DNA of 64,000 nucleotides from a phage. A model generated the notes under the pieces. The model did no database searches. It was not told where the DNA came from and saw nothing but the letters and a program-made list of their open reading frames with translations. The stretch lies in sequence record PZ445487.1; one strand, written 5' to 3'. Position numbers and translations under genes: made by a program. Every line of letters begins with the position of its first letter. The first letter of the stretch is position 1. Positions 1 through 64,000 of the stretch are shown in pieces.

Positions 1-14
1 CCTATAAAACAGGT

Positions 15-43
15 AAGCAAAGAAAACCCCACATTACGTGGGG
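15..43 (-). terminator. putative rho-independent terminator
   Basis: inverted repeat CCCCAC/GTGGGG with T-run in minus orientation; coordinates approximate. Confidence 0.35.
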
Positions 44-194
44 TTGGAAGATTTCTTAGACAATCTAATTTTCAGTGTCTCGGTAAGCAAATCAAGATGC
101 CACGGCATCGATTCACTGATTTCAAATATGCTATAGCCGTGTGCCTTTAATTCGTCACACATCACAAAATAGGAGAGTAAATCAATTTCAAAAA

Positions 195-1001
195 TTAAAT
201 GAAAATCTCGGTGACACTGTTAAATTTGACTTCGTGTTCTTTCCCACACGAAGGGCATTTAATTTTTGTCGCGTAACGAATACGCGGAATCTTTTTAAAG
301 AAATCATTCGAAATGTCCTGAACAATCTCAGATTCAATATTGTCCCCGACCCATTTGACAAATTCATCCTTAATGCGTTGGCGTTCTTTAGCAACTTCTG
401 GATCGATACCAGGTTCAGCCGGATTTTCCACCTTCCAAACCTGACCATCGTCGTCATACAGACAATCGATAAAAGTGGCAATCATTTGTTCAACAGAGGA
501 TGCTTCGTTGAGCACTGAGGCATCCGAGAAGGACGGCTGGCGCATCTTGATGTGATAGCCGCCAGGGAGGTCAAATGTTTCCCTGAAGCCTTCTGGGGAC
601 ACGCATTTTACCTGATTGAGCGGGATCGGTAACACAAGCTCTTGACCACAATCTTTAAGGCCAGAAACTGGTTCTTCACCACCTTCATTGGTTTCGGCTT
701 GAACTTTGTTATTACATTTGTAACGTATCTTCATGACCTCGCCGATAGATATACAGCGCATCTTTAAAAATACTTCTTCAGTAACACCGATTGGCAGTTT
801 ACTAAAGGGAACGCCAGCATCAACACAACTGTCAAATAGTTGCTCCAATGTTGCCACGCGCTCACTCATAGGAGTGTTCGGATCAGCAACCTGAAGTAAC
901 ATGGTCTGTTGCCCTGCTGTAAAGGCGCGGTATTTGATCACAGTCGGCCAGAAATCACTTTTATGTGTTCTCTCAGTTTTGGGCAATGATGGTAAATTCA
1001 T
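195..1001 (-). CDS. hypothetical protein with C-terminal CxxC zinc ribbon
   Basis: 268-aa ORF, KCPSCGKEH motif near C-terminus; no recognisable family. Confidence 0.5.
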   Translation of the reverse strand: MNLPSLPKTERTHKSDFWPTVIKYRAFTAGQQTMLLQVADPNTPMSERVATLEQLFDSCVDAGVPFSKLPIGVTEEVFLKMRCISIGEVMKIRYKCNNKVQAETNEGGEEPVSGLKDCGQELVLPIPLNQVKCVSPEGFRETFDLPGGYHIKMRQPSFSDASVLNEASSVEQMIATFIDCLYDDDGQVWKVENPAEPGIDPEVAKERQRIKDEFVKWVGDNIESEIVQDISNDFFKKIPRIRYATKIKCPSCGKEHEVKFNSVTEIFI

Positions 1002-1050
1002 AATGTATCTCCACGGTATATTGTAATTGTATTTATAACGAGGACTGAAA

Positions 1051-1575
1051 ATGCACGCGTTCTGTTTCAGTAAAGTGGGGGAGCAACTCGCAATTAATTA
1101 TCCGGATGCAAACACGGACTTTTTTGTATTACTCACAGATTTTGCAAATAAATTGGGGATAAAGAATGTCGCCATGACCGTGTCCGATATGAAATTCGGG
1201 TGGCTGGGAGTTAAAGATTTATTGAATTATGGATTCAATGTGATTATCGTTGATCCAACGTACAGCCCAATTGAAGAGGATGATGTTATTCCGGTTTGGG
1301 TGCAACGAGATATTAACACCCTGGACAAACACTATCCGGATTGTATCATCATCGGTGAATTAATACCGTATTTTCATAAACGTCGTCGTCTTGAAACAAT
1401 TAAAAGTTATTTTCAAGATAATGATTGTGGATATAAAATGGATGTCCTTACGAGCGGTTGGGTTGTGAAGAATACCACAGGCAATGCCGACCGAATTACT
1501 TCTCGTCTTTATGAATATGTTAAAGAACGGGATTATGAACTGGAGAACAATAATGCCAAACGTAGAACGCGCTGA
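1051..1575 (+). CDS. hypothetical protein
   Basis: 174-aa ORF in plus-strand gene array. Confidence 0.45.
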   Translation: MHAFCFSKVGEQLAINYPDANTDFFVLLTDFANKLGIKNVAMTVSDMKFGWLGVKDLLNYGFNVIIVDPTYSPIEEDDVIPVWVQRDINTLDKHYPDCIIIGELIPYFHKRRRLETIKSYFQDNDCGYKMDVLTSGWVVKNTTGNADRITSRLYEYVKERDYELENNNAKRRTR

Positions 1576-2038
1576 TATTCAGCAGGTACAAGACGTCATC
1601 CTTCAACGCCTTCGCGCTGTGATCACAAATGAAAAGGGAGAAATTGCGCCAGGGTTTGAAGGCGCATTCGACGGTTTCGTTGCTGATGATCAGGGGAACC
1701 CCGTTGTACAAACGATCGCTGGCATGATTATGCTGAATAGCGAATTTATGGCTGATGGTAAAATCCATTATTCACCCAATCTCAGTGTTGACGGAGAATC
1801 TTTGGCTTCCGAAGTGGTTGATTTAACGGTTGCCGTTGGTGAGTTGGGTTATGTTTTGATGGTTTGCACCGCGCATTATGTGGACGCCAACGGCCATGTG
1901 TCATATGGTGATGAGGCGCGAGGGGTCAAACGTCATGTGGACACTTCTGCATTACTGCAACAGATACGTCAGATGCAAGAAGAAATGGACTCCAAACCTC
2001 GCCTGATTTTACCGGAAAGCAAAATCGTCACCAGATAA
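1553..2038 (+). CDS. hypothetical protein
   Basis: track ORF 1484-2038 trimmed to in-frame ATG (MPNVERAD) overlapping upstream stop. Confidence 0.45.
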   Translation: MPNVERADIQQVQDVILQRLRAVITNEKGEIAPGFEGAFDGFVADDQGNPVVQTIAGMIMLNSEFMADGKIHYSPNLSVDGESLASEVVDLTVAVGELGYVLMVCTAHYVDANGHVSYGDEARGVKRHVDTSALLQQIRQMQEEMDSKPRLILPESKIVTR

Positions 2039-2087
2039 TCCGGTCTAAATACCCATAACACAATGAAACTTCGTTATGGGTATTTTT

Positions 2088-2687
2088 ATGAAATTTTGCG
2101 GAATCGACTATTCTTACGGCTGTCCAGCCATGTGCTTCTGGGACGACAAAGATCCTCTGGATTTTGATCATCTTCATTTCTATGCACACCATACCGTTGA
2201 GAAGCACTGTCGTCAAGTGCGACACAATATTCTTATTTTACGTCAACCCAAATATGAATCCCCCGAAGAACGGTTTTATAACATTTCCAAATGGGCTGAA
2301 GCCGTACTTCTTACGGAGAAGCCGGATTTCATCACCCTAGAAGGCTATGCTATGGGGAATTCAAAAAACTCCAATAACATATGCCAAACCGCCGAGAACA
2401 CATCTCTATTGAAACAAGCGATGCGCCGGAACAATATGGAATTTCAGATTGTTACCCCGTCTTTTGTTAAGAAACATTTTTGTGGTAAAGGAAATGCCGA
2501 CAAATTGGTCATGATAGATCACTTTGAGAAGCTGTTCAACGTTAAGATGCGCGGTATAATGGACATGTTGGACGTGAAGGATCCAAAGCCAATCGATGAC
2601 CTCGTGGATTCGTTCGCAAATATGGTTTCTGGTCCTTACTTCATAGAAAATTATCCTGATTTCAATAGAGGTGTAAGAAATGATTAA
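2088..2687 (+). CDS. RuvC-like Holliday junction resolvase
   Basis: N-terminal KFCGIDYSYG (RuvC GID motif), ITLEGYAMG second acidic motif, FCGKGNADK and DSFANM C-terminal motifs; start at ATG aa5 of track ORF. Confidence 0.5.
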   Translation: MKFCGIDYSYGCPAMCFWDDKDPLDFDHLHFYAHHTVEKHCRQVRHNILILRQPKYESPEERFYNISKWAEAVLLTEKPDFITLEGYAMGNSKNSNNICQTAENTSLLKQAMRRNNMEFQIVTPSFVKKHFCGKGNADKLVMIDHFEKLFNVKMRGIMDMLDVKDPKPIDDLVDSFANMVSGPYFIENYPDFNRGVRND

Positions 2688-2976
2688 CTACTGGCTGCTG
2701 GCAGATATACTGCTTTTCGCCTTGCTGTTGATGACGGCGTTTGTTTGGATTAAGGGATTCTTGACATTCCTTCATTCATTAAGTGCCATGGTATCTTTCT
2801 ATGCGGTTTCACCACATAGTGACGTCAATGTAAGAGCTGCAAATCAATCTGATATGTTGGCCGAATATGTTTTGCTGCGTGATAAAGCAAGCAGGATTGT
2901 CCTGTTTTCTACGCTGGTGGGAGCAGTTATTATATTTCTACGACACGTATTGGAGGCGATTCATGCCGTTTTATGA
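2680..2976 (+). CDS. small membrane protein
   Basis: 98-aa ORF with hydrophobic helices; overlaps neighbours by a few codons. Confidence 0.4.
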   Translation: MINYWLLADILLFALLLMTAFVWIKGFLTFLHSLSAMVSFYAVSPHSDVNVRAANQSDMLAEYVLLRDKASRIVLFSTLVGAVIIFLRHVLEAIHAVL

Positions 2977-3208
2977 TTATGCCTGTACAGGTTGTGGAAA
3001 TTCGTTTAGTGCTCGAAAATCTTGTGCTGAACGTCATACACCTGAATTAGAGCCATGTTCTGAATGTGGCGGTGAAATAAAAATGATTATTGGAGCACCA
3101 AAGATCGTATCTGGTGTTCGTGGTCCTCAGTCCGCGCCTGATGGCTTCAAAGACGTTTTGCGTCATATTAAGAAGCAATCAGGGAAGGGGAATACAATCG
3201 ATGTCTGA
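2963..3208 (+). CDS. FmdB-like zinc-ribbon protein
   Basis: MPFYDYACTGCG...CSECGG two CxxC pairs; GGAGG RBS upstream of internal ATG of track ORF 2867-3208. Confidence 0.45.
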   Translation: MPFYDYACTGCGNSFSARKSCAERHTPELEPCSECGGEIKMIIGAPKIVSGVRGPQSAPDGFKDVLRHIKKQSGKGNTIDV

Positions 3209-3443
3209 TCAACAAATAGCACAAGTGCTCACACCAGATTCTTTTTCCGAATTGGTGTTGATGAGAGCAAGCCAACGCAAGGAATCAATCCTTGAAACGA
3301 TGGCCAGTGTTTGTGAAGAGTATGACATCGAAGAAGCAAAGGTCAAAAAATTGATCACGCCTCCTCTTCTGTCAAGGCTAACAGCTGAATGTTCTGATGC
3401 TCGGTTGTTGAAGGGTGAATTGAAATCTAAAAAACTCATTTAA
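3201..3443 (+). CDS. hypothetical protein
   Basis: track ORF 3090-3443 trimmed to ATG (MSDQQIAQ) overlapping upstream stop ATGTCTGA. Confidence 0.4.
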   Translation: MSDQQIAQVLTPDSFSELVLMRASQRKESILETMASVCEEYDIEEAKVKKLITPPLLSRLTAECSDARLLKGELKSKKLI

Positions 3444-3452
3444 GGTTGTAAC

Positions 3453-3692
3453 ATGAGCAAAGAGCAAATCTATAAAATGTTGAAGGCGCAAGAGTATCTG
3501 CCAGGTTCTATCCGCTGGCGGCACGGTAGCCTCAATGAACATGCTGATGATATGGATCGTGTACGTTACACGACGCCGGAAGGTAAATCCTATGTCATCG
3601 AATACCATACATTCTTGGAAGGACACAAAACCTTCTCAGATGTGTACGACATTATTGAAATAGACCCAGCAAAACAAATGATTGCGGGTTAA
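3453..3692 (+). CDS. hypothetical protein
   Basis: 79-aa ORF with AAGG RBS. Confidence 0.45.
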   Translation: MSKEQIYKMLKAQEYLPGSIRWRHGSLNEHADDMDRVRYTTPEGKSYVIEYHTFLEGHKTFSDVYDIIEIDPAKQMIAG

Positions 3693-3693
3693 C

Positions 3694-3716
3694 TCAATAG
3701 CAAAACGCAGTATAAT
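3694..3716 (+). promoter_or_regulatory. putative promoter upstream of gene 32 (CTCAATA box + TATAAT)
   Basis: CTCAATAGCAAAACGCAGTATAAT about 70 nt upstream of gp32 ATG; approximate. Confidence 0.35.
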
Positions 3717-3788
3717 TACACCGTCGGAATAATTGACAAATACATTTACAGAATAGCCCGAAGGGGCGGATTATAGAGGAATATTAAA

Positions 3789-4820
3789 ATGGGTAATTTA
3801 TTTGATCGTCTTAAACAATCTCGTGGCCAACAAGCCGAAGCTATGCAACAGCGACTCGCTCAGCAAGGCCAGCGTGTTGGTGGCGGTCGTGACCCGCGCA
3901 TCTGGAAGTGGACCTGGAATGACAAGGGTACTTCTGAAAACATCATTCGTTTCCTGCCGATCCCTTTGGTGGACATGAAGGCTCAAGAAGAAGGCACCAT
4001 CCCTGAAGATGCTGTGTTAACTCCGTGTGCCATGATCATGAAACACGCATTCCAGGGCGCTGGTGGTTGGTATATCGAAAACTCTCCTCAGACTTTCGGT
4101 AACGATGATCCTGTTCGTGACCATGACCGTCCTCTGTGGGCACAACAGAAAGAAACGAATGATGAAAAGCTGAAAACAGTTCTCAAAAAACGTCTGCCGG
4201 ACACCAAATACTACGCCAACATCCTGGTGATCAAAGATGGTAACAATCCGGAAAACAACGGCAAGGTCTTCTTGCTTGAGTTCGGTAATGCCGTCAAGAA
4301 AATCCTGGATTCGGCTCAGAATCCTAAGTTCTCAACTGACCCTAAATTCGACCCGTTCGATATGTGGGAAGGCGCGAACCTGATTCTGAACCTCTTTGGT
4401 GAAGAGAAAGAGTTCGGAAACTGGAAAGGTCTGGTGGCTAACTTCACCAATGTGAAGTGGGATACTCCGGCACCTTTGGGGACAGACGAATACATTGAAG
4501 AGATCTGGGAAAAAGAACACAGTCTGTTTGAGTTCTTTAATCCGGCCAACTTCAAATCGTACGAAGATCTGGAAAAACGTTTGCGCAAAGTTCTGGCCAT
4601 CCCTGATAATCAGCCTCTGGTTGAAGGTGGTGCTTCTACTATGGCACATGCGCCTACCCAGTCTCAGGAACCCCAGCGCCCAACAGCGCAGGAAAGTCTG
4701 AACCAACAACAATCTCAGCCTTCTAATGCACAGCAATCTGTTCCAGCCAATAATGGTGGTGCCGATGCGAAACAGACGGCTTCCATTGATGAGTTCGAGC
4801 AGTTCCTGAAGCAAGACTAA
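3789..4820 (+). CDS. 32: single-stranded DNA-binding protein (T4 gp32 family)
   Basis: IRFLP, YANILVIKD, ENNGKVF, WEGANL, FNPANFKSYEDLEKR segments collinear with T4 gp32; acidic/Q-rich C-terminus; GAGGA RBS. Confidence 0.85.
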   Translation: MGNLFDRLKQSRGQQAEAMQQRLAQQGQRVGGGRDPRIWKWTWNDKGTSENIIRFLPIPLVDMKAQEEGTIPEDAVLTPCAMIMKHAFQGAGGWYIENSPQTFGNDDPVRDHDRPLWAQQKETNDEKLKTVLKKRLPDTKYYANILVIKDGNNPENNGKVFLLEFGNAVKKILDSAQNPKFSTDPKFDPFDMWEGANLILNLFGEEKEFGNWKGLVANFTNVKWDTPAPLGTDEYIEEIWEKEHSLFEFFNPANFKSYEDLEKRLRKVLAIPDNQPLVEGGASTMAHAPTQSQEPQRPTAQESLNQQQSQPSNAQQSVPANNGGADAKQTASIDEFEQFLKQD

Positions 4821-4827
4821 TTTCACT

Positions 4828-4850
4828 AAAGCCCCTTCGGGGGCTTTTTA
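4828..4850 (+). terminator. rho-independent terminator after gene 32
   Basis: AAAGCCCC-TTCG-GGGGCTTTTT hairpin with T-run. Confidence 0.7.
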
Positions 4851-5987
4851 GTTTTTGACAACATCCTGTAACAATCCCAACAGACTACTCTTCTCAGACG
4901 CCGTCAGGTTATCATTGCCTAATATATCCCTCTGGATGCCGATAGAGATCCTTTCGAAATCAGCCAAGCTGATACCAGCCAGATTGTTTACAAGCTGATC
5001 GAGTTGCTTATAAGCCAGCAGGGCTTCACCTGTGAAGTTTCCTTCTTTGATCTTTTTATACAGCTGTCCGGCTTTTGACGCAGCGGTTTCCCAGTCTCCG
5101 GAAGCAAGAGCATCAGTAATACCCAAAGGAAGAAAATCGCTGGCGAGGCTGCGCGTTTCATATTCAGTCTCCGATAATACTTTGTTATAAGAAAAGGAAA
5201 TGTTGTACTGATTAAATTGATCGGCGGCGCTTTTATCCAGGTCTATAGAACTGAAGTTGATGGGGTGAGCCTCAGTCACATAAACGCGATGAACAACCTG
5301 ATCTTCTGTATCCATTTGTTCTATACAAATATCGGTCACGAAATCTTCATAATAACCCATCTTGGTTGTGTATGGGTCGAATATCAGATTCTTCCATTTG
5401 TCCATGACCGACTTTTCATAATAATCGTTGGCGAGGAGGAACGACAACTCCAGATCAATGTTCGTCTTGTTGTTCGGCATTTTAATGTGGTTGCCGTTGT
5501 TGGTCATGGGAGTAGTGTCAATCCCTGTACCAGGTAAAGATGCGACCATACACATCATTTGCAGGGAACGAGATGTTTGGTTTGTCCCTCCAAAGAATGC
5601 GTTTACAATACGGGCGCTTTGTTTGAACAGATCCCCAAATGATGAAGATGAAGGATACGCGTTCCCATCATTTGCTAGTGTTGCATTGGAATCAAATATC
5701 CCAGGCGGCAACGGAATTGTAACACGAAATCTGTTCTTGCGGGAAATACCCCGTTGAAGCAGTTGCGTTAGAAAATTGCGATAGTCTTCCACGATGAGGA
5801 CTCCATTTAAATAATATATCTGTTGATATTTATAAGGAGTTGACAAATGGCTAAGAACGCTATGGGTGAAGAAGACCCGTTGTTGCTTCCCGCCGAGATG
5901 GACGCCCCAGAACTGGTCAAGCGTTACATCCGCAAATATCGTCAACATTTTGGGCCGGAAGCGAAGCGTAATATCCGTCGTTCTCAT
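4848..5987 (-). CDS. hypothetical protein (start uncertain)
   Basis: 379-aa ORF; first in-frame ATGs lack clear RBS and 5-prime end overlaps divergent gene at 5847. Confidence 0.4.
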   Translation of the reverse strand: MRTTDITLRFRPKMLTIFADVTLDQFWGVHLGGKQQRVFFTHSVLSHLSTPYKYQQIYYLNGVLIVEDYRNFLTQLLQRGISRKNRFRVTIPLPPGIFDSNATLANDGNAYPSSSSFGDLFKQSARIVNAFFGGTNQTSRSLQMMCMVASLPGTGIDTTPMTNNGNHIKMPNNKTNIDLELSFLLANDYYEKSVMDKWKNLIFDPYTTKMGYYEDFVTDICIEQMDTEDQVVHRVYVTEAHPINFSSIDLDKSAADQFNQYNISFSYNKVLSETEYETRSLASDFLPLGITDALASGDWETAASKAGQLYKKIKEGNFTGEALLAYKQLDQLVNNLAGISLADFERISIGIQRDILGNDNLTASEKSSLLGLLQDVVKN

Positions 5988-6551
5988 GTGTGGTTTATGG
6001 AGCGCGTGTCGAAAGATGCTAACTTATCTCCGAATCACATGATGAAAGCATTCGCTGAAAATAAACGTCCTGTTCAGGGTGTGCGTTATATTGTTGGTCG
6101 CATGTATTATTTCAAATATGATGCGCTGACTAAAGATGAACTCCCGTATTGGGATATGTATCCTCTGGTGTTCTTCTTCAATTTTGTGAAGGGGGATGGA
6201 GTGAAATTCGGTGAACGTGGTGTAACCTATCTTTATGGCCTAAACCTCCATTATTTACCGCCTAAACTCAGATTGTTGGTATTTGAAGATCTCATTAAAT
6301 TGAGAAATGAACGGGCATATCGTTCTAAAACACGTTTGAGACTTACCTGGGATGCGCTAAAGCGGTTTGCGAATCACCCTTTGTACAATCATTGTGTCAA
6401 ATTATACCGCGCAGATCAATTTCGTTCACAACTTTATGAAATTGAACCGCAATATTGGGAGGTCGTTTTGTTTATGCGTACTGCTCGATTCCAGAAACAG
6501 AGCCAGATGTCTGTTTGGAAAGACGCTCGTCGTAAACACAAAAATGGTTAG
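5847..6551 (+). CDS. hypothetical protein
   Basis: 234-aa basic protein; GGAG RBS. Confidence 0.5.
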   Translation: MAKNAMGEEDPLLLPAEMDAPELVKRYIRKYRQHFGPEAKRNIRRSHVWFMERVSKDANLSPNHMMKAFAENKRPVQGVRYIVGRMYYFKYDALTKDELPYWDMYPLVFFFNFVKGDGVKFGERGVTYLYGLNLHYLPPKLRLLVFEDLIKLRNERAYRSKTRLRLTWDALKRFANHPLYNHCVKLYRADQFRSQLYEIEPQYWEVVLFMRTARFQKQSQMSVWKDARRKHKNG

Positions 6552-6556
6552 TTCTA

Positions 6557-6594
6557 AAAGCCGTTCTATGGGATAATTCGCGAACGGCTTTCTA
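6557..6594 (+). terminator. putative rho-independent terminator
   Basis: GCCGTTC...GAACGGC stem followed by T-rich tract. Confidence 0.45.
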
Positions 6595-6612
6595 TAAACA
6601 TGAGGTTATGAT

Positions 6613-7359
6613 ATGTCACAGCTACATCGTATTTTTGGTATTGAATTCAGTTCTAATTGCGTTCGCTATGATCGCACCCATAAAGATTCGGGTGGTAAAA
6701 CCGGATATGAACTCGGTAGCCAGTTGGGATATTCCAAGGAACAATTGTTCAATCAACACAGGCTGAATGAAACGGATCTTCTTAGGGTTATGGGCATTGA
6801 ACTTGATTCCGAAGCCAGCTTGGATCTGGGCGACGAAATTCGTTTTGGCAAACCAGAAGCATTGGAATTCATTGAAGACTTCGTTTCTGGTTATACCCAA
6901 GCCGCTACGAACCGCCGCGCTGCTAATGATGCAGTGGGTAAATTCTACTTTGCGGCGAAATATCTTGCCGACAAACGTATACAGATGGAAGCGGAATTCA
7001 GTAAAGAAAATCTGAAAGCGGTTTTCGGCGAAGAAGGCGATTTCCGTTTAATGCCAGAATCTGGCACTGATTCAGCTCGTGATTTCTTTGAAAAACCATT
7101 TGTGGTCAAAGGCTGTAAAATTCTTACCGACGAAGACCACGCTTTCGCAATCCATACTGAAGTCGTTTACAATGAAGAGAATTGCCTTGTTATTTCCAGA
7201 TTGTTCAACAGTCTGTCATATACAGCGTATTCTTTGATTGAACGTTGTATGGAAGAAGAGCATCGTCAGGTAGTGGTGAATAAAATTCGCTTACACGTTG
7301 AGCAGAATTTTAACGGGTTTGGTTGTGAATCCGGCGAAATCCCTAATTTCTATCTGTAG
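6613..7359 (+). CDS. hypothetical protein
   Basis: 248-aa ORF. Confidence 0.5.
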   Translation: MSQLHRIFGIEFSSNCVRYDRTHKDSGGKTGYELGSQLGYSKEQLFNQHRLNETDLLRVMGIELDSEASLDLGDEIRFGKPEALEFIEDFVSGYTQAATNRRAANDAVGKFYFAAKYLADKRIQMEAEFSKENLKAVFGEEGDFRLMPESGTDSARDFFEKPFVVKGCKILTDEDHAFAIHTEVVYNEENCLVISRLFNSLSYTAYSLIERCMEEEHRQVVVNKIRLHVEQNFNGFGCESGEIPNFYL

Positions 7360-7376
7360 CACAAGCAGGGGGCTGT

Positions 7377-7664
7377 ATGAAGAAATATGTTCGCCTGAAC
7401 ACGGTACTGGAATCTGTAATCGAATATTTCATAATGCAGCACCTGAGAGCAGAAAATGATCATGTGAGCGATGCTTTGACTTATGACCACCGGATAGTGG
7501 TTCATTCCGTCGAAATAGTGGACGACGAATTGTTGATTGCCAACATAGAACATGCTCTCTGGGACGAAGTTTTGGACCAGTATGTTCAACCCAAATTCAC
7601 ACAAATCGAGTTGTCTGCCATGTGGCCACCTGAAACAGTTTTCAATATTGATATACAAAGTTAA
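7377..7664 (+). CDS. hypothetical protein
   Basis: 95-aa ORF with AGGGGG RBS. Confidence 0.4.
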   Translation: MKKYVRLNTVLESVIEYFIMQHLRAENDHVSDALTYDHRIVVHSVEIVDDELLIANIEHALWDEVLDQYVQPKFTQIELSAMWPPETVFNIDIQS

Positions 7665-7742
7665 TATTCACGCCAGTCCGCGCTGATACAGCGTTCCGTT
7701 GTCTAACACAGAAGTGTTAACCAACTTTTCAATAAAAAGTGG

Positions 7743-7770
7743 TTTACATCTTCTAAAAAGGCAGTATATT
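7743..7770 (+). promoter_or_regulatory. putative sigma70-like promoter (TTTACA N16 TATATT)
   Basis: -35/-10 hexamers with 16-nt spacer about 70 nt upstream of 7838; TTCAATAAA box just upstream. Confidence 0.4.
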
Positions 7771-7837
7771 AATGTTCCAGACGCACAGTTGAACATTAGA
7801 CTGCCAAAGAAGGTTACTACACAAAAGGGTTTTTATT

Positions 7838-8797
7838 ATGTCCTATATTCTTCATATCGAGTCCGGCCTGAAATTTGAAATTGATGGTAAAACCGCTGCT
7901 GAACTTCAAGCAGAAATTAAAGGTGCAGACCTTATCATTGGCAATGTAACATTACGCCGCATGATGGAAGGCGTCCTTCAGTCAGCCAATGGCTTTGAAC
8001 TCATCGAAGGTCTGAGCCAGGAAGAGAAAGAAGAGACTCTCGAAGCTCTTGACCGCGCTGAAGCCGAAAAAGTTAAACCGACCGAAGATGCGGGGGTTAA
8101 ACAGGGCGACGGTGAATCAAATCCGGTGATTGACGCCGAAGAAACGGTTGGGCAACCTGTCGGTGATCAAAATTCCCAGACCGTCGAAGACGGTTCTCTT
8201 GAAGTCAACAAAGACGGTTCCATTTCCCTGGTAGTTGAAGGCGAAGAAGTTCTTGACGAAGAAGCGCAAGCCCGTGCTGAAGAAGTTCGCCGTCGTATGC
8301 TGGGCACAACCGTTGCTGAAGCAATCGCCGACGTTGAAAATCCGAAGGATGATCAGGCTTTAGCGAACGCGAAGGCGGTTCTGGCCAAGAAATCTTCTGA
8401 AATGCGCCCTGCATCTTCTACCGAAGAACGCAAGCGTCGTCATAACAAGCGTGAAGAAATGGTTGAAGCGGCTCGCGCATCCAATTATGGTCCGATCCTT
8501 GCTGCGGTTGAATCGGGGGTTGTGCCTGGGGTTTATTTGAGCTATGTGAATCCGGATATGCGCTGGTTCCAGTTCCCTGTTACCGAATTGGCAGATGAAG
8601 CCAATCCACACGCCCGCACCAATACTTATGTTGATCTGGCGCCGATCGTTTCCGGCGGCTGGGGGTTCAGTCTGTATGTGAATGGTAAATCATTCACCAA
8701 ACGCCAGAAAATCAAAGAAACTGATGCCGAATCTCTGGTGAAAGCAATCAATGAATGGTTACCACAGGCGTTGGCCGAAGCGAAAGCTGCTGCGTAA
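7838..8797 (+). CDS. hypothetical acidic protein
   Basis: 319-aa ORF with acidic low-complexity centre. Confidence 0.5.
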   Translation: MSYILHIESGLKFEIDGKTAAELQAEIKGADLIIGNVTLRRMMEGVLQSANGFELIEGLSQEEKEETLEALDRAEAEKVKPTEDAGVKQGDGESNPVIDAEETVGQPVGDQNSQTVEDGSLEVNKDGSISLVVEGEEVLDEEAQARAEEVRRRMLGTTVAEAIADVENPKDDQALANAKAVLAKKSSEMRPASSTEERKRRHNKREEMVEAARASNYGPILAAVESGVVPGVYLSYVNPDMRWFQFPVTELADEANPHARTNTYVDLAPIVSGGWGFSLYVNGKSFTKRQKIKETDAESLVKAINEWLPQALAEAKAAA

Positions 8798-8812
8798 TTT
8801 AATTCAGAAGCG

Positions 8813-8856
8813 TTCAATAGATAAAGGGGCTGCTATAATAGCAGCTCCTTTTGTTT
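8813..8856 (+). promoter_or_regulatory. composite terminator/promoter element (TTCAAT N15 TATAAT with -10 in hairpin loop, then T-run)
   Basis: TTCAATAGATAAAGGGGCTGCTATAATAGCAGCTCCTTTTGTTT; 9-bp stem, loop TATAATA; approximate coordinates. Confidence 0.5.
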
Positions 8857-8869
8857 ATTGGAGCATGTC

Positions 8870-9532
8870 ATGTCTTATTCGCTCAAAGGGCTGTTGAAGC
8901 GCCCTGTGCATTTGTTTGTCAAACCACCTGCTGTAGAAAGGGAATATTCGGCACGAGGAGAGTTGTATTACATTAAAGGCTCCAATGGTAGTGGTAAGTC
9001 TACTGTGCCTTCTTATTTGGCGGAGAATGATCCTCAGGCGTATGTCGTAACCCACAACAGTAAGATCATGCTCACGGTTTGTCCATCTTATAATATTGTC
9101 TGTGTCGGTAAATATGACAAGTCTAAGTCCAAAGGGGTTGATTCTCTGAAGGATACTGAGCAGATGTTGTTCGCGTTGTCTATTGCTGACCAACCAGAAT
9201 ACCTGAAATATGATGTGATTTTCGAAGGCATCATTCCGTCTACATTATTGAGTTCTTGGATTCCCCGCCTGACACGCCCACCACGTGAATTGGTCGTCCT
9301 CTTTATGGATACCCCTCTTGAAACCTGTATTGCCCGTGTTAAATCGCGTAACGGTGGCGCAGACTTCAATGAAAGTCTGGTGGTCGAGAAGTGGGAGAGA
9401 GTTCATGATCACCGTCAACGGCATAAAGGCTTGTTCCCTACCGTTCCCGCAGGTATGATGAAGTCCGATGGCCTGACTGTAGAGCAGGCTGTTTTTGCGT
9501 TTCTCAATCGTGATTTTGGGAGTATTTATTGA
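8870..9532 (+). CDS. P-loop NTPase/kinase-like protein
   Basis: Walker A GSNGSGKST; start at ATG with GGAG RBS (aa5 of track ORF, whose first codon is TTG). Confidence 0.5.
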   Translation: MSYSLKGLLKRPVHLFVKPPAVEREYSARGELYYIKGSNGSGKSTVPSYLAENDPQAYVVTHNSKIMLTVCPSYNIVCVGKYDKSKSKGVDSLKDTEQMLFALSIADQPEYLKYDVIFEGIIPSTLLSSWIPRLTRPPRELVVLFMDTPLETCIARVKSRNGGADFNESLVVEKWERVHDHRQRHKGLFPTVPAGMMKSDGLTVEQAVFAFLNRDFGSIY

Positions 9533-10578
9533 TGGAAATCAAAGCAATTAACAACAACGACATGCTGAAACAGGCTGTCTTGGCTATCCGTGAGCACGGG
9601 ATTGAATCTGACCCTGGTAACGCGGAGATCAACACAGACGGCACTCGTTTTATTGATGGCGTGACGATCACCGTCTCTGACATCCGCGACCGTTGGCTGT
9701 CTGTTGAAGGACGCAACTCATCGGCTATTGCTGCCATCGGCGAGACCTTCTGGGTTCTGTCTGGGCGCGATGATGTGCGCTTCTTGTCCCGTGTCCTCCC
9801 TCGCGCCGCCAACTTCTCTGATAATGGCCATACATGGCGAGCCGCTTATGGTCCGCGTCTGTACGCCCATGGCCAGCTGGATAGCGTTATCAACCGCCTA
9901 CGCAAGAACCCAAATACTCGTCAAGCGTACCTCACCATCTATGATCCGGCTCTAGATTCGGATGCTGGTCTGGCGAAGTTCAGCGAGAGCGGCGAAGCAA
10001 AGACTAAGGACATGGTGTGTAACCTGGCTCTGTTGTTCGCCATCGTTGAAGGTCGTCTGAACCTGACGGTCATCAACCGCTCACAGGATGTTCTGTGGGG
10101 GATGAGTTCAATCAACTTCATTGAGTTCTCTATTCTTCAGGAAGTGATTGCTCAGGTGTTAGATGTTGATGTCGGTCAGTACAAGCTATTCTCTAACAAT
10201 CTTCATTACTACAACAATGAAGTCAGCCAGAAGCAGCTTGGCAAGATCACCAAAGACACAAAAGTCACTGGTGGTTTCATCAACTCCATGATCTACTTCA
10301 CGAACGTGACCAACCAGAACCATATCCGCAATCTGTTCACTGGTGTGCTTCATCACTGTGATATCGGCAGCCCGTGGGAAACTGTTGTCGCTCACCTGAA
10401 GGAGTACGGCGCGGATCGCGGCCTGATCGTGCAGATGGCGTACTGCCTGTACTGCAAACTGAACGACAAGCTCATCAACATGAACCTGATTCAGGATCAT
10501 GGTTTGAACATCGCGCTCGCCCATTCTCCGATTGACCGCAAGATCGTTGATCCCAAGTTCTTGGAAGGTGCAGTATGA
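9532..10578 (+). CDS. thymidylate synthase superfamily protein (candidate pyrimidine hydroxymethylase)
   Basis: MVCNLALLFAIVEGRLNLTVINRSQDVLWGMSSINFIEFSILQEVIA aligns to TS catalytic-Cys..QRS.D..LG.PFNI region; 348 aa, longer than TS or T4 gp42. Confidence 0.6.
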   Translation: MEIKAINNNDMLKQAVLAIREHGIESDPGNAEINTDGTRFIDGVTITVSDIRDRWLSVEGRNSSAIAAIGETFWVLSGRDDVRFLSRVLPRAANFSDNGHTWRAAYGPRLYAHGQLDSVINRLRKNPNTRQAYLTIYDPALDSDAGLAKFSESGEAKTKDMVCNLALLFAIVEGRLNLTVINRSQDVLWGMSSINFIEFSILQEVIAQVLDVDVGQYKLFSNNLHYYNNEVSQKQLGKITKDTKVTGGFINSMIYFTNVTNQNHIRNLFTGVLHHCDIGSPWETVVAHLKEYGADRGLIVQMAYCLYCKLNDKLINMNLIQDHGLNIALAHSPIDRKIVDPKFLEGAV

Positions 10579-11144
10579 TGTATCCGAACCTTGAATTCTT
10601 TACGGGGCGCAAGCGCTCCGGCAAGGACTTCTGTTTGGAGTCCCTCATCAGCTATCACCATTTACAGGGTGATATGGACATCCAGCGCTTATCTTTCTCA
10701 GACGAGTTGCGTCGGGTGGCTCATTACATCTATCCTTGGTTGCCAGAGGAAGTAGAGGACGATATCAAGGACTTGCCATATGTTCACCCAGATAACCCCA
10801 AGGGATTAACTCCAAGGCAGATCTGGCTTCATCTCGGCAGCGATACGGGGCTTCGTTATGTCCAACCGGATCTGTTTTTGTCTTTCTTTAAGCGTTACCA
10901 ACTCCCATTAGTTGAACAGAATCCTAACATTCATTATATTGTGAGTGATCTACGGACGCCTCAAGAATATGAATGGGCGCTGAGCACTAAATGTCCCATC
11001 ACCCGCATTTCAAAGGCAGATCGCGGCGGTATCATAGAGGACGACATAGAGGCTTTCATTGATGAGATGAAAGTTGATTATGAATTTGTTAACCCATTTG
11101 AAGGTTGGCAACCATTCGTCAAATTTTATAGGGAACGGAAATGA
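10575..11144 (+). CDS. deoxynucleoside monophosphate kinase (T4 gp1-like)
   Basis: FFTGRKRSGKDF matches T4 gp1 FLSGVKRSGKDT P-loop; size 189 aa. Confidence 0.65.
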   Translation: MMYPNLEFFTGRKRSGKDFCLESLISYHHLQGDMDIQRLSFSDELRRVAHYIYPWLPEEVEDDIKDLPYVHPDNPKGLTPRQIWLHLGSDTGLRYVQPDLFLSFFKRYQLPLVEQNPNIHYIVSDLRTPQEYEWALSTKCPITRISKADRGGIIEDDIEAFIDEMKVDYEFVNPFEGWQPFVKFYRERK

Positions 11145-11686
11145 TCACAGCAGAGCATATCAAAAGTCTGCTCGAACTTCAAAAGGCCACCAACGTGGCC
11201 TATTTTGGGGAAGAGTGGCGTAAACATTGGACTCATGTGGCGGTGGTGAACTCCATCTATCGTGAGTGGGCAGAGTTCCTTGACGAAGTTTCGACCAGTT
11301 GGAAAATCTACGGCAATGACCAGCAATGGCACCAAGTCAATGCGGTTTACGAATTGGTCGATGTCGTCCACTTCATGCTGTGTGCCGTTATACAAAAAGA
11401 AGCGGAGCCGCATGATATGTACGACATGACGGGTTATGTGTCTGATCAACCTATTCAGAGAAAGCCAGATTTCCTCCATGTGACAAATCTGTTTACGCAT
11501 TTTATGTCTCATCCAGAGCGCAATGTGCTGGCTGCTTTCCTTGCGTATGCTTGTGGTTATTTGGGACTGGATGCCGAAACCTACATGCTGGCGCACAAGC
11601 GCAAGAACGATCGCAATCGTCTACGTGCTGCTGGCGGTGCGAACTATGACAAGTCTGCCGAAACCCCTCTGACTCTGGAGTTCTAA
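11141..11686 (+). CDS. all-alpha NTP pyrophosphatase (MazG/dimeric dUTPase-dCTPase-like)
   Basis: EW..F..E and ELVDVVHF motifs typical of MazG-like/gp56-like pyrophosphatases; position after dNMP kinase. Confidence 0.45.
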   Translation: MITAEHIKSLLELQKATNVAYFGEEWRKHWTHVAVVNSIYREWAEFLDEVSTSWKIYGNDQQWHQVNAVYELVDVVHFMLCAVIQKEAEPHDMYDMTGYVSDQPIQRKPDFLHVTNLFTHFMSHPERNVLAAFLAYACGYLGLDAETYMLAHKRKNDRNRLRAAGGANYDKSAETPLTLEF

Positions 11687-12216
11687 TGTTTACAGTCGTC
11701 GTATCATATTATGCGGAACATGCCCCGTACATGGCAGAGAACTTCGCTGAGTTTATTAAACCAGGCGGTCATGTCGTTATTGCGACCAATTTCAAGAAAG
11801 GGCCAAATGGTGCGGCTACTGTAACACAACATATTACAACACCAGAGCCGGAAACACTTTTTAAACGCATTGAAGATTTTGCTTTTGGCGGGGAAGAAAT
11901 TCCAGAGTCATTGCAGCATATCTATTTTGAAGATGCGATATATTATGTTCATGCTATTCCAAAGGATGTTACAACTGAACAAATGATGTATATCCTGAAT
12001 ATCGCATTGAATGTTTCTTGTGTCAACAGGGCACAGCACAATCGTCTGCGTAATATGTATTTAACAGAACGCGGGGGTTCCGAAATTAACGATGAAAAAC
12101 TCCCGTCAATAATGGCGATTCACGAAGCAATCAATATATTGTCCAAGAAAGTCTTGGGCACCGATTTATTAATTACGATCAACAAGCAAGAGGAAACGAA
12201 ATGGCCGATTCATTGA
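11686..12216 (+). CDS. hypothetical protein
   Basis: 176-aa ORF with start overlapping upstream stop. Confidence 0.45.
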   Translation: MFTVVVSYYAEHAPYMAENFAEFIKPGGHVVIATNFKKGPNGAATVTQHITTPEPETLFKRIEDFAFGGEEIPESLQHIYFEDAIYYVHAIPKDVTTEQMMYILNIALNVSCVNRAQHNRLRNMYLTERGGSEINDEKLPSIMAIHEAINILSKKVLGTDLLITINKQEETKWPIH

Positions 12217-13286
12217 TGGCTCGCATGCTCAAGACAGCAAAGAAACTGGACCCGAATGCCGAAGTGCTGTCAAAGACCGATGCGCTGAAGCCTGACATTA
12301 TTTGCAGTACGGGTATTCCTATTCTGAATTTGGCCTGGTCCGGTCGTATTGATGGTGGTCTGATATCAGGCATCAAACAGTTGGTGGGGGATTCTCGTAC
12401 ATTCAAAACCATGTTTGGGCTGGTGGATGTTAAGGCTTACATGGATAAGTTTCCTGATGCAATTTGTATCTTCGCGGATTCAGAAGGCGGTGCGAATGAA
12501 AACTACTGGACATCTATGGGTATTGACATGGACCGTGTCTTGTATCTGCCGATTGAAAACGTTGAAAAGACGAAGATCAAGCTGACACAGCTTCTGAATG
12601 ATGCTCAGAAAGGTGACAAGATCATCGTATTCATTGACTCAATCAGCCAGTTGCCGTCTACCAAAGAAGTTGATGATGCCATCGCGGGCAAAGACACACA
12701 AGATATGACCCGCGCTCGCGCTCTCAATAGTTTTTGGCGTGTTATCACCCCGTTGGTCACTGAAAAGAAATTCGTTTTGGTATGGATCAACTCGTACTAT
12801 GATGAAATCGGGAACCAATACGCCGAGCCGAACATCAAAGGCGGTAAACAGGGGTTCCTGTCTTCTAACCAATTGTGGTTCATCACGCGTTCTCAAGTTA
12901 AAGAAGACAAAGACCTTTTGGGATGGCAGTTTACAGTCAACATTATGAAAGGCCGCTTTGTCCGTGAAAAAGCCAAGTTCCCTGTCACTGTGTTGTATGA
13001 AGGCGGTATTGACCGTTGGTCCGGTATGTTAGAAATTGCGCGCATGCTGGGGTATGTGGATTTGGTGAGTGGTTCTTGGTATCAACGCACTGCCAAAGGC
13101 GGGTTTGATCCAGAAAAAGAAAAGAAATATCGTAAGGCAGAGCTGGGGGATGACTTCTGGTATCCGCTGCTGGAAAACCCAGACTTTGTTGACGATGTGA
13201 ACAACATGTTCGGTATCTCTCAGAGTTCGGTTATGCCTGCAGATATGCTGGAGCGCCTCGATAATGTCATCAAAACAACCGAGTAA
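12201..13286 (+). CDS. uvsX: RecA-like recombinase UvsX
   Basis: Walker A GDSRTFKTMFGL (T4 GPSKSFKSNFGL); AICIFADSEGG and IIVFIDSISQL collinear with T4 UvsX. Confidence 0.85.
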   Translation: MADSLMARMLKTAKKLDPNAEVLSKTDALKPDIICSTGIPILNLAWSGRIDGGLISGIKQLVGDSRTFKTMFGLVDVKAYMDKFPDAICIFADSEGGANENYWTSMGIDMDRVLYLPIENVEKTKIKLTQLLNDAQKGDKIIVFIDSISQLPSTKEVDDAIAGKDTQDMTRARALNSFWRVITPLVTEKKFVLVWINSYYDEIGNQYAEPNIKGGKQGFLSSNQLWFITRSQVKEDKDLLGWQFTVNIMKGRFVREKAKFPVTVLYEGGIDRWSGMLEIARMLGYVDLVSGSWYQRTAKGGFDPEKEKKYRKAELGDDFWYPLLENPDFVDDVNNMFGISQSSVMPADMLERLDNVIKTTE

Positions 13287-13593
13287 TATTGCAGGGGGAG
13301 GAGACTCCCCCGTTAATTACAAAATCATCGACCCTGGTTCTGATCAGTTAGCAATAATCGAAATAACGGAAGGCAAATTCCGTGGCGTTCAATTTCGTAT
13401 AGGGAAAGTGGGTGTCCATTTAGATAATGGAGAGCCTCGGTTATCCTTTACAACAGATATATTGAAGAAACCATGGCGTTTGTTATTTGTTAATTTGAAA
13501 GAAAATGACTTGTTCACTGTGGTGTCTGGGGATATCTTAGTTGATCTGATACAGCAAAATGCTCAGGATTACAACAAAATTTTGGTGGGGTAG
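13264..13593 (+). CDS. hypothetical protein between uvsX and gene 41
   Basis: 109-aa ORF at the position of T4 gene 40; no sequence recognition. Confidence 0.4.
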   Translation: MSSKQPSNIAGGGDSPVNYKIIDPGSDQLAIIEITEGKFRGVQFRIGKVGVHLDNGEPRLSFTTDILKKPWRLLFVNLKENDLFTVVSGDILVDLIQQNAQDYNKILVG

Positions 13594-15024
13594 TTGCCAA
13601 TGTTACTCGAATCTGTCGTGCTTTCCCAATTAATCTATAACGAAGAATATCAAAGAAAGATCCAGCCGTATTTGAAAGCCGATTATTTCGATAACGAAGG
13701 CGAGAAAATTATATTCGGTCTCATTGACCATTACACTTGCGAATATAATGCTCGTCCTTCGGTTGAAGCGTTGTCTATTATGCTGGAAAAGACTTCGCTC
13801 AACGAACACGTATTTGAACAAGCTATTTCTGCTCTTGAGAATATCAATGACAACACATTCCATCAGGAATGGCTTGTAAAAGAAACAGAAAGTTGGGCGC
13901 GGCAGAAAGCTGTTCATAATGCGATCAAACACGCCGTCAACATCTATGGTGATGAGAAACGTAAAGATGAGATGAACACGATTCCAACTCTCCTACAAGA
14001 GGCGTTGGCGATAAGTTTTGATTCTTATCTTGGCCATATCTATTGGGAAATGGCTGAACAACAATACGACCACATGAACTCTAATGAAGCGAAGATTCCT
14101 TTCGCTGTAGAGATATTCAACAAAGCGACTCGTGGTGGTGTTGGTAAGAAAACGCTGAACATCGTGACGGGTGCAATTAATGCGGGTAAGACAACAACTC
14201 TGATTGATTTGGCTGCTGGTTACTCCGAGCAAGGGTTGAACGTATTCGTATTCACCCTAGAAGTGGCTGAGAACGTCTGGCGTCACCGCCTTGATGCCCG
14301 TATGATGCGCAGGGACTTCGAGTCCTTAGAGAAGCTCTCACGACATGAATATGTCGCCACGATACAAAAGTTGCGAACTCGTCAAGACGGTTCCATGAAG
14401 GGTGATATTGTTATCAAGGAATATCCTTCAGGCGCTGGGCATACAGGACTATATCGCCGCGATATCCTTGATTATGCGACATCCACGGGAATTACGCCGG
14501 ACGTCATTATTATAGACTACTTGGGTGAATCAGCGTCTTCTCGCCTTCCTGCCCATTTAATGCAGAACACCAACGTGTATTATACGTCGGTGGCGCGTGA
14601 ATTCCGTGCGCTTGGATTTGAATTTGATTGCCCTGTATGGACAGGTATGCAATTTAACCGTGAAAAACAATCGGCGACTGATGGTGATATTAGCGACCTG
14701 GCAGATGCTATCGGTATTCCGAAGGTTGCAGACTTCATCATGGCGTTCTATGCCCCTGATGAACTGGCGGCTGTTAAGAAAGCCCGAGCGTCTATCTTGA
14801 AAAACCGTTATGCCAATAAACAGAAACTCAAATCGTTCTTGTTCGGTATGGATCAAGATAAACAGATATTGTTTGACTTGGATTGGAATGAAGTCAAGCG
14901 AGACCTGACAGAAGAGGAAGCCCGTTATGTTGAGAATGTTCATATCAAACATGACTTAAACAAAACAGGCGACGTAAATGATGTCAAGAAAGCCGAGACC
15001 GTGAATAATTGGAATTTCGGTTAA
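13594..15024 (+). CDS. 41: replicative DNA helicase (T4 gp41, DnaB-like)
   Basis: N-terminus LLESVVLSQLIYNEEYQRKIQPYLKADYFDN parallels T4 gp41; Walker A GAINAGKTT; HQEWLVKETE motif. Confidence 0.85.
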   Translation: MPMLLESVVLSQLIYNEEYQRKIQPYLKADYFDNEGEKIIFGLIDHYTCEYNARPSVEALSIMLEKTSLNEHVFEQAISALENINDNTFHQEWLVKETESWARQKAVHNAIKHAVNIYGDEKRKDEMNTIPTLLQEALAISFDSYLGHIYWEMAEQQYDHMNSNEAKIPFAVEIFNKATRGGVGKKTLNIVTGAINAGKTTTLIDLAAGYSEQGLNVFVFTLEVAENVWRHRLDARMMRRDFESLEKLSRHEYVATIQKLRTRQDGSMKGDIVIKEYPSGAGHTGLYRRDILDYATSTGITPDVIIIDYLGESASSRLPAHLMQNTNVYYTSVAREFRALGFEFDCPVWTGMQFNREKQSATDGDISDLADAIGIPKVADFIMAFYAPDELAAVKKARASILKNRYANKQKLKSFLFGMDQDKQILFDLDWNEVKRDLTEEEARYVENVHIKHDLNKTGDVNDVKKAETVNNWNFG

Positions 15025-15026
15025 CT

Positions 15027-15054
15027 TCAATAATGGTGATCATAGGGTATAATC
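15027..15054 (+). promoter_or_regulatory. putative promoter (TTCAATAA N16 TATAAT)
   Basis: CTTCAATAATGGTGATCATAGGGTATAATC upstream of 15088. Confidence 0.4.
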
Positions 15055-15087
15055 TCTATGATCTGAATATTAACCCAGGAGCACATC

Positions 15088-15420
15088 ATGTCGGATGTTG
15101 CATTTATAGCTGACCTGATTCGGGCGGCACAACAGGTGTGCCAGTCTGGAGAAACCAGTCTCAAACTCACTACAGAGCAGACTCTAGAATTTTATAAGAA
15201 TCGTCGGTATTGGGGTAAGAATGTCAAGATACATTGCGAACCAGGTGAATTGGTTCAGCTTGATCTTCCGTCTTTTCCGTTGCCAGTACAGACCAACACT
15301 CAGGAATATTACAATGTTGAAGGCGTTGATATTATTCCTAAGTTTGGTTTTCACAGTATCGTTTATTTCTTCCTGCGCCGTTTGGGAACCAGTATCGGTC
15401 CACTCGGTTCTCGTCATTAA
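15088..15420 (+). CDS. hypothetical protein
   Basis: 110-aa ORF with AGGAG RBS. Confidence 0.4.
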   Translation: MSDVAFIADLIRAAQQVCQSGETSLKLTTEQTLEFYKNRRYWGKNVKIHCEPGELVQLDLPSFPLPVQTNTQEYYNVEGVDIIPKFGFHSIVYFFLRRLGTSIGPLGSRH

Positions 15421-15432
15421 TGAGGATATATT

Positions 15433-15735
15433 ATGTCAGTTGAACAAATTGGTTTTTATCAACTCCCTTCTGATCCAAAACTGCGTCAAAAGATGATGCA
15501 GACTTTAGAAAATTGTCGCGCCGCCCAGATCCGTATCAAGTCTGAACAGACCTTTGTTACCGAAGCCCTGGCTGAATTGGCAAAAGAAACAGGCATCAAA
15601 GCCGTTGATCTGCGCAAAGTCGTTACCGATCGCGCTGGTGGAACTTATACCAAGACCATCGAGACCAGCGCCAAATACCAGGATCTTTATGAGTCGCTGT
15701 ATCCTAACGCCGCGCCTGATCGCACGGATGAATAA
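15433..15735 (+). CDS. hypothetical protein
   Basis: 100-aa ORF. Confidence 0.45.
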   Translation: MSVEQIGFYQLPSDPKLRQKMMQTLENCRAAQIRIKSEQTFVTEALAELAKETGIKAVDLRKVVTDRAGGTYTKTIETSAKYQDLYESLYPNAAPDRTDE

Positions 15736-15743
15736 TATCGGTT

Positions 15744-15768
15744 AAAGCCCAACATTTGTTGGGCTTTA
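15744..15768 (+). terminator. rho-independent terminator
   Basis: AGCCCAAC-ATTT-GTTGGGCT hairpin plus T-run. Confidence 0.65.
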
Positions 15769-15796
15769 CTTCAATAAAACTTTACTTCAATAAAAC
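15764..15796 (+). repeat. tandem direct repeat of TTTACTTCAATAAAAC (2 copies)
   Basis: two adjacent copies of a 16-nt unit carrying the TTCAATAAA box, upstream of 15853. Confidence 0.6.
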
Positions 15797-15852
15797 TTGC
15801 GGCTATCATTTAACCTACATTGAAAAGTTTCACTACATCATGAGAGGCAAAA

Positions 15853-17046
15853 ATGAAAGCCAAGACCTTCAGCATCCCAATTGATAACATTGGTCGTGTC
15901 AAGGAACGTCTTGCCAAACTTGAAAGAACGGCAAACCGCCTGAAACTCGAGTTCCCTCTTGTTGAGTTCAGTGAACCATACAAAACACAACACCGCGATT
16001 CTATCACTGGCGAAAAATTTTATCGTTGGTGGCAAGATTGTACTCTAACTGGTGAAGGCATCGACCGCCCCGTTTCTTATGGTGGGTGGAGTATCATTGG
16101 ACAATTCAACCACCAGTATCCAAAAGTCATTCTGAATAAACTGTCAGATGACATCCACCCAAATTTCGTTCAAAGATTTGAAGCTGAAAACGTATCTTGG
16201 TGCGAGCATTGCAACAAATCTGTGCGTCGTCATAACACATATGTCGTTCGTAACGAACAATCTGGCGCACAGATGCTCGTGGGTAGCAGCTGTATGCATC
16301 ATTATGTCCCGCATCAGAAATCCCTTGATGCGGTTATGTCTTATTACATGTCTATTCACGAAATGTTTACCCCCGATGAAGATGACCCAGAAGGGATTTA
16401 TCGGGTTAATGAACCAGATTATGTTGACACAGAAGGATATTTGTGTAAATGCTTTCAGGTTTTGCTGTCGGGCATGAGCATTAAAAGTGATGATTTTGGT
16501 CGAGTTCTTGGTCATATCTCTAGCGGGACTCGTCCGGAGAAAGGTTCTGACATTGATATATTCTATAACAAGGCTGTTAAAGCCCGTGAAGATGCTCAAT
16601 CAGAGATGTATCATATGATGCTTTTCATCGCATCGTTGTCTGAAAATAACGATTTCAACGTCCGGCTGAAACGTATGTGCGAACCTGGTTATCACCTTGT
16701 TAAAGACTCAACAACAGTTCGTTGGGGAGCAGCAAAGTATTATGATTATATCCACACCCCCCGCCAAACGCGCACTGTATCAAATTGGGTTGGTGAAGTT
16801 GGTGAAATGTTAGAAGCACAGGTCAAATTTGAAGCAAGGATTTTCCTGTATTCATCTGATTATGGTGACACGTATCTGTATACTTTCAAAACCAAGGAAG
16901 GCAATACCATTACATGGAAGACTTCCTATATGGAAACCGAGTTTTTAGAAGGCGATATGATCATTCGAGGTCGTGTCAAAGAATTGACCGAATTCAAAGG
17001 TATTAAACAAACTCAGATTACAAGGGCAAAACTGAGGAAATTATGA
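15853..17046 (+). CDS. hypothetical zinc-binding protein
   Basis: 397-aa ORF with CEHC...SSCMHH cysteine/histidine cluster; GAGAGG RBS; no Toprim motif recognised. Confidence 0.5.
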   Translation: MKAKTFSIPIDNIGRVKERLAKLERTANRLKLEFPLVEFSEPYKTQHRDSITGEKFYRWWQDCTLTGEGIDRPVSYGGWSIIGQFNHQYPKVILNKLSDDIHPNFVQRFEAENVSWCEHCNKSVRRHNTYVVRNEQSGAQMLVGSSCMHHYVPHQKSLDAVMSYYMSIHEMFTPDEDDPEGIYRVNEPDYVDTEGYLCKCFQVLLSGMSIKSDDFGRVLGHISSGTRPEKGSDIDIFYNKAVKAREDAQSEMYHMMLFIASLSENNDFNVRLKRMCEPGYHLVKDSTTVRWGAAKYYDYIHTPRQTRTVSNWVGEVGEMLEAQVKFEARIFLYSSDYGDTYLYTFKTKEGNTITWKTSYMETEFLEGDMIIRGRVKELTEFKGIKQTQITRAKLRKL

Positions 17047-17159
17047 TTCTTTTACAATTTGTTTTGAAAGCATTTGCATTCGGTCTTATCGCATGCGGAG
17101 TGATCACAGCTATGCTGTTAATCATAGCCCTGATCATCCCATTTAAGAGGAAACGTTAA
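17043..17159 (+). CDS. small hydrophobic membrane peptide (38 aa, below ORF-track cutoff)
   Basis: MILLQFVLKAFAFGLIACGVITAMLLIIALIIPFKRKR; ATGA overlap with upstream stop, GAGGAAA RBS, TAATG overlap with downstream start; coordinates +/-1. Confidence 0.4.
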   Translation: MILLQFVLKAFAFGLIACGVITAMLLIIALIIPFKRKR

Positions 17160-17359
17160 TGAAACGGGAAATCTTGGATGTTTACTACCCTGGATCTTGT
17201 TGTCCAGGCCATGACAAGTACCCAGCGGACACATACAAAAATCGCCGCTCTAAATCAAAACGTTCAGACGGTATTAAAAAGGAGCATCGACATGTCCGCC
17301 GTGTCAAGCGCCAAAATCTGAAATCTGATTTGCTCTTCATTACCAAGGAGGATTTCTAA
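17159..17359 (+). CDS. small basic protein
   Basis: 66-aa ORF with AAGAGGAAA RBS. Confidence 0.35.
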   Translation: MKREILDVYYPGSCCPGHDKYPADTYKNRRSKSKRSDGIKKEHRHVRRVKRQNLKSDLLFITKEDF

Positions 17360-17571
17360 TGGAATGTTCATGCGGAGGGCAAGGCACAAGTGCATACTTG
17401 CCATTTAACACCGTGAAGGAAGCCGAAGAAGCCGGATATGCCGTGGATAAGGCTCCCTGTGTAATTGCCACCAAGGATTGTCCGTGCTGTAAGAGGCACT
17501 CTCAGGACGTGCATTACTCACCAAACGCACGTTCAGATAAAGTCAATCTTCTTTCACTGATGAGTAAATGA
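17359..17571 (+). CDS. small Cys-rich protein
   Basis: 70-aa ORF with CSCGG...CPCC cysteines. Confidence 0.35.
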   Translation: MECSCGGQGTSAYLPFNTVKEAEEAGYAVDKAPCVIATKDCPCCKRHSQDVHYSPNARSDKVNLLSLMSK

Positions 17572-17572
17572 C

Positions 17573-17926
17573 ATGCGCAAATATTTTAACTGGTTGTTGG
17601 GGAAACCCCTAAGCGTCGAAATCCGTTGTCTTATTGATGCCATCGACGCTGATGACGTTGAATGGAATGGTGAACGCTTTGTCGGTATCGATGCTGTCAT
17701 CTATAACGGCGTAAGGGTATGTGCATATACAGTCAATAGCAGCGCAGGGTATAGAGTCGATATCGGTTTTTGTTTCGATTGTCTGCCATACCATGAGGCC
17801 AAGGCCGTGTATAAAGCGCTCACCCGACATCACAGGCGTCGGATTAATCGTGAAGCAATTCAGGTCGATACATATGACCGTGAAAAAGTCCGCAAAGCTC
17901 TGGGGTGTCACAATGTCAAAAGTTGA
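17573..17926 (+). CDS. hypothetical protein
   Basis: 117-aa ORF. Confidence 0.4.
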   Translation: MRKYFNWLLGKPLSVEIRCLIDAIDADDVEWNGERFVGIDAVIYNGVRVCAYTVNSSAGYRVDIGFCFDCLPYHEAKAVYKALTRHHRRRINREAIQVDTYDREKVRKALGCHNVKS

Positions 17927-18332
17927 AATCCAATGCAAATGCTGTCCGAACAAGAAGATGGTTCGCCAGGCCGACATTGACCGTGGCTGGGGGTTGTTCT
18001 GTTCTAAGTCTTGCGCCGCCTACTGGAAGACCTTTGGGTGTCGTAAAGATACCCCAACAGACCTGTCCCTGAATGGCAAGCGACCTAAATCGGCGCAGGC
18101 AATCCTTTCTGATTTGCGGAAAGAGTCTGTCCGCCTTTCTGCTGGCCTCACTGAAGAGCAGATGGACAAACTCAATAAGGCGGGTTGTGGTTATATCCGA
18201 TTCGACGGAATGGACTATCCTCTGTTCAGTTCTCGCCAGCTCAGAGTCCTTGGGGCTTCAAAGGCTGAGATAAGAGAAGCTGAACGCGATGAAGCCGAAG
18301 AGGGCGCATACGGCCATCACGATTTTCAATAA
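17913..18332 (+). CDS. hypothetical zinc-finger protein
   Basis: track ORF 17721-18332 trimmed to ATG (MSKVEIQCKCCPNKK) overlapping upstream stop; CxC..C..C pattern. Confidence 0.4.
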   Translation: MSKVEIQCKCCPNKKMVRQADIDRGWGLFCSKSCAAYWKTFGCRKDTPTDLSLNGKRPKSAQAILSDLRKESVRLSAGLTEEQMDKLNKAGCGYIRFDGMDYPLFSSRQLRVLGASKAEIREAERDEAEEGAYGHHDFQ

Positions 18333-18379
18333 ACGATTTACCCATATAATGCATGGGAACTTTACAGAAGGATCAGACT

Positions 18380-18739
18380 ATGACCACACTTGTAGAAACA
18401 TTATTCCCAGGATGCACCCTTGGGCGCGGCGGTAGCGAAGCCAACGGGCTGGCAATTGACGCCGAACCCCAGAACTGTGTTGTTATCGACAAATTCCATG
18501 ACAATCATTATGCTCTGAATGATCGTCGCGATCATTATTTGGTTTCTGTGGGAGAATCTTTGGTTCACCTTCGAATCTGTTCTGCTTTACCAGGATATGG
18601 GTATGACGCATTTGCTTATATCCATGATGTTTCCAACGGTGAGATGGGGAAAGAATCCCTGATTGAAAAATTCAAGAGTTGGAAGGAATCTTTCACCTCT
18701 GCCACACCACCGAACAACAGAAAAAGACGCAGCAAATAA
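18380..18739 (+). CDS. hypothetical protein
   Basis: ATG with AAGGA RBS (MTTLVETL), downstream of TTCAATAAA...TATAAT promoter-like sequence. Confidence 0.4.
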   Translation: MTTLVETLFPGCTLGRGGSEANGLAIDAEPQNCVVIDKFHDNHYALNDRRDHYLVSVGESLVHLRICSALPGYGYDAFAYIHDVSNGEMGKESLIEKFKSWKESFTSATPPNNRKRRSK

Positions 18740-18792
18740 ATCTATTGAAGTCTCTAGGGTTATAATAGCATGACGAATAACCCTGGAGACAC

Positions 18793-20220
18793 ATGATGCT
18801 TCCTCTTTTAGAAATAATTCAAAATCTTCGCGATACCAAAGGCACCAACGCCAAGAAAGCTGTGCTGACCGAGGCGTTCAGAAACAACCCAGAATTGGTT
18901 GATTTCCTTCAATACGTCTACGATCCGATGCGTTCTTATTACCGCACTCAATTCAATCTAAACGCATTCCCTCGCATGCTCTCGCGCGGCGTTGTCGGTA
19001 GCTGGGATCAGGTTTATGACGTTCTTGATATGATGGCCGAACGCAAGATCGGTGGGATGAAGGCAGATCAAGAACTTGCGAAGGCCGCGACCAACATCCA
19101 TCCGGATTACCATACCCTGATACAAATTATACTCGACAGAGACATCAAAGCGGGAATTGCCGAGAAAGGTATAAACGCAGCATTCAACGCAGCAGGTGGT
19201 ACAGGGCGTCTGATTAATATCCTTCCATATCACCGTTATGATAACATGACGATTGACTTGCTGAAGAAGATGGACTTCAAGCGCGGCGTCTTCAGCCAGC
19301 TGAAGTCAGATGGCATGTTTGCCAACATCATCTGTCGTTATGGAAGAGACCCAGAGATTCGTTCTCGTTCCGGTTCTCTTATTGCGGGTGGTTCCGTTGA
19401 TAACCTATCATTGGTTTTCAAAGACCTGATCTACGATGCGGGGATTGGTGAAAGCGTCTTCCATGGTGAACTGCTCGTCATTGATCTGAAAACGAATACA
19501 GTGTTGCCTCGGGCTATCGGCAATGGTAAGCTCAACAGTGTTATCCAAACGGGTGAACCCCTGGAAGATCGTTACAAGGTGATCTATCGGGTATGGGACG
19601 TTGTGCCGTATGATAATTGGTTCAATGCTCAGCGTGTGGACACCCCATATGAGCGCCGTTTTGATATCATACAACAGTTGTTCGAAGGGGATGACGGACT
19701 GGTTCAGGTTCAAGAAACCCGTGTTGTTCATTCATTTGAAGAAGCTGTCGAACACTTCAAAGACGCTTTGGCTCGTCGGGAAGAAGGCACGATTTGTAAG
19801 GCCGCAGATATGCCTTGGGAAGATGGAACATCATCTGAAGGGTTAAAGCTAAAAATGGAAGTAGAATGTGACCTTGAAATCGTTGGCTTCAACGAGGCCG
19901 ATAAGAAAGGGAAGCACGCCAAGACATTTGGATCTCTCCTCTGCAAGACCTCTGATAGCCTCTTAGTTGTTGGCGTATCGGGGATCTCAGATGAGTTGAG
20001 ACTACGAATGTGGGAAAACCAAGAGGACTTCATTGGTAAGATTGCCGCCGTGCTCTCTAATGGCGTACAGGATAAAACCGATGACGCCATGAAGTCTCTA
20101 TTCCTTCCACGTCTCGTTGAAGTACGCACAGACAAGAAAGTCGCTAATACACTGGCTGAAGTCTATGCTATCCAGAAAGCATATATCGAAAATATTTTGG
20201 TGTTGTTGGAAGCGGCATGA
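18793..20220 (+). CDS. 30: ATP-dependent DNA ligase (T4 gp30-like)
   Basis: N-terminus LLEIIQNLRDTKGTNAKKAVL parallels T4 ligase; adenylation motif KSDG; GGAG RBS. Confidence 0.85.
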   Translation: MMLPLLEIIQNLRDTKGTNAKKAVLTEAFRNNPELVDFLQYVYDPMRSYYRTQFNLNAFPRMLSRGVVGSWDQVYDVLDMMAERKIGGMKADQELAKAATNIHPDYHTLIQIILDRDIKAGIAEKGINAAFNAAGGTGRLINILPYHRYDNMTIDLLKKMDFKRGVFSQLKSDGMFANIICRYGRDPEIRSRSGSLIAGGSVDNLSLVFKDLIYDAGIGESVFHGELLVIDLKTNTVLPRAIGNGKLNSVIQTGEPLEDRYKVIYRVWDVVPYDNWFNAQRVDTPYERRFDIIQQLFEGDDGLVQVQETRVVHSFEEAVEHFKDALARREEGTICKAADMPWEDGTSSEGLKLKMEVECDLEIVGFNEADKKGKHAKTFGSLLCKTSDSLLVVGVSGISDELRLRMWENQEDFIGKIAAVLSNGVQDKTDDAMKSLFLPRLVEVRTDKKVANTLAEVYAIQKAYIENILVLLEAA

Positions 20221-20224
20221 AAAT

Positions 20225-20271
20225 CGGGGTTCTTCGGAACCCCCATTCAATAAAGACAGTAGCAGTATAAT
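20225..20271 (+). promoter_or_regulatory. terminator hairpin followed by TTCAATAAA N14 TATAAT promoter-like element
   Basis: CGGGGTTCTTCGGAACCCC hairpin then ATTCAATAAAGACAGTAGCAGTATAATT; approximate. Confidence 0.45.
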
Positions 20272-20298
20272 TCCAAGAAATCATTACCAGGTGTTATT

Positions 20299-20562
20299 AT
20301 GAAACTTATTGATAAGAAACCAAGGAAAGACAATGATTCTCTTAATCTCATAAACATTATGAGGGAATTGGGAGTTTCTGAATTACAGATGATGAAGATG
20401 ATGAATTGTTCTGACGTTGTCTATAATTGGACAAACGGTTATCGTCTTATCCCAAAATCTTTTCGGCGTTTTATTCTGGCGTTGGTTTTTATTCACCGAC
20501 AAGGGAAGACAGAAGAGTTTCAACGTTTCGTTCGCACAGAGGAGAGATCACGTGGTTGGTAA
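20299..20562 (+). CDS. small protein, possible helix-turn-helix
   Basis: 87-aa ORF with AGGTG RBS. Confidence 0.4.
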   Translation: MKLIDKKPRKDNDSLNLINIMRELGVSELQMMKMMNCSDVVYNWTNGYRLIPKSFRRFILALVFIHRQGKTEEFQRFVRTEERSRGW

Positions 20563-20716
20563 AAATCCGCCGTCATATGCCAAGATTGGAATTGCTTTTC
20601 GAAACGCCATTCTCTTTATAAAGGAGAAAGGCTTGGTGACGGAGTTCAATCAGTTCTGTTCTGAACGCCGCAGATTACAGAAACAGAAAAGCAGGGAGAA
20701 ACGCCATGATAACTGA
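20552..20716 (+). CDS. small basic protein (GTG start)
   Basis: GTG preceded by GGAGAG; fills the 20563-20705 gap; low confidence. Confidence 0.25.
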   Translation: MVGKNPPSYAKIGIAFRNAILFIKEKGLVTEFNQFCSERRRLQKQKSREKRHDN

Positions 20717-21368
20717 GTGGGAGAAAATGCAATACGAACGTGCATTTAACGTTTATTGCATATATATGGCGATCAAGTTGCATTTCACCACCAAAGATTT
20801 TGATTATGGCCTGTATGGGCCGATGAACAATTACAAGTTTGAAACGTTCTATTCTAAACAGGGTGTGGCCAAACAATTTGCCAAACTTGCTCGTCGGTTT
20901 GAATCTTCCCAGGGTGAAGTGGTGGAAAATTATATCATCGCCAACTTTGTTAAATCACCAAAAACATGGGTGACAACATTACTCACCCGTCAGGCTCAAG
21001 AAAATTATAATGAATATCGCCGCCTGTATGACAACTTCTCATATAATTTTCTTGAACATTTTGAGAGATATATGATCCCTGAGATAAAAGAAAGAGGCGT
21101 GAATTTTATCCAATATATCAAAGGAAATGGTAATGGGCATCCACCTTTACTGACAGATATTATTGTTAAACGCTATCCAATTTGGTTTCTAGTTGGATTG
21201 AATAAAGTAGTGGGGTTCATCCATTTATATGATACAATACTCAAGGATGACATCTATTGGAACTCTGAGTCCTTTTTATTAAAGAAAACCAATTCAGTTG
21301 TTCCTGATGAAAACACAGAATACACAAAAGGAAAACTCCGTGAGCTAATCCTTGCCCACGGAATTTGA
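20706..21368 (+). CDS. helicase loader (T4 gp59-like)
   Basis: AFNVYCIYMAIKLHFTTKDFDY, FAKLARRFE and NEYRRLYDNFSYNF parallel T4 gp59 segments; 220 aa vs 217 aa. Confidence 0.5.
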   Translation: MITEWEKMQYERAFNVYCIYMAIKLHFTTKDFDYGLYGPMNNYKFETFYSKQGVAKQFAKLARRFESSQGEVVENYIIANFVKSPKTWVTTLLTRQAQENYNEYRRLYDNFSYNFLEHFERYMIPEIKERGVNFIQYIKGNGNGHPPLLTDIIVKRYPIWFLVGLNKVVGFIHLYDTILKDDIYWNSESFLLKKTNSVVPDENTEYTKGKLRELILAHGI

Positions 21369-23309
21369 TTACCAATCCCAGAGAATGCGCCCTGTATCAG
21401 TACGGTTGGACGGCTCCAACTGTGAACTATTGAAGTTGTTCGTCGTACTGACTTTCTTCGAGTTGTCCACATTTTGTTGTACTGGAACCACAACACTGGC
21501 TGGCGGGTTAGCATAGGCGGATTTAACTTCTTCGATGTTATTGGCTGCTCTTCCTTGAACCGGATAAGCCCCGCCCAGAGTACCTCCCCCAATCCCTGCG
21601 TATGCGTCTTTCAATTGTGAAGTTCTATCCGTAACGTTGACAGCGTCTGAGGACACCCCAGAAGGCATCGGAGTTAACGTGCTGATATTGGCATTGGGTT
21701 GTGCTGGTGATTGGCTGCTTGGCGGCGTAGACGCATTCTCAGGAGCCTTATCGTCTTGGCTGATTAGCATAGACTGTCTTGCTTCCGCCATTTTGTTCCT
21801 GGCTGCTTCACCACCCAGAGCATCAGGTATGATACTCACGAATTTATCCACGATATCAAACATGGCATTGGTTATGGCATTCAACATATTAAAGAATGGT
21901 TTCTTCACGTTTTCCGCAAATCCTTTCTTCATATCTTCAACGACTTTATTTGCAGCCGCCATGCCATCATCAATCAATCCCGATATCCCGCCCGTTACCC
22001 AATCAACCAATTTTATCAATTGGCCTTGTAAGTTGTCTGCAAGTTTACCAGGGATTTCGGTCAGTGATGTACTCTTCCCGATACCCGCAAACAAATCGTT
22101 GGTGACCCAATCAACAATCGAGTTCAACCAACGCACGGGCGCTTCGGTCATTTTCAGCACTTGTTCACGGAACGCCTTTCCAAACCCAGCATTGTTCCAT
22201 CCGAATATTTCAGCAACCCAATCAGCGAGATCCCCGAAACTACCGACCAGCTCTGTTATCCCTGCCTGAACCCGATCAACGATCGATACTTGCGCTTTAC
22301 CAAGGATTTCTTTAGCATTAAAGAAACCTTTACCGAATTCAAATACAGATGTTATTAACGCCAGAGGTCCAACTCGAAGCATCTTGGTTGCTGCTTTCAG
22401 AGGCGCAAGTAACCCGCCGATCCCAGCACCAAACCCCATGAATAATTTAATGAAGCCACCAACAAGTTTTAATGGGGACATCAGGAGTTTTAACGCACCC
22501 AGTCCAAGGAGTGCCCCCAGCGCCGCGCCTAACCCAGAAGATTGACCATCTTGTTTAGGCTCAGACGGAGGGATAGAACCAGCCTCTGGGTTGTTCTTGT
22601 TTTCCTTACCTTCTTCGCCACGACGGAATTTCTCTTCTTCTCTATATTTTTGATCACTTTCATAGATACGTGTCAGAGTATCATTAAGATCTTCGTTCAT
22701 GTATCCCAATTTGTCATCAATGCTGTCGAGGCGGGTAACAGTTTCGTTACTGGCATCTTTATTGAAATCCAGCGTGTCCTTATGCGTTTGAAGCATTATG
22801 TCAGTCAGGTTTACGATCTCCCCTCCGACCAACGCCAGCTTATCCTTTAATCCATCAAGGCGTTCAAGACTATCTTCGTTGGCCGCGCCCAATTGATCTG
22901 ATATCATGTCAAGATATTCAACAGACATATCATCAACAGGACCATTCGCCGCTTCGCCAAATTTTTCTATTTTGGTTGCGATTCGCATCAGTTCTTCATT
23001 TCCGTCCTTGGAAAGGCTGACGGTGTCTTTCATCCAAGTGCTGTAATCCCTTGTGAAAATAGGACTGACGCGGACAAACCCACCAACAATATCATTCACC
23101 GATGGGAATTTAATTGGCGGGACTTTCTGCTCCTGATTAGACGCCTGGCGTGTCTTCAGAGATTGCAGTTGTTTGTTGACATCTGCGAGCTGTTTATTCG
23201 TCTCGGATTGGGCGCGCAATTGCTTGCGCTCCATCATTTCTTTTTTGATTTTATCCAAAACCTTGACGATGTCTTGCTGCCCTGGTGTCGGTTGATTGTT
23301 ATCTGCCAT
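21369..23309 (-). CDS. putative tail tape-measure/baseplate hub protein (gp29-like)
   Basis: 646 aa; N-terminal coiled coil, long Gly/Ala/Leu-rich hydrophobic segment, S/T/P-rich C-terminus; position relative to ligase as in T4. Confidence 0.4.
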   Translation of the reverse strand: MADNNQPTPGQQDIVKVLDKIKKEMMERKQLRAQSETNKQLADVNKQLQSLKTRQASNQEQKVPPIKFPSVNDIVGGFVRVSPIFTRDYSTWMKDTVSLSKDGNEELMRIATKIEKFGEAANGPVDDMSVEYLDMISDQLGAANEDSLERLDGLKDKLALVGGEIVNLTDIMLQTHKDTLDFNKDASNETVTRLDSIDDKLGYMNEDLNDTLTRIYESDQKYREEEKFRRGEEGKENKNNPEAGSIPPSEPKQDGQSSGLGAALGALLGLGALKLLMSPLKLVGGFIKLFMGFGAGIGGLLAPLKAATKMLRVGPLALITSVFEFGKGFFNAKEILGKAQVSIVDRVQAGITELVGSFGDLADWVAEIFGWNNAGFGKAFREQVLKMTEAPVRWLNSIVDWVTNDLFAGIGKSTSLTEIPGKLADNLQGQLIKLVDWVTGGISGLIDDGMAAANKVVEDMKKGFAENVKKPFFNMLNAITNAMFDIVDKFVSIIPDALGGEAARNKMAEARQSMLISQDDKAPENASTPPSSQSPAQPNANISTLTPMPSGVSSDAVNVTDRTSQLKDAYAGIGGGTLGGAYPVQGRAANNIEEVKSAYANPPASVVVPVQQNVDNSKKVSTTNNFNSSQLEPSNRTDTGRILWDW

Positions 23310-23319
23310 TTGTCACCTC

Positions 23320-24708
23320 TCAGACCTTCTGGGCTTGTCCTTTCTCTATTGGCGTCGGAGTTGGTGTAGAAGCCACAGTTTGACCAGTCTGAGGCGGTAA
23401 GACCTTCTGGATCATACTATCTTTGGCAATCTCGGCGACGCATTGATAATCATTTGTCAGGCGTGAAATCTTATGGCGTATCTTTGTGACGATATAATGG
23501 CCTGTTGATAACTTACTTAACTCGGCAATGTTTTCATTAGATTTCGGGCGGTTCGACAAATCTTCAATATAATAAACCTGCCCAACATTCAGACGGTTAT
23601 CCCCCACGACCAGCAAACGCATAACCGTTGACGCGAGGCTGAATTCTATAACGCGTCGTGCGTAATCTATTTGTTCGGCACCATCCGGTTGCGCTTCAAT
23701 GTACCTAACGTTCTCGCGGTCGAATTGATCAGAGAACAAAGGGAAAGGATCAAGGTGAGCAGTGCTGTCAAACCATTCTGAATAAATGCGTTGGGTCGCT
23801 GTCGTGGATTTTGTACTAAAGTCATACACGCGCTCGTTCACTGCCAAGATATCCCGATAATTCGCCATGTATTGATCACGCGCCAGTTTCTTTTCAGCCT
23901 TGATTATAGTCCGCATGAAACGTTCTGAGTTGAAATTGTTATCCTGCATCAACGGCGCGTCTTGAGGGTCTCGGAAGAATTTCTTTTCAATAGAAGCCTC
24001 TTGCTTCTCTTCAGCAGTCATAGACTGGTTGCCCTGGTTGAACAACGTCGACATGCTTTTGAAGTGATAACCCGTAAAGTCTTCATAGAAAACGAATGGC
24101 ATGAATAATTCGTCATATGCACGGCTGGCCATATAATCTATGGAGCGGAGTACAGGCCAAAGAGGGGTAGCGAACCTTTCTTGTATCCCATATGAAGGAT
24201 CTATGTCTTCAAATTTGGTGCGTGAATTCAGTTGCTCAAAGATTTTAGCTGCCATCTCAGAATAAGAACCGCTTAATCCAACAGATTTACGCAACATGCT
24301 ATCTCGATACGCGTCTGTTGTCACCAAGTGCAACCAGAATGCCTTTTTCGAAGAAGAGTTCGATTCGTCAGCAACTCTCCCCACCCGACTGACTCGCAAT
24401 GAAAGCGTAGTGTAGTCGGAAGCCGCAGGTGATTTGAACGATACCACTACTTCCTCACCTCCGAGGATTGGCATTGTATCCAATATATCCCAGCCTTCTT
24501 TGATCAGAATATTAGCTGTCAGCGACGGTGAAGCATTCCCTTCCAGACCAAGATCCTGATATACGTTGAATTCTTGAAACAACGATGAAAGGTCATAAGG
24601 CTTGGGAGTACCGCCTTCAGGCGTGTGCGGTAATATCGCCATATATTTCAAATCAAATGTTGTGGACGGAGTTAAAATTCCGTCCTGGGATTCTTTATTT
24701 TCGATCAT
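23320..24708 (-). CDS. hypothetical protein, possible baseplate hub component
   Basis: 462-aa ORF co-oriented and tightly packed with the gp29-like gene. Confidence 0.4.
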   Translation of the reverse strand: MIENKESQDGILTPSTTFDLKYMAILPHTPEGGTPKPYDLSSLFQEFNVYQDLGLEGNASPSLTANILIKEGWDILDTMPILGGEEVVVSFKSPAASDYTTLSLRVSRVGRVADESNSSSKKAFWLHLVTTDAYRDSMLRKSVGLSGSYSEMAAKIFEQLNSRTKFEDIDPSYGIQERFATPLWPVLRSIDYMASRAYDELFMPFVFYEDFTGYHFKSMSTLFNQGNQSMTAEEKQEASIEKKFFRDPQDAPLMQDNNFNSERFMRTIIKAEKKLARDQYMANYRDILAVNERVYDFSTKSTTATQRIYSEWFDSTAHLDPFPLFSDQFDRENVRYIEAQPDGAEQIDYARRVIEFSLASTVMRLLVVGDNRLNVGQVYYIEDLSNRPKSNENIAELSKLSTGHYIVTKIRHKISRLTNDYQCVAEIAKDSMIQKVLPPQTGQTVASTPTPTPIEKGQAQKV

Positions 24709-25301
24709 TTGGTCAGCTCCTGTTCTAGCTGATTAACAAAGGAAGAAACATAATCTGGGTCTAGAACCTGAATATTCCGTTTGGCTTCGTTTTTGTTTAT
24801 AGCATCATCATGATATGTAATACCTGTCAGGCCATAGTTGGCGATAATCGTGGAATCATCCATAGAACCAAGGCCATATGCTAAACGTATTGCTCTAGGA
24901 TCTGTTTCATGACCGAATTCGTCAACGTAGTATTTCACATCCCACATTCCGTCAAGGCCGTATCGAGCCGTCAGTTCTTCAATGATACGGCGCTCTGGTT
25001 TTGGCCAGTCCTCTGTGATGTCCATGATACCATTGATAAGACATGGGATCCAAAACAGCTCGAAGGAACCGTAGACGCGTTCGGCAAAAGACCTTGGGGT
25101 TTCCCCATCGAAAACAGTATACGGCAGGAGAAGCCCTTCTATGTCCCTAATTTTCTTAACAACCATAACCCGTCGTGTTAAGTTCTGCAACAGGACTTGG
25201 TCATCCTCTTTGACACCAATTAATTGATGCCACACGAGTGGAAATTTCTCAAAATATTTCATGGCATCTTTCTCCTTAGAAGCTGTCGCCTTCGGTATCA
25301 A
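24705..25301 (-). CDS. hypothetical protein, possible baseplate hub component
   Basis: 198-aa ORF with ATGA overlap to downstream gene. Confidence 0.4.
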   Translation of the reverse strand: MIPKATASKEKDAMKYFEKFPLVWHQLIGVKEDDQVLLQNLTRRVMVVKKIRDIEGLLLPYTVFDGETPRSFAERVYGSFELFWIPCLINGIMDITEDWPKPERRIIEELTARYGLDGMWDVKYYVDEFGHETDPRAIRLAYGLGSMDDSTIIANYGLTGITYHDDAINKNEAKRNIQVLDPDYVSSFVNQLEQELTK

Positions 25302-26244
25302 AGCGGCCTTTGTGCAACGGTTCTAGTTCTATAAACGTCATGTCGATTTGTGTCGACACGATGCTGTCATCTTTGTGTACGGCATATGAAGAGTCAGGCG
25401 TCTCGTTGACAAACATATTTGATAGGACGCAAGTCGATATCCGATGCAACCATTTGTTGCGTTCTCCCTGGACCATGAACGTGATATCAAACGTGGATGG
25501 ATGAAGATAGAATGCGCTGGAATTCTTGTTGTATTTGTATTCTGGATACATGTGCATCTTGAATAAACGGATAATCTCCCGCACCATTTTCGCCTCTTTT
25601 TGCGATCTTGGAGTGAATTTGAATGTGAACGGGATTTCTCGGTTGCGCACCCCTTGGAAAATCATCTCCACATACGGGTTGGTCATCGTACCTGTAAACA
25701 ATTCTAATGTATCATGAGCATTAATTGTCGGCAAGAAAGGAATTGCTTCCGAAGCAGATTGAATGGCCTTTGTTGCCGCAAATCTCCCCATTTCTTTCCC
25801 AACATTCAAAGCATCCCCAAGTTTGAATTGACTCATATCTTGGGCGGCGCGTGATAAGAATTGGGCACCCATACCTGCTAATCCCAACTCGGAGCCGTTC
25901 CAGCCAACGCCATAGTTGGTTGTAATGGATTCGGGCATACACAACACAATTGACTCGTTAGAGCGGACATGACGCGCCCAAGCATATTTGCTAATAGAAC
26001 CCGATTTAGAACCGTAAACCACAGGAGTCTTACCCAATGGATTTTGTATCGGATTTTCGACGGTTTGGGTTGTGGTGTCCCCATATGAAGAACCAGATAT
26101 TCGGTTGATGTTGAATAGAACATAATGGCCGAGGGTTTTACCCCCTGTTATGTCTAATGGATAGACCAATTGCTTCTGAGACTTGGCCAAGCCTTTTGTG
26201 TTCAGAACTTTGATCTTATCGATGGTCGACTTGAAATTCGCCAT
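25276..26244 (-). CDS. hypothetical protein, possible baseplate/tail tube component
   Basis: 322-aa ORF. Confidence 0.4.
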   Translation of the reverse strand: MANFKSTIDKIKVLNTKGLAKSQKQLVYPLDITGGKTLGHYVLFNINRISGSSYGDTTTQTVENPIQNPLGKTPVVYGSKSGSISKYAWARHVRSNESIVLCMPESITTNYGVGWNGSELGLAGMGAQFLSRAAQDMSQFKLGDALNVGKEMGRFAATKAIQSASEAIPFLPTINAHDTLELFTGTMTNPYVEMIFQGVRNREIPFTFKFTPRSQKEAKMVREIIRLFKMHMYPEYKYNKNSSAFYLHPSTFDITFMVQGERNKWLHRISTCVLSNMFVNETPDSSYAVHKDDSIVSTQIDMTFIELEPLHKGRFDTEGDSF

Positions 26245-26297
26245 GGTCTGAAGCCCTTTAATTAGAATAGAGTGATGACACTATTTAGGACTAGAAT

Positions 26298-26918
26298 ATG
26301 GCTATGTATTTGCAGGGGAAGTATGTTCCCGTAAATCCCAAGAAATATAAAGGCGACGTGAACAAAATAGTATTTCGTTCTTCGCTAGAACTTGTCGCCT
26401 TTAAATTTTGTGATATGAATCCTGCTATCGTCTATTGGTCTTCAGAAGAAACTGTAATCCCTTACATATCTCCGGTTGATGGCCGCGCCCATCGTTATTT
26501 CATGGATTTGAAGGTTTGGACTCGTCGGCAGGATTCCGATGAATTACAAATTACTCTTATTGAAATAAAACCCAAAGACCAGATTAAAGAACCTCGCAAA
26601 ACTAAAACGATGAAGGAATCAACATTCAATAATTCAATGCGCACTTGGTTGGTAAATCAGGCAAAGTGGACAGCAACTAAAGAACATTGCGCAAAGGTAG
26701 GTTGGAAATTCATTATCTGGACAGAAGAACATTTGGTGCCAGGTGAAGACCCAGAAGTTAAAAAACAATTTGCTCTTCGTTCTAAGAAAAAGCGCGAAGT
26801 CGAAATGGAAGATCGACGCCGCGCTCAAAGGATTAATGCGTTGAAAGAGCAAATGAAGAAGGAAACTGCTAATAAACAACCAACGCAATCGGAAGATGAT
26901 GGTTTGTTATTACCCTGA
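26298..26918 (+). CDS. hypothetical protein, possible PD-(D/E)xK nuclease fold
   Basis: FMDLKVW ... ELQITLIEIKPK resembles a D...ExK core; basic C-terminus. Confidence 0.35.
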   Translation: MAMYLQGKYVPVNPKKYKGDVNKIVFRSSLELVAFKFCDMNPAIVYWSSEETVIPYISPVDGRAHRYFMDLKVWTRRQDSDELQITLIEIKPKDQIKEPRKTKTMKESTFNNSMRTWLVNQAKWTATKEHCAKVGWKFIIWTEEHLVPGEDPEVKKQFALRSKKKREVEMEDRRRAQRINALKEQMKKETANKQPTQSEDDGLLLP

Positions 26919-27128
26919 TTTCCTTGGATGTCCAGGGGCAAAGCAAGTTTGTTTGTCCCTGCATATCATCCACCCATCAGCACGGGCTTGTCTAGCACAG
27001 TCTCCCCAAGATTCACCAGCATAAGACTTCATCCCACATCTGGGGTGATGTTCTTGCCAAGCCCAATTACAAGATTTGCATTCAACACACTCACAATACA
27101 AATCGACGGTGTATCCTGCAGTAATCAT
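26910..27128 (-). CDS. small Cys-rich protein
   Basis: 72-aa ORF with CECVECKSC cysteines filling an inter-gene gap. Confidence 0.35.
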   Translation of the reverse strand: MITAGYTVDLYCECVECKSCNWAWQEHHPRCGMKSYAGESWGDCARQARADGWMICRDKQTCFAPGHPRKSG

Positions 27129-27536
27129 TTAGTCACCCAGATGATCATAAATTTTTTGACGGAATTCGTTCCCTTTAGCACAACCTGTAGCCAACAGGCG
27201 AGTACCGCCCGTACCAATAACACTGATGGTCGAAAACTTCAGGATACGGCCTGTAATAGACTGGTCCACCTTAATGGTTTCTACTTTACCAAGACGGAGT
27301 TCATCAGCATCACGACGAATAAATCCCCGTTTGACAATAACACGCTTGTTGGTGACTGCGAATTCAGTTGTCAATACATTTAAAATTGTTGGTATCAGAA
27401 ATAACAAACTGAATCCAAATGTTGGGATAATCGTTAAAATAACCAGAACATAAATCCAAAAACCGCTCCACCAAGTCGGGCGGGTGAAAGCGATGACATG
27501 TTCATTTTCGCCGAGCATGCGGTCTACATAACGCAT
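27129..27536 (-). CDS. membrane protein with bacterial PH-like domain (DUF304-like)
   Basis: two N-terminal TM helices followed by NKRVIVKRGFIRRDADELRLGKVETI region. Confidence 0.4.
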   Translation of the reverse strand: MRYVDRMLGENEHVIAFTRPTWWSGFWIYVLVILTIIPTFGFSLLFLIPTILNVLTTEFAVTNKRVIVKRGFIRRDADELRLGKVETIKVDQSITGRILKFSTISVIGTGGTRLLATGCAKGNEFRQKIYDHLGD

Positions 27537-27537
27537 T

Positions 27538-28059
27538 TTAATTCCTTACTTTGTCTGGGTTGGATAAGATTTGTTCGTATCCGACTTCGCCTTGATCGTC
27601 GAAAACGTGTTTAAGGATTGCCATATCTCCCACCATCCGGTAAACTTCAATTCCGGAGTTCATCAATCTTTTGATTCCATCCATGATACGATATGGCTCT
27701 TGATAATATACTTTATCGATCTTGCCATTGTCGATGATTTTCTGAGTGCAATCAGGGCATGGGCTATGTGTCACAAACATAACCAACCCTGTGAAATCAT
27801 CTGCATTTTCGGGGATACGCATTAGAGCATTTTCCTCCGCATGAATGACACACGGGTTTGTAACAATTTGCCCGTGTTGTTCCATCTCACAAACATTCGG
27901 CATGCCAGGAGGCGTTCCGTTCCATCCGATAGCCACAGGCTGATCAGTTTCAGGGTTTACGATAACACAACCGACTTGCAGACGCCGAGCATAACTGGTT
28001 ACACCATATGCTGCAGCTGATCGCATATGGGCGAACATCATACGTGGTTTGATAGCCAT
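27538..28059 (-). CDS. cd: deoxycytidylate (dCMP) deaminase
   Basis: zinc-binding HAEENAL and PCPDC motifs; 173 aa. Confidence 0.8.
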   Translation of the reverse strand: MAIKPRMMFAHMRSAAAYGVTSYARRLQVGCVIVNPETDQPVAIGWNGTPPGMPNVCEMEQHGQIVTNPCVIHAEENALMRIPENADDFTGLVMFVTHSPCPDCTQKIIDNGKIDKVYYQEPYRIMDGIKRLMNSGIEVYRMVGDMAILKHVFDDQGEVGYEQILSNPDKVRN

Positions 28060-28376
28060 TATTTTACCAGAGCCTTTTCAAGTAAAAAGATCATGTCATC
28101 CTGGTCGGCGCGGCCAAAGATCTGACCGAGGGATACCATGGAATGAACCTCTTTGACAATCAGGTCTTTGCCTGTTACACCGCTGTTGTCCAATTCGAGA
28201 ATTGTGGACATGCGCTCAACCATATGAGGTGGATGATTGATATAACGTTGAAGATACTTTTCACGCAACGCAATTTTTTCGATAAGATCTGACATTTCTG
28301 CATTCTCTTCTGAATACAGACGTTCTTTAGATTTCAGTTCTTCGAGGCGTTCGTACATTTCTTTTAATGAAATCAT
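28059..28376 (-). CDS. hypothetical protein
   Basis: track ORF 28059-28427 trimmed to ATG with GGGAGAG RBS (MISLKEMYERL). Confidence 0.4.
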   Translation of the reverse strand: MISLKEMYERLEELKSKERLYSEENAEMSDLIEKIALREKYLQRYINHPPHMVERMSTILELDNSGVTGKDLIVKEVHSMVSLGQIFGRADQDDMIFLLEKALVK

Positions 28377-28439
28377 GTTTGTCTCTCCCAATAAATTAAG
28401 GGGAAGTATACCTTCCCCTTTCTTCAATAACCTAAAATA

Positions 28440-28778
28440 TTATTCAGTACATGCTTTACCGAGGTCTGTAAGCCTATAGAATGTTACTTCAGACTTCGGC
28501 CAATGCTTATACTCTTCAGAGTTGTCATGAACCATTGTAAACGCAGGTTCGATCAGACCTTTAGACAACAAGGATTGACCTGAACGCGTATCCCATGGAT
28601 CACCCTTTACAGAACGAAACCCGCCAGATATCGGTGGCGCATGAAAAGTCCAAACCGTTTTCCCTTTATCGTTCGTCCAAGATTTGGGATTGAAATACCA
28701 ATGACAAACACCCTTTTCAAAATTCAACATTCCTAAAAGGACGCAGAGTTGATGTCCTGTGATGCGTGGCTTTTTCAT
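28440..28778 (-). CDS. hypothetical protein
   Basis: trimmed to ATG (MKKPRITG) forming ATGA overlap with upstream gene. Confidence 0.4.
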   Translation of the reverse strand: MKKPRITGHQLCVLLGMLNFEKGVCHWYFNPKSWTNDKGKTVWTFHAPPISGGFRSVKGDPWDTRSGQSLLSKGLIEPAFTMVHDNSEEYKHWPKSEVTFYRLTDLGKACTE

Positions 28779-29107
28779 AAGATCCCCAAGTCGGTAAGGT
28801 AACGATAAAACAAGATTATAGACAGAAATCCAATTAACGCCCAAGACGACAGGATAGGCTTTCCATTGAGCGTGGTCTTCCCATTGGGTATGTTAGGACT
28901 TCCGGTAATAACGACGGAGTCTGTTTTGGCTCTCAGCGTCATGATAGAACCCATGAGAATGATTGGGCGCACATAATACCCTTCATGATTGCGCTTCACG
29001 ATACATGGTGAAGAAAATCGCAGGAACGGATCACCGCTTTTATAACCAAATAACTCGACCTTTTCAATTTCTTCGGGTACTTTCTGACCAGGAAAGAATA
29101 TTTTCAT
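28775..29107 (-). CDS. hypothetical protein
   Basis: 110-aa ORF. Confidence 0.35.
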
Positions 29108-29682
29108 AATACAATTCCTAAATTTGTGTATAACAACTCAGCCAGGGTTACAGGACGCTTGAATTGTTCCCAACTGCAGTTCAGGTATTCGCGCTCTTCG
29201 CGAATATTTTCGTGAAGATGACCATGGATATTATACGCCCAACGGTCTAATTGATAAGGAACATGTGTTGTCAACACACAGCCAACAGGCGTGTCACGTT
29301 CGTACATAGCGCCGAAGGAGCTAATCCAGCCGTCCAGATACAGAGACAACAACATCTTAAAGCTGTCATGGTTGCCTTGTGCCACCTTGATGATAAAGTT
29401 CGGACGCCAGTCATCGGGAACGGGGCGTCGCTTAAACTCATCAATGTTTCGCTTGGCACCCTCCCGCATCAGGCGAATGAACCCTTCAGCCCCGATGAAG
29501 CATATATCACCAGCCAGTTCAAGAACGTCCCGAGACTTCAACCCCTGAAAGATACTGTCAATGACCGCAGCGTCATGGGCTTCCTGTGTATCAAATCCAC
29601 GCGGTTTAAAGACCTTCTTATGCCCAAGATGAGTGTCACCAAGGTGCTTTACAATTCCCGCCATTATGGTTTCCTCAGCCAT
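29104..29682 (-). CDS. calcineurin-like metallophosphoesterase
   Basis: GDTHLG, GNHD and GHLH metal-binding motifs. Confidence 0.6.
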
Positions 29683-30005
29683 TCTAAAATCGGTACGTTC
29701 ACAAACCCTTTATGCCAACGATGCGGTTTGTGACCTCTATTATGTTCGAGCAAACACGTGTCTGGTGGGACACTGAAGTGGATGCCGTCGATGTCGTAGT
29801 AATGTCCATCAATCAGAGTATACACATGACCTTCAATCTGGCTATAATGGATCTCTGCTTGAGGATACACATGCTTCAGAACCAGAGCAACCTGATAGCA
29901 CTTTCCGTTCTTCCCAACATACTCAACATCCACCTGTTGTGGGAAGACGTCTTTGATAAGATTTATCAATCTCGTGATGTCATTTACAACAACCGAACAT
30001 TTCAT
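29664..30005 (-). CDS. hypothetical protein
   Basis: 113-aa ORF. Confidence 0.4.
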
Positions 30006-30007
30006 CT

Positions 30008-30670
30008 CTATGATAACTCATGGCGATGTCGAACACAGGCAGGGCAATCACAATTCTTTTTCAAAATTGGCAATTCACACCATGTCATTAAGTCATGTAT
30101 TGGGGACATGTGATGATAGAACCAAGATTTCTTGAGACTAATCAATGGATATAAAATTTCAATAGATCTTTCCCCGTCTCTGGTCATCATGTTGTATCCT
30201 TCAATAACTTTATTAAAGGCGGGTATCCAGTGTATTGCGTCATCGCCGTTAACATATGCCAAGATATACGTGGGTGGCAAGCCACTGCCTTTAAATTGCG
30301 TGTTTAATAACCATATCGGGGCTTGTGCTAAACAAGCGCGAAAACCACCGTTCGGGACGTTGATGCTACTGATAGGTTCTTGATGATGTGTCCAACGATA
30401 CATGAGAAGTGGGGCATTTTTATTAATCCAGTTGTATATTTTATTCCTCGCCCAATTTTCGCGTTTAGATTTAAATTTATTATTTTCGAGGTGGCAATAC
30501 ACAGTATGAACTGAATATCCTTTCGATAGCAACCAAATCAACATGTATGTGCTATCCACCCCACCAGACCAGAACAACGTCACTTCTTGATTATTCTGCG
30601 GCAATGGAGCATCCCCTTGAAGAACACGGTATACAAAATCACAATCAGATATTGAGACAACAATTTCCAT
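30008..30670 (-). CDS. QueC-like PP-loop ATPase
   Basis: PP-loop LFWSGGVDS (SGGxDS); C-terminal CDCPACVRH cysteine cluster as in the QueC zinc site; 220 aa. Confidence 0.55.
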   Translation of the reverse strand: MEIVVSISDCDFVYRVLQGDAPLPQNNQEVTLFWSGGVDSTYMLIWLLSKGYSVHTVYCHLENNKFKSKRENWARNKIYNWINKNAPLLMYRWTHHQEPISSINVPNGGFRACLAQAPIWLLNTQFKGSGLPPTYILAYVNGDDAIHWIPAFNKVIEGYNMMTRDGERSIEILYPLISLKKSWFYHHMSPIHDLMTWCELPILKKNCDCPACVRHRHELS

Positions 30671-30966
30671 TAAAATATTCCTCTTAAAGAATCATTTATC
30701 CTGCGCAATTCGTTTTCCACTTTTATCTTCATATTTTTATCGTCGTTCACGAAAATCATTTTATCTAAATCTTCGCCATTAATCTTTGTATAAAAATAAA
30801 TGTCATGCTCAAAGAAAATCGTTTTTCCAACAGAACGCATGGCAAAGAACGTTGCGATAGTTCTTGGTAAAGGTTTGAATTTAATGGCATTGAAACGCAA
30901 AGCCTGATAGAGAGGTTTTAATGTTCCTAAGCGAATACAATGCTGGATAATTTCTTGCTCTTTCAT
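30670..30966 (-). CDS. hypothetical protein
   Basis: 98-aa ORF; extended -10 (TGTATAAT) upstream in minus orientation. Confidence 0.4.
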   Translation of the reverse strand: MKEQEIIQHCIRLGTLKPLYQALRFNAIKFKPLPRTIATFFAMRSVGKTIFFEHDIYFYTKINGEDLDKMIFVNDDKNMKIKVENELRRINDSLRGIF

Positions 30967-31023
30967 TTGTTGTGTGCCATAAAGATATGATGGTACAATG
31001 ATAATACATTATACAAATAGAAA

Positions 31024-31040
31024 AGCCCCTTTCGGGGCTT
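31024..31040 (-). terminator. rho-independent terminator (GCCCC-GAAA-GGGGC)
   Basis: hairpin immediately after stop of 31039-31329 gene, followed by T-run in minus orientation. Confidence 0.55.
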
Positions 31041-31329
31041 ATTTGTCTTCAGATTCGTACAAACGCCAATTGCCGATGCTAAACCATTCCCCTACATTAT
31101 TTGAATATCTGGTTGTTCGGACTCCTCCGACTTCATACGCCCATTTGAAGAATTTCCATTTGGACGATAAAGAAGGACATTCGCTTCCAGATTTCAAAGA
31201 ACACGCTGTGAGCCAACGTGTAATACTGAGAGCCTGAAAAATCGGATGGATAAATGAAGAATACAATATCCAAAGCGTTATGACAACAAAAACAATGGTC
31301 GTGATCACCCCGACAATTTGAAAGAACAT
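31039..31329 (-). CDS. small membrane protein
   Basis: GGAGG RBS; TM helix IVGVITTIVFVVITLWILY; chosen over overlapping 31133-31390 ORF. Confidence 0.4.
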   Translation of the reverse strand: MFFQIVGVITTIVFVVITLWILYSSFIHPIFQALSITRWLTACSLKSGSECPSLSSKWKFFKWAYEVGGVRTTRYSNNVGEWFSIGNWRLYESEDK

Positions 31330-31406
31330 TTAAGAACCTCCAAAATATTGAACACAGACTATGAAGAAAACTATGATTGTAAACAACCATGAAAACAAGG
31401 AAAGAT

Positions 31407-32039
31407 TCATCCTTCTACCTTCAGCCCCATCAGGTCTTCCATGGTTTTCTGAATGCGTAGCCAGTCAAGCGCCGCATCATAACGAGGATCATGATAGACC
31501 ATGCCTTCCAGTTCCCACGCCTTGATACCAGCATATCGATCCTGCTGCCCAACACCCTTCAGCCAGCTTACGATGTCAAATGTGTGGTGATAGTCCCAAG
31601 GTTCGTTGGAATCTTGCTTACACGTCACCTCAATGATGTGCTGAGCCTTGCGTAGGTCAAACAGATTCCTATCACACCAGTCAACCGATCGCGGGTCGAT
31701 CCCAAGGCGATGGCATCCCCTGCGAATTTCATCGGCCAATTTGAAAATAGAAATATCCTTGTCGGTCGGATATAGACTGATAGTTCGGGCGGCGTCGCAC
31801 GGGTTGCGTTTACCTGTACCCAGCCACCATTCCACAGTGCCCTGGTCTTTCACACGGCCAAGTTCAATCTGTTCTTTGACATTCAGTTTGATAAATGTCG
31901 TGCGCTCTACAACAAGCTGCTGAAGAGTATAACGCTTGGTCAGGTCGGCGATAGTCTGTGCCCAAGACAACATGACAGCATCATCCCAACGACCGAGAGT
32001 TTCGCTATCAGCGACGGCCAAGAAATTAGATTTATACAT
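31407..32039 (-). CDS. possible DEDD-type 3-prime-5-prime exonuclease
   Basis: N-terminal FLAVADSETLG resembles DnaQ-like Exo I motif (D-x-E); weak. Confidence 0.35.
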   Translation of the reverse strand: MYKSNFLAVADSETLGRWDDAVMLSWAQTIADLTKRYTLQQLVVERTTFIKLNVKEQIELGRVKDQGTVEWWLGTGKRNPCDAARTISLYPTDKDISIFKLADEIRRGCHRLGIDPRSVDWCDRNLFDLRKAQHIIEVTCKQDSNEPWDYHHTFDIVSWLKGVGQQDRYAGIKAWELEGMVYHDPRYDAALDWLRIQKTMEDLMGLKVEG

Positions 32040-32376
32040 CAGTTTCCCCTGCTTTCTCTAAAAGGAGTTTCAAAGGATATGTCCCACAAGCGGTGGCATA
32101 CTCGACTTTGAAATATGAATTATCGTTCATGGCGAAATTTCGATGTGGGAAATATTCCCCGTCATCCAACCCGCCTAATCCCCCGCCGACGCGATATTGT
32201 TTCAACTCAACTTCGCCGCCATAACGGAGTTGGGCATATAGGCCGATAGGAGCGCGAACGTAATGCTCCAGCCATACCCAATTTCCGTCGTGTAAACGTG
32301 TAGGGATAAATGCAAAACGCACCTTGGGATGAAGAACGGCTTTGGCGAGCATCTCTTCTGTTATTTCACGCTTCAT
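32032..32376 (-). CDS. hypothetical protein
   Basis: 114-aa ORF. Confidence 0.4.
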   Translation of the reverse strand: MKREITEEMLAKAVLHPKVRFAFIPTRLHDGNWVWLEHYVRAPIGLYAQLRYGGEVELKQYRVGGGLGGLDDGEYFPHRNFAMNDNSYFKVEYATACGTYPLKLLLEKAGETDV

Positions 32377-32993
32377 CCAATACCTTCCTCTTCGATGATA
32401 TCTTCTTCACTAGCGACGACAGAGATTCCGTAGTCCACCATCTGGGAAAGTTCTTGTAAATCTTGTTCAAACCCGTCACCCTGTCGGATATAAAAGACGG
32501 GTACGACACGACGCCTGGTATCTTCGAAGATAGTCTCCGCGATTTTATTAATCTGACTCACTACATGAAACAGTTTCAAACCACCGATGCCACAGCCGAT
32601 GGCGGGTAAACCAACATAGACTGTTTCGTCAGTTTTTGCCTCAATGATATCGTGAACTTGTTCAAACATAATCTGAACTGAACTGATAATGGAAGGCATG
32701 CGTGCGTTAGGACCAGGGTAGAACTGAGTATACAAATTGAATCCCCAGACACCAGTGTCATGATCAAACGCATAGGACATGTTCCCCAAACGTTGTTCCG
32801 GACCACGTTCATCTAATTGGTCGGCTCGGTAAATTTCTGGGAAATCTAATCGAACATGGTTGGCGATACCTGCGCCCATCACAGACCAACAATTTGCTCC
32901 ATGAGCGAAAGCATTGATGAGATTAAAACTCGTAGCGGCTTTCAGTAAATCGCCGTTTGTGATAACATATGTGGTCATGCGTAACGTCTCCAT
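32373..32993 (-). CDS. macro-domain protein (ADP-ribose binding/processing)
   Basis: YVITNGDLL...INAFAHGANCWSVMGAGIA matches macro-domain N-terminal signature; GLPAIGCGIGG second glycine-rich motif. Confidence 0.55.
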   Translation of the reverse strand: METLRMTTYVITNGDLLKAATSFNLINAFAHGANCWSVMGAGIANHVRLDFPEIYRADQLDERGPEQRLGNMSYAFDHDTGVWGFNLYTQFYPGPNARMPSIISSVQIMFEQVHDIIEAKTDETVYVGLPAIGCGIGGLKLFHVVSQINKIAETIFEDTRRRVVPVFYIRQGDGFEQDLQELSQMVDYGISVVASEEDIIEEEGIG

Positions 32994-33211
32994 TGTATAA
33001 TTTCGTTGTTGACACAGCTAACCTGGATGATACACATATTCTGGCGATGGTCAGTGAGTGTCATAATAAAACTATCTGTCTGTGTCATAACGCAATTGAC
33101 AGATATTCCTCGCATCATCAAACGAACACAGATTTCTTGATATAATCGTTTCATGTATCCTGAAACTGAAGCGGACTCATACACGCGTTCAAATTCATAT
33201 AACTCGTTCAT
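32975..33211 (-). CDS. hypothetical protein
   Basis: 78-aa ORF. Confidence 0.35.
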   Translation of the reverse strand: MNELYEFERVYESASVSGYMKRLYQEICVRLMMRGISVNCVMTQTDSFIMTLTDHRQNMCIIQVSCVNNEIIQWRRYA

Positions 33212-33432
33212 TTATTCAGACCATCAATAGCGTGTTCAGAAATATATTCAACAAATTGGTTATCAGCTGCCATCTTTAAAAGTTCAAATAATTCCGTTCC
33301 AACGGTACTCCCAAACATCCCTTCCAATACACCCTGAACATCTTCATCTATTTCTTCGATGACGAGTCCATACGATTTCAGGCGGCGTGAAATAGCACGG
33401 AACTGGGCAATATCACCAATTTCATTTGCCAT
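33208..33432 (-). CDS. hypothetical protein
   Basis: 74-aa acidic ORF. Confidence 0.35.
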   Translation of the reverse strand: MANEIGDIAQFRAISRRLKSYGLVIEEIDEDVQGVLEGMFGSTVGTELFELLKMAADNQFVEYISEHAIDGLNK

Positions 33433-33481
33433 GTTATTTGTCTCATTATGGGGTTAGGCGGCAATTATACCGCCAATTTAT

Positions 33482-33895
33482 TCAATAGAGGTCTTCGGAA
33501 AAGAGTTTTTTGAAAGGAGTGTTCTTCAAACGGACCTGATTAGTTTGTCCGGCTTCACGGGCGACCACAGCGGCCTCTTCACGGGACATCCATTGCCCAT
33601 AGTTATCAATAAACCCTTGTTCACGAGTGTGGGTGGTTTCGATAATACCTGCTTCCTTCAATCGTTTGAGTTGCGTGTTCATCAATTTGTCGTGATGTCG
33701 GGCGCTTACAACGATCACATCACCATATTTGTTGGCAGCAGCCACAACACGCCGATCAAACTTGGTTGGGTCAGGTATATCACGAGCATACAAGGCGATG
33801 TGAGTGTCGTCCACGTCCCCTTTCACTTCAGAGTATAATTGACACCCATTAGGAGATCCAGTAGGCAAAGAACGAAAATATCCAAGTAATTTCAT
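33482..33895 (-). CDS. hypothetical protein
   Basis: 137-aa ORF. Confidence 0.4.
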   Translation of the reverse strand: MKLLGYFRSLPTGSPNGCQLYSEVKGDVDDTHIALYARDIPDPTKFDRRVVAAANKYGDVIVVSARHHDKLMNTQLKRLKEAGIIETTHTREQGFIDNYGQWMSREEAAVVAREAGQTNQVRLKNTPFKKLFSEDLY

Positions 33896-33898
33896 AAT

Positions 33899-34258
33899 CT
33901 AATCTATCCATATTTCAGGTTCAGGAATATCGACCATCTCCACGGTTTGATTCTTTAATTCGTGGAAACAATCTCCAAGGAATTGTAATTTACCATCAGT
34001 CAAGAACAAATGACAACGACTCGCCGGATGAGAATGATTCACCAACAGACTAGGAGTGAAAGTCGGTGATTCGAGATCGTGATTCCATTGCCATATTGGG
34101 CCAGGCATTTGCCCTGAAATGCGATAAGGATGAAGCATATTACATCCAGGACAATGAAAATATATGGAACCACCCATTGATAATAATTTTGGAGTCAATA
34201 ATTTTGACATATCACGCCTCCACTTCTTCATCAGGATTGTATGGGTGTAATTCTCCAA
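33899..34258 (-). CDS. hypothetical protein with CPGC motif
   Basis: 119-aa ORF. Confidence 0.4.
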   Translation of the reverse strand: MENYTHTILMKKWRRDMSKLLTPKLLSMGGSIYFHCPGCNMLHPYRISGQMPGPIWQWNHDLESPTFTPSLLVNHSHPASRCHLFLTDGKLQFLGDCFHELKNQTVEMVDIPEPEIWID

Positions 34259-34523
34259 TTAACTTAGGGAATAATGCGAATCCAAATAAATTAAATGAAC
34301 GCATGGTGCCAACCATACCCACTTCATCCGATTCGGTTACATCAGAAAGAGCGCAAAGAGGTATCCATAAATCTTGTTGGCCTTCATGATTGACAAAAGC
34401 AACTTCCTCTTTAATAAAACGAGGGCATAAGATATCGAACAACCAATAGAAGAAAGTCAGCAATGAGAGACTGCGGAAATATACAAACATGGTGAACCCC
34501 TTGCTTGTTTGGAGGGAATTCAC
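34212..34523 (-). CDS. hypothetical protein
   Basis: 103-aa ORF. Confidence 0.3.
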   Translation of the reverse strand: MNSLQTSKGFTMFVYFRSLSLLTFFYWLFDILCPRFIKEEVAFVNHEGQQDLWIPLCALSDVTESDEVGMVGTMRSFNLFGFALFPKLIGELHPYNPDEEVEA

Positions 34524-34532
34524 CCTCCGGAT

Positions 34533-35945
34533 TTATAGGCCCAATGCCTTTTCAAGATCATCTAAATCTTCAGTATAAAGATCGATGTCTTGCTTATTAT
34601 TTAATTCTTCTCGTTGAACTTCTAAATTCTTTATCTGGTTCAACAAACGTTCACGGGCATCTAGTGTAATTGATGATAAAGACATCTTGAATAAATCATC
34701 GAGATCGCCATCAAAATCAGGATAGTCTGTCTGGAATAACGCTTTCAGTTCCGTGAGGCTCCGGCGCATATCTGTAACGACAGCCCACCCAATGAATATG
34801 GCACGATTGTTCAAACGGTGTATTTTGTCGGTCAATTCCTTGATAAGATACTGACGTCTATCTTCATAGCGACTCAGGCGATAATTGAAAAATGGAAGCA
34901 ACATATCTTTCCAACCATCGTAACGGTGAATAACACCATCTTCATCCCAAGCTGTCCACACGGGCTTATTAGCTGAGTAGAGGCGGAACATTTGTTCAAC
35001 CTGTTCGTCATTCAACTTAGACAATTCACCCCGCTTGAATACAACAGTGATATCCCAACCATCTTCGGTCGTATCGTTAGCATATTCAGTGAGTATGCCG
35101 GATTTGTACAACGGCAACAACACTTTGGTCTCATAGGTTTTAGAGAACCAACCAATAGGAACCTCGGTGATGTTCAGAGTGGTTGCATTGACGCGGGTGA
35201 ACAAACCACGACTGTATGCTCTTCCTTCCTCAGTATAGCCTGTCTCTCCTTTGAAACCATTCCAGTACGGTTTTAAGTCCTTCGGGTCTTCGCCACGGAG
35301 AAGTGCTCTCAGGGCACTGAGTACGGACTTAACGCAGTGACATGGGGTGTCGGTGGCATAACCCGAGCCGATACCATTGATACCATTCACGAGAAACATG
35401 GGCAGGATGGGTAAAAAGAATTTCGGCTCCAGTTTCTCTTCCCCAAGATAATTGTATTCCAATATCCCATCGTCCTCCTTTCGGAAGATTTTACGGATAA
35501 CTTCAGACACTGCCACTGAAATATAACGAGCGGAAGACGCTTCGCGCCCCATGATTGAACCAAACTGTCCGTCGCGGTCAAAGTATGGGATGTTATTCGT
35601 ACCTGGGAACCCCTGAGCCATGTTCACGATCGTACCGCTCATGTTCTCACCACCGGATTTGTAATTCGTGCGAGCGGCGGCGAACATGCCAAGGCGGTCA
35701 ACAATCTCCTCCTTGTTGTATTCAAGAGCAGCGAAGAGTATCTTGCGCTGGCTTGGCTTCAGGCTGTCAATCAGCTGAGGGATTTGACGGATGCTGTTGA
35801 CCACGGAAAACTCCTTGTGGTCAGTGTTGACAAAGTCCGTTACAGTAATGCTCTTGGCAACCATCTTATTCATCCTCGGTTTCAAATAGGCAAACATCGC
35901 TAAACCAGGTTTTGCGGTAATCGGCGGCCTCATCACCGAAGCCAT
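34533..35945 (-). CDS. 52: DNA topoisomerase II medium subunit (gp52, GyrA-like)
   Basis: LKPSQRKILFAA (GyrA/ParC RDGLKPVQRR-like), active-site region SARYI; start may be an internal ATG near 35873. Confidence 0.7.
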   Translation of the reverse strand: MASVMRPPITAKPGLAMFAYLKPRMNKMVAKSITVTDFVNTDHKEFSVVNSIRQIPQLIDSLKPSQRKILFAALEYNKEEIVDRLGMFAAARTNYKSGGENMSGTIVNMAQGFPGTNNIPYFDRDGQFGSIMGREASSARYISVAVSEVIRKIFRKEDDGILEYNYLGEEKLEPKFFLPILPMFLVNGINGIGSGYATDTPCHCVKSVLSALRALLRGEDPKDLKPYWNGFKGETGYTEEGRAYSRGLFTRVNATTLNITEVPIGWFSKTYETKVLLPLYKSGILTEYANDTTEDGWDITVVFKRGELSKLNDEQVEQMFRLYSANKPVWTAWDEDGVIHRYDGWKDMLLPFFNYRLSRYEDRRQYLIKELTDKIHRLNNRAIFIGWAVVTDMRRSLTELKALFQTDYPDFDGDLDDLFKMSLSSITLDARERLLNQIKNLEVQREELNNKQDIDLYTEDLDDLEKALGL

Positions 35946-37779
35946 TCTTCAGTGACTGCTTGTATCCATCGTCCAGCGTGACCGTCGTAGTATACGCATC
36001 CAGGTTGTTTAGAATACGCTTGAAGTCTTCAGTGCTGTTACCGCCAAGACCTTTCAGATATTTCTTCTTCGTGATCTTCTTGGCGTCAGGTGTCTTCAGG
36101 AACTCCTCATATTCGGCATTGTTCATGAATTCATGCATTATATTACCACACCACACGCGCATGTATGGGGTACGAAGGAGCTTCAGCCTACCCTGACGAA
36201 CGTATTCAGGCCAGAACGTACAATACAGAGTTATTAACAACCCACGGATGTGAATGCCGTCGTCATCCGCGTCTGTTGCCACGACGGTCTGTGGATAGCG
36301 ACTGATATCAAGCGGCTGGCCTGGCACAGCACCGCCGTGAATGGTGCATAAATTCTTGAATTCTTCGTTCGCCATCACTTTTGAGCGCGGGGCGTTCAAG
36401 CAGTTGATAAACTTACCACGAAGCGGGAACAAACCAATTTTCTTGGTATCACGAGCGTTCAGGATAGGGTTGGATGCGCTATCACCTTCTGTCAGTAGCA
36501 GCGAACACCCACTGCGGTCGCCTCTGGCGGTCGCCGGATAATACTTCTCAATCTCACGATAATCCCGTTTGCTGATATCCTTCTTCGCCTTTTCAAATTC
36601 GGCATCTTCTTGTTCATTGCGTAATGAAGCCAGTTCTTTACTCAGCCCTGCTGTCACGAACTCAAGCGCCTTACGAATCAGACGTTCGCTTGGCTTGTAG
36701 GTCGTGCCAAACTGGCTAACAGGAGTCGTCATGCGCTCCTTGGTCTGGCTGTCAAAGCGAGGGTTGTTGATGTCGGCGGCGATGAACAATGACATGTGGT
36801 TCTTGATCATCGCTGGCTTCAGTTCGGTCTTGAACTTCTTAACCAGCTGAGGGCGTATAGCCGCCACGATCTGGTCAGCAACATAATCAACGTGAGGTCC
36901 ACCGATGTGCGTGGCGATTGAGTTCACGTATGATGCATGCATGAACGCACCAGATGAGGGAGTGATAGCAACAGACCAATCATCCGTTTCATCAACAGCC
37001 GAGCCAGCGTAGAAGTAATCAACGAAATGACCAAATCGATCAATGCGGATTTGCTTGCCGTTGAGAACAACCTTCAGGCGCGGGTTGCATGCCGCCACTT
37101 CGAATGCACGACGGTAAATCATGAGCAGGTTGTTCTGGTCAAGCCCCTTAACACCCAGGCGCGCATAATCAGGGATCCAGGCAATAGTGGTGCCGAACTC
37201 TTTCGGTGTATTGCCGATGACCGGATTGGACTTCTTGCTCATGTTGTCTTCAAACAGCTGAGTATAAGACTTCTTGCCGTCACTGGTAGCAACGCGGAAC
37301 CACTTTGAGAACACGTTGACGAGCGAAGCCCCTTCACCGTTCTGGCCGCCGGACTTCTGGTTGTTGTACTCCTCGTCCTCATCGTTGAAGTTGCTGCCCG
37401 CATAGAGCGAGCCAAACAACATCTCAGGGAGCCACTCATTGGTGACGCCATGCTTGACCACAGGGATACCCCCGTTGTCAGAAACGATGATTTGACCGTT
37501 CATAGGGGAGACCGTGACGGTGATTTCCGTCAAGCCTTTACCCTCAGAGGTCTTGCTGTGGTCAACACAGTTGGTGATGATTTCATCAAACTGTTTGATC
37601 AGCGCAGGGGAGTACTCAAAGTTGTCACGGAAGATGACTTTGTCTTTGGTTGGGTCATACACCCACACCGTCCCCACAGACGAACGGATACTGCCCAGAT
37701 GACGCTCTGGGCGAAGTAGGATATGCTCTATGTGAGTGAGCTTTTTGTATTTGCGTTCAATATCAATTTTGTTGGACAT
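35866..37779 (-). CDS. 39: DNA topoisomerase II large subunit (gp39, GyrB-like; appears fused with gp60 region)
   Basis: GHKL ATPase motifs, RFDSQTKER and LTEGDSA Toprim-region motifs collinear with T4 gp39; 637 aa. Confidence 0.85.
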   Translation of the reverse strand: MSNKIDIERKYKKLTHIEHILLRPERHLGSIRSSVGTVWVYDPTKDKVIFRDNFEYSPALIKQFDEIITNCVDHSKTSEGKGLTEITVTVSPMNGQIIVSDNGGIPVVKHGVTNEWLPEMLFGSLYAGSNFNDEDEEYNNQKSGGQNGEGASLVNVFSKWFRVATSDGKKSYTQLFEDNMSKKSNPVIGNTPKEFGTTIAWIPDYARLGVKGLDQNNLLMIYRRAFEVAACNPRLKVVLNGKQIRIDRFGHFVDYFYAGSAVDETDDWSVAITPSSGAFMHASYVNSIATHIGGPHVDYVADQIVAAIRPQLVKKFKTELKPAMIKNHMSLFIAADINNPRFDSQTKERMTTPVSQFGTTYKPSERLIRKALEFVTAGLSKELASLRNEQEDAEFEKAKKDISKRDYREIEKYYPATARGDRSGCSLLLTEGDSASNPILNARDTKKIGLFPLRGKFINCLNAPRSKVMANEEFKNLCTIHGGAVPGQPLDISRYPQTVVATDADDDGIHIRGLLITLYCTFWPEYVRQGRLKLLRTPYMRVWCGNIMHEFMNNAEYEEFLKTPDAKKITKKKYLKGLGGNSTEDFKRILNNLDAYTTTVTLDDGYKQSLKNGFGDEAADYRKTWFSDVCLFETEDE

Positions 37780-37828
37780 CGGCCTATCCCGTCAATGGTA
37801 AACACACAAGATTATGTATGGGGTTGGC

Positions 37829-38407
37829 TTATAGACCAAATTTACCACGCCACTTTTCAACTTTGTGTTCTATGGCATGTTCTACTTTAACGATCGTGTT
37901 GATATGGTTTTGATTATACCCACACGCCAATTTGGCAGTATTGCGTATCAGATTTGAAACCAGGTCCACCATATTATCTTCTGAACGTTGAGGTTGGTTC
38001 AGTAAACGAGTGATGCGGCCTTTGTAATGATTAACCATCGCAAGATATTTGTCTATAGTTTCAACACCACTGCAGAACCAATAATCCTCCAACGTATGTT
38101 GGCTGAGATCAGTTGTGTGATTGGCCGTAGCCAAAGCAAACACCATGGAGTCAAAGATTTCTTCTTTGGTCATAGACCCATGTTGTTGAACTTGTTGATA
38201 ATCCACAACATATAATAGATCCAGAGCCGAGATGATAACGTCCGCCACTTCACCGTTCAGGGGTTCGGATGCAGCGATTCCATAAAGCACATCTGATAGT
38301 TCACAAGACTCTTCCACGAGTTTGCAATATACAAACACAGGAGAACGATTAGGATCGCGCTGGCTGAGTTCATATGATGTGTTGAAGATAATTTTTAGAA
38401 AATTCAT
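37829..38407 (-). CDS. MazG-like nucleotide pyrophosphohydrolase
   Basis: KLVEESCELSDVL and GEVADVIISALDLL match MazG EExxE / E-x-x-D helices. Confidence 0.45.
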   Translation of the reverse strand: MNFLKIIFNTSYELSQRDPNRSPVFVYCKLVEESCELSDVLYGIAASEPLNGEVADVIISALDLLYVVDYQQVQQHGSMTKEEIFDSMVFALATANHTTDLSQHTLEDYWFCSGVETIDKYLAMVNHYKGRITRLLNQPQRSEDNMVDLVSNLIRNTAKLACGYNQNHINTIVKVEHAIEHKVEKWRGKFGL

Positions 38408-38420
38408 TTCAAATATCCTT

Positions 38421-38903
38421 CTAGACGGAAGCGGTTAATATGCTGTATGATAAAATCCATAGAGTTTTGAAAACTGTATTTCCCTGATGCTCATATGCAT
38501 GAATAAGGGGAAGACGGCTGTGGGCCAATTGGAATCTCAACTTGGATGGCATTGTCAGCAATTTTTGACTCGTCGCTGCGATAATGTCTCGTTTAAATTT
38601 GGGATCATCAGGGGACAATACAACGATGCGTGACTTGGCCAGGGTTTGTCCAAATTGCTTGGCGTCGTTCCCGTAAAGACTACGCAAGTCGTCGTGGCGA
38701 TATTTTAGCCAATACCAGTAGCCTTCTATTGAGTTGAAATTACCATCAACAGTATCCATGGGATGGTATGCAAAATGGGAAAGGAATCTGCCTAGTTCTG
38801 TGCGACTTCGACTGTATATGTTGTAATGGGTCTTACCTTCACTATCCGGCGTCATACGTTCTTTTGGAACATTGAGTAATGGGAGCATGATATAGGGTCT
38901 CAA
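38421..38903 (-). CDS. NADAR-like (YbiA/DUF1768-like) domain protein
   Basis: YSRSRTELGRFLSHFAY and NSIEGYWYWLKY resemble NADAR FSNF and E-x-Y-x-x-x-K motifs; tentative. Confidence 0.3.
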   Translation of the reverse strand: MRPYIMLPLLNVPKERMTPDSEGKTHYNIYSRSRTELGRFLSHFAYHPMDTVDGNFNSIEGYWYWLKYRHDDLRSLYGNDAKQFGQTLAKSRIVVLSPDDPKFKRDIIAATSQKLLTMPSKLRFQLAHSRLPLIHAYEHQGNTVFKTLWILSYSILTASV

Positions 38904-38929
38904 ATCAAAATTGCTGTGTGTGTGTTAAA

Positions 38930-39121
38930 TCAGATCTTTTTGTACGCTTTCAAAGCACTAATAACCGAGACGCCGCCAAATAGAACTAACAATATGAATC
39001 GTTCCATCCTGAAATCAGGAAGGGAAAGCAGTCCCACAAGGCTGTCTAAAGCAATCATGAACGTTACTCCAGTCAGCATGCCCAACTTAAAGGAGTTGGA
39101 ACCTCTTTTGCAACGTAGCAT
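38930..39121 (-). CDS. small membrane protein (2 TM)
   Basis: 63-aa ORF with GGAGGTGA RBS filling gap 38904-39167. Confidence 0.45.
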   Translation of the reverse strand: MLRCKRGSNSFKLGMLTGVTFMIALDSLVGLLSLPDFRMERFILLVLFGGVSVISALKAYKKI

Positions 39122-39167
39122 AAATCACCTCCGATTCAAATGGGGAGTTCTCTCCCCACACAGATAT

Positions 39168-39677
39168 CTAGCCCAGAAACACTACTAAAGTCAAATTTGT
39201 GAGACTGGTCCGAGCATCCTGCAACATTTCACGGGCAGCGGCTAAACGTTTTACATCATGTAGAGTGTCAGAGAACACGATTATGTTAGCCTTATCGATC
39301 CTGGTCCCCATGAAATGGGTGATTGTCGTCGTGCTCTCTTTCTTGTCGACATCAGGGATAAGTAATTCTTCGCCCGTCTGAGGGTTGCGGGAAGGATAGA
39401 AGAATGCATCACGTTCACGAGAAGTATGGAAGACGCCAAACACATATGCGTCGTTTTCGACCTGAAACTTTTTAGAAAGTAGTTTCTTCAGAGCGGCTGT
39501 ATGTCCGGTCTGGCGGAGCATTCTGTAGTAGAGCATGTTGCCGGAGCAAATAGGGTCTATCACTCCCCTAATTTGACGTTCCTTTTGTATCTCATACGCA
39601 TCTGCCACAAGCTGCTGGATCATATCGACATGGGCATTCATGGAGATTTCTATTTTACGTTTGATCATAGATTGCAT
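39168..39677 (-). CDS. hypothetical protein
   Basis: 169-aa ORF. Confidence 0.4.
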   Translation of the reverse strand: MQSMIKRKIEISMNAHVDMIQQLVADAYEIQKERQIRGVIDPICSGNMLYYRMLRQTGHTAALKKLLSKKFQVENDAYVFGVFHTSRERDAFFYPSRNPQTGEELLIPDVDKKESTTTITHFMGTRIDKANIIVFSDTLHDVKRLAAAREMLQDARTSLTNLTLVVFLG

Positions 39678-39764
39678 TTGGTATATCCTCAGTTAGGTTC
39701 CGCTCATGGGGAACGGGTCCATTATACACCCAATGCTGGAAATGAAAAAGAGGCCGAAGCCTCT

Positions 39765-39986
39765 TTAATCGTCGTATTGGCCTGTCCTGAAATTCCATTT
39801 TCGCGCCTTGGATAAATCCAAATCTTTGAAAATGCTGCCAAAGATCTTTTTAAAATCAGACTCTTCTTCAAGATCTTTTGGTTTTTTGACAGGCTCCTTA
39901 ACCATACCGCCTTCGGGTTTCCCCACATCGGCGGTCGTGGTTGCCGGAGCAGAAGAGTCTTCAAGGAAATCCTGGAAGCTCTTCAT
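39765..39986 (-). CDS. small acidic/basic protein
   Basis: 73-aa ORF. Confidence 0.3.
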   Translation of the reverse strand: MKSFQDFLEDSSAPATTTADVGKPEGGMVKEPVKKPKDLEEESDFKKIFGSIFKDLDLSKARKWNFRTGQYDD

Positions 39987-39989
39987 AAA

Positions 39990-40799
39990 TTACACCACAG
40001 CCATTTCACAACGAGTAGACGTGACAGAATGGCCATCTGCATCAGAAACAACACACCAATATTCGCCTTCATTTGCGGCTTCAACTGCTGTGATAACCAG
40101 GTTAGCAGTGGCGGCGGTGGCATTAGTGCCAGCATCGATAACTGACCCCGCACCCCCAGGAGTATCAGAGAAATGCCACACATAAGTGTATGGAGTTGTA
40201 CCGCCCGCAGCAACAACACTAAAGGTTCCGTCTTGTCCAGAAGTCACGTCTTTGGTGGCAGGTAAATCAGTCGACAGCGATAGAGCGCCTGCAACTGTAA
40301 TAACCGTAGAATCTGTGTGATTCCCTTCAACCGTGACACCATAAACCGTTACAGTTCCTGAAGCCAGCAATTTGAATTTACCACCACCGACATGTACAGC
40401 TTTCGTAATATCACCAGAATACCAATTAACGCCTTGATATGTGGCATTGGCAGGGGATACCGTCGCTAGCAATTCAACAAATTGTCCGATCTCTCCGCTG
40501 GCTGTAGCTGGAGTAATCACAAGTCCGGTGGTTAAAATAGCATTCGGATCGTGGATTTCATAAGATACTTGAAAGCCGATAGGCTTGGTGGGATCCACTT
40601 TGGTGACACCGTCCGCTTGTAAATTGCTCTTGGTGAGCAGAGCGTCAAGACCTTTACATTCGGTCAGGATCTCATCAGGATCTTGGTTGAGGCTGGTCTT
40701 TTGCCAACCCTTTGCAACACCCGTCACGACATGATTGCGTTCGGTTTCGGGTTTGTTGCGGACAACTTCCGGTGCGACTAATACTGTGATTGTTGGCAT
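39990..40799 (-). CDS. Ig-like domain protein
   Basis: beta-rich T/S/G/V composition with Ig-type YWCVVSD motif near C-terminus; ATG with GGAGG RBS. Confidence 0.5.
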   Translation of the reverse strand: MPTITVLVAPEVVRNKPETERNHVVTGVAKGWQKTSLNQDPDEILTECKGLDALLTKSNLQADGVTKVDPTKPIGFQVSYEIHDPNAILTTGLVITPATASGEIGQFVELLATVSPANATYQGVNWYSGDITKAVHVGGGKFKLLASGTVTVYGVTVEGNHTDSTVITVAGALSLSTDLPATKDVTSGQDGTFSVVAAGGTTPYTYVWHFSDTPGGAGSVIDAGTNATAATANLVITAVEAANEGEYWCVVSDADGHSVTSTRCEMAVV

Positions 40800-41170
40800 G
40801 GTTTCCTCCACTCATCCAAATCGTTGTTCAGAGCCATCATCAGCTCATTATCTGGTTCGTATGAACCGGAACATAAATCATCTCGCCAAACTCCTAACGT
40901 CAACAGCGCTGCTTTAAGACGAGGATGTTGGTTCTTATCCGTTTTCAACACCAACATTCGGCACACGGCTTCGGTTTCAAAGGTATTGAAAAGAATAATC
41001 AATTGATTGATAAGTACTCGAGGACTTTTCCCTGGCACAAATCTTTTCAATGATTGATTAATTAGCGAAATTCGCTGAATGTCTACCATCAAATCATCTC
41101 TTGAGACACCAGGGGTGATATAATGTCTTAGAGCGTACTCCATCAAATTGCTTTCGTCAACGATAGCCAT
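40778..41170 (-). CDS. hypothetical protein
   Basis: 130-aa ORF. Confidence 0.4.
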   Translation of the reverse strand: MAIVDESNLMEYALRHYITPGVSRDDLMVDIQRISLINQSLKRFVPGKSPRVLINQLIILFNTFETEAVCRMLVLKTDKNQHPRLKAALLTLGVWRDDLCSGSYEPDNELMMALNNDLDEWRKPCQQSQY

Positions 41171-41202
41171 ATTGAATTATAATCAGCAGTTATACACTGG
41201 GA

Positions 41203-41616
41203 TTATTTAATCTGCAGTTTTTCAGCCAATTGCGAGATTATTTCATTACGGTCAGTCGCGTCGATACCCAGGGGTTCCGCAAGTGTTTTAAGATCATTGA
41301 TATCGAGCAAAAGAAGAACTTCAACTGTAATATCGGTTGATACCACAGTACCTGGTTTCATCGGCTTACCGAATTTATCTAACCCATAACGGCGCAAAGT
41401 TCCGGCAAGTCCGGTGAGTTCCTCTAGAAGCTCCTTAGAGCCGTCTTTATATTCACACACCCAACCGTAGTCACCAGCGTAGACAATACCGCCGTCGCCG
41501 CCCTGAGGCACGTTATCCACCACGCGTTGCAGATAACTGGGAAGTTTATTTTCTTCCTGTGCAGTGATTTCTTGGATGGTTTGGGTGTTTTCAATTTTCT
41601 TTTGTGTCTTCGCCAT
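41203..41616 (-). CDS. hypothetical protein
   Basis: trimmed to ATG with GGAGA RBS (MAKTQKKIE). Confidence 0.4.
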   Translation of the reverse strand: MAKTQKKIENTQTIQEITAQEENKLPSYLQRVVDNVPQGGDGGIVYAGDYGWVCEYKDGSKELLEELTGLAGTLRRYGLDKFGKPMKPGTVVSTDITVEVLLLLDINDLKTLAEPLGIDATDRNEIISQLAEKLQIK

Positions 41617-41890
41617 GATCAGTTCTCCTATAGACTGTAATATATTTACCACAACAATTGCAGCAATAAACATGCATGGAATATCCGTCGTCGTTAAAGT
41701 CACAGCCGCCACAACGACAAAATAATTTCACGAACTGGTCGCCTATGACTTCTCTCGGAGGAAAATTCCTGAACGAGTATTCCTTGAGTTCTCCATCAAA
41801 TTGGAATGAATCAACAAGGAACTTTGTTTTTCGGCGCAGTGATCCAAATGCCTGTTGCTCATACACGAAGTAAACATCTCTGGTTTCCAT
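41591..41890 (-). CDS. zinc-finger protein
   Basis: CRCGGCDF...CCNCCGKY cysteine pairs. Confidence 0.35.
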   Translation of the reverse strand: METRDVYFVYEQQAFGSLRRKTKFLVDSFQFDGELKEYSFRNFPPREVIGDQFVKLFCRCGGCDFNDDGYSMHVYCCNCCGKYITVYRRTDHGEDTKEN

Positions 41891-41894
41891 ATCG

Positions 41895-41925
41895 ACCTCA
41901 AAGAAAAGGAGGCCGAAGCCCCCTC
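41895..41925 (-). terminator. putative terminator after rIIB-like gene
   Basis: GGAGGCCGAAGCCCCC hairpin flanked by T-runs on both strands; approximate. Confidence 0.4.
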
Positions 41926-41943
41926 TTTTATGTCAGTTCGCGG

Positions 41944-43527
41944 TTACTTGTATAGACCTTCAACATCAATGGATTTATGTTGGCGGTTGTATTCCGTGGT
42001 GTAATCGTCTAATACCAGATATTCACAGCAGCGGATTTTACTGGAGCCATAATCATCAGTGATAGACACGATATCTTTCGGGTTCAGTTTGCAACGGACA
42101 ACGCGTTGTCCCAGGCTACCAAAACATTGTTTCAGATAAGCCAGAGAACAAACGTGAAGACCGTAAGAGCACAGATCTTTGTTGTTATCGTTCACGAATG
42201 AGCGAGCCATCCGAACAATGGTGCCAGGAGCATTACTAACTTTTCCTGTGCGCTTGTCCATGTAGTTACCGCGAACGGATTTATACAGAATGATATCACC
42301 GTCTTCATGAATTTCGATATCCGAATATGCCATGAATTCATAGATTCGACCGGACTGAACCAGCGCGGCGCTCGGGTTTTGGAACATTTTGTCCAGGAAA
42401 CGACCCAAGCGTTCCAAGTTCGGATAATCGCCTTTTAATGCCAAAGCCAAAATGCGTTTGGCAACGGAAGTTCCGGTGATATCATAGCCACCCCAGCGAA
42501 CACGATTGTCTGAAAGGTCAACCATGCCTGTGGTGAATTGTTTGATGGCTTCACGCGGTTTCATCAGAGTGTACGCTGTTTTGACGTCACGATTTTTAAT
42601 CGCTTCAACAATACGGTCATACGCCTGGTGGCTCGTTGTGATCGTTTCCGGTTTACCATCAACCACGATCACGATACTTTCCGGCAAAATCATGATCTGG
42701 TGTTCGTTCAGGAACACAGACAGATCTTTTTCATTAAATGAATTCTGAGTTTGCTTGTCGCCTGTTTCTCCAACAACTGCAACAGTCTTGACCACGAATA
42801 ATACGGATGACAATGCCAGACGAAGTGTACGGCCTAAAATTACATCAAAGTAACCCACGCGCCGACGGGCATCAAGGGAACCGCGCATCGGGTATGTTTC
42901 GCCGTCATGTTGTACACTGATTACCACGCCATCATTGACTTTGGTAACGCCATCAACCAGTGCTGTCGCCAATTCGGCCAACGGCGAAATATTTTCTTCA
43001 TTGAAGCGGCTTGACCGAGTTTCTAACGGTTTCAGTTCTTCGCTTCTGAAAAGTTTGGCCTGAATAGCAGCAGAGCTATCGTAACGCATACAGATAAACA
43101 CTGTTTGGTTTTCCAGGAAACGGCCAACATACCATTCTTCGCCTTCAGAATCGACAGACACCGAACCTTCCAGAACTTCATAGGTGTCGGGGATTTTCCC
43201 TTCTTCAGTCAATTCTTTAATTGGCGAAATCACGACCACGTTATTAGATTCTTTGATGATACGAACCATCAGGGCGCGGGCAATTGTTTTGGCACTGACG
43301 CCATAAACTGATGCCAGAGAAGAATTGCTTTCACCTTTGCTGCTCTTGGTTTGTATTTCTTGAATCTGTTCAGTGGTCAGAGACTTAATCGAAGCTGGAT
43401 CCACTCCCAGTTCTTTATCCGACACGCGTTGTATCATTGAGCGCGGTACGCCCAATTCACTGGCTATTGAACTTTGACTTCTGTTCTCATTCAACAGCTT
43501 GAGAATACGTTTTTCTATAGCATTCAT
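41944..43527 (-). CDS. probable rIIB-like protein
   Basis: 527-aa ORF immediately downstream of rIIA; assignment by synteny, N-terminal HTH-like segment. Confidence 0.45.
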   Translation of the reverse strand: MNAIEKRILKLLNENRSQSSIASELGVPRSMIQRVSDKELGVDPASIKSLTTEQIQEIQTKSSKGESNSSLASVYGVSAKTIARALMVRIIKESNNVVVISPIKELTEEGKIPDTYEVLEGSVSVDSEGEEWYVGRFLENQTVFICMRYDSSAAIQAKLFRSEELKPLETRSSRFNEENISPLAELATALVDGVTKVNDGVVISVQHDGETYPMRGSLDARRRVGYFDVILGRTLRLALSSVLFVVKTVAVVGETGDKQTQNSFNEKDLSVFLNEHQIMILPESIVIVVDGKPETITTSHQAYDRIVEAIKNRDVKTAYTLMKPREAIKQFTTGMVDLSDNRVRWGGYDITGTSVAKRILALALKGDYPNLERLGRFLDKMFQNPSAALVQSGRIYEFMAYSDIEIHEDGDIILYKSVRGNYMDKRTGKVSNAPGTIVRMARSFVNDNNKDLCSYGLHVCSLAYLKQCFGSLGQRVVRCKLNPKDIVSITDDYGSSKIRCCEYLVLDDYTTEYNRQHKSIDVEGLYK

Positions 43528-43559
43528 CTTGTAGTTCTCACTGTGGGGTAATGGGGCTA

Positions 43560-46301
43560 TTATGCCCCGAGAATACGTTTTGAAATAGCCTTCACAAATC
43601 TAGTGGCATCTTCAATCGCGTTGTGTGCCGAAGGCTGATATGTTGACATCATGAATTTCACCAAACGATGACATTCAACTCGGTATCGGTTTTTGGCCTT
43701 TTGCTTTTGAGATATAGTGCTAGTGACCTTTATCTCATCAAATCCTTCAGCAGTTAATTTTTCATTCAATAAATCAACAACTTGAGTTAACTGGTTACAG
43801 GCGCGGAAAAATCTCGTAGTTGAGAAAGGCATTTCTATATGATAATGTAATTCCTCAACAGCCTTGCGGAAATAACCGTACCCCGATCCAGACGGATTTC
43901 GTTTGGCCAGCATACGAACAATCTTCCATTCTTCTTCAGTGATTTGTTGTTTCGCATAACTGATGATTGCTTTTGCCCTGTGTTGATGATGGGCATAGCC
44001 ATCCGTAACTTTTCCATGGGAATCAATCAACAGCTTGGCACCATAATCAATGCGATGAGACATGATGTTTATGCCCTTGCGAAGTTTCAGGAGTTTCTTA
44101 GATTCAAGCGCCTGAAATTCATCTTTATAATGCTCAAGCAACATATCAAACACTGCGTCAATGGGGATGAATACTTCTGGGAATTTCTTCATCATCGGAA
44201 CAGATTTACGACGCGCAAGAACGATTGTTGGATGTGCTCCCAGCAAATCAAACAGGTTTTCGTTTCCATTCTCGCCGAACTTCGTTCTTTCCATCGCTTC
44301 ACGCAAATGTCCAGCCGCGGATTGTCGTAAGGTATTACCATGAATTTTATGGATACCTTCTCGGCCAGATACTTCGATATATACGATCTTTTTGCCCGAA
44401 TCAATAATATCTGAAACGGTTTTTCCATCTAATTCATAAACGCGGTCGAAGTTAAATGAATTGTAATGGAAACTAAACATCCCAGGATCTTTTTCAACGG
44501 TCGGGCGAACATATTCCATTTCATGCATGAAATAGACTTCATCCGGATTGAATAAATCGCCAAAGACCTCGATCAGTTTATCGGCAAAGACCAGGTAGTC
44601 CGGCGTTGTTTCTTGTACACCGATCCATGATTCAAAATAAGACTTCAATTCCTCATGGTTGGTAAATGATTCTTTATGTGCCGCCAGCTGATTCCGATTA
44701 CTGAAATAATTTTCATTCGGTTTGACGACGATAACGACATTGAAGTTATTGCGTGCTGTTTGTATCTTCAGGTTTCGAGCACGATTCGAGTTATCAATAA
44801 TAACAGCAATTTTTGATTTAGATTTCAACCAATTTCCGACAGAGTTCACATAAATGCTGTCGTGTACTACACCGTTGTCGTGTACTTCAATTTCGTAAGG
44901 ACTACCAATAGACCGGAAAGGTGCATCCAAAGAGTAATCGCGCACGACGTCCGGCGCTCCGATATAACGGAACGTGCCTTTGTAGAAACGGTTATCTGCA
45001 GGAAATTCCCGTTCGACCAATTTACGGAAACCACTACCGAACATATCAGTCAGCTGAGTCTTTTTCATATACAACATAAGAGGACCCATAGATTCGGCCT
45101 GGCGAAGTTCATACATCTTCGCCTGCATAATATTGTCAGCCACATGCTTGAACACGCGGTTCAGGCTTTCACGGGTGAACTCGTCATATGACAAGTCTTC
45201 ACGTGATGGAGGAACATTCAATTCTCCAAGTTCGAAGAAGGTATAGGAACTCGGGAATTTTTCCAGCACGGTGCATATTTCAGAGTCCAATTGGTCGAGA
45301 TCTATCGGGTAAGAAACCCCGCCCATGACAGCATAGTGGATGTTGTCGGAATCTAACTTCGGTTGGATATATGTGTTGCCTACACGGTTTTCGAAGTTGA
45401 TGTCAGACCAACGGAAAGAATAACTGGCGTTTTCAACCTTCGGTCGCATTGAAGGTCGCATCACTCGACCCAAACGGACCAACTCTTGTTCAAAGGCGGT
45501 AAAACGCTGATTCTTTACAGGAACTTTAACAGTCAGGCCGTTGAACTCATCAGTGTCCTCCGGTTTAGGATCACGGGTATCTAAATCCTTGGTAATGAGA
45601 TCCACAGTTGGGATTCTGTCCGCATTCAGATACATCAGGAAACGATACAGTTTCCCTTCATAGCGACTTTCTACTGTAAATGAATCAGATACAGCAAATG
45701 GGGATTTAGAACCTAGCCCAAACGCCCCTATTTGCCCGTCGTCGTCCTCTTTTGTACTATGGAAGAGTGTTGTATACAAACCAGGTCCACGAATGATCTC
45801 GCCATCCTCAGCGCGGAATACCAGTACCCCATTATAATAACCAGGTGTACCAATAACAGCAGTGCTATCAGGGATTTCGTCTTCCTTCACGACGATATTA
45901 CCTTCAACCAGCACTTCATCTTCACGCGCTGTAATAGGCTCGCCGATGATCATTTCTAATGGAAGACCAACCCCATAATCTTTAATTTCCAGCCAGGGTT
46001 CCATAACATCCGGTAAATGTACAACAACAGGAGTTCCCTTGGGGGCAAGATGTTTGCTGTATCGTTGAGGCATAGGAGTGAGAGGAGCATAATGCGATGG
46101 CATCCAGCGTTGTTGGCGATCACGCATATTATGTGAGTCTATACCATTACACAACGTCTCACGCAAAGACGCCGCCTCTTTATATTTGTAGAGACTTGAA
46201 AATAATGTTTCAAATAATTTATCCGTCATCTTGACATTGAATGTCTGTCCGACGATGGTAGAAGAAGAGCGCACGAAATGCTCGGACTTGCGCATTTTCA
46301 T
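43560..46301 (-). CDS. rIIA: rIIA-like protein (GHKL ATPase domain)
   Basis: 913 aa; N-terminal histidine-kinase-like ATPase motifs (LCNGIDSH; G-rich GAFGLGSKS); AGGAA RBS. Confidence 0.65.
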   Translation of the reverse strand: MKMRKSEHFVRSSSTIVGQTFNVKMTDKLFETLFSSLYKYKEAASLRETLCNGIDSHNMRDRQQRWMPSHYAPLTPMPQRYSKHLAPKGTPVVVHLPDVMEPWLEIKDYGVGLPLEMIIGEPITAREDEVLVEGNIVVKEDEIPDSTAVIGTPGYYNGVLVFRAEDGEIIRGPGLYTTLFHSTKEDDDGQIGAFGLGSKSPFAVSDSFTVESRYEGKLYRFLMYLNADRIPTVDLITKDLDTRDPKPEDTDEFNGLTVKVPVKNQRFTAFEQELVRLGRVMRPSMRPKVENASYSFRWSDINFENRVGNTYIQPKLDSDNIHYAVMGGVSYPIDLDQLDSEICTVLEKFPSSYTFFELGELNVPPSREDLSYDEFTRESLNRVFKHVADNIMQAKMYELRQAESMGPLMLYMKKTQLTDMFGSGFRKLVEREFPADNRFYKGTFRYIGAPDVVRDYSLDAPFRSIGSPYEIEVHDNGVVHDSIYVNSVGNWLKSKSKIAVIIDNSNRARNLKIQTARNNFNVVIVVKPNENYFSNRNQLAAHKESFTNHEELKSYFESWIGVQETTPDYLVFADKLIEVFGDLFNPDEVYFMHEMEYVRPTVEKDPGMFSFHYNSFNFDRVYELDGKTVSDIIDSGKKIVYIEVSGREGIHKIHGNTLRQSAAGHLREAMERTKFGENGNENLFDLLGAHPTIVLARRKSVPMMKKFPEVFIPIDAVFDMLLEHYKDEFQALESKKLLKLRKGINIMSHRIDYGAKLLIDSHGKVTDGYAHHQHRAKAIISYAKQQITEEEWKIVRMLAKRNPSGSGYGYFRKAVEELHYHIEMPFSTTRFFRACNQLTQVVDLLNEKLTAEGFDEIKVTSTISQKQKAKNRYRVECHRLVKFMMSTYQPSAHNAIEDATRFVKAISKRILGA

Positions 46302-46408
46302 AGTATAGAATTCCTGTTCAGATCAAAGAAGAACACATTATTGGGTAAGGTTATGATACTGGCGGGTGGTTCAATAGAAAAGCCTCCAATCGGAGGCTTT
46401 AATCAGGA

Positions 46409-46762
46409 TTAACTTCCCTGAACGTTTACAACGGTGGCGTTGAAATTGAATATCGGGTGGGTGGCACCTGGCTCTAACGTCTCTTCCAGATAACCCACAA
46501 TATTGCGTGTCACAGATTTCGGCTCTGCGCGGGAAGGCTTCGTTGCGCCGAGGTCAATAATGCTCGAAGTGACTTGTTCAACCTGAGTGTGATTGACAAC
46601 AAAATGATAACGACTACCGAAGGCCGCAACTTCAACTTCTGTTATTTCTAAACCACTCAATTCAGAGCTGTTCAACTGCTTCACATTCAATTGAGAGCGG
46701 AGGTGCTCTACAATATTGCTGTAAACATATTGTGGTGTGATCAGCTGTTCAATAGAACTCAT
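46409..46762 (-). CDS. hypothetical protein
   Basis: 117-aa ORF. Confidence 0.4.
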   Translation of the reverse strand: MSSIEQLITPQYVYSNIVEHLRSQLNVKQLNSSELSGLEITEVEVAAFGSRYHFVVNHTQVEQVTSSIIDLGATKPSRAEPKSVTRNIVGYLEETLEPGATHPIFNFNATVVNVQGS

Positions 46763-46931
46763 GACATATCCTCATTTCTTTGGGGGTTTATTGTTACTTA
46801 AACGGATCACCTCTGCTCGAAGGAAGAGGATTTCATCGGCCATCATTTTACCTTCTTGAAACATAACATGACATCGTGATGATCTGGGTTCACCTTCCGA
46901 TAATGCGTAAAGGCGATATTCGGGGATGACA

Positions 46932-47138
46932 TCATTTACGGCGTTTCTTTTTGTTCTTTCCATGGGTCTTGGCCTTTTTAGGACGACTGACGGAAGGACG
47001 AGCATGCCCAGGTTCCCCAGGGGTACACCCTTGTGCATAACGATGATCATCCCAGAGACGACCATTATGCGTCATATCTTCAGCCATGGCGGACAAAGCA
47101 AGGGTTGCTACAGCCGCAGCAGATAATGGTTTAGACAT
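46932..47138 (-). CDS. small secreted-like protein with polybasic C-terminus
   Basis: AAAGGAGAAACAA RBS before ATG (MSKPLSAAAVATLALSAMA signal-like N-terminus; tail KKAKTHGKNKKKRRK). Confidence 0.45.
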   Translation of the reverse strand: MSKPLSAAAVATLALSAMAEDMTHNGRLWDDHRYAQGCTPGEPGHARPSVSRPKKAKTHGKNKKKRRK

Positions 47139-47577
47139 TTGTTTCTCCTTTTGCTGCATACGACAGAGCTTTTACGATCATAACAGCCAAACCGATAGGA
47201 TCGTATGCATTGTCGAATTCTTGTTCTATGTTCTGACGAATTTCATCAGAAGATTGTACTTCAGAGCAGTTCTTACTCTGTCTGCGTTGCTCTTGCTCGA
47301 CTAGATCTTTGAACAGAAGGTCTTTGAAAGAATACTCATCGAAGTTTTCAAGATACCGTTGGATGCTTGGTTGTTTTACATCCATCGTTTGACGCAAATT
47401 GCTAATAGTTGAACTTGCCTGTTCGCGGTGTTTGTTCATAACAGCAAAGTTAACGGGCTTGCCCCAAGCATTCATCACTGGATTAGAGCATACTTGGCCA
47501 AAGAGATCTTGGAAGGCATCATCCATGTGGATCAACGCAGTGGCCAATTCCTCATAAGTCGGTTTTTGAGTAGTCAT
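47131..47577 (-). CDS. hypothetical protein
   Basis: 148-aa ORF. Confidence 0.4.
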   Translation of the reverse strand: MTTQKPTYEELATALIHMDDAFQDLFGQVCSNPVMNAWGKPVNFAVMNKHREQASSTISNLRQTMDVKQPSIQRYLENFDEYSFKDLLFKDLVEQEQRRQSKNCSEVQSSDEIRQNIEQEFDNAYDPIGLAVMIVKALSYAAKGETNV

Positions 47578-47951
47578 TTTCGTTTACTCCGATTTTTATA
47601 TTTCTTAGCCTGACGTTTATGTTGGGCGGCTCCATATAGGCGCGGCGGCTTTTGATAACGTTGTGACGCAATTATGTCTCTGTCATCGGCTTCACAATAC
47701 GAAATATCTGCCTTCCGTAACTGAGCCACCGCTTGAGATACCAAGGTTTTGCGTTCACTTTCTACCAGATCATCACAAATTATCATGCGTTCACCTGGTT
47801 CACAACAACGTTTAGGAATATCGTCTACACTGATACATTCTACTTCAACACCTTTCAACTTTTCTTGAAGGATAATGGCCATAGTCCGAGCGCCGATTCC
47901 TCCTCCAATAATCGCTATCTTTCTTGTCTTGTCTGTCATGTTCTTGCCCAT
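47574..47951 (-). CDS. hypothetical protein with Rossmann-like GGGIG motif
   Basis: KIAIIGGGIGA dinucleotide-binding-like motif; track start 47969 is TTG inside a hairpin, ATG at 47951 or 47939 more likely. Confidence 0.4.
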   Translation of the reverse strand: MGKNMTDKTRKIAIIGGGIGARTMAIILQEKLKGVEVECISVDDIPKRCCEPGERMIICDDLVESERKTLVSQAVAQLRKADISYCEADDRDIIASQRYQKPPRLYGAAQHKRQAKKYKNRSKRK

Positions 47952-47956
47952 GAAAA

Positions 47957-47994
47957 GGGGATAGAGCAATAATACCCTATCCCCATTTATTGAA
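47957..47994 (-). promoter_or_regulatory. composite terminator/promoter element (TTCAAT N14 TATTAT in hairpin loop, T-run)
   Basis: minus orientation TTCTTCAATAAATGGGGATAGGGTATTATTGCTCTATCCCCTTTTC; approximate. Confidence 0.5.
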
Positions 47995-48000
47995 GAACTA

Positions 48001-48492
48001 TTAGTCTTCCGAACCTACAACCCCACCACGCAGATCCTGTGCTGGCTTACCATCAGGTGCCATGACATAGATGGTATTGATAGTCTCAAACCAAGACAAT
48101 AAATCAACTCCTTCGGTGTATGGCGTTACCGGAACAGAAGTTTTGATTTCTTTCTGTTCATCCTTCAAATCCGGATGACTTCCCGATAGGGTTAACCAAG
48201 CGAATCTTCCATTGGGATAAATAATGCCTTCTTTGAACATTACAATCTTTTTGCGAGGATTATTGGCTTCACCCAGGCACACCACCAGATGATGGATCAT
48301 TTCGGGGCGCGTCAACAACGTGTCATCTTTGATAATGCCCTGCTTGACAGCAGAGATTACCACTTCATCCAGCAACGCCTGTTGCTGTTCCAGCGTCAGA
48401 GATTCGGTTAGTTTCACGCTCATAAGATCAGCCTTTGAAGTTAATCGGAGTCTGGACACCAGAGTCAAATGCGGCCTGGGTGCGGGTGTCAC
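48001..48492 (-). CDS. hypothetical protein
   Basis: 163-aa ORF. Confidence 0.4.
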   Translation of the reverse strand: MTPAPRPHLTLVSRLRLTSKADLMSVKLTESLTLEQQQALLDEVVISAVKQGIIKDDTLLTRPEMIHHLVVCLGEANNPRKKIVMFKEGIIYPNGRFAWLTLSGSHPDLKDEQKEIKTSVPVTPYTEGVDLLSWFETINTIYVMAPDGKPAQDLRGGVVGSED

Positions 48493-48997
48493 TCACCACC
48501 TGACATGTCTTGTCAAGATCGATACGCGGATATCCAAAGATTCCTGCTATCAGAGAACCAGGGAACTGGCCAAGTTTAGTTTCATAGATCGCACATGCGT
48601 CCAATTTTTTAGTTTGGCTAATGCGGAATTCATCCCGACCTGAGCTGATAACAACCTGAATCTCTTTGTACAAAGATGAATCAAACTGAATATTCTGTTC
48701 CTGAATCCATTGCATTACTGCTTTAGAACCGTCTGCGCCATAACGGCCTTGGAAAGTATCTTTGATCACTTCCTTCAAACCGTTTTTGTACATGTCAGGA
48801 ATCTGCGCCGTCTCCTGAACTTTGAGCGTGTAGTTGCTCAGGTGGTTTTCAGAATCTTTGTTGAACTTTTTGACCTGTTGTTCAATGCGGTTGAAGTCAT
48901 TGAAATAGCTAACCACACTGCCAATCCCAATTACAGCAAATGCTAGAATCGCCAACCCAACAATCCAACCAATTGAAATACCTTTACGTTGTGACAT
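48428..48997 (-). CDS. LemA-family membrane protein
   Basis: N-terminal TM helix; C-terminal LGQFPGSLIAGIFGYP matches LemA VxKFPGxLIA motif. Confidence 0.5.
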   Translation of the reverse strand: MSQRKGISIGWIVGLAILAFAVIGIGSVVSYFNDFNRIEQQVKKFNKDSENHLSNYTLKVQETAQIPDMYKNGLKEVIKDTFQGRYGADGSKAVMQWIQEQNIQFDSSLYKEIQVVISSGRDEFRISQTKKLDACAIYETKLGQFPGSLIAGIFGYPRIDLDKTCQVVSDTRTQAAFDSGVQTPINFKG

Positions 48998-49012
48998 CTT
49001 TACTTCCTCTTG

Positions 49013-50122
49013 TTAAAACAAACGTTTATAAGTTCGACCATTGTACTGCATGCGGCCTAATATGAAAACTGCGGTAAAAGGGATACATCCAAACAGCACG
49101 ACGATAATCACTTCCCAAGTTTTAAGATCTCGCCATTTCAGATATTCCATTTCCTTCATCTCAACTCGGTTGTATCCCTTACTGATATTGACCGCAACTT
49201 CTTGGAACACGGATATGCCCATTGGTTTCCCAGTCAATGAAAGTCCGTTACGAGAATGGAGTTCCATGTTGTTCATGCCGTCGGCAAATGACGTAGACTT
49301 ACCCCAATTAATTTTCATATCCTTTGAAATATCGGTGACTACAATAACATCGTTCTTTTTACCGCCAGACCATGCATATAGAAGTCCCTGAAAATATTCA
49401 ACAGGCTGGCCAGAAGTCACAACCCAAACGATATTAACCTGACGTGAAGCACCTAATGTTTTCAGAGTATTGTTCAGATAATCATTCCAGTAATCAACAG
49501 GAATGTCCATCCCTGACATATTCAGAACACGAGTTACTCGGTAATAATCATACACCCTCGGATATGAAGGGATATGCTCTTTGAACTTCTCGGCGAATTT
49601 CTGGTCAGATTTAGAGAATAATGAATCTTTGTTGCCCAGCACATAATTCATATATGAATGTTCACGTGCCGCAGGTTCCCCGATTTTAACTTGTGCCCAA
49701 CGCGGAGGCTCTGTAGTACCCTGACGATCAATACGGTCAATGCTCAGATCACCGACGGTTGTTAATACGTCCCAATCAACGTCATAAGAGTGCTCATAGC
49801 ATGTGCTGCAATGACGCGTTTGTGTACAAGATCGGTTATTTCCTGAACCTGTACAAGATGTTGTGTAATAACACATACATTCATAAGAATGTTCACAACC
49901 CACCTTATTCCGTTGCTTATCAGTTACATATCCATTCAGGATTTCCACGTCCCCAGAACTACCAAGGGAGAAAGCAGCATATAATCCCGACTGGATAAGG
50001 CAAGACAATACGATAACAATGGCCGTGGCGATCAAAGTCTCCTTTGGCTCATGAGTCTTGCGGTGATATATCACAAACAAGATGGCCAAAATTACAGGAA
50101 CCACAAACAGAAGGTAAATCAT
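49013..50122 (-). CDS. Cys-rich membrane protein (TM helices at both ends)
   Basis: 369 aa; N- and C-terminal hydrophobic helices; cysteine-rich segment CEHSYECMCYYTTSCTGSGNNRSCTQTRHCSTC. Confidence 0.5.
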   Translation of the reverse strand: MIYLLFVVPVILAILFVIYHRKTHEPKETLIATAIVIVLSCLIQSGLYAAFSLGSSGDVEILNGYVTDKQRNKVGCEHSYECMCYYTTSCTGSGNNRSCTQTRHCSTCYEHSYDVDWDVLTTVGDLSIDRIDRQGTTEPPRWAQVKIGEPAAREHSYMNYVLGNKDSLFSKSDQKFAEKFKEHIPSYPRVYDYYRVTRVLNMSGMDIPVDYWNDYLNNTLKTLGASRQVNIVWVVTSGQPVEYFQGLLYAWSGGKKNDVIVVTDISKDMKINWGKSTSFADGMNNMELHSRNGLSLTGKPMGISVFQEVAVNISKGYNRVEMKEMEYLKWRDLKTWEVIIVVLFGCIPFTAVFILGRMQYNGRTYKRLF

Positions 50123-50505
50123 AACACACCATCCACGAGTTGTTCCTTCGTCATACCAAGAAGTTGATTTTTATGCTCAGATTTAGCCCCATTTTTCAAC
50201 AACAGATCCCAACGTTCTTCATGATACTGTGGAGTCATTGCATCGTCAAAAGAAACATGGTGGAGATGCATAATTGTTGCAACGGTATGAAGAACGATTG
50301 CTGTTTCTCTTTTTAAAGCACGTGTATCCGTGATATGGTCTTCATATTCGATTCCCATCAAATCGAGTTCTTTTCGGATATATGCTATAGACAAATCACC
50401 TTCAGAATGCAATTTAACAATAGTCGCTTTCTTAGGATGTAACACGCCGTCTGTTTCTTTCATGAACAGATCGTACAGGTACTGTTTGTATTCGGACTGT
50501 GTCAT
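50119..50505 (-). CDS. hypothetical protein
   Basis: 128-aa ORF. Confidence 0.4.
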   Translation of the reverse strand: MTQSEYKQYLYDLFMKETDGVLHPKKATIVKLHSEGDLSIAYIRKELDLMGIEYEDHITDTRALKRETAIVLHTVATIMHLHHVSFDDAMTPQYHEERWDLLLKNGAKSEHKNQLLGMTKEQLVDGVL

Positions 50506-50714
50506 TTAGATTCTCCCATGACGATAACAGGAGCGCCATTACGGAAACAACTATATTCTGCAGGAAGACCTTCGCGAACCTTCTGGGCGAACGCTTCAGA
50601 AACAACCAAACGACCAACCAGAGGTTCTTTTTGTTTTGGGGTGGACTCAAAGTAATCACCAAAAGTCGCTTCCATATCGAGCACAGACATGTCTTCAATT
50701 CGTTGCATTGCCAT
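50502..50714 (-). CDS. hypothetical protein
   Basis: 70-aa ORF. Confidence 0.3.
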   Translation of the reverse strand: MAMQRIEDMSVLDMEATFGDYFESTPKQKEPLVGRLVVSEAFAQKVREGLPAEYSCFRNGAPVIVMGESK

Positions 50715-50725
50715 GATATAGGACC

Positions 50726-50917
50726 TCAGTATAATTTCGTATAAACTTGTTTAACGCCAATATCGGCAGGAGCTGTGCTCTGCTGCATATTATAGAATGC
50801 CAAATCTGCTTGTTCTTTGTTTTCAAAATCAACTACAACTGTGTGTACTGATATTGCTTCACCCTGTCCATAAGCATAACAACGGCTGGTGACCAATATT
50901 TTGTATTGAGGTGTCAT
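50726..50917 (-). CDS. hypothetical protein
   Basis: 63-aa ORF with AAGGA RBS. Confidence 0.4.
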   Translation of the reverse strand: MTPQYKILVTSRCYAYGQGEAISVHTVVVDFENKEQADLAFYNMQQSTAPADIGVKQVYTKLY

Positions 50918-50941
50918 AAAATCAATCCTTGCAAAAAGAAA

Positions 50942-50980
50942 GGGGAACGGGCTAATAATAACCCATTCCCCTTTATTGAA
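50942..50980 (-). promoter_or_regulatory. composite terminator/promoter element (TTCAAT N14 TATTAT in hairpin loop, T-run)
   Basis: minus orientation TTCTTCAATAAAGGGGAATGGGTTATTATTAGCCCGTTCCCCTTTCTTT; approximate. Confidence 0.5.
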
Positions 50981-51000
50981 GAACGCAATCGCAATCAGAT

Positions 51001-51167
51001 TACTTTTTCTTCAGCTCGTCCAGTTTGGCTTCGATTTGTTCCAGGATGTCTTTACCCTTCTGAACAATCACTTCACCGTCTTGCGCGTGTTTGCGAAAGA
51101 CCAGAGCGCCAGCGATGAAGCCGACAACCACACCAGGAAGCGCATAAACCAACAGATCTTGTAACAT
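51001..51167 (-). CDS. small membrane protein (55 aa, below ORF-track cutoff)
   Basis: MLQDLLVYALPGVVVGFIAGALVFRKHAQDGEVIVQKGKDILEQIEAKLDELKKK; GAGGA RBS; coordinates +/-2. Confidence 0.35.
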
Positions 51168-51202
51168 GATAATATCCTCACTTTATAGCGAGGATATTTA
51201 TA

Positions 51203-52444
51203 TCAGCGTTTCAAGAGTGTCATGAGGTTCACACTTTTAGAAGGATACACAGTACCATTTCGGCTCATGGTGTCCAATTTACCAACTGACAAACAAACCT
51301 CAGACGGTTCCCAACGTGTACCCTGCTGTAAATGCCAGATATGTAGAGGAACACCCGTCTCAAAGAACACGGGCATCTTCCACTTCTGGACGCCTGGAAC
51401 GTGCCCTGCAGGAGCCTTCTCACATAACAGGGTATCTGGTAGCCAGAGTGAACGGGCTTCCCAGAGAGGTGCACAGGAGTATTCAGGCCAAATACGTTCC
51501 ATATAATCGATCTCGTCCCATGTACGCTCGGCGTCCCACCCGATGTAACGGGTATTCTTCAGTCGGAAGAATTTCTTCAACCAACAAGCACCGGAGGTCT
51601 CAAAGTTCAGACGATTGATAAACGTGATGTGGCCAAACTCTTCAACGCATTCCTGAAACGCTTTCTCAAGGTCGGTTTCGAGTATATCACATTCTTCGTC
51701 TGTAATAGGACAACCGTTAATCTTTTTCTTCCCGTGCTTGGTCACCCAATCATCACGGTTGGATAAGAATGCCGCGCCGTTACGATTGGATTCGCTACCA
51801 TCACGGTCACGCAACATGAAACCAGGGACGTCTATATCCCATATGTTACCGAAGACCATGTTCAGGGCTTCCAGGAAGTTCCATGCGCTCAGGCGACCGA
51901 AGTATTTCCATGACATCGCCGTATTCCACAGTTCGGTGAATTGGTCTTCCTTGGTAGTGCATTCCAACATCCAACGAAAAGAATCCATTTGGGTTTTACC
52001 ACCCAACCAATCGATATAGGACTGAACGCACGGAATCATCTTCGACTTACGATAACGACAATCTGTATCGAAGCGCATACGATCAAAGTTCAGGTTATAC
52101 CAATCAGAAAATCGCTGAAACTCTTTCGGAGATTGTGGGGGTACAGGAAATTCACTGTAAATTGTCCATGGTCCAATCCCATTATAGCAACAACCCCACA
52201 AAAAGGCCATCCAAATCTTGCGCTCGATCTTCTCGAGCTGTGTGATGCCTTCTGTAACCTCGATGGCATAATCCATCAGACGGACTTGCTGGTTATGCTC
52301 TTCAGTGTAGGATAGCGCCTCCACCCATGCCTTGAGCAGGTACATGCGATTTTCTGGCTTACGATAATCTACTGCCAGATCAATCGGGTATTTCCATTTT
52401 TCAGGGGCTTTATATCCCTGCGGCATTTTAGAAATGTGTATCAT
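51203..52444 (-). CDS. hypothetical protein (candidate DNA base-modification enzyme by context)
   Basis: 413-aa Trp/Cys-rich protein with no recognised family, directly upstream of P-loop kinase and nucleotidase genes. Confidence 0.5.
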   Translation of the reverse strand: MIHISKMPQGYKAPEKWKYPIDLAVDYRKPENRMYLLKAWVEALSYTEEHNQQVRLMDYAIEVTEGITQLEKIERKIWMAFLWGCCYNGIGPWTIYSEFPVPPQSPKEFQRFSDWYNLNFDRMRFDTDCRYRKSKMIPCVQSYIDWLGGKTQMDSFRWMLECTTKEDQFTELWNTAMSWKYFGRLSAWNFLEALNMVFGNIWDIDVPGFMLRDRDGSESNRNGAAFLSNRDDWVTKHGKKKINGCPITDEECDILETDLEKAFQECVEEFGHITFINRLNFETSGACWLKKFFRLKNTRYIGWDAERTWDEIDYMERIWPEYSCAPLWEARSLWLPDTLLCEKAPAGHVPGVQKWKMPVFFETGVPLHIWHLQQGTRWEPSEVCLSVGKLDTMSRNGTVYPSKSVNLMTLLKR

Positions 52445-52626
52445 CCGATTTTACTCCCGAGTTCAACACGGAACGCCAGATAGAAGAAAGTGGCGATCGA
52501 TACTGGACAGATCACCAAGAATGGGCGCTGTTGCACCCCTTCTGTGACCATGACGCCGACCAGCGAAACCGTAAAGATAACGAACATCAGCATCATGAAG
52601 ATAAAATCAACATGCTTGATTTTCAT
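52441..52626 (-). CDS. small membrane protein
   Basis: 61-aa hydrophobic ORF. Confidence 0.3.
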   Translation of the reverse strand: MKIKHVDFIFMMLMFVIFTVSLVGVMVTEGVQQRPFLVICPVSIATFFYLAFRVELGSKIG

Positions 52627-52993
52627 CTTTCACTTCCTCTACAGGAGAAACAACTTCAGGCTCAGCTTCGGGAGCCAGCTGAATTTCTTCGGGGCTTACT
52701 ACGGGCTGTCCCAGAGACCAGATAGGCAGGAAACGACGATCATTCGTCACCAACCAAATTTGCTTGGCGGTTTTCGTCTTTTCGGAAATAAAATGCTGGG
52801 CATTGACCTGGGTACGAGCCAAACCCACCTGACGCCAAGAACCGAAATCCTTAGAAGAAGGATTGGTATTCAGTTGAAATTGTGGGACGATTTTATTCTG
52901 TTCCGGATAATAACGGACAGCGTTAATCATCTTCGCATCACCACGGTAATCAATAGCAACAGCGACAACGTTGCGTGGAATGAGGATTTTCAT
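52607..52993 (-). CDS. hypothetical protein
   Basis: 128-aa ORF. Confidence 0.4.
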   Translation of the reverse strand: MKILIPRNVVAVAIDYRGDAKMINAVRYYPEQNKIVPQFQLNTNPSSKDFGSWRQVGLARTQVNAQHFISEKTKTAKQIWLVTNDRRFLPIWSLGQPVVSPEEIQLAPEAEPEVVSPVEEVKDENQAC

Positions 52994-52994
52994 T

Positions 52995-53198
52995 TTAATT
53001 CCTTTTGAAACTCTGAATTATGTTATAGACGAAAGGCGTTAATAAGATAGCACCCCCCAAATAATATAACGCGTAAACGTTCAATATTTCGGTTGAATCC
53101 AACTCAACGATGCCCAAATATTTCATGACACCGACAAGCACAGCTGTGATACACATCACCAATCCGACGAACACAAAATATTTAGACATCTGTTTCAT
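52995..53198 (-). CDS. small membrane protein (2 TM)
   Basis: 67-aa hydrophobic ORF. Confidence 0.35.
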   Translation of the reverse strand: MKQMSKYFVFVGLVMCITAVLVGVMKYLGIVELDSTEILNVYALYYLGGAILLTPFVYNIIQSFKRN

Positions 53199-53200
53199 TT

Positions 53201-54106
53201 CTAACCCTTACTCAACAGGCCGAGAAGGGATACAGAGGACTTTGTTACCTCTCCCTTGGCGCTCGCCTTGGTTTTAGATTTGGTCGCCTTCTCAGGGACT
53301 CGATGCGCTAGAGGATCATCCCCACCGACTTCACGCGTCATTGGGTCAGTTTCACAGAATCCGTAGAAATCTTTGATGTCCAGACCCATGGCGTGAAACT
53401 CACCACGCATTTGATGATGAATAGCGTTGCCAATCACCCATAAAGGTGCATCAAACGGCATCATGGCTAATTCGCTATCATTTCCTGTTTTGAATTCTTG
53501 AGTGTTTGTAGGCGATTGACGGTACAACACGTCTTGCCCGCTGTAGTCATTGACCACCACTTCCCAACCCAGCACCAGCATTTCAGTCTTCGACTTCTCA
53601 AACTCCTTGGAGTAAGATTCGTTGCGTGACCAGCCGGAGTCCCCTGCTTCCTTACCAGAGCGACCACGGATGCGTGCATCATACTGATAGCGGTCTGGGT
53701 ATGCAAAATAAAGCAACGCCAGAGATTCAATCGGATAGTTCTTGAACATCCATTCAGGACGCCATTTATCCGATAGCATGAGGGGTTCACCCTCGCACAC
53801 CAAAGTGTAACCCTGAGCCAGCCAGCCTTTGACCAGATCACGGGCGATATCACCCGAGCCTGTGGCGGCGTGGATGGCGTCCATGGAAGTCCAGGAAGCC
53901 AGGCCGGATTTGTTGGACACAGTATACTGGCCAACGAAGATTAACTTCAGCTCTTCGAACTTCAGGCCGAATGGGCGCGTCTTGTCACCAATGGTGTAGG
54001 TGAGTTCAGTAGGCTCCAGCTTAGTTCGGAGCCATTCGATGAACTGGACTACTCTCGTACCCTTGCCCGTGGCCGAGGTGCCTTTCACTACAATTATTTT
54101 AGCCAT
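53201..54106 (-). CDS. P-loop kinase-like protein
   Basis: N-terminal IIVVKGTSATGKGT Walker A-like loop; 301 aa. Confidence 0.45.
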   Translation of the reverse strand: MAKIIVVKGTSATGKGTRVVQFIEWLRTKLEPTELTYTIGDKTRPFGLKFEELKLIFVGQYTVSNKSGLASWTSMDAIHAATGSGDIARDLVKGWLAQGYTLVCEGEPLMLSDKWRPEWMFKNYPIESLALLYFAYPDRYQYDARIRGRSGKEAGDSGWSRNESYSKEFEKSKTEMLVLGWEVVVNDYSGQDVLYRQSPTNTQEFKTGNDSELAMMPFDAPLWVIGNAIHHQMRGEFHAMGLDIKDFYGFCETDPMTREVGGDDPLAHRVPEKATKSKTKASAKGEVTKSSVSLLGLLSKG

Positions 54107-54447
54107 TATGCATCTTCCTCAATACGCCAGCTCACACCGCCCAACCAGGGAGACCAGAAAACAGCAACCTGTGGACGTTCGTTTTCTACAAACTTCACTT
54201 TATACTGGTCTTCAAAGTTATAGAAAATTTCATCGTCATCTGGTGCCATACCGTTTTCTATCAGAACACGCTTTAACTCCAGCGCCGCACCAACGGAAGT
54301 GGGTGTGGTTTGTTTACGAATGAAGTTGTTCACATGGATAATAACGCCATCCATATCGCTATCACCGGAACGCTTGTCTGGGGTTTCCCCAAACTTAGAT
54401 TGTTCTTGCACGATGTCCTCCTCAACGGACGTATTGATAATGGCCAA
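54106..54447 (-). CDS. hypothetical protein
   Basis: 113-aa ORF. Confidence 0.4.
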   Translation of the reverse strand: MAIINTSVEEDIVQEQSKFGETPDKRSGDSDMDGVIIHVNNFIRKQTTPTSVGAALELKRVLIENGMAPDDDEIFYNFEDQYKVKFVENERPQVAVFWSPWLGGVSWRIEEDA

Positions 54448-55204
54448 TCAGGCGATTCACCACTTCGACAATATTACGGTTCAGGAAGTCGAAGTGGTTC
54501 TGGCCTTCTACTGGTTTAATATAAAGCATATCTTCCGAGTTCGAAAGATCCAGTTTTTCATAATTTCCCTGAGGAACAAAGATGACAAAAATATTGTTCA
54601 TCGCACAGGGTTCAACGTATTTCGGGTTATCATCAATTAAAACATCACCTGCCAAAAGATGCTTTTCGTCGGTGCTGACAAACCCGTTGAAGATGCCAGG
54701 GAACTTGTCATAGACAAACTGGCGCTTGCTGCGCTCGTGTTCTGGCTCACACTTAGATACTGCGATCAATTCAACATTTTCAAAGTCTTCGAGTAGGATC
54801 TTCTTCAGATTCACCAGGAACTCGTAAGCGCCTGGAAGCGGGTTCATCTTGGCATACAGGTCCGGCATGCGCCACCAATCCATAGGATCACGTCCTGTAG
54901 GTGAATCCATCCATTGACCAGCAACAAACACACGGCGTGTCAACCATGCTGGGTGAGCGCGTTCCCGCATGAGGATCGCCAGATCACCAGCATGAGCCAT
55001 ATAGCACTCTTTGGTGATTGGTTGAAATTCAGATGGGTAGTCGTGACAACCCATGTTTTCCGCAGCAGCTTTTGAATTGGAAATATTAAACCAATCCACC
55101 CAAGGGGAGAGGCTATCAACCAAAGTCAAGTCTACGTCTACCAGGATACGATACATTCCACCGATTTTAGAATTGGCATCATACAGACCAACATGATTAT
55201 TCAT
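54422..55204 (-). CDS. HAD-superfamily 5-prime-deoxynucleotidase-like (NT5C-like) protein
   Basis: HAD motif I ILVDVDLTLVD and C-terminal GDVLIDDNP motif; start set to ATG with GGAGAAG RBS. Confidence 0.5.
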   Translation of the reverse strand: MNNHVGLYDANSKIGGMYRILVDVDLTLVDSLSPWVDWFNISNSKAAAENMGCHDYPSEFQPITKECYMAHAGDLAILMRERAHPAWLTRRVFVAGQWMDSPTGRDPMDWWRMPDLYAKMNPLPGAYEFLVNLKKILLEDFENVELIAVSKCEPEHERSKRQFVYDKFPGIFNGFVSTDEKHLLAGDVLIDDNPKYVEPCAMNNIFVIFVPQGNYEKLDLSNSEDMLYIKPVEGQNHFDFLNRNIVEVVNRLIGHYQYVR

Positions 55205-55541
55205 CAGACTTCTCCACTTGATCATAACCAGTTGCGGTGCATTGCTCTTCTGTGCAATCTGCATACAGAACCACAGAAGATTCCTTCACGTAAGTGGTGC
55301 AGTGATAGGTTTCATCTTCCTGGATGGAATCATCATAATTGCAAACAGTTTGCAACGGACCAGGAGTGGTGTTGTCCAAAGCTGCATGTGCCTTGATGGT
55401 GTCTTCCATCTTATTCACCGCTTGCTGATTGGTGAACGTCGGCGCATCGAGGTCAACAGTAGACGCAACGTCCAGAAGGGTAGAGCATGCAGTGGTAGAG
55501 AAAGCCAGAGCACACACCAGAAGAATCTTATTGAGTTTCAT
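55197..55541 (-). CDS. putative lipoprotein
   Basis: MKLNKILLVCALAFSTTACS signal peptide with lipobox-like cysteine. Confidence 0.45.
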   Translation of the reverse strand: MKLNKILLVCALAFSTTACSTLLDVASTVDLDAPTFTNQQAVNKMEDTIKAHAALDNTTPGPLQTVCNYDDSIQEDETYHCTTYVKESSVVLYADCTEEQCTATGYDQVEKSDE

Positions 55542-55601
55542 AACAATACCTGTTGTCAAAGGGATAACAGGGGGAATTATATCCCCCTTTGGTTTATTGA
55601 A

Positions 55602-58598
55602 TCAACCTTTCTTGCCCATCATGGACAACAGATTAACTCGACGTTTATGAGACCAACCAACCACATCCAAGATAGACTGAATTGGCTCTATAAAGGTCTT
55701 TTCAAACGTGGTGTGGTAATCCACCCATTTATCCAATCCCAATTCTGGAGGAAGGAAGTCAGGGAAGGCTATGCGATCATTCCCCACAGGATTGCCAGGT
55801 TTCAGGTTGATGATTTTAACCTTATCACCGGATTCGATAGGCGGAAGACCGAGATCTTCGTGCTTATCGATCAGCTTGTTGTACATAATACAAGCCTTGG
55901 CAGCAAAGTGCGTACCGCTGATGTAATTCCCGTTCGCGTCTAACCACTTCTCAATATCGCTCACACCAGATGCCTGAGCGATATCATCCACGGTGAGTTC
56001 CATATATTCCTTTTTGTATCCAGCGATTAATTCCTGAACCTCCGCCTCAGTACCGAGCAGGACTTTCTCATAACATTTGACAAGACGCTCACGACACCAT
56101 TCCGGCGTTGTAGATTTACGCGCTTCCAGACCTTTGAATTTGATCTTTGGTTTCTCATACTTGATGCCTTCGCTATCGTATACTGCCATGCAATACATCT
56201 TCTTGGCTCGCCATACAGCAGACGATGCGATGACCTCACGTTCCCAGACCATGCGCTGCTCAAACCCGTTCATGGTATTACACAGCAATTGCGCCCATTC
56301 ACTAGTTTTTGGTTGGTAATTCTCTTTGATCCATTGGTCGATGTTATCAACAAGTTTATGATGATCCTTTTCATCAGGCCATAATTGCTTGACCAGGCGT
56401 TCAATGCAAATATAATTGGAGTCTGTATCACCTGCGATAACAAAATCCTGACCAGTAGTACCACAAAGTTTGTTCAGATAATCATCAGTGTGGCGTTTGT
56501 TCCATTTATTGATCAGCTGGCCGGAAGTGGTAATTGCTTCAGCGATGTTGATGTTGAAGTATTCTTTAAACCAGACGTTAGAAATTGCACCATATCCTGC
56601 GTTCATCAAGATCTTCAGACCTTGTTGTAACGTATCTTGGGCAACTCCCAAATCTTCCCACTTGTGCATGACTTCGGTCAGGTGATCAAGGTCGATATGC
56701 TTGTGTTCTTCATACCATTCAGGATCGTAGAAACGAGACTTCATGGCGGATTCAAGGTGGAAATCACCTTTAGACATTTCCTTACACCAACCAGCCCATT
56801 GCTCATACTTCAGGCCAGTTGCTTTCTCTCCTTTACGGTCAGCGTATATGCCTCGCATAATTTCGGAAAGGAAGGACATCTTCTCATTACTGAAGAACTG
56901 AACGTTCGGGGTAAAAGAAACGTTATAACGGCGTAACGTTTCAAAATGGAATTCACCCAGCGCGACCAATTCATCAACAACTTGTATGCGTTCATCAATA
57001 GCACGCTGCAGCTTGTCGTGAAGATTTTTGAGATGACGGCGCTTGTTCATAGGCGTTGTCATATCATTCATCGCTTTGGTCAATTCTTCACACATGGACT
57101 CAATGATATCGCGACGTGTGTGCTTGTCAGAAACGATAGTCTCAGGACCAAGGTTGTATTGCTGTATGATGTGGGGATACAGGGAGTTTAAGTCCTCAGA
57201 GAATACCCAGAAATATATCCCTGGTGCAACCTCCATGACATATGCGCCTTCAAAGTCCGTTGGACCATCATATACACGCTGTATTTTAGGGACAATCCCC
57301 TTTTCATAAAGACGATAGTAACACATCGCCAGCCATGGTGCTACAGTCCCAAGACCGTCTTCATAGTTAGATTTGGTGCGATACGCCAATACGAACATCA
57401 GCTGTATCAAACGCAGCTTTTGTTCTAAACGCCACACGAGTTTGACGTCTTTGATACCATATCGGGTGTGTTTGCAATAATCATTAAAATATAGATCATA
57501 CAATGACTTGCTTTCACTATAATCCAACTTCTTCTCACCGAGTTCACAATAAGCGATCCAATCCAGTGAGTATTTTTCGCGGGTCGTGTACGTGTGTTTC
57601 TTGTAAACTTGCATGTAGTCCATCATAGGACAACCGACGAATTGATAAGAAGTCACGTCGCCTTTACGGTCTTTGATGAAACGTTTCTTGAGTTTGCTCC
57701 AAGGACTGAGACGCTCTGCCTGAGTTTCACCGAGAACCTGCGTAATACGTTCAACCAAGTACGGGCTATCAAACGTTTCGATGTTCCAGCCAGTCCAACC
57801 ATCAAATTGACGTTCAGACCAATAATCTAAGAAAGCGCGAAGAAGTTCTTGTTCAGTAGTGTATTCTTTGTATTCAACCTCAAGACCACCTATCTCTTCA
57901 TCATTTGGATCATATTTGAATTTATGGCGATCCTTAGAGCACGGCATACCCCAGACATAGAACTTGTTGGTGTTCATGTCTTGAAGCTGGATGAGCGTAA
58001 TAGGGAAGGCGGCATTCATGTTCTGTGTGATCTTCCCATTACTATCAATGATAGGGAACTGGTCAGTCACGTTGTTGGAAATAAAGGAACCTGGGAAATG
58101 CTCTCGAACGAAATCATGGTTGGCCAACACTTGCTTATGAAATCGGCGAACACGCGCCTCGCTCCCCTTAAACGTGTGGGATTCAATCGTCGCGTGAGGA
58201 AATGGACCTTTAGTCATTTCTCCATCGCGCCACCCAGCCGAGAAAACTTCGATATCCACGTTGGCGATGTGAATATTTGAGTAATCGGGGGTAATCATCC
58301 CAGGAAAACTATGCGCTATGAATTGATATGCATAATCCGTTTGCCCGTAAACGGCAGCGCCTTCGACCTCCTTATATTCCTCCAGATAGTTGTCGGCGTC
58401 ACGCATTGACGCAAATTTTTTAGACACCAACGGTTCATTGAGGAGGCCAATCTTTTCAACTTTGGAATAATCGGCTGTGGGTAAATACAAGGTGGGTTCG
58501 AATTTCTTACGCAACATACGGCGATTGCCGTTGTCGTCTGCAATACGAATCAGAAGGTCGTTACCCTGTCGGGCAACGTTCGTATAGAAAACAGTCAT
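55602..58598 (-). CDS. 43: B-family DNA polymerase (T4 gp43-like)
   Basis: N-terminus MTVFYTNVARQGNDLLIR parallels T4 gp43; exo motif VDIEVF, pol motifs DLNSLYPHII and IAGDTDSNY; start trimmed to ATG with GGAG RBS. Confidence 0.9.
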   Translation of the reverse strand: MTVFYTNVARQGNDLLIRIADDNGNRRMLRKKFEPTLYLPTADYSKVEKIGLLNEPLVSKKFASMRDADNYLEEYKEVEGAAVYGQTDYAYQFIAHSFPGMITPDYSNIHIANVDIEVFSAGWRDGEMTKGPFPHATIESHTFKGSEARVRRFHKQVLANHDFVREHFPGSFISNNVTDQFPIIDSNGKITQNMNAAFPITLIQLQDMNTNKFYVWGMPCSKDRHKFKYDPNDEEIGGLEVEYKEYTTEQELLRAFLDYWSERQFDGWTGWNIETFDSPYLVERITQVLGETQAERLSPWSKLKKRFIKDRKGDVTSYQFVGCPMMDYMQVYKKHTYTTREKYSLDWIAYCELGEKKLDYSESKSLYDLYFNDYCKHTRYGIKDVKLVWRLEQKLRLIQLMFVLAYRTKSNYEDGLGTVAPWLAMCYYRLYEKGIVPKIQRVYDGPTDFEGAYVMEVAPGIYFWVFSEDLNSLYPHIIQQYNLGPETIVSDKHTRRDIIESMCEELTKAMNDMTTPMNKRRHLKNLHDKLQRAIDERIQVVDELVALGEFHFETLRRYNVSFTPNVQFFSNEKMSFLSEIMRGIYADRKGEKATGLKYEQWAGWCKEMSKGDFHLESAMKSRFYDPEWYEEHKHIDLDHLTEVMHKWEDLGVAQDTLQQGLKILMNAGYGAISNVWFKEYFNINIAEAITTSGQLINKWNKRHTDDYLNKLCGTTGQDFVIAGDTDSNYICIERLVKQLWPDEKDHHKLVDNIDQWIKENYQPKTSEWAQLLCNTMNGFEQRMVWEREVIASSAVWRAKKMYCMAVYDSEGIKYEKPKIKFKGLEARKSTTPEWCRERLVKCYEKVLLGTEAEVQELIAGYKKEYMELTVDDIAQASGVSDIEKWLDANGNYISGTHFAAKACIMYNKLIDKHEDLGLPPIESGDKVKIINLKPGNPVGNDRIAFPDFLPPELGLDKWVDYHTTFEKTFIEPIQSILDVVGWSHKRRVNLLSMMGKKG

Positions 58599-58677
58599 TG
58601 TTTGTCTCCGGTTAACCGTGCCGTTAGCACGTCCCCGTAATTTAGCCGAGGAACGTTCAATGACCAAGGAGTTTATT

Positions 58678-59250
58678 ATGGCAATCCCCTTTGTGAGTAT
58701 GATCCCAGGGGCGCTCAAGCAACTCTGGAACCTCGGGACTGATTTGATCCAATACAAGCGGGAAGTTGTTCAGGCCAAACACGATGTCAAGCTAGAGGCT
58801 ATCAAGTCCTCCTCAGATTGGGAGCTGTCTAAGATCACCGAAGTCGGCGGGTCTTGGAAAGACGAATTCTGGACTATCGTGTTAGCTGTTCCCGCTATCC
58901 TCGTCATGACTGCTCCGGTTGTGGAACTAATTCTGTTCCCTGATGAGTATCATAAAGGGGATTTCATCAAAGCAGTAATCGACGGCCTCCAGGCGCTCGA
59001 TACCGCACCTGAATGGTATACCTATTCGTTATTGACAGCAATTAGTGCATCATTCGGTATCAAGGGGTATAACCATTACAAAAGCAACAGCCGGAAGGCG
59101 CAAGCTGTGGATGCTCTCAAGCAGTTTGGGGTCAAAGTGGTTAACAAAGATCCCACTGTTGTTACTCAGTCGGGTTCTCCCGATCTTGAGTCTGCTCCCC
59201 CAGCTGGGTCTACTGCGACCTCTGGTGCGTGGCCTGATCTGAAGAAATAA
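58678..59250 (+). CDS. hypothetical membrane-associated protein
   Basis: AAGGAG RBS before ATG (MAIPFVSMIPG); one TM helix; diverges from polymerase gene. Confidence 0.45.
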   Translation: MAIPFVSMIPGALKQLWNLGTDLIQYKREVVQAKHDVKLEAIKSSSDWELSKITEVGGSWKDEFWTIVLAVPAILVMTAPVVELILFPDEYHKGDFIKAVIDGLQALDTAPEWYTYSLLTAISASFGIKGYNHYKSNSRKAQAVDALKQFGVKVVNKDPTVVTQSGSPDLESAPPAGSTATSGAWPDLKK

Positions 59251-59253
59251 GTT

Positions 59254-59280
59254 AGAGGGGAGGAAACTCCCCTTTCTTTT
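59254..59280 (+). terminator. putative rho-independent terminator
   Basis: GAGGGGAGGAAACTCCCCTTTCTTTT; approximate. Confidence 0.5.
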
Positions 59281-59291
59281 GGTGTTAAGGA

Positions 59292-59504
59292 ATGAAAGTG
59301 GTAAACAAGAGATTGCTGGTCACCCAAGGCGGGGCGACGATAGTGAGAGGAAGGATTTACGAACAGATTCAGCTGGGTGATCATAAGACACGCCTGACTG
59401 TCAAAGCACCGGACGGCGGATGGCCCACAAAGGTGGTTGTCCCCGACGGCCTCATAGAACGAGGGAAAGCAGTGTACAAAGGAGCAGAGTTCAAAATTTA
59501 TTAA
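59292..59504 (+). CDS. hypothetical protein
   Basis: 70-aa ORF. Confidence 0.4.
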   Translation: MKVVNKRLLVTQGGATIVRGRIYEQIQLGDHKTRLTVKAPDGGWPTKVVVPDGLIERGKAVYKGAEFKIY

Positions 59505-59599
59505 AATATTTATTGAATAAAGTTTACTTCTTCAATAACTGGCGTATACTTCTAATTGTAGTACGAACAAACAACAATCTGAAGAGAAGGAAATACATC

Positions 59600-60157
59600 A
59601 TGGCAATCGAAATTATCGCTCAATCTAAATCCGGCAAAACTGTATTGTTCGGCACCGAAGAAGGCCGTGTAATCACCACTTTGGGCACAGTTGACGGCAG
59701 CAACCCCGTAAAAGGCGGTCGCTTCCTGGTTGAGTACGGTTCTCGTGTCGTGATGGTAAGTAAAATTGATGGGCGTGATATCACCGCTCCTCGTCAAGAA
59801 TTCTTTGATTCACGTTCTGCCGCCATGCAATTCTTTCTCTTCCAGAAACGTCATGAACTCTTTGTAGAAGCGAAAGACGCAGGTCTGGACGACGAAACGG
59901 CTGAGCTGATTGCCGAAGGTAAAATGACTCTTGAGACTGCTCTGGGAGACATGGATTGCGAAGCCGAAGCGCATTATATTGAATATTCCGCATATCAGAA
60001 CGAATGTGAAGATGATCCGGAAGACGACGGATTCGACCCTGACCTCCACGGCGGCGAAGACGATAACACCCCTTCCTTAGAAGTTCTGATGGCTGGCGGC
60101 CAGGCCGCTTGGGAATGGCAGAACGAGAAGAACGCCTGGCTGGATTCCCGTATCTAA
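59600..60157 (+). CDS. hypothetical acidic protein
   Basis: track ORF 59420-60157 trimmed to ATG (MAIEIIAQSK) downstream of a promoter-like TTCAATAA region. Confidence 0.45.
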   Translation: MAIEIIAQSKSGKTVLFGTEEGRVITTLGTVDGSNPVKGGRFLVEYGSRVVMVSKIDGRDITAPRQEFFDSRSAAMQFFLFQKRHELFVEAKDAGLDDETAELIAEGKMTLETALGDMDCEAEAHYIEYSAYQNECEDDPEDDGFDPDLHGGEDDNTPSLEVLMAGGQAAWEWQNEKNAWLDSRI

Positions 60158-60159
60158 TT

Positions 60160-60182
60160 GACTGAAGCCCCTTCGGGGGCTT
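60160..60182 (+). terminator. rho-independent terminator (GAAGCCCC-TTCG-GGGGCTT)
   Basis: same hairpin type as the gene 32 terminator. Confidence 0.55.
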
Positions 60183-60205
60183 ACTTTGAACTGAAGGACT
60201 ATATC

Positions 60206-60358
60206 ATGATTTTAATCTTATGGTTTGTATTCACATTTCTGGCCATGGCCGACATCGGCAAGTATCACGTTCTCCCAAGCGACCTGACCGTCCTGCTATA
60301 CGGCATAGTTTCGTTTGTGCTGGGTTCCTTGCGCGCCCATATGAGGACTATATCATGA
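60206..60358 (+). CDS. small membrane protein
   Basis: GAAGGA RBS before ATG (MILILWFVFTFLAMADIG). Confidence 0.4.
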   Translation: MILILWFVFTFLAMADIGKYHVLPSDLTVLLYGIVSFVLGSLRAHMRTIS

Positions 60359-60897
60359 GCACCCCAAAAACTCCTGTCCGTATCGCTGTTGAGCCTCTGC
60401 TGGTTGATGCTGAGAATGCTGCTGAGCAGTACGCGAACAAAATCATCAAGAACATAATGGACGATCTAGCATCCAACGGCTGGGACGTTGAGAAGTGCGC
60501 TCCGTGGCCATCTTCGGTTGGCGTCAAGTTTGGTGATCCAGATTACCAACGAATGAAATCAAAACACGCACTCTACCGTTCTTTGACCCAGGCAGTGAAT
60601 CCTTCTTACACACCTGGGAAGCCGGATATTGTCAAAGCTGATCCTGAACGCCATGCTCTATTTGTCAAGGAAGCACGTCGAAACGCTGCGATGCAATATG
60701 AGTCTTTCATTTGTAAACTGGAAGACAAAATTGGTGGGCACAGCGCGGCTGTGCTGAATGGTTCCCATATATGGGGTTATTCAATCCTAACCGTGACTAC
60801 ACCAGAGGGGATCGAGCGCTGGAAGACTCAGACGATTATCAATGTGTCCAAGCTGGGCAAACTCTTTAACCAATATCCAACGAGGAAGGTGAAATGA
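60355..60897 (+). CDS. hypothetical protein
   Basis: track ORF 60220-60897 trimmed to ATG (MSTPKTPV) with ATGA overlap. Confidence 0.45.
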   Translation: MSTPKTPVRIAVEPLLVDAENAAEQYANKIIKNIMDDLASNGWDVEKCAPWPSSVGVKFGDPDYQRMKSKHALYRSLTQAVNPSYTPGKPDIVKADPERHALFVKEARRNAAMQYESFICKLEDKIGGHSAAVLNGSHIWGYSILTVTTPEGIERWKTQTIINVSKLGKLFNQYPTRKVK

Positions 60898-61268
60898 TGA
60901 AAAACTTCGCACAAGAATTACAGACTACGATTGACCAGGCTCAGATTTGGGAAGCCATGGGGATAGTTGAAAAAGCCGTTGATATCTTTGTTTGCAAAAT
61001 GAAGAAGCAACTCGTTTCCCAAGCAAATCGCGGAGTTGAAATTGATGACATGGTGTACGCTGTTGGTGGCCACAGGTTTGACGAAATATTAACCGCATTT
61101 CAACAGGCATATAAGTCTCAAAAATACCCAACAGACAAGCAAGTCGAAAAGTTCAAAACATTGTTGGTGGCGAGTCTTCTGAAGGAAGGTTTGAAGTTCG
61201 AATTACACAAGGATGAAAGAACAGATGTCGTAACAATGAGATTCACAGTACACACAAACGATATCTAA
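60894..61268 (+). CDS. hypothetical protein
   Basis: 124-aa ORF. Confidence 0.45.
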   Translation: MMKNFAQELQTTIDQAQIWEAMGIVEKAVDIFVCKMKKQLVSQANRGVEIDDMVYAVGGHRFDEILTAFQQAYKSQKYPTDKQVEKFKTLLVASLLKEGLKFELHKDERTDVVTMRFTVHTNDI

Positions 61269-61290
61269 AACAAAGGGGCATTAAGCCCCT
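61264..61290. terminator. bidirectional terminator at convergent gene junction
   Basis: AAAGGGGCATTAAGCCCCTTTGTTTATTT between plus gene end 61268 and minus gene end 61295. Confidence 0.55.
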
Positions 61291-61294
61291 TTGT

Positions 61295-61753
61295 TTATTT
61301 CCCATCCCAAAAGTCGTCTTCATCGTCTACTTCATCAAACGCAGAATCCAATTCTTCGTCAGAGTACTCTGGAAGACGACCATTCTGTTTCAGATATTCA
61401 ATTTCGTCATCTTCCAATTGAAGATCCGTGGCTATAAACAGCGCCCCTGTTTCTTCATCGTGCTCAATACTGTAAGATGTATATTCAGCACCCTGGACTG
61501 TAATGATGATAGACGTCGGGTCTTCTGGGTCCACATGGGCTTCAAACGGGATACCGTCAATCGGGGCGTCCTCTAAAAATGTAGCAAGAGCTACGGCGGC
61601 GCGGACGACGTCTGTCCCTTGCACGGAAGCATAAATCTCTTCAGCGCCTGTTTCCCCGCGCTCAAAGAATTCAATCGTAGTCCCGTCTTGAACACCAGTC
61701 CAGATAGGCATGTCTGCTGGGGAATCCGCTTCAAATAATTTCGAAATTGGCAT
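61295..61753 (-). CDS. hypothetical acidic protein
   Basis: 152-aa ORF with D/E-rich termini. Confidence 0.45.
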   Translation of the reverse strand: MPISKLFEADSPADMPIWTGVQDGTTIEFFERGETGAEEIYASVQGTDVVRAAVALATFLEDAPIDGIPFEAHVDPEDPTSIIITVQGAEYTSYSIEHDEETGALFIATDLQLEDDEIEYLKQNGRLPEYSDEELDSAFDEVDDEDDFWDGK

Positions 61754-61788
61754 GGTAATGTCCTCTTGAATAAACCGCTTTGGACTAT

Positions 61789-62238
61789 TTAGGCTTCTCT
61801 GGTCGCCAACCCTGGCTTAAACACCACCATTTCCTCAACGTTATTGGCACTCATAGAGGCTATAGAATCGAACCCTTTGTTGATAAGTTCTTTCACATTA
61901 TCATGTATCTTACCAGGCTTTATCCCCAACTCTCGCATTTTATTTTCCCACACCGAAACATTGTTGGAATCTATTACAAGAGTCTTCTTGGCCTTGACAC
62001 GAAATGCCATGACAATAGGTTCACCAGATTGACGATAGCGCACGGCATTTTCTGCGTAGATCTGTGCCTTTTCTGGATCCCCCGTCAGGTAAAACCCAGC
62101 ACCCATCGTACCAGAGTCAGTCTGGCCAAATTTTTCAAAATCAAAGATATCGAATTCAACATTAGACCCATGATACAAAACGATATTCGTAAAATCAGGT
62201 AACGTTGATTCGCGATAAAATTCTAGAAAGGTTTTCAT
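61789..62238 (-). CDS. hypothetical protein, possible ADP-ribosyltransferase-fold (H-G-S motif)
   Basis: IVLYHGSNVEF followed by GAGFYLTGD and EEMVVF resembles KptA/Tpt1 and PARP-like H-G-[ST] / Y / E elements; tentative. Confidence 0.35.
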   Translation of the reverse strand: MKTFLEFYRESTLPDFTNIVLYHGSNVEFDIFDFEKFGQTDSGTMGAGFYLTGDPEKAQIYAENAVRYRQSGEPIVMAFRVKAKKTLVIDSNNVSVWENKMRELGIKPGKIHDNVKELINKGFDSIASMSANNVEEMVVFKPGLATREA

Positions 62239-62277
62239 AGATACCCCACACTGGTCGTATGGGGTATTTAGGATGGA

Positions 62278-63471
62278 TTAGCTGGGGACAAACTCATTCA
62301 CAGGAACATGTTCAGGTATTGATAATTCAGGACAAGCAGCTTTCATCGCTTCCAGATATGGCTTGCTACCCACGATCCAAAACAATGAGTTCTCATTAAG
62401 CAATTCTGGTTTGTGTTCCTGTATCCATGTCATCACCTTCCCTTCATAACGAGGATGCAACTCAATATCTCCCCACTGGTAATCCATGAGGTCGTTGTAA
62501 CGAACCCAATTAGTGGTATGAAGATCCCAATGGTGTACCTCAAAACGAGGAAGCACGATATCCGGCTCGTTCTTTGGCCTGATACCACTTAGGAGGCCAG
62601 CCAGCGAAACGCTCTTAGAGGCATGCTGGAGATCCTTCTTACCATACACATAGTCTGGGTTGTCGTGATAGCGACGAGTGAAATCAGTTATGTGAGGGAG
62701 GTTTGCTTGCTTACCGATAATGCGCAAACGACTTTCAATGAAATCTAATCGGTTTGGGCCAATCCCGATCAGATAAACATTCTTCAGATTTGGTTTCGGA
62801 TGCATCGCCAAACCTGTCAGGATACTGGTGCATGAATTACAAGAACCAGCAGGAATGATCAGATCAGTGATATGGTCTGGGATATTGGCAACCTGCTCGC
62901 CACCCAGCATATGGAATCCAGCAATGCGTTCTGGTGAATGAACGGTATGATCCAATGTAATGCCATATTCCAGATAATACGCCTTTGGATTTAATTGTTC
63001 AATGAGTTTCTTACAGCGCGGCTGAATGGTGCTATTGTAACCAGATCCAACAAAGTTGAACTCACTACCAAACCATGCTGACATTGAAACCATATCATGA
63101 TTCATGCATGTGGTTGGTTTAGTGGCACCCAGCACAGTGGTTGTCTTACCGCCGAAATGCCGTGAGACTGCCGTCGCCATAGGGGACTGCGGACTACCAA
63201 CGACAGTACCATGGATAAGATCTGGGGATCCTCCAGCTTTCAGATGCTCCATCATGAGCCAGATGGCCTGACGGAGTTTGCTGCCATTGATCCCCTGCTT
63301 GCCATTCATATAGCATGACAAAGGCGCGAAGTAATCTTCACGTTTGAACCAAACCTGCTGATTGGTTTCTGGATTGGCAATGAGTTCGCACGGGGTGTGT
63401 TTGTAGAGATAATCTTCCCAATGAACCAGATCGCGGTTGAGGGAAAGAGTATCGAAGATGGTTTTGTTCAT
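62278..63471 (-). CDS. PLP-dependent enzyme, fold type II (ACC deaminase/D-cysteine desulfhydrase-like)
   Basis: GINGSKLRQA candidate PLP-lysine motif; Gly/Ser-rich loop IIPAGSCNSCTS; 397 aa. Confidence 0.5.
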   Translation of the reverse strand: MNKTIFDTLSLNRDLVHWEDYLYKHTPCELIANPETNQQVWFKREDYFAPLSCYMNGKQGINGSKLRQAIWLMMEHLKAGGSPDLIHGTVVGSPQSPMATAVSRHFGGKTTTVLGATKPTTCMNHDMVSMSAWFGSEFNFVGSGYNSTIQPRCKKLIEQLNPKAYYLEYGITLDHTVHSPERIAGFHMLGGEQVANIPDHITDLIIPAGSCNSCTSILTGLAMHPKPNLKNVYLIGIGPNRLDFIESRLRIIGKQANLPHITDFTRRYHDNPDYVYGKKDLQHASKSVSLAGLLSGIRPKNEPDIVLPRFEVHHWDLHTTNWVRYNDLMDYQWGDIELHPRYEGKVMTWIQEHKPELLNENSLFWIVGSKPYLEAMKAACPELSIPEHVPVNEFVPS

Positions 63472-63540
63472 TCTATTTCTCCTGTAGGCATTGGCTTATC
63501 ATAGCGTATCTACAGGAGTATAGAAAAGGAGAATCTCAGA

Positions 63541-63990
63541 TTACTTAGTCAGGAAGTCCAGCAGACGGCGGAAGAACGATTTGCGATCTACTGGTTTCTT
63601 CGATTCCGGTACAGGATATTGAAGGATAGGTGGGAGTTCAGGGTATCCACCAGGGAAACATTTATCCAGATCATTTAAACTACAACTGGCCAGAGGAGTC
63701 GGCTTCAAAGATTTAATTGCCTGATTCAAATCGGAATTATCCACGACACCCACTTCTTCACCGACCGTAACGCATGGTTTGATTAGAACGGATTTCTTAG
63801 ATTGCTCATATTGATGAGCGATATCCAGATATTTCTTGCGCTCTGCGTAGAAATCAACATTCTTTACTTTACGGCGGCGAGCAGTAGAACTCTCTTCACC
63901 ATAGAAATCATAACCATTTTTGAATAACCAATTCACGGCTTGCTCAAATGAATTGAATACCATATACAGGCCGCGCCGCCCGTTGACCAT
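63541..63990 (-). CDS. hypothetical protein (5-prime end may extend beyond window)
   Basis: 149-aa ORF running to the window edge. Confidence 0.35.
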   Translation of the reverse strand: MVNGRRGLYMVFNSFEQAVNWLFKNGYDFYGEESSTARRRKVKNVDFYAERKKYLDIAHQYEQSKKSVLIKPCVTVGEEVGVVDNSDLNQAIKSLKPTPLASCSLNDLDKCFPGGYPELPPILQYPVPESKKPVDRKSFFRRLLDFLTK

Positions 63991-64000
63991 ATCGTCTTCG

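What the first reader, a model, noticed from the sequence alone, without database searches (positions are those of the whole stretch)
62278..63471. Fold-type-II PLP-dependent enzyme in a phage replication region
An ACC-deaminase/D-cysteine-desulfhydrase-like PLP enzyme (GSKLR lysine motif, Gly/Ser-rich loop) has no role in canonical phage nucleotide metabolism. In known thymidine hypermodification pathways, PLP enzymes decarboxylate or otherwise remodel the amino-acid moiety appended to 5-hmdU in DNA. Its presence near the kinase/nucleotidase module makes it a candidate tailoring enzyme.
Basis: partly seen in the sequence, partly recalled or inferred. Interest (0 to 1): 0.65.

Follow-up and report, generated by a model that had tools for sequence, protein, structure and literature searches.

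The report
Phage DNA-base decarboxylase with clamp motif
This gene is phage CBA120's copy of an already characterised vitamin-B6 enzyme that removes CO2 from a serine attached to thymine in phage DNA; what appears unreported is that it and its partner enzymes carry the short peptide that the phage DNA polymerase has at its tail, where T4-type polymerases bind the sliding clamp.

Summary

One feature appears unreported in the papers I could search. The only disordered loop of the enzyme (SKSVSLAGLLSG) carries the same peptide as the C-terminal tail of the phage DNA polymerase, which also occurs at a terminus of all four other hypermodification proteins. The peptide changes flavour together in all these proteins across lineages: NLLxMM, KRLW, and T4-like SLExFF. 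It matches the T4 gp43/gp55 clamp-binding motif SLDFLF, and it is absent from lineages without a T4-type replisome. This suggests the pathway rides on the sliding clamp. That is inferred, not shown.

The parts
62278..63471 (-). PLP-dependent O-serinyl-thymidine (DNA) decarboxylase, ortholog of ViI gp226 (Cba120 orf228)
   Evidence: ORF. It is 94% identical to ViI YP_004327553. PHROG 3650 scores 803 bits. The biochemistry of the ortholog is in PMC8989533.
63268..63294 (-). GINGSKLRQ motif (residues 60-68). K65 (codon 63277-63279) is the predicted Schiff-base lysine.
   Evidence: K65 is invariant in 55 homologs. It aligns with the GGNK lysine of ACC deaminase, with ViI K92 and with M6 gp52 K36. 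Coordinates were checked.
62824..62853 (-). PAGSCNSCTS (residues 207-216), the Gly/Ser-rich loop predicted to bind the PLP phosphate
   Evidence: G209 and N212 are invariant; S210, S213 and S216 are at least 90% conserved. The loop aligns on TGSTT of yeast ACC deaminase. Coordinates were checked.
62437..62457 (-). HPRYEGK (residues 339-345), counterpart of the DPVYEGK motif of ACC deaminases
   Evidence: H339, P340, Y342, E343 and K345 are invariant. The motif is aligned to P-V-Y-E-G-K of 1rqx and 1f2d; that second aligned stretch is weak on its own.
62581..62625 (-). HASKSVSLAGLLSGI (residues 283-297) in the only disordered loop of the model: a putative internal sliding-clamp-binding peptide (inferred)
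   Evidence: pLDDT is below 50 at residues 277-289, followed by a short helix at 290-294. The peptide is shared with the polymerase tail and the other pathway enzymes. It co-varies across lineages.
53201..54106 (-). 5-hmdU DNA kinase 2 (ortholog of ViI gp243). Its C-terminal tail SSVSLLGLLSKG* lies at 53204-53239.
   Evidence: Pfam HMUD2 scores 497 bits. It is 86% identical to ViI gp243. The tail is shown.
51203..52444 (-). Serine:DNA transferase (AADT / aGPT-Pplase2, ortholog of ViI gp247). Its tail KSVNLMTLLKR* lies at 51206-51238.
   Evidence: Pfam ADDT scores 195 bits. It is 86% identical to ViI gp247. The tail is shown.
8870..9532 (+). 5-hmdU DNA kinase 1 (ortholog of ViI gp67). Its N-terminus reads MSYSLKGLLKR.
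   Evidence: Pfam HMUDK_HMUD1 scores 376 bits. It is 94% identical to ViI gp67. The motif is shown.
9529..10578 (+). Thymidylate-synthase-like protein, the presumed dUMP hydroxymethylase that supplies 5-hmdU
   Evidence: Pfam Thymidylat_synt scores 59 bits. It sits beside the kinase as in ViI. The hydroxymethylase role is inferred from PMC8989533.
55602..58598 (-). Family-B DNA polymerase. Its C-terminal tail RRVNLLSMMGKKG* (55605-55643) carries the same peptide.
   Evidence: Annotation. The tail is shown. The T4 gp43 tail ends SLDFLFG* and is a clamp-binding epitope according to PMC2988020.
54422..55204 (-).
   Evidence: Pfam NT5C scores 32.7 bits. Its role in the pathway has not been established.
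17359..17571 (+). orf058, a 70-aa Cys-rich protein ending KVNLLSLMSK*: another carrier of the peptide, function unknown
   Evidence: Its Vibrio homolog p078 (pairwise E=3e-7) ends KPKTKRLW*, which is that phage's flavour of the peptide.
61272..61292 (.). Bidirectional terminator-like hairpin closing the co-directional block orf227-PLP-orf229-orf230

Best explanation
The gene encodes the CBA120 ortholog of ViI gp226, a fold-type II PLP enzyme that performs the last step of 5-(2-aminoethoxy)methyl-2'-deoxyuridine (5-NeOmdU) synthesis on polymerised phage DNA.

Pathway (shown for ViI by others, inferred here by orthology):
1. 5-hmdU is incorporated during replication.
2. The 5-hmdU DNA kinases phosphorylate it to 5-PmdU.
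3. The serine:DNA transferase replaces the phosphate with the side-chain oxygen of L-serine, giving O-serinyl-thymidine.
4. The free alpha-amine of that serine forms an external aldimine with PLP, displacing K65, and the enzyme removes the carboxylate as CO2. This leaves the aminoethoxy group.

Inferred addition: a disordered surface loop, longer than in the lineages that lack the motif (residues about 270-310), carries a short peptide (SVSLAGLL). This may tether the enzyme, like the DNA polymerase and the four other pathway proteins, to the phage gp45-type sliding clamp. I rate this addition separately, at about 0.55-0.6.
For: Orthology:
- 94% identity over 394 residues and conserved gene order with ViI gp226.
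- PHROG 3650 scores 803 bits.

Biochemistry of the ortholog and the base in CBA120 DNA: PMC8989533 and PMC5889632.

Fold and active site:
-.
- K65 corresponds to ViI K92 and to M6 gp52 K36.

Pathway partners in the same window:
- HMUD2, 497 bits, and ADDT, 195 bits.
- HMUDK_HMUD1, 376 bits, and a ThyA-like gene.

Independent gene-fusion evidence:
- P0131: kinase + PLP domain + ADDT.
- P0121, P0128 and P0175: PLP domain + ADDT.
- P0155 and P0208: kinase + PLP domain.

The family is small and specialised: 356 clusters out of 1.84 billion representatives.
Against: - The CBA120 protein itself has never been assayed.
- The Pfam PALP score is below the curated cut-off, and phmmer against PDB sequences finds nothing with the single sequence.
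- Decarboxylation is not a typical reaction of this fold (own knowledge), so the chemistry could not have been predicted from the fold alone.
- Many GenBank records call the orthologs 'threonine ammonia lyase' or 'threonine dehydratase'.
Confidence: 0.93

Rival explanations
1. It is a small-molecule enzyme of the ACC-deaminase / D-cysteine-desulfhydrase / threonine-ammonia-lyase type. It would act on free amino acids, for example remodelling host amino-acid pools, as many database annotations suggest.
For: The nearest solved structures are ACC deaminase homologue 1j0a, D-cysteine desulfhydrase 4d97 and ACC deaminase 1rqx. The SNQ-like SPQ and YEGK motifs are retained. GenBank annotations read 'putative threonine ammonia lyase' or 'threonine dehydratase'.
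Against: The 94%-identical ViI enzyme acts on DNA-borne O-SerT. NCBIfam gives no hit to any curated deaminase or desulfhydrase family. Identity to those enzymes is only 14-19%. Homologs are fused to DNA-acting kinases and amino acid:DNA transferases.
Confidence: 0.03
2. In CBA120 the enzyme tailors the DNA-borne amino acid by a different PLP reaction than in ViI, such as transamination, beta-elimination or racemisation.
For: Fold-type II enzymes typically catalyse beta-replacement or elimination (own knowledge). There are 24 substitutions relative to ViI gp226.
Against: CBA120 DNA contains a nucleoside with the same mass (301 Da) and retention time as ViI 5-NeOmdU. Every residue that is invariant in the family alignment is present in the CBA120 protein, which is its reference sequence.
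Confidence: 0.03
3. This rival concerns the inferred add-on only. The peptide shared by the PLP loop, the polymerase tail and the other enzymes is not a sliding-clamp handle. It would bind another hub (SSB, helicase loader, the host beta clamp or a scaffold), or act as a degron or packaging signal, or be a compositional coincidence.
For: In CBA120 itself the gp33 and gp55 homologs, whose T4 counterparts bind the clamp, do not carry the [SN]L..[LM][LM] peptide. The regexes were derived after seeing the sequences. No binding data exist. The once-claimed binding of T4 alpha-glucosyltransferase to gp45 was not reproduced.
Against: - The same five orthologous proteins carry a C-terminal tail peptide in CBA120 and in Vibrio phage 1.255.O, although the peptide itself differs completely. 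Exactly 5 of 717 Vibrio ORFs end in LW.
- In the Vibrio phage the gp33 homolog shares the peptide (..NKTRKLF*). In T4-like lineages the gp55 homologs share it.
- The T4-like flavour SLExFF matches the real T4 gp43 and gp55 tails SLDFLF/Y, which are clamp-binding epitopes.
- Enrichment in ten T4-like loci: ADDT 6/10, Tet_JBP 5/7 and gp55 3/4, against 2/203 other ORFs.
- The peptide is absent from M6 and from 31 loci that have no clamp gene.
Confidence: 0.4

Closest known systems
Salmonella phage ViI gp226 (YP_004327553), PLP-dependent decarboxylase of the 5-NeOmdU pathway (Lee et al., PMC5889632 and PMC8989533)
   Same: It is 94% identical over the full length and sits in the same genomic position. 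It has the same lysine (K92 in ViI, K65 here). The same partner genes are present, and the same modified base is found in virion DNA.
   Different: The ViI annotation carries 27 extra N-terminal residues, which CBA120 cannot encode because a stop codon lies 8 codons upstream. There are 24 substitutions, clustered next to the loop peptide. The CBA120 protein has not been assayed.
Pseudomonas phage M6 gp52 (YP_001294560), PLP-dependent decarboxylase of the 5-NedU pathway
   Same: It has the same fold class and an equivalent lysine, K36 (hhalign E=1.5e-4). It performs the same chemistry on a DNA-borne amino acid.
   Different: It is only a remote homolog; BLASTP is not significant. It is 278 aa long and has no long loop or shared peptide. 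It acts on C-alpha-glycinyl-thymidine after a radical-SAM isomerisation. M6 has no gp45-type clamp annotated, and its enzymes share no tail.
ACC deaminase / D-cysteine desulfhydrase group of fold-type II PLP enzymes (PDB 1j0a, 1rqx, 1f2d, 4d8t)
   Different: Identity is only 14-19%, and NCBIfam gives no family hit. The substrate is a modified base in polymeric DNA and the reaction is decarboxylation. About 40 extra residues lie between the Gly/Ser loop and the YEGK motif.
T4 sliding-clamp-binding motif at the C-termini of gp43, gp55 and gp33 (PMC2988020; RB69 clamp-peptide complex PDB 1b8h)
   Same: It is a short S/N-L-x-x-hydrophobic-hydrophobic peptide placed after a variable, flexible linker. 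It is shared between the DNA polymerase and otherwise unrelated proteins of the same phage. According to the review it still works when placed internally.
   Different: Here the carriers are DNA-base-modifying enzymes (kinases, amino acid:DNA transferase, Tet_JBP, PLP decarboxylase). In the PLP enzyme the peptide is internal. In Kuttervirus the peptide is followed by basic rather than acidic residues. Binding has not been tested.
DNMT1-PCNA (PIP box) coupling of maintenance DNA methylation to replication in eukaryotes (own knowledge)
   Same: In concept it is the same: a post-replicative DNA-modifying enzyme recruited to new DNA through a clamp-binding peptide.
   Different: The proteins, clamp and motif are unrelated, so this is an analogy only.

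Membership tests
Fold-type II PLP-dependent enzymes (Pfam PALP PF00291, tryptophan-synthase-beta-like) | Pfam PALP match above the curated gathering score | tested here: not met
   The score is 31.4 bits against a cut-off of 35. E=1.6e-7, and the match covers residues 24-249 only.
Fold-type II PLP-dependent enzymes (Pfam PALP PF00291, tryptophan-synthase-beta-like) | Two-domain alpha/beta fold of the tryptophan-synthase-beta type | tested here: met
Fold-type II PLP-dependent enzymes (Pfam PALP PF00291, tryptophan-synthase-beta-like) | Conserved Schiff-base lysine in the N-terminal motif | tested here: met
   K65 is invariant in 55 of 55 homologs and aligns on the GGNK lysine of ACC deaminase.
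Fold-type II PLP-dependent enzymes (Pfam PALP PF00291, tryptophan-synthase-beta-like) | Gly/Ser/Thr-rich phosphate-binding loop | tested here: met
   In PAGSCNSCTS (207-216), G209 and N212 are invariant. The loop aligns on TGSTT of 1f2d.
Fold-type II PLP-dependent enzymes (Pfam PALP PF00291, tryptophan-synthase-beta-like) | The protein binds PLP | not testable with these tools
   This was shown only for the 94%-identical ViI gp226, which was yellow with absorbance at 410-425 nm (PMC8989533).
ACC deaminase / D-cysteine desulfhydrase family | Sequence membership in a curated family model | tested here: not met
   NCBIfam gives no hit at E<=1. phmmer of the single sequence against PDB sequences finds nothing. 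Only the 55-sequence profile reaches these enzymes, at E=3e-6.
ACC deaminase / D-cysteine desulfhydrase family | Conserved Y-E-G-K motif (Tyr/Glu next to the cofactor) and S-N-Q loop | tested here: inconclusive
   HPxYEGK is invariant, and SPQ replaces SNQ. The YEGK sub-alignment is weak on its own.
ACC deaminase / D-cysteine desulfhydrase family | Deaminase or desulfhydrase activity on free amino acids | not testable with these tools
   The activity published for the ortholog is decarboxylation of a DNA-borne amino acid.
ViI gp226-type DNA amino-acid decarboxylases (PHROG 3650) | Full-length orthology and synteny with ViI gp226 | tested here: met
   94% identity over 394 residues, with the same neighbours in both genomes. 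PHROG 3650 scores 803 bits over the full length.
ViI gp226-type DNA amino-acid decarboxylases (PHROG 3650) | Co-occurrence with a 5-hmdU DNA kinase and an amino acid:DNA transferase | tested here: met
   HMUD2, ADDT and HMUDK_HMUD1 are all in the window. HMUDK_hel lies elsewhere in the genome. Fusion proteins join these domains in other phages.
ViI gp226-type DNA amino-acid decarboxylases (PHROG 3650) | The phage DNA contains the decarboxylated product 5-NeOmdU | not testable with these tools
   This comes from the literature: CBA120 DNA has the 301-Da nucleoside (PMC5889632; PMC8989533).
ViI gp226-type DNA amino-acid decarboxylases (PHROG 3650) | Decarboxylase activity of this very protein on O-SerT DNA | not testable with these tools
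   It has not been assayed for CBA120 orf228.
Proteins carrying a T4-type sliding-clamp-binding motif | Short S/N-L-x-x-hydrophobic-hydrophobic peptide in a terminal or disordered segment | tested here: met
   The peptide SVSLAGLL lies at residues 288-294, beside the model's only segment with pLDDT below 50. The linker sequences diverge while the peptide is conserved between CBA120 and ViI.
Proteins carrying a T4-type sliding-clamp-binding motif | The same peptide at the C-terminus of the phage's own replicative polymerase | tested here: met
   The polymerase tail is RRVNLLSMMGKKG*. The same holds in MAM1 and in the Vibrio phage, each with its own flavour.
Proteins carrying a T4-type sliding-clamp-binding motif | The same peptide on the gp33 and gp55 late-transcription proteins of the same phage | tested here: inconclusive
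   Met in Vibrio phage 1.255.O (gp33 ..KTRKLF*, gp55 ..ARLF..) and in T4-like lineages (gp55 3 of 4). Not met in CBA120 itself, where gp33 ends ..KSKKLI* and gp55 has no such tail.
Proteins carrying a T4-type sliding-clamp-binding motif | Co-variation of the peptide among partner proteins across lineages, and absence where no phage clamp exists | tested here: met
   Three flavours co-vary. M6 and 31 loci without the motif have no clamp gene, against 6 of 17 motif-bearing loci.
Proteins carrying a T4-type sliding-clamp-binding motif | Physical binding to the gp45-type clamp | not testable with these tools
   The clamp (orf163; PDB 1b77 and 1czd homolog, E about 1e-12) lies outside the window.

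The most novel reading that the evidence does not exclude
The thymidine-hypermodification machinery of T4-like and ViI-like phages is physically coupled to the replisome. The two 5-hmdU DNA kinases, the kinase-associated helical protein (gp160 class), the amino acid:DNA transferase, Tet/JBP thymine dioxygenases in other lineages, and the PLP decarboxylase (through an internal loop) each carry the phage-specific sliding-clamp-binding peptide that the DNA polymerase has at its C-terminus. On this reading the gp45-type clamp left on new DNA acts as a toolbelt that delivers the whole pathway to freshly replicated 5-hmdU DNA. I found no report of this in the searchable literature.
Probability: 0.55. 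Interest if true: 0.72.

Novelty: already known. Interest (0 to 1): 0.4.

Why it matters
The flagged function matters little as a discovery. It confirms by sequence, fold and context that CBA120 orf228 is the published 5-NeOmdU decarboxylase. The gene is still annotated 'hypothetical protein' in RefSeq and 'threonine ammonia lyase' in many related genomes, and that annotation should be corrected.

The shared-peptide observation could matter more. It gives a concrete, testable mechanism for how a multi-step post-replicative DNA modification pathway finds its substrate quickly enough to protect new DNA from host nucleases. It could bear on why only about 40% of thymidines are modified. It offers a bacterial-virus analogue of DNMT1-PCNA. 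It also provides a simple sequence rule (matching the polymerase tail) for finding further clamp clients, such as orf058 and orf227, and for predicting which modification enzymes depend on the phage replisome. That last point is relevant when moving these pathways into other hosts.

Tried and rejected
- **Single-sequence phmmer against PDB sequences:** only chance hits (Cdc25, integrase). Superseded by the profile and fold searches.
- **NCBIfam:** no hit, so membership in a curated ACC-deaminase family is rejected.
- **BLASTP against M6 gp52:** not significant. Only the profile comparison links the two.
- **T4-type positive control in CBA120:** the gp33 and gp55 tails do not carry the Kuttervirus peptide. 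This weakens the clamp reading for CBA120 and is left unexplained. The control does work in the Vibrio and T4-like lineages.
- **T4 alpha- and beta-glucosyltransferases:** no SLDFLF-like tail. This agrees with the preprint that failed to reproduce gp45 binding, so they are no precedent.
- **Sigma-70 promoter scan around the gene:** no more sites than in shuffled sequence, and no promoter assigned. No T4-type late promoter box (TATAAATA) is evident in the 69-nt upstream spacer.
- **Structure prediction of a clamp-peptide complex:** The clamp gene is outside the window, and chimeric or multimer inputs are not accepted.
- **HMUDK1 N-terminal peptide:** present in Kuttervirus, but the Vibrio ortholog is unclear. 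I do not count it as co-varying.
Full report
**Identity of the window and the ORF.** The ORF at 62278..63471 on the minus strand (397 aa, ATG start) exists as described. An AGGAG ribosome-binding site lies 7 nt upstream of the start. Megablast shows the region is 100% identical to Escherichia phage Cba120 (Kuttervirus, Ackermannviridae). After reassembling the genome from fetched pieces, the whole window equals the reverse complement of record 139606-157304 joined to 1-46301, with zero mismatches. The ORF is orf228 / CBA120_gp177, annotated 'hypothetical protein'. Orthologs elsewhere are annotated variously as 'threonine ammonia lyase', 'threonine dehydratase', 'PLP-dependent enzyme' or even 'DNA repair protein'.

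**Is it a fold-type II PLP enzyme?** Yes, although the sequence signal is weak.
- Pfam PALP matches with E=1.6e-7 but scores 31.4 bits, under the 35-bit cut-off, and covers only residues 24-249.
- PHROGs places the protein full-length in phrog_3650, function unknown.
- phmmer against PDB sequences finds nothing, and NCBIfam finds nothing.
- A 55-sequence alignment of homologs, used as a profile, reaches ACC deaminases (1rqx E=3.3e-6; 1f2d) and D-cysteine desulfhydrase (4d8t). The family motif INGSK aligns on the GGNK Schiff-base lysine, SPQ on SNQ, GSCNS on TGSTT, and HPxYEGK on DPVYEGK.
- K65 is invariant. So are K43, R44, D46, S93, P94, Q95, G209, N212, H339, P340, Y342, E343 and K345.
- AlphaFold2 with this alignment gives pLDDT 91.1 and pTM 0.90. 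The only disordered segment is residues 277-289.
- Foldseek puts D-cysteine desulfhydrase and ACC deaminases first, at E down to 4e-11.

**What it does.** ViI-like phages replace about 40% of thymidine with 5-(2-aminoethoxy)methyl-dU. CBA120 DNA was directly shown to contain the same 301-Da nucleoside (PMC5889632). In ViI, five proteins (gp67, gp160, gp226, gp243, gp247) reconstitute the modification. Leaving out gp226 gives a product 44 u heavier. Purified gp226 is yellow (410-425 nm) and converts O-serinyl-thymidine in DNA to the 301-u nucleoside, with loss of one labelled carbon (PMC8989533).

The ViI protein YP_004327553 is the syntenic counterpart of our ORF and is 94% identical over 394 residues. 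Its annotation is 27 residues longer, so the published lysine K92 is our K65.

The second characterised enzyme, M6 gp52, is only remotely related: BLASTP is not significant and hhalign gives E=1.5e-4. Its published K36 nevertheless aligns on K65.

The partner genes are all in the window:
- 5-hmdU DNA kinase 2 at 53201-54106 (Pfam HMUD2 497 bits; 86% identical to gp243).
- Amino acid:DNA transferase at 51203-52444 (ADDT 195 bits; 86% identical to gp247).
- 5-hmdU DNA kinase 1 at 8870-9532 (HMUDK_HMUD1 376 bits; 94% identical to gp67).
- A thymidylate-synthase-like gene next to kinase 1.

The exhaustive representative search finds only 356 clusters in 1.84 billion proteins. Some of them are natural fusions: kinase + PLP domain + ADDT (P0131), PLP domain + ADDT (P0121, P0128, P0175), and kinase + PLP domain (P0155, P0208). 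This links the domains functionally, independently of the literature.

I conclude with about 0.93 confidence that the gene encodes the O-SerT decarboxylase of the 5-NeOmdU pathway.

**An unreported feature: a peptide shared with the polymerase tail.** The disordered loop reads ...HASKSVSLAGLLSGI... (residues 283-297). The same kind of peptide ends:
- kinase 2 (SSVSLLGLLSKG*),
- the transferase (KSVNLMTLLKR*),
- the DNA polymerase (RRVNLLSMMGKKG*),
- a 70-aa Cys-rich protein, orf058 (KVNLLSLMSK*).

It also begins kinase 1 (MSYSLKGLLKR). The gp160-class protein orf156 (Pfam HMUDK_hel 281 bits) ends RSINLLEKMKK*.

Across the 199 annotated CBA120 proteins, the regex [VYIL][SN]L..[LM][LM] hits 7 times, against 1.27 in shuffles. 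Five hits lie within 4 residues of a terminus, against 0.06 expected (maximum 2 in 2000 shuffles). The regex was written after seeing the sequences, so these numbers are inflated. The real tests are the ones below.

Between CBA120 and ViI the linkers before the tails diverge, with gaps, while the peptide stays conserved. This is the classic signature of a short linear motif.

**Co-variation across lineages.**
- *Serratia phage MAM1:* the polymerase (KKRVNLLSMMGKR*), kinase 2 (SSNLLAMLLRNKK*), the transferase (SVNLLSMLGGKK*) and the PLP loop (NTNVMHLLF) keep the same flavour.
- *Vibrio phage 1.255.O:* the PLP enzyme is 51% identical and the clamp 37% identical. The flavour is entirely different yet again shared. 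The polymerase C-fragment ends ..KKARKLW*, kinase 2 ..AKTKRLW*, the transferase ..HKTRKLW*, the gp160-class protein ..VTKRLW*, and the orf058 homolog (pairwise E=3e-7) ..KPKTKRLW*. The PLP loop reads KPKTRRLFGG.
- In that Vibrio genome exactly 5 of 717 ORFs of at least 60 aa end in LW, and they are these five orthologs. Orthology was confirmed by tblastn.
- Relaxing the last residue to W or F adds the gp33-type late-transcription coactivator (..NKTRKLF*). The gp55 homolog ends ..GLARLFAQNKKGEE*.
- In metagenomic T4-like phages the cluster is Tet_JBP-PLP-ADDT-kinase, 3-4 kb from the gp45 clamp and clamp-loader genes. The flavour there is SLExFF. L014 has Tet_JBP ..LSLESFFE*, ADDT ..NSLEGFFV* and PLP loop IDRFFDG. 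L015 has ..ASLEDFFS*..ISLERFFE* and IGNFFGD. The gp55-like proteins end ..IENFIGESDE* and ..IEKFIGEKDDD*.
- A survey of 62 further viral-contig loci plus the three metagenomic ones repeats this. In L082, for example, gp55 has GLELFAEE.., ADDT GLESFYD*, Tet_JBP SLENFF* and the PLP loop SILDFFQ.
- In ten T4-like loci the tail occurs in 6/10 ADDT, 5/7 Tet_JBP and 3/4 gp55 homologs, but in only 2/203 unassigned ORFs.

**Why the sliding clamp is the likely partner.** The real T4 tails are gp43 ..KASLDFLFG* and gp55 ..SPSLDFLYEAND*. The T4 late-transcription review states several relevant points (PMC2988020):
- gp43, gp55 and gp33 share highly similar C-terminal clamp-binding motifs that are interchangeable.
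- These motifs sit after divergent flexible linkers.
- They bind a hydrophobic patch, or the subunit interface, of gp45.
- They still function when made internal in a fusion protein.

CBA120 encodes a gp45 homolog (E about 1e-12 to 1b77, 1b8h and 1czd). The SLExFF flavour is plainly the T4 motif, and the Kuttervirus flavour has the same S/N-L-x-x-hydrophobic-hydrophobic spacing.

Negative controls fit:
- Phage M6 has no annotated clamp and no shared tail.
- 0 of 31 loci without the motif (392 kb) contain a gp45-like clamp, gp55 or T4-type polymerase, against 6 of 17 motif-bearing loci.
- PLP loops in the lineages without the motif are about 20 residues shorter.
- T4 alpha- and beta-glucosyltransferases lack the motif. 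This matches a preprint that could not reproduce their reported gp45 binding.

**Caveats.**
- In CBA120 itself, gp33 ends ..ELKSKKLI* and gp55 has no such tail. Kuttervirus may therefore use two peptide classes, or the shared peptide may bind a different hub.
- The kinase-3 proteins of the T4-like clusters mostly lack the tail.
- The Vibrio kinase 1 N-terminus is unclear.
- No binding experiment exists, and complex prediction was not possible with the tools.

I found no mention of a clamp or replisome link for these enzymes in the pathway papers or in full-text searches. The library does not cover subscription journals, however.

I rate the clamp-tether reading at about 0.55.

**Verdict.** The gene deserves re-annotation as the 5-NeOmdU-pathway PLP decarboxylase. 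The new and testable lead is the polymerase-type peptide shared by the whole hypermodification pathway, including an internal copy in this enzyme.

Noticed in passing
window 61789-62238 (-): orf229 lies directly downstream of the PLP gene in the same transcription block. It matches Pfam ART-PolyVal (ADP-ribosyltransferase in polyvalent proteins, 41.9 bits) and DUF3990, and it is annotated as hypothetical.
   Followed up: no
window 63541-64000 (-), runs off the window end: orf227 lies directly upstream of the PLP gene and ends ...KSFFRRLLDFLTK*. The LLDFL core resembles the T4 clamp-binding peptide SLDFLF. It may be another clamp client of unknown function.
   Followed up: partly
window 17359-17571 (+): orf058 is a 70-aa Cys-rich (zinc-ribbon-like) protein of unknown function that ends with the polymerase-type peptide KVNLLSLMSK*. 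Its homolog in Vibrio phage 1.255.O ends with that phage's flavour, KPKTKRLW*.
   Followed up: partly
window 30008-30670 (-): This ORF corresponds to Cba120 orf028, annotated 'QueC-like queuosine biosynthesis'. It hints at a possible second, 7-deazaguanine-type nucleotide pathway in the same phage.
   Followed up: no
L014 8656-14687; L015 8631-15860: Metagenomic T4-like phages carry a Tet_JBP dioxygenase-PLP-ADDT-Ploopntkinase3 cluster only 3-4 kb from the gp45 clamp and clamp-loader genes. No thymidylate-synthase-like gene is called within 10 kb, so 5-hmU may be made there by oxidising thymine in DNA.
   Followed up: partly
protein P0152 (569 aa, metagenomic): This PLP-decarboxylase homolog is interrupted by an intein splicing domain together with HNH and NUMOD3 endonuclease motifs.
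   Followed up: no
L008 21044-26485 (Vibrio phage 1.255.O): The family-B DNA polymerase is split into three ORFs separated by inserted ORFs. One inserted ORF (p191) ends ...TATRRLF*, the local flavour of the shared peptide.
   Followed up: partly
Cba120 record 88345-88767 (outside the window); T4 L016 6343-6906; L014 15819-16217: The N-termini of the gp62 clamp-loader subunit carry an SLF/PFD-like peptide: Cba120 MAAPSLFDYLG, T4 MSLFKDD and L014 MATSPFDYV. This resembles the clamp-binding motif.
   Followed up: no
Cba120 orf174, orf253 and gp33 (orf084); orf253 = window 49013-50122 (-), gp33 = window 3201-3443 (+): CBA120 has a second tail type, basic residues followed by L and a hydrophobic residue: gp33 ..KSKKLI*, orf174 ..KPKTKRLL* and orf253 ..TYKRLF*. 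It resembles the single flavour used by everything in the Vibrio phage. This suggests two peptide classes in Kuttervirus.
   Followed up: partly
window 61272-61292: A bidirectional terminator-like hairpin lies between the convergent genes orf230 and orf231 and closes the block that contains the PLP gene.
   Followed up: no
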